Made by a program: the position numbers and the translations under genes. From the NCBI GenBank assembly GCA_046757025.1, contig JBHHXN010000135.1, positions 1 to 14,534 of the forward strand: a DNA stretch of 14,534 nt, given 5' to 3'. Below the pieces are notes generated by a model. That model was not told the origin of the DNA. It was given only the letters and a program-made list of their open reading frames with translations, and did no database searches. Positions 1 to 14,534 of this stretch are shown here, piece after piece. How positions within the stretch are numbered: the first letter of the stretch is position 1; the number at the start of each line of letters is the position of its first letter. Origin of the DNA: a bacterium (GTDB taxonomy: Bacteria; Zhuqueibacterota; Zhuqueibacteria; Oceanimicrobiales; Oceanimicrobiaceae).

Positions 1-110
1 ATTCATCAGCTTGACCTTTTTTGTTTTTGTTTAAATTATCTATGTGCGAAACTTGAGGTATTAACATTTAAAATATTTTTGGTTAGTCTTAATCCCAACC
101 GGCCATTCTT

Positions 111-635
111 TTATTCCGAATCGTATTCGATGAGCGAATGCACGGTGTAGTTGCGTAATTTATCCCGCCCTTTCAAAAAGTTTAACTCAATCAAAAAAAC
201 GACGCCGCTTACCACACCGCCAAGTTTTTCCACCAAATTGACCGTGGCTCTCGCGGTGCCACCTGTGGCCAGCAAATCATCGACCACCAGCACCCGCTCG
301 CCCGACAGAATGCCGTCTTTGTGAATTTCTAAACTGTCCGTGCCGTATTCAAGCTCATATTCTTCGGCGACCGATTCAGCAGGCAGTTTGCCTGGCTTTC
401 TCACGGGAACAAAGCCAATTTTCCACTTGTAAGCCAGCGCAGCGCCAAAAACAAATCCGCGCGATTCAATACCGACGATTTTGTCGATTTTTTGTGGGTC
501 GAATTTTGCAGAAATTTCTTCAATTGAACGGTAAAAGGCTTCGCCGTCTTTCAACAGTGTGGTGATGTCCTTGAAGCCAATTCCCTTTTTGGGAAAATCG
601 GGTACATTTCTAATATACTGTTCTAAATTCGCCAT
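111..635 (-). CDS. apt: adenine phosphoribosyltransferase
   Basis: Motifs PDFPKKGIGFKDIT, GIESRGF, RKPGKLP, YELEYG and PRPP-binding VLVVDDLLATGGT; AGGAG RBS upstream. Confidence 0.97.
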   Translation of the reverse strand: MANLEQYIRNVPDFPKKGIGFKDITTLLKDGEAFYRSIEEISAKFDPQKIDKIVGIESRGFVFGAALAYKWKIGFVPVRKPGKLPAESVAEEYELEYGTDSLEIHKDGILSGERVLVVDDLLATGGTARATVNLVEKLGGVVSGVVFLIELNFLKGRDKLRNYTVHSLIEYDSE

Positions 636-655
636 AAAGCCGCTCCTGATTGAAA

Positions 656-931
656 TTAAAATTCCACCTTAAATGATGTAAAGTGACCGGTAAAATCGCC
701 TCTACTTTCTTGAACATGTTCGACCCTTGAAAAAGTCGGTCCCTTTTTGATAATGGCGATCAGCTTCTCTATACCATCTTCCTCTCCTTCTGCCACCACT
801 TCCACCGAGCCATCGAACATGTTTTTGACATACCCTTGCAAATGCAAATGTTCAGCTTGCCGTACCACAAACCATCGAAAGCCAACCCCCTGAACTCTTC
901 CTTGGACATTTAGTTTCACAGAAATCATCAT
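656..931 (-). CDS. acyP: acylphosphatase
   Basis: GRVQGVGFR and [17 protein letters not shown] signatures; ~90 aa; start at 931 or 928. Confidence 0.95.
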
Positions 932-932
932 A

Positions 933-1388
933 TCAGGAGATCAATTCAAAAACTTTTTTAACCGCTTCATCTGCACTTTCTGCCACTACCATTGCCGGGT
1001 CAATGGACCAGGTTTTTAAGCCAATAAGGGGGACTTGAAATTTTAAACAAAATGAAATCTCGGAAAGCGTGCCAAATTCTCCGTCGATGGCGATGACCGC
1101 GTCGGCAGTTCGCACGATGATGAGGTTCCTCGCCACTCCTAATCCGGTGGCGATGGCAATGTCCACAAACGGATTGGCATCGGCTTTCTGGCTGCCGGGC
1201 AAAATTCCGATGGTAGTGCCGCTTTTCGATTTGGCGCCTCGACATGCGGCTTCCATCACCCCAGTTAAACCACCGCAAACCAAAAGCGCGTGGTTTTCAG
1301 CGATGCCTTTTCCCACTTCTTCCGCAAGTTGTGCAATTTCTGTGGAGCACCGGCCTCCACCAATGACGCCTATGATTTTTTTTGTCAT
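933..1388 (-). CDS. TIGR00725-like / LOG-family (SLOG) nucleotide-binding protein
   Basis: [36 protein letters not shown]. Start moved to ATG 1388 (MTKKIIGV), 2 nt after the asnS stop, instead of 1457, which would overlap asnS. Confidence 0.88.
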
Positions 1389-1390
1389 AG

Positions 1391-2686
1391 CTACGGATAC
1401 AATCTGTGCATCAATCGTGGAAATGGGATGGTTTCTCGAACATGGCTCAGCCCGCAAAGCCAGGCAACGGTGCGTTCAATCCCCAAACCAAAACCGGAGT
1501 GCGGCACGCTGCCGTACCGCCGCAGGTCGAGATACCACCGGAACGCCTCTTTGGGCAATTCGTGTTCTTCTAATTTGCGTTCTATAACCTGCAAGTCATC
1601 TTCTCTCTGTCCGCCGCCGATGATTTCACCGTATCCTTCAGGCGCCAACATATCCACACTTAACGAACGGTCCGGCTCGACTGGATCATTTTTCATGTAA
1701 AAGGCTTTCACCTGAGCGGGATAGCGGTGCACCAGCACCGGGCTTTCGAATTGATTCGAAATCACGGTTTCATCGGTGCCGCCAAAATCGTTGCCCCATT
1801 CGAATTCGATGTTGTTTTTTTTCAGAATATCGACGGCTTCATCGTATTTAATTCTCGGGAACGGTTTTTTGATTTTTTCCAGGGCCTGCACGTTTCTTTC
1901 GATGATCTTTAATTCTTCCCGACGGTTTTCCAGAACCCGTTCAACGATGTAGGCGATAAAATCTTCGGCCAAATCCATGTTGCCGTCCAGATCCTGATAA
2001 GCGACTTCGGGCTCGATCATCCAGAATTCCGTTAGATGCCGTCGGGTTTTGGATTTTTCTGCGCGAAAGGTCGGACCGAAACAGTACACCTTGCCAAAGG
2101 CCATGGCGCCGGCTTCCATGTAAAGCTGTCCGCTCTGCGTTAGATAGGCTTTGGTGTCGAAATAATCGGTTTCGAACAGCGTGGTGGTGCCTTCGCAGGC
2201 GGCCGGAGTAAATATGGGGGCGTCGATGAGAACAAAACCACGTTCATCAAAAAAGTTGCGGCACGCCCGGATTATCTCATGCCGGATTTTGAGGATGGCG
2301 TTTTGTTTGGACGATCGCAGCCAGATATGCCGGTGATCCATCAAAAAAGTGGTGCCATGCTCTTTAGGGGTAATGGGATATTCCTGAGCCATCTGAATGA
2401 TTTTCAAGTCGGTTAACTGCAGTTCATATCCGCTGGGGGCGCGTTTGTCTGCACGTACTTTTCCAGAAACGACAATTGAAGATTCCTGTGTGGCTTCTTC
2501 ACAGCGCTGGAAAATCGCATCCCCCACGTCTCCTTTGAAAGCCACCGCCTGAATGATGCCGGTGCCATCACGCACCTGTAAAAACCACAGTTTGCCGCTG
2601 GATCGTTTGTTGTACAGCCAGCCCGCAATCTTCACTTCTTGGTCGTCGTGTTGTGAAACATCTGAGATATAAATCTTGTCTTTCAT
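1391..2686 (-). CDS. asnS: asparagine--tRNA ligase
   Basis: OB-fold N-terminus ([22 protein letters not shown]), [56 protein letters not shown]; start ATG 2686 or TTG 2689. Confidence 0.96.
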
Positions 2687-2725
2687 CAAATTCTACCTTT
2701 TTCGAAATAACTAGTACTTTATTTT

Positions 2726-3562
2726 TTATTTACATAGCAAGAGAGGAATCTTTGCGTGTCGCATGATTTGCTCCGTGATACTGCCTAAAATCGCCTCCCT
2801 GATTCTGGAATGGCCAAATGCCCCCATCACAATAAAATCGCATTTTTGTTCCTGAGCCACTGCAATGATTTCTTTGTCAGGTTGGCCGGACTTGCCGATT
2901 AAATCTATGAGGATGCCGTACGGTTCCAGATAAATCTGAGCCTCCTGCAAATGTTTGTTTTGCATCTGCTCATTTTCACTCACAGTGACTACGCAAACCG
3001 GCGCCTGCAATTTAACCGCAAAAAAGCCTGCCATTTGCAGCGCTTTGTTTGCCTTGCTGCTGCCATCGTACGCGATGAGAATTTTTGAGATTCTTTTAAA
3101 ATTTTTTGGACAAATTACGATGGGTTTCGGGCATTGCCGCGCCACCGCTTCCAGGGTCGCACCTACCATTTTGCTCTCCCAGCGTGCAAATTCACCGCGT
3201 GTGCCGATGATGAGTAAATCGACTAATTTTGATTTTTCAATGATGATGTCTGCAGGTGGGCCGTGAATTTTATCTGTTTCGAAATCGAGACGTTCTCTTT
3301 GGATGATAGAAGCACATTTTTTCAGCACGGCGTCCGCTTTGGCTTCCAACATCGCTTTCGATTCTTGCTGATATACAGTGGACGGAATAACCGGCACAAA
3401 TCCGTCCGTTGCCATGGTAGTAACCCACTCAAAGATGCGCACATCCACAATGGAGATCACATTGATTTTCGAACCAAAGGCTTTACCCAATTGAATGGCG
3501 TATTTGAGCTGCGCGTTGGTGTATGCGGAACCGTCCACAGAAAGCAATATCGATTTTATCAA
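2726..3562 (-). CDS. tandem-domain universal stress protein
   Basis: Two USP domains: IKSILLSVDGS...DLLIIGTRG and KILIAYDGS...DFIVMGAFGHSRIREAILGSITEQIM. Likely start is TTG 3562, with GGGGA upstream, just after the gpsA stop; the ORF track gives 3586. Confidence 0.9.
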   Translation of the reverse strand: MIKSILLSVDGSAYTNAQLKYAIQLGKAFGSKINVISIVDVRIFEWVTTMATDGFVPVIPSTVYQQESKAMLEAKADAVLKKCASIIQRERLDFETDKIHGPPADIIIEKSKLVDLLIIGTRGEFARWESKMVGATLEAVARQCPKPIVICPKNFKRISKILIAYDGSSKANKALQMAGFFAVKLQAPVCVVTVSENEQMQNKHLQEAQIYLEPYGILIDLIGKSGQPDKEIIAVAQEQKCDFIVMGAFGHSRIREAILGSITEQIMRHAKIPLLLCK

Positions 3563-3569
3563 GACCTTA

Positions 3570-4565
3570 TTATCCCCAATCTTCAAATTTGGCAGCGCGG
3601 GTCATCAAATCAAAAACCGCTTGTTGCGGATCTTTATTTTGAAACAGCACTTTATAGGCCTCTGTGATGATGGGCACTTCGACGTCGTTCTTTGCTGCCA
3701 GCTCGTAAGCGGATTTAGTTGTTTTGACACCCTCAGCCACCATAACCATTTCTGACAAAACCTGTTCAAGTGATTTGCCCTTGCCGATTTGCTCGCCAAG
3801 ATGGCGGTTGCGGCTGTATTTGCTCATACAGGTGACGATCAAATCACCCATGCCGGACAATCCGGCAAAGGTTAAAGAATCGGCGCCTAATTTCGTACCT
3901 AATCGTGTGATCTCGGCCAACGCTCTGGTGATCAAAGCCGCTTTAGTATTGTCGCCGGCTCCGACCCCATCGATGATACCGGCCGCTACCGCGATGATAT
4001 TTTTTAATGCACCGCCATATTCCACGCCGATGACGTCTTTGTGCAAATAAACTCGGAACACCGATGACATAAAGGTTTTATGAACCATTTTAGCAGTTTC
4101 GATGTTGCTGGAAGCACAAACCACGACCGTGGGAACGCCCCGGCTGACCTCCTCAGCGTGACTGGGGCCGGCTAACACAGCGATTTGATTTTCATCAAAT
4201 CGTTCCATCAAAATCTGGCTGACGCGCAGCAGCGTGTCGTTTTCAATGCCTTTGGCCACACTGATGATGATGGTCTCTTTATTAACTTCACTGAATTCGC
4301 TCATCACCGAACGCACTGCATGGGATGGTACTGAAATGACGATGATTTCATTTTGAGAAACCAATGCCGGCAGGTCGCTTGAAGTTTTGATTTCCTCTGA
4401 TAACAAAACCCCGGCCAGATACTTTTTGTTGACCCTGTCAACAGCAATGGACCGAATCACTTCCGGGTCCCGATCCCACATGGTAACCTCGTTACCGTTT
4501 TTTTGTAGAAGCAGAGCCAGCGCCGTGCCCCAACTGCCTGAACCAACTATGCCTACTTTTGCCAA
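3570..4565 (-). CDS. gpsA: NAD(P)H-dependent glycerol-3-phosphate dehydrogenase
   Basis: GSGSWGTALA, AKGIE, GPSHAEEV, GALKNIIA, GDNTKAALITR, GDLIVTC.S..SRNR; TTG start with AAGGAG RBS. Confidence 0.97.
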   Translation of the reverse strand: MAKVGIVGSGSWGTALALLLQKNGNEVTMWDRDPEVIRSIAVDRVNKKYLAGVLLSEEIKTSSDLPALVSQNEIIVISVPSHAVRSVMSEFSEVNKETIIISVAKGIENDTLLRVSQILMERFDENQIAVLAGPSHAEEVSRGVPTVVVCASSNIETAKMVHKTFMSSVFRVYLHKDVIGVEYGGALKNIIAVAAGIIDGVGAGDNTKAALITRALAEITRLGTKLGADSLTFAGLSGMGDLIVTCMSKYSRNRHLGEQIGKGKSLEQVLSEMVMVAEGVKTTKSAYELAAKNDVEVPIITEAYKVLFQNKDPQQAVFDLMTRAAKFEDWG

Positions 4566-4587
4566 AATTTCTCCTTTATGGGTTTGA

Positions 4588-5592
4588 TTATTTTATCGAG
4601 CCAATTTTTTGTGCTTGTTCACCGACTGATTCACACTCAGATAAAATAAAATCCACGGCGTTTTTTTCAACAATTAATATGAGTCCCATGCCCATATTGA
4701 ATACGGATTGCATTTCAGATTCTGGCACTTGACCGGCCTCCTGGATAAATCGAAAAATGGCCGGCGCTTCCCACGCATTCCAATCAATTACCGCTCGAAG
4801 ATCGTCTCGCAGCAGACGGGTGGTGTTGCCAATCATACCGCCGCCCGTGATGTGGGCAATCCCATGCATCGCGTCCGATTCTCGAACACGTCGAATCAGG
4901 GTTTGATAAAGACGGTGCGGTTTCAGCAACTCCACACCGAGCTGCGATTTCGTTTCGGGGATGACGTAATTCAGATCGAATTTATTTTGTTCAAACAGGG
5001 CTTTCCGTGCAAGAGAGTAGCCGTTGGTGTGCAACCCGTTTGAGGCCACGCCAATTAAAGCATCCCCGCTCTGAATTCGGCTGCCATCGATGATGCGATC
5101 TCGTTCCACAATGCCGACGATGGCCCCCGCGATGTCAAAGTTGTGTTTAGCGTACACGCCGGGCATTTCGGCGGTTTCGCCGCCGATGAGAGTGCATTCT
5201 GCGCTTTGGCTGGCGCGGATGATGCCGCTGATAATTTCTGTGACGTTCTTCTCATGAAGCTTGTCGGCAGCGATGTAGTCGAGAATGAATAACGGTTCAG
5301 CCCCACATACCATGATGTCGTTTACGCAATGATTCACCAGGTCCTCACCCAAACTGGCAAACTGCTGCATCCGTTCCGCGATTTTCACTTTTGTGCCAAT
5401 GCCATCGATGCTGGAAACCAGTACCGGCTTTTCATATTTGTCCTTGTTAAGCGGATAAAACCCAGAGAATAAACCGATCCCATGCAGATTATCTTCGCCA
5501 CAGGATTGGTCGGTAAGTGCACGAATGGATGCTTTGATTTTATCGCTGGTATTTAAATCGACGCCAGCAGATTTGTAATTTATCTCACTCAT
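4588..5592 (-). CDS. purM: phosphoribosylformylglycinamidine cyclo-ligase (AIR synthetase)
   Basis: YKSAGVD, DGIGTK, HCVNDI, GGETAEMPG, SNGLHTNGYSL, AHITGGG, FNMGMG. Confidence 0.97.
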   Translation of the reverse strand: MSEINYKSAGVDLNTSDKIKASIRALTDQSCGEDNLHGIGLFSGFYPLNKDKYEKPVLVSSIDGIGTKVKIAERMQQFASLGEDLVNHCVNDIMVCGAEPLFILDYIAADKLHEKNVTEIISGIIRASQSAECTLIGGETAEMPGVYAKHNFDIAGAIVGIVERDRIIDGSRIQSGDALIGVASNGLHTNGYSLARKALFEQNKFDLNYVIPETKSQLGVELLKPHRLYQTLIRRVRESDAMHGIAHITGGGMIGNTTRLLRDDLRAVIDWNAWEAPAIFRFIQEAGQVPESEMQSVFNMGMGLILIVEKNAVDFILSECESVGEQAQKIGSIK

Positions 5593-6136
5593 TCAAGCAT
5601 TTTAACTGCCGGTAATAGACATTTCTGATTTTATGAAAGAATCGCTTCATAGCTGGCGATTGATAATCGGCGTAGGTCCAATCATTTGCCACAAATTGGC
5701 CTCCACGGTATCGCAACTGCACGTCTCCGTAAATTCCTTTGCCCAAATAAATTCGATGGTCAAAGTTTTTAGTCGATGCAACCACAATTTTCGCCAACTC
5801 TAAATACGACGGATCCAAATTGATTTGACGTTTGCCAGATTGCGCAAACGCTTGTTCTAATTTAATAGAAAATAACTTCCATTCCACTAAATTATCTTTT
5901 TTATTCAATTGGGTAAAGCTAAAAAACTGCTTCATCAAATTCAGTCCCATTTCTTGAGCATAATAGGAAGTGTGATCAAATTTAAAAACTTCGCACTGAT
6001 AGTCGATGTTTCCAAATTGCTCTTCGAAAGTTGAAATCGATTGCTTTAATACATCTTCATGGCGAAAAGTCGCGGCTAAAAGATATTTAACGGGTTCAGG
6101 TTCTGGCAACTCGATTTTTCTTTTAGAGTTATCCAA
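5585..6136 (-). CDS. conserved hypothetical protein, DUF4416-like
   Basis: PEPVK...F.HTSYYAQEMG.NL, RQINLDPSYL, VVASTKNFDHRIYLGKGIYGD and WTYADY resemble DUF4416 members; overlaps both neighbours by 8 nt. Confidence 0.8.
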   Translation of the reverse strand: MDNSKRKIELPEPEPVKYLLAATFRHEDVLKQSISTFEEQFGNIDYQCEVFKFDHTSYYAQEMGLNLMKQFFSFTQLNKKDNLVEWKLFSIKLEQAFAQSGKRQINLDPSYLELAKIVVASTKNFDHRIYLGKGIYGDVQLRYRGGQFVANDWTYADYQSPAMKRFFHKIRNVYYRQLKCLNE

Positions 6137-6905
6137 GGATGGTTAATTCCCAAAATATGCCCAAAGTGACCATAAAGTGCACTAACATCGACAGATAGAT
6201 GCTGTTGGTTTTGTAAACAAGATAAGCCAAACCCATTCCAAACAAACTGCCAAAAATAATTCCCTCATTACCATTCGGAATGCCGATGCGATATTGCAGA
6301 AACCCATAAAAGAGGCCTTGTAACGGTATGGCGATTTTTACATTGGTGGCGGAAGCCATTCGCTCAAAAATAAAGCTGCGAAATAGGATCTCTTCGATGA
6401 TGGCTAAAAATATCGCCAGTCCGAAACCGATAATGATCAGCGTGTCGATGGGCCAACCGAGTGGAACCGGATTACGGATCTCGGTCTTTCGAAAATAAAT
6501 AAAAATACCATACGCCAACAAACTGCCCAGGGTGAAAAACAAAGACAATTTGAAATGTGCTTTTGTTTGGCCCGGATGAAAAAACAATCGGCTCCACTCT
6601 GGCCCTTCCAGAAAAATTAAAATGACTAAAATCGACAATACGATTATCAACGACTCGGGATAATCAATTCCAAGAATTCGAATAACAATCGAAATTAAAT
6701 AAAAAATAAATAAAATTTCAATAAATTTACTAAAGCTTTTGGTCGATTTTTTGAATCGTGTGAACAGAATTATCAAAAATAAGCTAGTCAGCAACAAAAA
6801 ACCATATCCAAAAAGATAGTTTTCGTAGCCAGTGAATGGCCGCCCGACTAAAAGGTAAAGACAAGAAGAAGCAAGGACGATCACAAAAGAAATGAAATTG
6901 ATCAT
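6129..6905 (-). CDS. CPBP/Abi (CAAX protease-like) multi-pass membrane protein, possibly with a degenerate active site
   Basis: Many hydrophobic segments; EEILFR motif 1, LFYGFLQY motif 2, SMLVHFMVT motif 3. Confidence 0.82.
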   Translation of the reverse strand: MINFISFVIVLASSCLYLLVGRPFTGYENYLFGYGFLLLTSLFLIILFTRFKKSTKSFSKFIEILFIFYLISIVIRILGIDYPESLIIVLSILVILIFLEGPEWSRLFFHPGQTKAHFKLSLFFTLGSLLAYGIFIYFRKTEIRNPVPLGWPIDTLIIIGFGLAIFLAIIEEILFRSFIFERMASATNVKIAIPLQGLFYGFLQYRIGIPNGNEGIIFGSLFGMGLAYLVYKTNSIYLSMLVHFMVTLGIFWELTILG

Positions 6906-6984
6906 GAACTAATAATGAGTAATTTTGAGTGAGAAATAATAAGGATAGATTAGTGGTTTCAAATTTCAGGTGCTATTAGAATTG

Positions 6985-7068
6985 TGCCGGGGGAGGGACT
7001 CGAACCCTCACGGACCGAGGTCCACTGGATTTTGAGTCCAGCGCGTCTGCCAGTTTCACCACCCCGGC
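6985..7068 (-). tRNA. tRNA-Leu(CAA)
   Basis: GCCGGGG acceptor, anticodon arm CTGGA-CT CAA AA-TCCAG, long variable arm, GGTTCGAGTCC T arm. Confidence 0.96.
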
Positions 7069-7120
7069 TATTCAAAAATTTGACTTCCTATCCCCCCCAT
7101 GAAAAATTTTGCAACCGCGG

Positions 7121-7207
7121 TGCCGAGGGCCGGACTCGAACCGGCACGGAGATAAATCTCCGAGGGATTTTAAGTCCCTTGTGTCTACCAAATTCCACCA
7201 CCCCGGC
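7121..7207 (-). tRNA. tRNA-Leu(TAA)
   Basis: Anticodon arm AGGGA-CT TAA AA-TCCCT, variable arm CGGAGAT-TT-ATCTCCG, GGTTCGAGTCC. Confidence 0.96.
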
Positions 7208-7238
7208 GCATGATTTGGCTTTTTGCCAATTAACTGAG

Positions 7239-7311
7239 AGGCGGCGATCGGATTCGAACCGATGAATAGAGGTTTTGCAGACCTCTGCCTTGGCCACTTG
7301 GCTACGCCGCC
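7239..7311 (-). tRNA. tRNA-Cys(GCA)
   Basis: GGCGGCG/CGCCGCC acceptor, U73 discriminator, GAGGT-CT GCA AA-ACCTC. Confidence 0.96.
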
Positions 7312-7317
7312 TTAGGC

Positions 7318-7355
7318 AAAAAAAGATCAGAGCCTTGCAGTGAAAACCCTGATCT
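7318..7355 (-). terminator. terminator-like hairpin in the tRNA-Gly/tRNA-Cys spacer
   Basis: Minus strand AGATCAGGGTTTT-CACTGC-AAGGCTCTGATCT (13 bp with 3 G-U pairs) followed by a T run. Confidence 0.55.
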
Positions 7356-7364
7356 AAATAGTTG

Positions 7365-7437
7365 AGCGGGAGACGGGATTCGAACCCGCGACCCTCACCT
7401 TGGCAAGGTGATGCTCTACCAGCTGAGCCACTCCCGC
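7365..7437 (-). tRNA. tRNA-Gly(GCC)
   Basis: GCGGGAG/CTCCCGC acceptor, U73, CACCT-T GCC A-AGGTG anticodon arm, GGTTCGAATCC. Confidence 0.96.
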
Positions 7438-7455
7438 AACGCTCTAAACGTGCAA

Positions 7456-7484
7456 AATATACCAAATAATTTAAAAGTATGCAA
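7456..7484 (-). promoter_or_regulatory. sigma-70-type promoter of the tRNA cluster
   Basis: TTGCAT-N17-TATATT, 18 nt upstream of tRNA-Gly. Confidence 0.7.
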
Positions 7485-7505
7485 GCAATTTTTCAGAAAA
7501 TATGG

Positions 7506-7643
7506 TTATTCTTCAGGCGGCTCACTCATCCGATCCAAGATTTTACGTCTTCTATTACGTACGGCTTTGTACAGAGTTTTGTTCTTTCTGCCAAACCAGA
7601 ATGCGATGAAAATTAACAATGAAATGATTGCAATTTTTATCAT
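7506..7643 (-). CDS. 45-aa single-pass membrane microprotein (not in the ORF track)
   Basis: Hand translation: MIKIAIISLLIFIAFWFGRKNKTLYKAVRNRRRKILDRMSEPPEE*; hydrophobic N-terminus followed by a basic tail. Confidence 0.6.
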   Translation of the reverse strand: MIKIAIISLLIFIAFWFGRKNKTLYKAVRNRRRKILDRMSEPPEE

Positions 7644-7773
7644 TTGCGAGTATAGTTATATTAAGATTTGATTAAATTAAAATTTTTCTCTTTCAAGATC
7701 AAGAAAAAATTATTATATTAAGTGACTATCCTCTAAGCTTTTATAACTTCAAAGTTCTCTCGGAGAATTGATT

Positions 7774-7953
7774 ATGGAAACCATTGATGTGAAAGAATTG
7801 ATTATTACTTGTGAAGCCTGTGGAAATGTAAAAAAGTTTACTGTGAAAGATGAGCAAGACTCTCAACTAATATTTAATGAATATTCCTGTGAAAATAATT
7901 GTGGAAGAAATCTCTACAGCTTTATAACAGTAGGTACACTTAAAAGAGATTGA
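7774..7953 (+). CDS. 59-aa small protein with four Cys (CxxC...CxxxC), putative metal-binding
   Basis: GGAGA RBS 7 nt before ATG 7774; CEACG and CENNCG. Confidence 0.72.
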   Translation: METIDVKELIITCEACGNVKKFTVKDEQDSQLIFNEYSCENNCGRNLYSFITVGTLKRD

Positions 7954-8184
7954 AAATAACATTTGTTAAAGCACAAGCCAATATGCTTAAATTCTAAAAG
8001 TTAGGAATTAAAAAATCAATCCCCAAACTAGAATCAGCCTATTTCTTTTCAATTGCAACAGTTATTAGTTTGGGTTAGCATATTCAGTTCCCCTGAATGC
8101 CATTTTCAGAATCCTATTTTTGACTTTCCTGTAGAATATAGTTGATATTACTTTTTAAAGACAGTTTGGAAGAAAGTTTGATAG

Positions 8185-8224
8185 AAAAACGAAAGCCCAA
8201 CTTAAGAATAAGTTGGGCTTTTTT
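8185..8224. terminator. bidirectional intrinsic terminator downstream of tRNA-Ala
   Basis: AAAGCCCAACTTA-AGAA-TAAGTTGGGCTTT perfect stem flanked by A and T runs. Confidence 0.88.
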
Positions 8225-8225
8225 G

Positions 8226-8299
8226 TGGAGCCGATGGGGATCGAACCCACGACCTCATGACTGCCAGTCATGCGCTCTCCCAAACTGAGCTACGGCCCC
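8226..8299 (-). tRNA. tRNA-Ala(GGC)
   Basis: GGGGCCG/CGGCTCC acceptor with G3:U70, CATGA-CT GGC AG-TCATG. Confidence 0.96.
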
Positions 8300-8340
8300 A
8301 TATTTGTTCGTAAAGATCTGAAAAACAAAAACCGCTGAAT

Positions 8341-8502
8341 TCACTTTTTCCAGTCAAACTCTTTGAGAAGCTTTTCCGCGATCTTTTCCGTTATCGCTTG
8401 AGTATGATAAAATCCATTCCAGAAGCGCTTGCGGATGATATCTAACTTTTTTTCCTTTTCGGATTTGACTATGTTAGTTAGTTCTCTAGTGATTTTAAAC
8501 AC
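8341..8502 (-). CDS. short FlgM-like (anti-sigma-28 C-terminal domain) protein, ~53 aa (not in the ORF track)
   Basis: Hand translation from GTG 8502: MFKITRELTNIVKSEKEKKLDIIRKRFWNGFYHTQAITEKIAEKLLKEFDWKK*. Resembles the FlgM pattern (R/K)xxKVxxIKxxIxxGxY...xxIAxKLL. Start is uncertain. Confidence 0.62.
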   Translation of the reverse strand: MFKITRELTNIVKSEKEKKLDIIRKRFWNGFYHTQAITEKIAEKLLKEFDWKK

Positions 8503-8852
8503 TCCCCTTTCATTTGACCAAAAGTCTTCTTTACAACACGCAATATAAAATTGACCGTGTGTAAAATTTCCTCAATGTTAAATTTCACTTTGGTGCGTGT
8601 TTCTTCAGGGATGTTACCTTTAAATTTACACCAACTTTTCTTAAAGTCAAGTATTTTTTTATGTTGGCCGTTAATTCTTTCTAATAATTTCAATTTTTCA
8701 TTATTTGTTTGCAGAAAATGAGCGAAATCATCCGCTTGCAATAATTTCGATTGACTGATAAAGAGGTTTTTTATGGCAGCCAAGGTGTGGGATTGTCTTT
8801 CCAATTCCACTACAACGATTTTGAGAAATGCCATTTCTAAACAAGAATTCAC
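8478..8852 (-). CDS. helical protein resembling the FlgN flagellar export chaperone
   Basis: Pattern LERQ...L..L...Q.KLL..DD...F...N.EK..LL..I resembles the FlgN N-terminal helices; ~120 aa; adjacent FlgM-like ORF; start GTG 8852 or ATG 8834. Confidence 0.5.
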   Translation of the reverse strand: MNSCLEMAFLKIVVVELERQSHTLAAIKNLFISQSKLLQADDFAHFLQTNNEKLKLLERINGQHKKILDFKKSWCKFKGNIPEETRTKVKFNIEEILHTVNFILRVVKKTFGQMKGECLKSLEN

Positions 8853-8891
8853 GATTTATCCACGGTAAAACGCACAGCCAATTTAATAGGA

Positions 8892-8919
8892 ATATCGTCA
8901 TACTGTTACCAAAGCTTTA
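8892..8919 (-). promoter_or_regulatory. sigma-28 (FliA/SigD)-type promoter
   Basis: TAAA-N16-GACGATAT versus consensus TAAA-N15/16-GCCGATA(A/T); extended -35 TAAAGCTT. Confidence 0.68.
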
Positions 8920-9008
8920 CATTTCTTCGCAGCGGGTAAATATTACTAAAATTCCGGGATTTCTGACGCTTGTTATTCCACCGCTGTTTACGGGATGCTC
9001 CAATTTTT

Positions 9009-12000
9009 TTAACAAATTACATCAAAATTGCCGGACAGCACGCGATCCAGATTGCCGGTACGCCAGAGCCGAACACTGTCCCGCACCAATGGGGAAGGCG
9101 CTTCCCGGTAGCGCCGGACGATGGCTAGTTTTTGATCTTTCATTTCAGAAAAAATGCGCAGAGCGTCGGCGCGATGAGCCGCTGAATCCGGCCCAAACGG
9201 CTCTTCTGGTTGAGGCGCAATTTGCACTCGCACTTTACATCGTACAAATCCGCGACCGTTGCCGGGAATCTCCAGTACATGCAATCCTGCTTCGGCTTCC
9301 AGGATCGTAAAAGCGGCAAAACCGCTAACTGAAAGCAGGAGTCGATAAGGTTGTTTTTTTGCGCCACCGGTTTCTTCCAACACAATCAAGTGCATCTTTC
9401 TGATTTCTGCCCATTGTCGATACATGACACCCAACTGTTTAGCGAATTGATTGGTTTGCACTATCTTCTTACCCGATTCCTTACTGGCGTTGATCAATAA
9501 AAAGGCATCGCGGGGGCGACCTTGTTCCAGGCCCGCACAAGCCGCGTCGATCAAATAGATTTGCTGGGCCAAGCGCTGTAAAATGTTTTTCGAGTAACGG
9601 GTTCTATCGCCGCGGTTGGAACCAACAATTCGATTTAGCAACGATGCCGCTGTGCTGAGTCCGGTCTCGATTCGGTCCATGTACTCCGCCAAACCCAGAA
9701 TCGCGAACCGCTGTGGTGAATTCCAGAAGTCGGAATTGGCGGTCTGGACCAGCGCAGATTGTTTTTGGTTCTGCCATTCATCGCTTTCCACCTGCGATTT
9801 AAGACGCTTATACTGACCTTGAAGAAATTCGACTTCTCCTGCGGTGCCGTGTGTGTCGAGTATCAACTTTTCAACACGAAAATCTTGTTCGGAAGGCATC
9901 GTTGCATTTTCTTCCGGTTCCACATCTGTTTCCAGCATTTCCTCCGGAGCATCGGGATCGATAAATTCCACCTTAATTTGCTGACCTTCGCTGCGCACAA
10001 AAAGAAATTGATCGCCTTCTGGAAATTGATGATTGACAATGGTTATGGCCAGCGGCGACAGCAAATAACGTTCGATGGCGCGTTTAAGCGGTCTGGCGCC
10101 GAGGTCGTAAGTGAATCCTTTTTTCAATAAAAAGTCAATGGCAGAATCGTCCCATTCTACCGCCCAGCTGCGTGTACGTAATCCTCTTCGGGTCAACACT
10201 TGATTCAATTCTTTTTGTAGAATTTGTTTCATCTCAGACGTTCCCAGAGGTTTAAAAACCACTACCCTGTCAAGGCGGTTGATAAATTCTTTCCGGAAGA
10301 CTTTGCTCACGGCGCGCTCCACGCTGCCGGCTGTGAAACCAGCACGGCCGTCTGAGAATCCAATGCTGGTACCCAACGGGATATTCGCCCCCAAATTTGA
10401 CGTCAAAATAATGATGCTGTGGCGGAAATCTGCCGTGTTTCCGCGAGTATCCGTGAGCCGACCATCATCAAACACCTGCAGAAATAAATCCCAAATGTTC
10501 TGGTGCGCTTTTTCAAATTCGTCCAGCAGCAGCACCGAAAAGGGCTGATTGCGAATTAAATTCACCAATGCGGTTTTTTCTGTCGTTTCTTGCTGACTTC
10601 CGAGCAATCTGGAAAGACTTTCGGGAGTCTGGAATTCGCTCATGTCCAACCGAATCATGCGTTGTGGTGAACCAAATAAAAACTCCGTGAGCGCTTTCAC
10701 GATTTCTGTTTTACCCGTACCAGTCGGGCCCACAAATAAAAACACGCCCTGCGGACGCGTGGGATCGGTCAGTCCGGCTTTTATCATGGCCACGCGCTCA
10801 ACCAGACAGTCGATGGCCTCTTTTTGACCGAGCACTCGTTCCTGAAAAAACTCCCGCAGTGCCTGCAAATCCAGCCCTTGGCGGTCATCGAGGATGTTTG
10901 CAGGCAGACCGGTGAGCTGTGTGAGGGTGAGCAGCAGCTCATCCCGAGAAATGGGCTCGTTGGACTTGGTTTCCTGTGATAAACTGCGTCTGTGCGTGAG
11001 CTTCAGTAATTGCAGCAAGTTTCCCGGCAGCGCTCGGTCACCCAGATACTGTGTGGTCAATTGCACCGCTTCCGAAAGCGTTTGCTCGGAAATACAGGGC
11101 GCTCCGTCTGGAAGTTTGAAATTGACCAACCACTCTCTGGCCACCCCCGTCGCTTCCTGATTGCTCAATGGGTTGATGCGGTAGGTTTCGATGATGGACG
11201 TTAACCGCGGTTTCATCAATAACAATTGTTCAAAACTCAGGGGCCGGGTTTCACCGATGATGGTGATTTCCCCGTTTTCCACATAAGGCAGAATGTAATC
11301 CAGCACACCAGTTGGGCTGTATCGGTTGCGTCCAGCCCAGGCTAATTCATGAATATCCGGCACAATCCAAAGCACTTTGCGATCGCCGGAGATGTTTCTC
11401 ACCAATTGCAGCAGCCGCTCTTCCAACTGCCCGATATAAACTCGACCGGACAACAAATCCACTCCACCCGCTTCGAAAATCAGCCATCCATGCAGACGCA
11501 TGCGCTCGGCTAACACCCGCAAAGTAGCGGTTTTGCCCACGCCGGATTCGCCGACTAAGATACCCGAGCGAGGAGGTTGTTTCATGAGAGCTGCTTCCAG
11601 TGCATCCACGTGCGCCTGCAAATAATCGTGAGGGATGATCCGATTTTTTTCAGACGTTTCATTCCCATCCCAAATTCGGCCGAAAGTTTTTAAAAAGTCG
11701 ATATTTACATGCGTGAGGCGCCACTGCTGCAATTCTGCCATCAAACCAGGGCACAGTTTTTTCCCGCCAAGTTTGTCCAGCAGCTTTTCAAGATTATTCA
11801 CTTTCGCAGCGGTAAAATTATTCAACGAGGCACCAAAAGTCGGCGTTTCCCCCTCTTCCTGCCGGTCCGTGATGAATTCTTTTAAGATTGCAATCATTTC
11901 GCTGTCTACCCACCACTCGTCTTCGATGTTGCCGATGTGTGCCAGTAACGCTCCCACAACGGGTTCGGCAATGCGCTCAGCCAGCACCCGAAAAGCAAAG

Positions 12001-12392
12001 TAGCGGGTCCAGTAATTGCTTATGTTGATGGAGGAAAGTATCGGGGTCAGAATTTCGTCCCCATTTTTGCGGCGGGCCAGAGCAGCCAGAGCCATCCAGG
12101 CTACATAGGAATTCTCACCGGTGTAGTAGGACAGCAGTTCTTGCGTCGAATAATTCAGGCTGTTGAAATGGTCAATCCCTTGCTTAAAAGCAGGAAGGTG
12201 GAGTAGGTCCCGTGGATGTGCCGCTTCTCCACTTTCATTTTTAAGTTGCTCGGCGATGGCGTACAGATCGGTGGGATTCTTTTCAACGGGATATTTTTCC
12301 TGATTGAACCGTTCCCGGATGATAGAAAATATGAAATAGGCCACACCACCGATTATCAATACGATGAAGAAGTCCATGAGTATGAGCGACAC
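9009..12392 (-). CDS. membrane-anchored ClpA/C-like double AAA+ ATPase fused to an RF2-like (PCRF) release factor module lacking GGQ
   Basis: N-terminal hydrophobic helix; GESGVGKT; GPTGTGKT, RLDMSEF, LLLDEFEKAH, GRLTD, TSNLG, IGF, EFINRLD, GARPLKR; C-terminal DFWN.P, MYRQWAE, LEAEAGLH, IVRRY...P..LVRD.....TGN...VL.G.FD. Start may be ATG 12377, since AGGAGG overlaps the GTG at 12392. Confidence 0.88.
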   Translation of the reverse strand: MSLILMDFFIVLIIGGVAYFIFSIIRERFNQEKYPVEKNPTDLYAIAEQLKNESGEAAHPRDLLHLPAFKQGIDHFNSLNYSTQELLSYYTGENSYVAWMALAALARRKNGDEILTPILSSINISNYWTRYFAFRVLAERIAEPVVGALLAHIGNIEDEWWVDSEMIAILKEFITDRQEEGETPTFGASLNNFTAAKVNNLEKLLDKLGGKKLCPGLMAELQQWRLTHVNIDFLKTFGRIWDGNETSEKNRIIPHDYLQAHVDALEAALMKQPPRSGILVGESGVGKTATLRVLAERMRLHGWLIFEAGGVDLLSGRVYIGQLEERLLQLVRNISGDRKVLWIVPDIHELAWAGRNRYSPTGVLDYILPYVENGEITIIGETRPLSFEQLLLMKPRLTSIIETYRINPLSNQEATGVAREWLVNFKLPDGAPCISEQTLSEAVQLTTQYLGDRALPGNLLQLLKLTHRRSLSQETKSNEPISRDELLLTLTQLTGLPANILDDRQGLDLQALREFFQERVLGQKEAIDCLVERVAMIKAGLTDPTRPQGVFLFVGPTGTGKTEIVKALTEFLFGSPQRMIRLDMSEFQTPESLSRLLGSQQETTEKTALVNLIRNQPFSVLLLDEFEKAHQNIWDLFLQVFDDGRLTDTRGNTADFRHSIIILTSNLGANIPLGTSIGFSDGRAGFTAGSVERAVSKVFRKEFINRLDRVVVFKPLGTSEMKQILQKELNQVLTRRGLRTRSWAVEWDDSAIDFLLKKGFTYDLGARPLKRAIERYLLSPLAITIVNHQFPEGDQFLFVRSEGQQIKVEFIDPDAPEEMLETDVEPEENATMPSEQDFRVEKLILDTHGTAGEVEFLQGQYKRLKSQVESDEWQNQKQSALVQTANSDFWNSPQRFAILGLAEYMDRIETGLSTAASLLNRIVGSNRGDRTRYSKNILQRLAQQIYLIDAACAGLEQGRPRDAFLLINASKESGKKIVQTNQFAKQLGVMYRQWAEIRKMHLIVLEETGGAKKQPYRLLLSVSGFAAFTILEAEAGLHVLEIPGNGRGFVRCKVRVQIAPQPEEPFGPDSAAHRADALRIFSEMKDQKLAIVRRYREAPSPLVRDSVRLWRTGNLDRVLSGNFDVIC

Positions 12393-12428
12393 CTCCTGTT
12401 TTAAAACTCGATGAGAACCGTTCTTGAG

Positions 12429-12479
12429 ATGCAGGATGAAAGGAATTGTGTTTTAGAAATGCGAGATGTAAAGGAATTG
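12429..12479. repeat. imperfect ~20-bp direct repeat in the leader of the Clp-RF gene
   Basis: atgcaggatg-aaaggaattg (12429-12448) and atgcgagatgtaaaggaattg (12459-12479). Confidence 0.6.
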
Positions 12480-12482
12480 GAA

Positions 12483-12511
12483 AATATAGGATGATTGCTC
12501 AGAAAAAGCAA
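12483..12511 (-). promoter_or_regulatory. sigma-70-type promoter of the Clp-RF gene
   Basis: TTGCTT-N17-TATATT, just downstream of the tRNA-Arg terminator. Confidence 0.65.
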
Positions 12512-12534
12512 ACAATTTGTGAATTTAAGCAAAT

Positions 12535-12565
12535 AAAAAAGCTCCCAGAATACGAGAGCCTTTTT
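12535..12565 (-). terminator. intrinsic terminator after tRNA-Arg
   Basis: Minus strand GGCTCTC-GTATTCT-GGGAGCT followed by TTTTTATTT; A run on the other side. Confidence 0.75.
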
Positions 12566-12589
12566 ACACCCCTATTAAGATATTTTTAG

Positions 12590-12653
<64 letters not shown>

Positions 12654-12663
<10 letters not shown>

Positions 12664-13538
12664 ATAAATTGTTTCGCGGCTTGCACGGTGTTTTGCATCA
12701 GCATGGCGATGGTCATGGGACCCACGCCGCCCGGCACCGGCGAAATGGCCGCGGCTTTTTCCACTACGCTGTCAAATTCCACATCGCCAACGATGCGATA
12801 GCCTTTCTCAGCAGCCGCGTCCTCCACCCGGTTCACGCCCACATCGATGACCACCGCGCCGTGTTTTATCATGTCAGCGGTGATCACTTCCGGCCGGCCC
12901 ATGGCCGCGATCAGAATATCCGCCTGCGATGTAATTTCGCTCAAGTCGCGCGTTCCCGTGTGGCAAACGGTGACCGTGGCATTGGCACCGGGCTTCTTTT
13001 GAACAAAAATGGCGGATAGCGGCAGCCCCACAATCTTGCTGCGACCGACGATCACCACGTGTTTGCCTGCGGGATCGATGTCGCTGCGCAACAGCATTTC
13101 GTGCACGCCCAGCGGTGTGCAGGGTACGAAGGTCTTCTCCCCTGCTACCAATTTACCGCGATTTTCCGGATGAAATCCGTCAACGTCTTTCTCCGGCGTC
13201 ACAGCGTTGATCACGCGATTTTCATCGATGTGCGCTGGCAGCGGCAATTGCACCAGAATGGCATGCACTCGATCATCCTCGTTCAGCTCGGCGATGCTGG
13301 CCAGCAAGTGCTCCTGCGAAAGGTCTGCTGGAAAATCAATGGTTTGCGAATGTATCCCCAGTTCCTCACAGGCACGCGATTTCATTTTAACATAAATTCT
13401 GGACGCCGGATTCTCCCCTACCAGCACCACGGCCAGGCTGGGAGGGCAGCCGCGTTGTTTTAACTCATCGACATCCTTTTTCAAGTGCTGCTTGATTCCC
13501 GCCGCGATTTTTTTCCCATCTATTATTTTTGCAGTCAT
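12654..13538 (-). CDS. folD: bifunctional methylenetetrahydrofolate dehydrogenase/cyclohydrolase
   Basis: AKIIDGK, YVKMK, LVQLPLP, KDVDGFHP, PCTP, GRSKIVGLP, PVPGGVGPMTIAML; start taken as ATG 13538. Confidence 0.97.
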
Positions 13539-13552
13539 GGCGTTCAACCTGC

Positions 13553-14347
13553 TTACGGCAAGCTAAGTCTTTCAATGCTGGTCGCTTTACCCGTCTCGGC
13601 AGCGATGGACACCACCACCGCGCAAAATTTCAGATCATTTTCTGCTGTTAGATAACGACTGGGCGTCTGTCGAATAAAGCGATTGATGGCAATTTCTTTT
13701 TTCATGCCCAAAACCGAATCATACGGCCCGGTCATACCGGCGTCGGTGATGTAGGCAGTACCCTCTGGTAAAATTTTTTCATCCGCCGTTTGTATGTGGG
13801 TGTGGGTACCCACCAGGGCGCTCACTTTGCCATCCAGATACCAGCCCATGGCGACTTTTTCTGCCGTGGCCTCAGCGTGAAAATCGACAAAAATAATTTT
13901 CGTAAATTTTTGAATGCGCTTAACCTCGGCCAACCCTCTTCTAAACGGGCAATCGATGGAATATAAATAAGTTCGTCCTTGGAGATTTACCACGGCTATT
14001 TTTACGCCCTCTGTCATTTCCACAATGGTCGAGCCGTGACCGTAATTTCCATCCGGATAATTTAACGGCCTGAGTATGCGATCGCTGTTTTGCAGCATTT
14101 CATAGATGTCTTTGTTGTACCAGATATGATTACCACTGGTAATGACATCGATACCCACATTAAAATAATTTCGGGCAATTTTTTGAGTAAGCCCTTTGCC
14201 GTTGCAACCGTTTTCTCCGTTAGCAATACAGAAGTCGATTTTGTACTTCTCCTTCACCGAAGGGGTAATTTTCGAAGCAATCTCTAGGCCTGGTTTGCCA
14301 ACGATGTCTGCGATAAAAAGAATTCTGACTTCTTTACTCTTGCTCAA
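13553..14347 (-). CDS. ymdB: YmdB-like (TIGR00282) metallophosphoesterase
   Basis: DIVGKPG, ANGEN, TSGNHIW, RPLNYP, VDFHAEATAEK, GTHTHIQTADE, TDAGMTGP..SVLG. Confidence 0.93.
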   Translation of the reverse strand: MSKSKEVRILFIADIVGKPGLEIASKITPSVKEKYKIDFCIANGENGCNGKGLTQKIARNYFNVGIDVITSGNHIWYNKDIYEMLQNSDRILRPLNYPDGNYGHGSTIVEMTEGVKIAVVNLQGRTYLYSIDCPFRRGLAEVKRIQKFTKIIFVDFHAEATAEKVAMGWYLDGKVSALVGTHTHIQTADEKILPEGTAYITDAGMTGPYDSVLGMKKEIAINRFIRQTPSRYLTAENDLKFCAVVVSIAAETGKATSIERLSLP

Positions 14348-14534
14348 TTTTTTAAGTGCGGTTTTAATCTATTACATTGACATGAATTTAAACAGATTGA
14401 TATTAAAAATCAACAACTGATTGAAGATTGTTTAGTGTCGATCTGTAAAGAGCCTTTTTTTGTCATTCCCACAATCTTTAAGCAGGGATTTTTTTAGGGC
14501 CATTTATTTGACTTTTGGTTAATTAAATCGAAAA

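Follow-up and report, generated by a model that had tools for sequence, protein, structure and literature searches.

The window, the whole stretch of 14,534 nucleotides analysed here, carries on its minus strand one uninterrupted open reading frame of 1127 codons (12392 to 9009), as the initial annotation had stated. The frame is open up to a GTG at 12392, from which amino acids are numbered throughout, but translation probably starts at the ATG at 12377, because the GTG overlaps the AGGAGG and the database record begins at the same methionine. The strong hairpin with U-run behind tRNA-Arg(CCG) (-20.6 kcal/mol, z -5.5, 0 of 200 shuffles equally good) suggests that this gene, a Clp-RF2 fusion, is transcribed separately from folD and the tRNA. 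The promoter of its own with which it had been credited is not shown, since six sigma-70-like sites were counted where chance alone predicts 4.9 +/- 2.1. GC content (0.50) and GC3 (0.54) are similar to those of the neighbours, which leaves a recent horizontal arrival unsupported.

Table 1. Features of the Clp-RF2 gene and its surroundings (positions in the window; amino acids in the 1127-aa count)
Feature	Amino acids	Position	Strand	Remarks
Whole gene		9009..12377	minus	probable start ATG at 12377, giving 1122 aa
Shine-Dalgarno-like AGGAGG		12392..12397	minus	14 nt upstream of ATG, overlaps GTG
Sigma-70-like site		12445..12472	minus	9/12 matches; not above chance
Hairpin and U-run, likely terminator		12534..12565	minus	after tRNA-Arg(CCG)
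Predicted single signal-anchor helix	8-25	12318..12371	minus	hydropathy; basic residues next
All-helical HEAT-like N-domain	36-245	11658..12287	minus	model pLDDT 94, 13 helices
AAA+ D1	246-495	10908..11657	minus	predicted hydrolysis-dead
AAA+ D2	496-812	9957..10907	minus	Walker A, Walker B, sensor 1, arginine finger, sensor 2 intact
D2 pore-1 loop	598-608	10569..10601	minus	GYVG absent; shorter, variable
IGF loop, predicted ClpP-docking motif	677-679	10356..10364	minus	aligns with GAGIGF of the genome's ClpC
Acidic variable linker	813-844	9861..9956	minus	conservation 0.30
RF2-like domain 1	845-958	9519..9860	minus	helical bundle with FW motif
RF2-like domain 2 (PCRF)	959-1062	9207..9518	minus	GAGG helix tip, HRLVR arginines, SPF, RRHTS lost
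Stub	1063-1088	9129..9206	minus	loop and one helix replacing GGQ domain
RF2-like domain 4	1089-1127	9012..9128	minus	family-specific arginines

The N-terminal transmembrane-like helix noted at first sight corresponds to a 19-residue hydropathy peak of 2.57 and is common among relatives: in two homologue sets, 95 of 110 and 69 of 88 proteins reach a KD19 of at least 1.6 at the N-terminus, and 94 of these 95 and 65 of these 69 have more K/R after the helix than before it. By the positive-inside rule, the anchor is predicted to lie N-out, C-in. The helical region of about 250 residues that the initial annotation placed next was recovered in the model, and its conservation (0.37) is the lowest among the folded domains. 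Its resemblance to HEAT arrays is weak (HEAT_2 at E 6e-4, below cut-off; best VIA match a HEAT protein, Z 8.6); Foldseek returned no match at E<=0.001, atlas scores were at most 0.76, no fold match was significant, and the fold-match lists contain no Clp N-domain, although the region may still be one. The significant BLASTP match to the genome's own ClpC begins only at aa 234.

Two AAA+ domains follow, their Walker A motifs at aa 281 (D1) and 555 (D2) as described initially. D1 has the Walker A sequence GESGVGKT and the pore-1 aromatic Y319, with VPD in place of the Walker B IDE and no ERR finger. Across the two homologue sets, the Walker A lysines of D1 and D2 are present in 110/110 and 110/110 and in 82/88 and 88/88 proteins, and the D1 pore-1 aromatic (Y/F) in 110/110 and 79/88; the D1 Walker B DE occurs in 0/88, with P345 in 110/110, and ERR/RRF in 0/110 and 0/88. 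Residual D1 activity may nevertheless persist, because an arginine stands one position ahead of the finger site in 96/110 homologues (a threonine in the present protein) and a glutamate beside sensor 1 is conserved (110/110 and 69/88). D2, matched by PF07724 (E 2e-43) and PF10431 (E 9e-16), has D624, E625, N666, R706 and R767, each present in 110/110 and in 86-88 of 88 homologues. Judged by these residues, the D2 catalytic set is complete and D1 is without the catalytic Walker B and arginine finger. A GYVG-like D2 pore loop, present in the genome's own ClpC and ClpB, was found in 0/110 and 0/88 homologues; the IGF loop, in register with that of ClpC, is kept in 110/110 and 86/88. Without the D1 Walker B DE and arginine finger and the D2 GYVG, and with its IGF loop, the motor departs from the ordinary Hsp100 machine envisaged at first. 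Conservation of the D2-small domain is unusually high (0.71), and this domain has its own RRGLRxRxW motif.

The nearest comparison is with ClpA and ClpC, which share the two stacked AAA+ domains, the complete D2 catalytic set, the D1 pore aromatic and the IGF loop; in having no middle domain the family further resembles ClpA. Unlike ClpA and ClpC, it lacks the D1 Walker B, the D1 arginine finger and the D2 GYVG, and the present protein adds a membrane anchor with a HEAT-like N-terminus and an RF2-derived C-terminal arm. From ClpB/Hsp104 the family differs by the IGF loop and by the absence of a coiled-coil middle domain: the Walker A motifs lie 274 residues apart, with family medians of 277 and 272, whereas the spacing is 402 in ClpB and 337 in ClpC of this genome. 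The full-length TIGR02639 score, 312.9 bits, is below the cut-off of 993.15.

The C-terminus follows the motifs of RF2 in order, and all those quoted initially were located: DFWNSP at 888, DAFLLINA at 962, YRQWAE at 991, EAEAGLH at 1032, VRVQIAP at 1054, IVRRYR at 1091 and TGNLDRV at 1112. In profile searches, the C-terminal 313 aa matched PCRF (PF03462) with 25.5 bits at E 1.3e-5, over the cut-off of 24, and prfB (TIGR00020; E 1.1e-7), with no match to RF-1 (PF00472) at E<=1. An AlphaFold model of aa 845-1127 (pLDDT 95) matches RF2 and RF1, in keeping with the proposed kinship: the best Foldseek match is RF2 (E 3.1e-14), VIA aligns the arm with B. subtilis RF2 (Z 17.8, 254 aligned, rmsd 8.9) and RF1 (Z 17.5, 165 aligned, rmsd 3.3), and hhalign gives 99.3% (E 2e-19). 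The arm is nearer to RF2 than to RF1. On the strength of these profiles and this model, the arm is composed of RF2-derived domains 1, 2 and 4, with domain 3 (GGQ) removed; the GGQ-less character already recognised is explained by a stub that leaves 30 residues from P1060 to I1091, versus 97 in RF2.

Little of the functional equipment of RF2 survives. GGQ was found in 0/110 homologues and incidentally in the domain 2 loops of 2/88, SPF in 0/110 and 0/88, PxT-like motifs in 0/110 and 5/88, and the GAGG positions are retained in at most 30%. Because the family keeps only 0/11 polar, 2/14 basic and 2/7 acidic of the RF2-invariant residues of domains 2 and 4, the ancestral RF2 A-site contacts are, by this count, largely gone. 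Domain 4 has the highest conservation of all regions (0.76; D2 0.70) and a net charge of +2.7, versus -2.4 in RF2. RF2 (PrfB; PF03462 and PF00472) and the arm have in common domains 1, 2 and 4 in order and the FW, MYxxW, ExGxH, RxY, VxD and GxxD motifs, whereas the arm is without the GGQ domain, SPF, the GAGG helix tip and RRHTS and is fused to an ATPase, as an accessory in a genome that retains its own RF1 and RF2. A comparable retooling is known in PrfH, the RtcB-linked rescue factor, whose RF2-like domains 2/4 bind rRNA instead of reading codons (bioRxiv 2021.09.22.461353). The arm matches the PrfH fold (Z 11.4, 130 aligned, rmsd 3.4) and shares RF2-derived domains 2/4 that no longer read codons; PrfH has GGQ and no domain 1, the arm the reverse.

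Homologues number 707, with lengths of 619-1973 aa, and the family forms one clade in a D2 tree, a quick, midpoint-rooted version with two canonical outgroup sequences that was used for clade membership alone. Several bacterial phyla contain the fusion, which is patchy and accessory: four phylum samples contained it in 5/167, 3/101, 2/101 and 2/101 genomes, seeds included. Among 372 tail matches, 277 had D2 sequence upstream, 93 began within 75 aa of the tail and 2 had another N-terminus; a stand-alone arm was considered, and the short matches, mostly on 1-3 kb contigs, resemble fragments. Synteny is stable within lineages, and a conserved operon was ruled out, this lineage synteny being all that was observed. 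The commonest neighbour families (peptidases, aconitase, transporters) were seen in no more than 17 of 80 loci; of 45 families present in at least three loci, 16 were scanned, and these included no recurrent translation gene, no rtcB and no defence-island neighbours. PADLOC matches were limited to the generic AAA+ part, plasmids gave no match, and 0/183 viral pattern matches were confirmed; one unannotated phage record of 3.5 kb matched at E 1e-3 with 54% coverage. The genome, 94.8% complete, carries ClpP, in tig-clpP-clpX, as well as RF1, RF2, an ArfB-like ORF, SmpB, ClpC, ClpB and ClpX, with nothing over cut-off for RqcH/NFACT. Coupling to RF3 was discarded, no prfC being over cut-off there. 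The initial annotation knew of no functional characterisation, and our literature search, whose coverage mostly excludes subscription journals, likewise found no description of a Clp-RF2 fusion; in Burroughs and Aravind 2019, main text and supplement, 'clp' and 'pcrf' occur 0 times each.

Related Clp proteins encoded as trios extend the picture. They too are without GYVG in D2 (0/117) and have an IGF-like loop (100/117), and 70/120 carry an RF2-like tail at E<1e-3 (reversed control 0). They differ from the present family in being encoded by three adjacent genes, in having no membrane anchor, in forming a separate clade and in their far more diverged tails, which have drifted until barely detectable. 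In Myxococcus xanthus, the operon MXAN_4823-4825 encodes ClpA/B-family proteins of 1149, 1127 and 836 aa, and in the available part of its source these rise with chloramphenicol (log2FC 3.57, 2.67 and 2.61) among 625 genes going up, the canonical clpC MXAN_4832 included; that part describes no RF fusion. The trios found here have similar lengths, and operon structure and lengths hint, weakly and indirectly, that MXAN_4823-4825 may belong to the RF-tailed trios. A profile search with the trio proteins placed no M. xanthus record in the best 120 of 7999 scored, and marker searches for close relatives gave nothing above cut-off in sets of 151, 401 and 31 genomes, where the controls were also silent.

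Taken together, these features allow a tentative model, possible rather than probable, in which a membrane-anchored, ClpP-docked Clp ring feeds unfolded chains to the protease while the RF2 arm aims it at ribosomes and unfinished nascent chains. IGF loops are ClpP-docking elements (PMC7112952), through which a hexameric ring would dock on ClpP; what is known of Clp biochemistry makes both the hexamer and its docking likely. ATP hydrolysis in D2 would then drive chains held by the D1 pore loops into ClpP, and the same biochemistry makes it fairly likely that such translocation, powered by D2 and gripped by D1, would suffice for unfolded and fail for stably folded substrates. According to the available part of a ClpA study, D2 can work with D1 hydrolysis inactivated, and ClpA stripped of all six D2 pore tyrosines degrades unfolded titin-ssrA as fast or faster but not the native domain, in mutants that kept an active D1, unlike the combination of predicted dead D1 and loop-less D2 here (PMC8666677). 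Because ClpA without D2 pore tyrosines degrades unfolded and not native substrates, the probable role of the protein is to feed unfolded chains to ClpP and not to split ribosomes. The arm would enter or flank the A site via its basic domain 4, with no codon reading and no peptide release, a placement that its ancestry alone makes conceivable; the entrance at D1 would point towards the membrane, which is where a ribosome bound to a translocon has its exit tunnel.

Several observations favour this feeder model: domain 4 is basic and the most conserved region, PrfH provides a precedent, ClpP is in the genome and the IGF loop is kept. The chloramphenicol rise of MXAN_4823-4825 and the RF-tailed trios of similar lengths are weak and indirect additions. 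Against it, the genome already has the release, rescue and Clp factors listed above. Against a ribosome-binding arm in particular, the mRNA-reading residues of RF2 are lost, recurrent translation neighbours were not seen, the trio tails diverge as would not be expected of proteins that bind rRNA, which is universally conserved, and plant PrfB3 is a dead RF2 copy that sits on an mRNA 3' UTR instead.

With the same ClpP-docking motor, the arm might have lost all contact with RNA and instead bind proteins, either fastening itself to ClpP or to the ATPase ring or bringing in a specific protein substrate or adaptor at the membrane, a reading that is somewhat unlikely as it stands. Polar and basic residues with which RF2 contacts nucleic acid are mostly lost while core residues are retained, a different tail surface is conserved in each subfamily, some relatives are tailless, translation neighbours are absent among the families scanned, and the D2-small domain with its RRGLRxRxW motif could be an intramolecular partner. 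However, the newly conserved residues of domain 4 are mainly arginines, giving a net basic charge that fits RNA, and the three RF domains are held together as a single module in the model.

It is unlikely that the RNA bound by the arm is one away from the ribosome (a particular mRNA, a tRNA or a peptidyl-tRNA that has dropped off), so that the protease would be tethered, at the membrane, to substrates linked to RNA. This would follow PrfB3, which like the arm has lost SPF and GGQ and which binds the petB 3' UTR (PMC5897788); domain 4 is basic, and the PrfB3 cluster is the third-ranked feature match for the arm (score 0.87, lead level only). Yet neither a target RNA nor a conserved RNA in the neighbourhood came to light (tRNA genes in 4/83 loci scanned), 82% of the PrfB3 cluster members retain an RF-1 domain match that the family here is without, and PrfB3 is a stand-alone plant protein with no ATPase, not a bacterial fusion.

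As a decoy, the arm would mimic RF2 and trap an attacker of release factors (toxin, phage protein or antibiotic peptide), which would then be fed to ClpP or trigger a response. A catalytically dead arm and a patchy distribution typical of conflict genes would suit this role, but it is improbable: defence-island neighbours are missing from the 16 families scanned, PADLOC recognises only the generic AAA+ part, lineage synteny is stable, and the RF2 surface, which a decoy should keep, is largely replaced.

Still more improbable is the first option of the initial annotation, ribosome splitting or extraction, here pictured as A-site binding in the manner of Dom34/Pelota, with ATP spent on prising apart subunits or nascent chains and no protease involved. 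In its favour, D2 is complete as an ATPase, and Dom34, a paralogue of release factors without catalytic activity, separates ribosomal subunits; with ABCE1, as in Vms1-Cdc48, it pairs such a paralogue with an ATPase in ribosome quality control (PMC6514570), by analogy only, for these archaeal and eukaryotic systems have an unrelated aeRF1 fold on separate polypeptides. The force-transmitting D2 pore loop and the ClpB middle domain are missing, and the ClpP-docking loop is present. The anatomy first proposed (anchor, helical domain, pair of Clp AAA+ domains, RF2-like module without GGQ) stands, and the forceful ribosome splitting or extraction proposed with it is disfavoured relative to the feeding of unfolded chains to ClpP. 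Assembly chimera or chance resemblance, suggested by the low identity to RF2 (about 16-18% in structure alignments), is refuted by the 707 homologues, by only 2/372 tail matches with another N-terminus, by highly significant profile and fold matches and by single contigs that cover the whole ORF without joints in runs X1 and X2, both of which may be the source sample.

In the bacterial rescue routes of trans-translation, ArfA/ArfB and RqcH/RqcP, the chain is tagged or released first and degraded later. The feeder model, if true, would place a release-factor-shaped arm on the protease feeder itself, coupling rescue and degradation physically, at the membrane. In its fullest form, which we regard as doubtful, this would be an undescribed bacterial ribosome quality-control machine made of a single membrane-anchored polypeptide, in which a disarmed RF2 arm finds ribosomes and a Clp ring without grip for folded proteins feeds unfolded nascent chains to ClpP. 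Such a machine would do without tmRNA tags, alanine tails and peptide release, and would belong, as one branch, to a larger superfamily of RF-tailed Clp proteins in which heteromeric trios are also found. Even without ribosome binding, the protein would be a natural Clp motor with its grip in D1 and ATP hydrolysis in D2, a division so far probed with engineered ClpA, and a further non-catalytic reuse of a release factor after PrfB3, MRPS35 and Dom34. If the homology is confirmed, M. xanthus would offer a genetically tractable, chloramphenicol-induced relative.

The longest ORF of the window encodes a fusion protein made of a predicted membrane anchor, an N-domain, two Clp-type AAA+ domains (D1 and D2) and a C-terminal RF2-like module, here called the tail or arm (aa 845-1127; residues are counted from GTG 12392). 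It is flanked by a tRNA-Arg(CCG) gene and a 124-aa ORF, with housekeeping genes around, and its translation carries every motif quoted in the initial annotation where that annotation had placed it. An AGGAGG runs into GTG 12392, and the protein's database record begins at the Met of ATG 12377, which makes this ATG, on sequence grounds, the likely start (1122 aa). Single contigs cover the whole ORF without joints in two of three sequencing runs, which may themselves be the source sample of the window, and in the third it is found in pieces. The claim that the gene has its own promoter is not supported by promoter-like sites, which are no more frequent than chance (6 found versus 4.9 +/- 2.1 expected), but a strong hairpin with a U-run lies 3' of the upstream tRNA (z -5.5). 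Proximity to tRNA genes is not a conserved trait, since just 4 of 83 other loci have one. Of the two small ORFs, the 124-aa one has a weak match to FlgN (E 0.016, below the cut-off) and the 61-aa one weak zinc-ribbon matches.

Coordinates of the fusion gene, its neighbours and selected relatives (L-numbers are loci of relatives)
Feature	Position	Strand	Remarks
Fusion gene, longest ORF of the window	12392->9009	-	1127 codons; open frame
D1 WAGRHxY loop, conserved	about 11300-11340	-	aa 352-360; 3' of the degenerate Walker B, pore-2 position
D2-small domain	9957-10250	-	aa 716-812
124-aa ORF	8478-8852	-	downstream of fusion gene; AT-rich, GC 0.33
61-aa ORF	7768-7953	+	between tRNA genes; two CxxC-like pairs
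Six tRNA genes	6984-8299 and 12589-12663	-	Leu(CAA), Leu(TAA), Cys, Gly, Ala, Arg(CCG)
Solo relative with tail	L171:2203-5163	-	987 aa
Tail-less relative	L173:2439-5012		
Tail-less relative	L175:2397-5201		
Tail-less relative	L176:2596-5208		

The tail does derive from RF2. In profile searches the last 313 aa match PCRF (E 1.3e-5, over the cut-off) and prfB (E 1.1e-7), and the tail matches RF2 of the PDB by sequence (E 4e-5). An AlphaFold model built from 91 sequences (pLDDT 95, pTM 0.91) gave 52 Foldseek matches at E<=0.001 (best 3.1e-14), those listed being RF2, RF1 or mitochondrial RF throughout; a wide structure search placed RF2 on top (Z 17.8, 254 aligned, rmsd 8.9), RF1 next (Z 17.5, 165 aligned, rmsd 3.3), and after them a designed helical bundle (11.5) and PrfH (11.4 and 10.3). 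With RF comparison sets drawn entirely from the window's phylum, the tail profile built from 88 diverse members can be aligned over its full length with 28 RF2 (99.3%, E 2e-19) and more poorly with 20 RF1 (98.0%, E 1.3e-12); domains 1 and 4 alone match RF2 weakly (E 5e-4 and 2e-4) and RF1 more weakly still (E 0.08 and 0.02). In place of the 97 residues that bear GGQ in RF2 there are 30; the earlier description of a GGQ-less C-terminus following RF2 is borne out.

Among positions of RF2 domains 2 and 4 that are at least 93% invariant, the fusion family retains 11/29 hydrophobic, 6/12 Gly/Pro, 2/7 acidic, 2/14 basic and 0/11 polar residues. In the alignment to RF2, elements that we take to be codon-reading there, namely the GAGG helix tip, the HRLVR arginines and RRHTS, are not kept, nor is SPF, whose hairpin aligns with low confidence. 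SPF is likewise a codon-reading element according to bioRxiv 2021.09.22.461353. With these elements and the GGQ region lost, the tail is predicted to be incapable of reading a stop codon or releasing a peptide. Conservation is nevertheless highest in its domain 4 (0.76, versus 0.70 in D2 and 0.37 in the N-domain), where new arginines (R1093, R1094, R1096, R1104 and R1111 are invariant) give a net charge of +2.7 versus -2.4 in RF2, so the tail has its own surface, both basic and conserved.

The motor was compared with ClpC of the same genome and examined across a close set of 110 full-length homologues (from 120 listed, with shorter ones and the self record removed) and a diverse set of 88 (38-50% identity, at least 1040 aa). 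Its assignment as a Clp ATPase stands, but this is no ordinary Clp, the D1 Walker B, the ERR finger and the D2 GYVG being lost. In D1, Walker A persists and a pore aromatic is present in 110/110 close and 79/88 diverse homologues, while the Walker B Asp has become Pro (DE in 0/88 diverse homologues) and neither set has an ERR finger in this domain. That D1 is hydrolysis-dead stays a prediction, because a Glu beside sensor 1 (Glu381) is conserved (110/110 and 69/88). D2 keeps all catalytic residues in both sets and lacks the GYVG pore loop in every homologue (0/110, 0/88); the IGF loop (I677-F679) is retained (110/110, 86/88). A middle domain is absent, the Walker A motifs being 274 residues apart versus 337 and 402 in ClpC and ClpB of the same genome. 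The proposed N-terminal TM-like helix recurs as a hydrophobic helix in 95/110 close and 69/88 diverse homologues, nearly always followed by basic residues, and the expected helical region was modelled as 13 helices at aa 36-245 (pLDDT 94), whose structure matches are generic and HEAT-like. Conservation is unusually high in the D2-small domain (0.71), which carries the family-specific motifs RRGLRxRxW and PxGDQFLF and to which the arm, or RNA, may dock.

Clp rings attach to ClpP through their IGF loops, force is transmitted by the aromatic residues of the pore loops (PMC7112952), and the grip on folded substrates is located in D2 (PMC11570520). Stripped of its six D2 pore tyrosines, ClpA degrades unfolded titin-ssrA as fast or faster and native titin not at all, and D2 alone, with D1 hydrolysis off, can power many substrates (PMC8666677), these mutants being other motif combinations than the predicted D1-dead, GYVG-less pattern of the fusion family. 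By this analogy, D1 grip, D2 catalysis and IGF being kept and D2 grip lost, the protein is predicted to feed already unfolded chains to ClpP, towards which it probably works like ClpA; partnership with ClpP appears well grounded in the sequence. Chains would be gripped by the D1 pore and driven by D2 hydrolysis into ClpP docked via IGF. For a motor with both an RF2-derived arm and an anchor in the membrane, the most economical substrates would be nascent chains on translocon-bound ribosomes. Clp rings have their entrance at the N-terminal face and the C-terminus on the ClpP side; here the entrance would lie near the membrane and the arm farther out, on a flexible linker.

This whole chain, in which the RF2 arm aims a ClpP feeder at ribosome-bound nascent chains, is a tentative reading, held at somewhat worse than even odds. 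Against it stand the loss of RF2 contact residues, strong divergence of the tails in the trios (tandem sets of three such Clp genes in other genomes) and a lack of translation neighbours. That the arm binds protein, not RNA, is a serious contender, held only slightly less likely. In favour of ribosome targeting, RF2-like domains 2 and 4 can switch from mRNA to rRNA in PrfH (bioRxiv 2021.09.22.461353); PrfB3, a dead RF2, binds an mRNA 3' UTR (PMC5897788), which counts against such targeting, and binding of RNA off the ribosome by the arm seems improbable. We give still less credence to a decoy role, and least to a ribosome splitter.

The fusion family is real and conserved and, apparently, undescribed. 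It falls outside ClpA/ClpC by D1 catalysis, GYVG and full-length score and belongs to none of ClpB, RF2, PrfH and PrfB3; in databases its members are labelled ClpC, AAA family ATPase or PCRF domain-containing protein. No description of a Clp-RF2 fusion was found among the titles and abstract openings listed by literature searches, which largely leave out subscription journals, and the available text and supplement of a release-factor survey (PMC6514570) contain neither 'clp' nor 'pcrf'.

Homologues number 707 proteins at E<=0.001, with 410 clusters (50% identity) at E<=1e-30, and scanning genomes gave 184 pattern matches, of which 158 were confirmed. By record titles, the 80 matches listed are mostly Acidobacteriota, with Calditrichia, Gemmatimonadota, Planctomycetota, Rokubacteria, Deltaproteobacteria and Acidimicrobiia. 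Distribution is patchy: within the window's phylum the gene occurs in 4 of 167 genomes, with one more copy cut by a contig end, and in three other samples of 101 genomes each it occurs in 3, 2 and 2, seeds included. At 80 loci the commonest neighbours are M48 peptidase (17), aconitase (16) and S46 peptidase (14), with no recurrent translation genes seen. The genome that holds the window encodes ClpP (tig-clpP-clpX) and SmpB; judged by motifs, tig and clpX presumably lie beside clpP, and RF1, RF2, an ArfB-like ORF, ClpB and ClpC with McsA/McsB-like genes are presumably present. Profile searches found no RF3 or RqcH over the cut-off. Given its patchy presence and the genome's own release factors, Clp and rescue genes, the fusion gene is accessory.

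A D2 search (151 genomes, 22 loci inspected) yielded 37 Clp proteins. Some are solos, either ending in an RF2-like tail or tail-less and HEAT-bearing, and others belong to tandem sets whose members measure about 1150, 1120 and 790 aa. None of the D2 loops listed for them has GYVG. In a quick D2 tree the fusion family groups apart as its own clade (support 100) and tandem sets form one clade per gene position; these sets may form heterohexamers. Loci L162-L170 and L181 carry such sets, ~1150/1120/790 aa or three long genes. The tail profile of the trio first gene matches RF2 (98.4%, E 7e-15), as do 70 of its 120 listed homologues at E<1e-3 (reversed control 0); among those listed, GYVG occurs in 0/117 and an IGF-like loop in 100/117. 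The L171 solo has a tail much nearer to RF2 (PCRF E 2e-19; 30% identity over 203 aa), with GxHRL and IRTY retained and GGQ absent, and appears to represent the arm at an early stage. L173, L175 and L176 have a D2 without GYVG, a degenerate D1 Walker B and an xGF loop (L173 also clear N-terminal HEAT repeats), which shows that a remodelled motor need not carry the arm.

The locus tags of the M. xanthus Clp trio are presumably MXAN_4823-4825 (the first two with accessions ABF91057.1 and ABF88121.1). According to PMC11423568 these are ClpA/B-family proteins of 1149/1127/836 aa with ~30% identity to ClpA, and according to PMC6617876 their operon is chloramphenicol-induced (log2FC 3.57, 2.67, 2.61) along with 625 genes up in all, clpC included, which makes the chloramphenicol link weak. 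Lengths and operon structure hint faintly at membership of the RF-tailed superfamily.

The fusion gene is in pieces at L011, L014, L015 and L072 (around a match at 8001), perhaps through lineage decay or assembly frameshifts; the first three have common neighbours and the tail in its own ORF (299, 527 and 277 aa). Genes at six loci titled 'uncultured Heliomicrobium sp.' (L008, L019, L024, L026, L027, L037) are ordered as they are at Blastocatellia loci, so these titles are probably misassigned. P0041, a 1049-aa tail homologue with a partial D2, a full tail and a repetitive, unrelated N-terminal half, is possibly a misassembly or frame error. Two feature-atlas clusters of short PCRF-only proteins (241 aa, 57 members; 199 aa, 149 members), in which the RF-1 domain is not common, could be either fragments or GGQ-less proteins that stand alone.

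Follow-up and report, generated by a model that had tools for sequence, protein, structure and literature searches.

Release-factor paralogues that have lost whole domains are known from bacterial ribosome rescue, where ArfB/YaeJ is reduced to the hydrolase domain and PrfH lacks domain 1, both retaining the GGQ motif (PMC6514570, PMC1586002). In the main survey of these proteins, as given in section 2.4 of PMC6514570, the catalytic glutamine is kept in RF1, RF2, ArfB and PrfH alike. Non-catalytic paralogues on ribosomes are described there for the unrelated aeRF1 fold, namely Dom34/Pelota and, as a proposal, the inactive baeRF-1. The same source describes Vms1, again of an unrelated fold, in which a release-factor domain with its catalytic glutamine is tied to an AAA+ chaperone, Cdc48, bound in trans (PMC6514570). 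In plants, chloroplast PrfB3 is an RF2 derivative that has lost the SPF and GGQ motifs; in the account of PMC5897788, it no longer terminates translation and acts as a stand-alone protein, without an ATPase, on the petB 3' UTR.

Here, we describe a gene for a Clp-type ATP motor with a predicted membrane anchor; the protein ends in an RF2-derived tail devoid of the parts for peptide release and stop-codon reading. It occupies positions 9009..12377 of the minus strand, on which all features given below also lie, in the window (the whole stretch of 14,534 nucleotides analysed). Translation from the ATG at 12377 yields 1122 amino acids, as in the database record. The reading frame extends upstream as far as a GTG at 12392 (1127 amino acids), from which we number residues, the ATG being the likelier start because the GTG overlaps an AGGAGG ribosome-binding site. 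From N- to C-terminus, the protein comprises a transmembrane segment, a helical N-domain, the Clp modules D1 and D2, a linker and the RF2-derived tail, and its full-length model has a mean pLDDT of 88 and a pTM of only 0.63. The fusion family comprises at least 462 clusters (50% identity, E <= 1e-10), keeps its architecture across several bacterial phyla and is present as one full copy in 25/25 genomes, its database labels being limited to 'ClpC' and 'AAA family ATPase'. No description of a Clp and release-factor fusion was found in the literature searched, a search outside which most subscription papers fall; neither 'Clp' nor 'PCRF' occurs in the main text of PMC6514570 or its one supplement, and PMC5581361 mentions both, in separate places.

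The predicted N-terminal anchor (residues 6-25; 12318..12377) falls within a helix modelled at residues 2-30 and is followed by basic residues, from which we infer that the bulk of the protein is cytoplasmic. A hydrophobic segment at this end (KD19 >= 1.8) was found in 151/192 full-length homologues. The adjoining all-helical domain (residues 40-230; 11703..12275), with helices at pLDDT ~90, is weakly HEAT-like: HEAT_2 matches at E 5e-4, below its cut-off, and Atlas matches reach only 0.76, a lead at most. No Clp_N repeat was matched in residues 1-231 at E <= 0.1.

The tandem D1-D2 fold matches Clp/Hsp100 structures at Z 25-30. D1 (residues 231-500; 10893..11702) keeps its Walker A and pore-loop aromatic (179 and 183 of 192 full-length homologues) and has lost the Walker B acids (DE in 0/192) and the arginine fingers (RRF in 1/192); its degenerate Walker B (11355..11369) reads WIVPD where ClpB and ClpC have LFIDE. 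The genome's own ClpB and ClpC retain both D1 motifs, and D1 of the fusion is predicted, from its sequence, to be ATPase-dead. D2 (residues 505-811; 9960..10880; AAA_2 E 2e-43) has intact Walker A, Walker B, arginine finger and sensor 2, conserved in 185, 185, 192 and 192 of 192 homologues, respectively. Its pore loop (10569..10604) lacks the GYVG found in the genome's ClpB and ClpC, this motif occurring in 0/192 homologues and any aromatic in 17/192. With D2 devoid of the gripping aromatic loop and D1 of hydrolysis, canonical threading of substrates into ClpP is doubtful.

Compared with ClpA and ClpC, the class-I Hsp100 partners of ClpP, the fusion shares the tandem D1-D2, the intact D2 ATPase motifs, the IGF loop and the absence of a middle domain; it differs by its predicted anchor and helical N-domain in place of Clp_N repeats, by the extra RF2 tail, and by the loss of the D1 Walker B, the D1 arginine fingers and the D2 GYVG loop. 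It scores far below the NCBIfam cut-offs for Clp models. Unlike ClpB, it has no coiled-coil middle domain (the ClpA model matches in one stretch, the ClpB model in two) and possesses an IGF motif (10356..10364; [ILVM]GF in 184/192), within what we take to be the loop that docks ClpA, ClpC and ClpX on ClpP. This motif is present in the genome's ClpC and absent from its ClpB, and ClpP was found in 26/26 carrier genomes. Docking on ClpP is thus predicted from the IGF motif; a complex prediction of D2 (residues 500-812) with two ClpP copies scored 0.10 against a mark of 0.32 and weighs in neither direction.

An acidic linker (residues 812-835; 9888..9959), predicted to be disordered (pLDDT < 50 at 818-831) and mostly 20-39 residues long in homologues, tethers the C-terminal ~290 residues, which adopt the RF2 fold. 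The tail model (pLDDT 91.5) superposes on free E. coli RF2 (1GQE) over 273 residues at Z 20.7 and rmsd 4.9, and on pre-accommodated, ribosome-bound RF2 over 272 (6OST) and 266 (5MDW) residues; compact RF2 structures align over 266-273 residues, most of the extended ones over about 250, and PrfH structures fit less well (Z 10-11). Profile matches favour RF2 (E 2.4e-25) over RF1 (3.1e-13). A FastTree reconstruction of 34 tails, 29 RF2 and 8 RF1 sequences, with RF1 as the outgroup and a mis-extracted 'RF1' row (L074) left out, places the tail as sister to RF2 to the exclusion of RF1, with a support of 1.0 and a long branch. Divergence is considerable: identity to RF2 is only about 23% over shared columns, and 17 of 50 RF2-invariant columns are kept in the tail family, 33 being not kept.

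The three retained RF2 domains can be delineated individually. Domain 1, a helical hairpin/bundle (residues 836-956; 9525..9887), was assigned from the TIGR00020 prfB match and alignment to E. coli RF2, and carries at its hairpin an FW pair (F889 and W890; 9714-9728) present in 100% of 34 sampled homologues. Domain 2 (residues 961-1062; 9207..9512) retains its fold, with a PCRF match at E 1.6e-5 and a profile match to RF2 at probability 99.7. Domain 4 (residues 1091-1127; 9012..9122), which has gained arginines, is more strongly conserved than any other part of the tail, its mean pairwise identity being 73% versus 45% for domain 2; domain 1 stands at 43% and its hairpin at 51%, against 33% in the RF2 set, the taxon sets being different. 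Net charge has shifted relative to RF2, from -2.0 to +2.6 in domain 4 and from -12.6 to -2.8 in domain 1, a basic shift that suits RNA. Thirteen family-specific invariant residues are spread over domains 1, 2 and 4, with R895, R907, R921, R1104, W1110 and R1111 as new invariant basic or aromatic positions; together with the lost RF2-invariant columns, they suggest that the surface of the tail was re-purposed. The tail dN/dS is 0.16-0.31 in five of six close pairs and 0.57 in the other, and this purifying selection indicates that the loss of GGQ and SPF does not reflect decay. The proposal, made in the first-pass annotation of this DNA, that domain 1 and the 2/4 superdomain were retained as a non-catalytic module is thus borne out by the structural match to 1GQE, the RF2 profile match and the dN/dS, which describe a folded and conserved unit.

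The motifs of RF2 for peptide release and stop-codon reading are all absent. Between P1062 and I1091, a 28-residue spacer (9123..9206) replaces domain 3 and the switch loop, with neither GGQ nor the switch-loop tryptophan, in line with the ~30 residues without GGQ previously noticed ahead of IVRRY; WG ahead of the RxY strand occurs in 0/268 homologues. VLEIPGNGRG indeed follows EAGLH, in a loop with a variable tip (9249..9278) that replaces the SPF/PxT tripeptide; SP[FY] occurs in 0/268 homologues and P.T, by chance, in 7/268. SKESGKKIVQ, reported earlier in place of the GAGG loop, lies at 9456..9485, just beyond the coordinates then given, and G[AST]GG is found there in 2/268 homologues. The GG at this alpha5 tip of RF2 is described as reading stop-codon position 1 (PMC1586002).

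The segment from the ExGxH motif to the domain-4 RxY strand spans 52 residues in the fusion protein versus 122 in RF2 (22 of 29 measured) and RF1 (8 measured), and therefore about 70 residues are missing. In agreement, the family profile aligns to the RF2 of this genome as two separate blocks (residues 21-181 and 281-336) and passes over domain 3. Homologues were sampled as best-scoring matches (best 120 of 704, 150 of 690 and 120 of 229), fragments and near-duplicates included. In these samples, the size of the deletion is shared, with a spacer of median length 28 residues in 268 of 269 aligned sequences and no GGQ, and, on the question of whether close homologues keep the motif, GGQ was absent from the segment in all 355 anchored sequences among the 369 proteins of an extended search. 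The 14 unanchored homologues have no GGQ within their last 95 residues, and four homologues carry one within the last 300, always upstream of ExGxH.

The loss of the GGQ domain thus holds, but the first-pass statement that domain 3 is lost as a whole is slightly too strong, since the spacer holds a helix (residues 1070-1083; 9144-9185) predicted in both models, a probable remnant of alpha7. This helix is likely an alpha7 stub in its closed position. The assignment rests on the aligned-length difference and the profile alignment, because the sequence itself does not discriminate: its best register falls on alpha7 in both RF2 and RF1, yet 567/1000 and 339/1000 shuffles score as well. As a side observation, the strand at residues 1049-1063 scores higher against the RF2 domain-3 strand than against the domain-2 strand (10.3 vs 4.2; 38/1000 shuffles), whereas against RF1 the domain-2 strand scores best and significance is lost with a shorter window; these scores raise an alternative deletion history for the tail, on which the RF2 and RF1 comparisons disagree.

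How might such a tail serve a Clp motor? Our leading, still tentative, explanation is that the tail, without catalysis or codon reading, serves as an arm to direct the motor to ribosomes. It is favoured by the retention of the entire RF2 body rather than of one sub-domain. According to 10.1101/091256, compact RF2 can occupy the ribosome, helped by ArfA, in a state where SPF is not engaged, GGQ stays clear of the peptidyl-transferase centre and domain 1 lies at the L11 stalk. The conservation of domain 1 points in the same direction, since its described partners are L11 and RF3 (PMC3677378, for RF1; PMC1586002), and RF3 was found in only 3/26 carrier genomes, the present one not being among them. 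The shift to basic charge with low dN/dS, and the existence of Dom34-like non-catalytic paralogues in an unrelated fold, likewise argue for an arm on the ribosome. The N-terminus of a release factor is located on the outer face of the ribosome, and it is there that the flexible linker would join the tail.

In such an arrangement, the tail may bind the ribosomal A site as RF2 does, fixed in the compact conformation that RF2 has on its initial entry there, so that domain 1 would face the L11 stalk and the more basic domain 4 would contact rRNA. D1 would bind ATP without splitting it, D2 would provide the ATP cycle, and the IGF loop would link the ring to ClpP. Stalled or idle ribosomes at the membrane, or their nascent chains, would likely be remodelled or cleared, without peptidyl-tRNA hydrolysis by the tail. 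We hold with a little less conviction the fuller picture of a membrane AAA+/ClpP machine bearing six dead RF2 mimics locked closed, which would sense stalled or vacant A sites independently of any stop codon and couple them directly to ATP-driven remodelling or proteolysis at the membrane, as a pathway of ribosome quality control distinct from tmRNA, ArfA/ArfB/BrfA, PrfH-RtcB and RqcH.

Several observations speak against a ribosomal arm: all known decoding-centre contacts are gone (the SPF, the GG tip and the tryptophan), the surface was re-purposed, the distribution is patchy, no translation gene recurs near the 26 loci inspected, canonical threading into ClpP is doubtful, and PrfB3, the only RF2 derivative lacking SPF and GGQ that has been studied, binds an mRNA 3' UTR. 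In a close rival, in itself somewhat unlikely, a PrfB3-like co-option has the tail bind a non-ribosomal RNA (an mRNA end, an sRNA or a tRNA) or a protein substrate or adaptor, and present it to the membrane Clp motor. The lost decoding contacts, the absence of translation neighbours, the new invariant residues and the move of conservation from domain 2 to domain 4 fit this alternative, as do the binding of PrfB3 to the petB 3' UTR (PMC5897788) and, as a lead only, a PrfB3 cluster among the feature look-alikes at 0.87. However, a complete three-domain shape including domain 1 exceeds what simple RNA binding needs, and the 26 loci revealed neither a conserved RNA nor a partner gene close to the fusion gene. 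In the 374-residue Atlas PrfB3 cluster, PF00472 is present in 82% of members, and domain 3 therefore appears to be kept there, unlike in the tail; we assume that the two proteins arose independently.

A rather improbable alternative is that the tail acts within its own machine, either as an internal regulator packed on the ring like the middle domain of ClpB, or as a decoy for RF2-attacking phage or toxin proteins, their capture then activating the motor. The lack of a ClpB-type middle domain fits this proposal. Almost all tail-length relatives carry D2 or are fragments on short contigs, with a few ambiguous cases on long contigs, so that no clear stand-alone tail was seen. The single copy per genome, the patchy occurrence across phyla and the position of the gene between two tRNA genes would also suit this proposal. 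The disordered linker and the low pTM alongside a high mean pLDDT fit a loosely tethered arm instead, a toxin-antitoxin gene accounts for only one of the 39 flanking ORFs scanned, PADLOC matches are confined to the generic D2, and neither an attachment-site repeat nor a plasmid copy was found.

The first-pass annotation also raised the possibility of a partner acting in trans, with ArfB in view. In such a split release factor, the tail would dock on the ribosome and ArfB would contribute the GGQ domain, an arrangement that now appears very improbable. The domains are complementary and this genome does encode ArfB, on a different contig, next to ordinary RF1 and RF2, which are also kept. ArfB (NF006718) was found in 12/26 carriers, a count that missed divergent GGQ proteins in Acidobacteria; we therefore relied on stand-alone GGQ proteins, present in 16/25. 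None was found in the other nine carriers, which include the chromosome-level G170 in a set made up mostly of incomplete metagenome-assembled genomes, and seven of these nine have both RF1 and RF2 recovered. The carriers' rate is not above that of the genome's own phylum (90/151, an unmatched control), no ArfB lies among the 39 flanking ORFs scanned, and ArfB is described as a single-component factor whose own tail fills the decoding centre (PMC6514570, section 2.4). Finally, an RF2 pseudogene fused by accident, which the low identity and long branch might suggest, can be dismissed given its conservation across phyla, with hundreds of homologues sharing the size of the deletion and the invariant residues, a dN/dS well below 1 and a confidently modelled fold.

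The tail remains comparable to RF2 (PrfB; Pfam PCRF PF03462 and RF-1 PF00472) in the fold of domains 1, 2 and 4, and differs by the missing GGQ domain, SPF, alpha5 GG tip and switch-loop tryptophan, by its shorter length and more basic charge, and by its fusion to a Clp motor. Like ArfB and PrfH, it is a domain-loss derivative of a bacterial release factor; it inverts their pattern, the body being kept without the catalytic domain and joined to an atypical Clp motor. The likeness to Vms1 and Cdc48 is a functional analogy only. If the tail binds ribosomes, the fusion would provide a direct physical link from the A site to AAA+ proteolysis at the membrane. If it does not, RF2 would have been turned into a binding module a second time, independently of PrfB3, and the fusion would also be a Clp ATPase probably unable to thread in the textbook manner.

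Beyond lineage-level synteny, no neighbouring gene recurs in the 26 loci. A mobile element was considered and rejected, with no attachment-site repeat, no plasmid match, and promoter and terminator counts near chance; a defence system was likewise rejected, the PADLOC matches covering the D2 domain only. The fusion gene is flanked by a tRNA-Arg gene and a tRNA-Ala gene. A full tail occurs in 1/21 genomes of the organism's own family, with one contig-end fragment in another, and in 2/41 genomes of an Acidobacteria order.

The minus-strand ORF at 9009-12392 encodes an atypical Clp ATPase followed by a flexible linker and a C-terminal tail, a folded RF2 body that lacks catalytic and decoding elements and is under selection; the segment described in the first-pass annotation occupies the last 100 codons of this long ORF. 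Residues are numbered from the GTG at 12392 (1127 amino acids), and the GTG overlaps the ribosome-binding site, which makes the ATG at 12377 the likelier start, judging from the sequence.

All motifs quoted in the first-pass annotation were found in the translation. Residues 857-1040 match the prfB model and also E. coli RF2 (E 4e-5), while a tail profile aligns with the RF2 encoded in this genome as two separate segments, 21-181 and 281-336. Profile-profile alignment, which extends through domain 4, gave a probability of 99.7 and an E-value of 2.4e-25 for RF2, versus 3.1e-13 for RF1. The distance from the ExGxH motif to the RxY strand has a family median of 52 residues versus 122 in RF2 (n=22) and RF1 (n=8). 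Among the 268 homologues listed, none displays a GGQ after ExGxH, an SP[FY] tripeptide or a switch-loop WG, and two retain the alpha5 G[AST]GG (roles of these motifs in RF2 are as given in the available text of PMC1586002 and 10.1101/091256). GGQ was likewise missing from all 355 homologues with a measurable motif-to-strand spacing within the 369 best-ranked matches, the remaining rows being inspected separately; as these counts cover top-ranked matches only, an uncommon ancestral form with GGQ may occur further down the rankings. The reported GGQ loss is therefore conserved among close homologues rather than lineage-specific, and an RF2-derived tail without GGQ is, by its sequence, a family trait.

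The tail model (pLDDT 91.5) finds its best structural matches among class-I release factors, unrelated folds reaching at most Z 10.7. It aligns with free E. coli RF2 (1GQE) over 273 residues (Z 20.7, rmsd 4.9), with compact E. coli RF2 forms over 266-273 residues and with most of the extended, ribosome-bound forms over about 250, a gap of approximately the size of the spacer helix 1070-1083, which the profile alignment sets on the start of alpha7. We infer from these aligned lengths and the profile alignment, sequence alone being no proof, that this helix is a stub of alpha7, placed against the domain-2 sheet in the manner of closed RF2. The first reading had the whole of domain 3 lost: the GGQ loop, the switch loop, the domain-3 sheet and most of alpha7 have indeed gone, but a trace of the domain probably remains, since the helix reads as an alpha7 stub. 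The strand past the anticodon loop (residues 1049-1063; 9204-9248, minus strand) is about equally like an RF2 domain-3 strand and the domain-2 strand that it structurally replaces, with no significance overall; the two strands may have been joined by the deletion.

In a tree of 183 columns, with one mis-extracted row left out, the 34 sampled tails form a single long-branch clade adjoining 29 RF2s, apart from 8 RF1s; an RF2 origin of the tail, nested in no sampled RF2 group, is supported by these sequences. Tails keep 17 of 50 RF2-invariant columns, which look structural (FW, MYxxW, ExGxH, RxY, VxD, G), and have 13 family-specific invariant residues, including five arginines. Conservation is distributed differently: pairwise identity, compared between sets that differ in taxa, is 73% in tails versus 66% in RF2 for domain 4, 45% versus 71% for domain 2 and 43% versus 33% for domain 1. 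Net charge is higher in tails than in RF2: +2.6 against -2.0 in domain 4, and -2.8 against -12.6 in domain 1.

Searches with the tail retrieved 704 proteins of 619-1973 amino acids and 690 clusters at 50% identity (462 at E ≤ 1e-10), and named carriers include Calditrichia, KSB1, Acidobacteriota, Gemmatimonadota, Planctomycetota, Actinomycetota, Deltaproteobacteria, Spirochaetaceae and Hyphomicrobiales. The distribution is patchy: a full tail occurs in one of 21 genomes of the source family Oceanimicrobiaceae, in 4/151 sampled genomes of the phylum, where one further genome has a fragment at a contig end, and in 2/41 genomes of one Acidobacteria order. Each of 25 carrier genomes has one full fusion. 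At two loci (L038:2601-5926 and L027 ~8001-8855) the fusion is seemingly split or frameshifted, with open frames that include the tail measuring 624 and 669 amino acids, and at another (L024:2226-2348) a second domain-4 fragment of 41 residues lies downstream of the fusion gene and adjoins a MazF/PemK-like toxin gene.

In the full-length model (pLDDT 88, pTM 0.63), structure comparison identifies residues 231-813 as a Clp/Hsp100 tandem-ATPase fold (Z 25-30). ClpA, ClpC and ClpX dock on ClpP through an IGF loop. Of 192 full-length homologues, 179 have Walker A and 183 the pore aromatic in D1, whereas none has the Walker B DE there and one has the arginine fingers. In D2, Walker A and Walker B are each present in 185, the arginine finger and sensor 2 each in all 192, an [ILVM]GF loop in 184 and a GYVG pore loop in none. 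In nearly all 192, an aromatic pore loop is missing from the hydrolysis-capable ring, while the pore-aromatic ring has neither Walker B acids nor arginine fingers (10569-10604 and 11355-11369, minus strand), a split that is unusual for a Clp ATPase. A hydrophobic N-terminal segment is found in 151/192, and ClpP in all 26 genomes checked, as expected anyway. From the motif counts, the hydrophobic segment and the IGF loop, the predicted motor sits at the membrane, is compatible with ClpP, hydrolyses ATP only in D2 and grips in an unusual way, aromatic pore loops being what grips substrate according to the available text of PMC7226402.

We infer that the tail is a binding arm. Its target is tentatively the ribosome, because the closed-RF2 shape is complete, the surface is more basic and domain 1 is retained in the absence of RF3: the arm would have the form in which RF2 arrives in the A site, ahead of codon reading, and domain 1 would serve as an L11-stalk contact. 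With RF3 present in 3/26 carriers, retention of domain 1 is not explained by RF3. A close rival is a target outside the ribosome, RNA or protein, in view of the decayed decoding face and of PrfB3, another RF2 derivative, which binds an mRNA end (available text of PMC5897788). Somewhat less probable is a role as internal regulator or decoy. A release factor split with ArfB, the trans partner proposed initially, is very improbable: the ArfB NCBIfam model matches in 12/26 carriers (11/25 without the unpublished genome G151, also a row of the homologue alignment and one of the 26 loci), and any stand-alone GGQ domain occurs in 16/25, being absent from nine, including the chromosome-level G170, versus an unmatched phylum background of 90/151. 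Since the majority of carriers are represented by incomplete assemblies and related genomes are not independent samples, co-occurrence shows no obligate link with a stand-alone GGQ protein rather than avoidance. Decay can practically be dismissed; among six close pairs, tail dN/dS lies at 0.16-0.31 in five and reaches 0.57 in the other.

Five Acidobacteria carriers encode short (90-141 amino acids) stand-alone RF-1-domain proteins (G160:C11, G162:C261, G172:C19, G164:C187, G163:C563) that are not matched by the ArfB model NF006718 at 1e-20 and are possibly a divergent ArfB-like group.

On their defining features, the fusion protein belongs neither to RF2 nor to ClpA/B/C. No description of a Clp-RF2 fusion was found in the full texts searched, which include few subscription papers, nor is one listed in the available text of the principal survey of release-factor paralogues in bacteria (PMC6514570) or in a term search of its supplement; the combination of PF07724 and PF03462 is already present in databases, where it carries generic names.

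The source genome (95% complete) encodes normal RF1, RF2 and ArfB on other contigs as well as its own ClpC, ClpB and one ClpP, with no match for RF3; its nearest relatives with the fusion gene are labelled candidate division KSB1. Over 26 loci, no neighbour recurs beyond close relatives, and 39 flanking ORFs have mixed functions. The gene is flanked by tRNA-Arg(CCG), about 210 bp from its start, and, beyond one small ORF, by tRNA-Ala(GGC); six tRNA genes (Leu, Leu, Cys, Gly, Ala, Arg) lie at 6984-7437, 8225-8299 and 12589-12663 on the minus strand. No attachment-site repeat was found. G+C is ~50% in the fusion gene versus 34-36% at 7500-9000. The small ORF (8478-8852, minus strand; 124 amino acids, low G+C) has no Pfam match at E ≤ 1e-6, nor has a ~60-residue ORF at 7768-7953 (plus strand), whose two CxxC/CxxxC pairs make it possibly a zinc ribbon.
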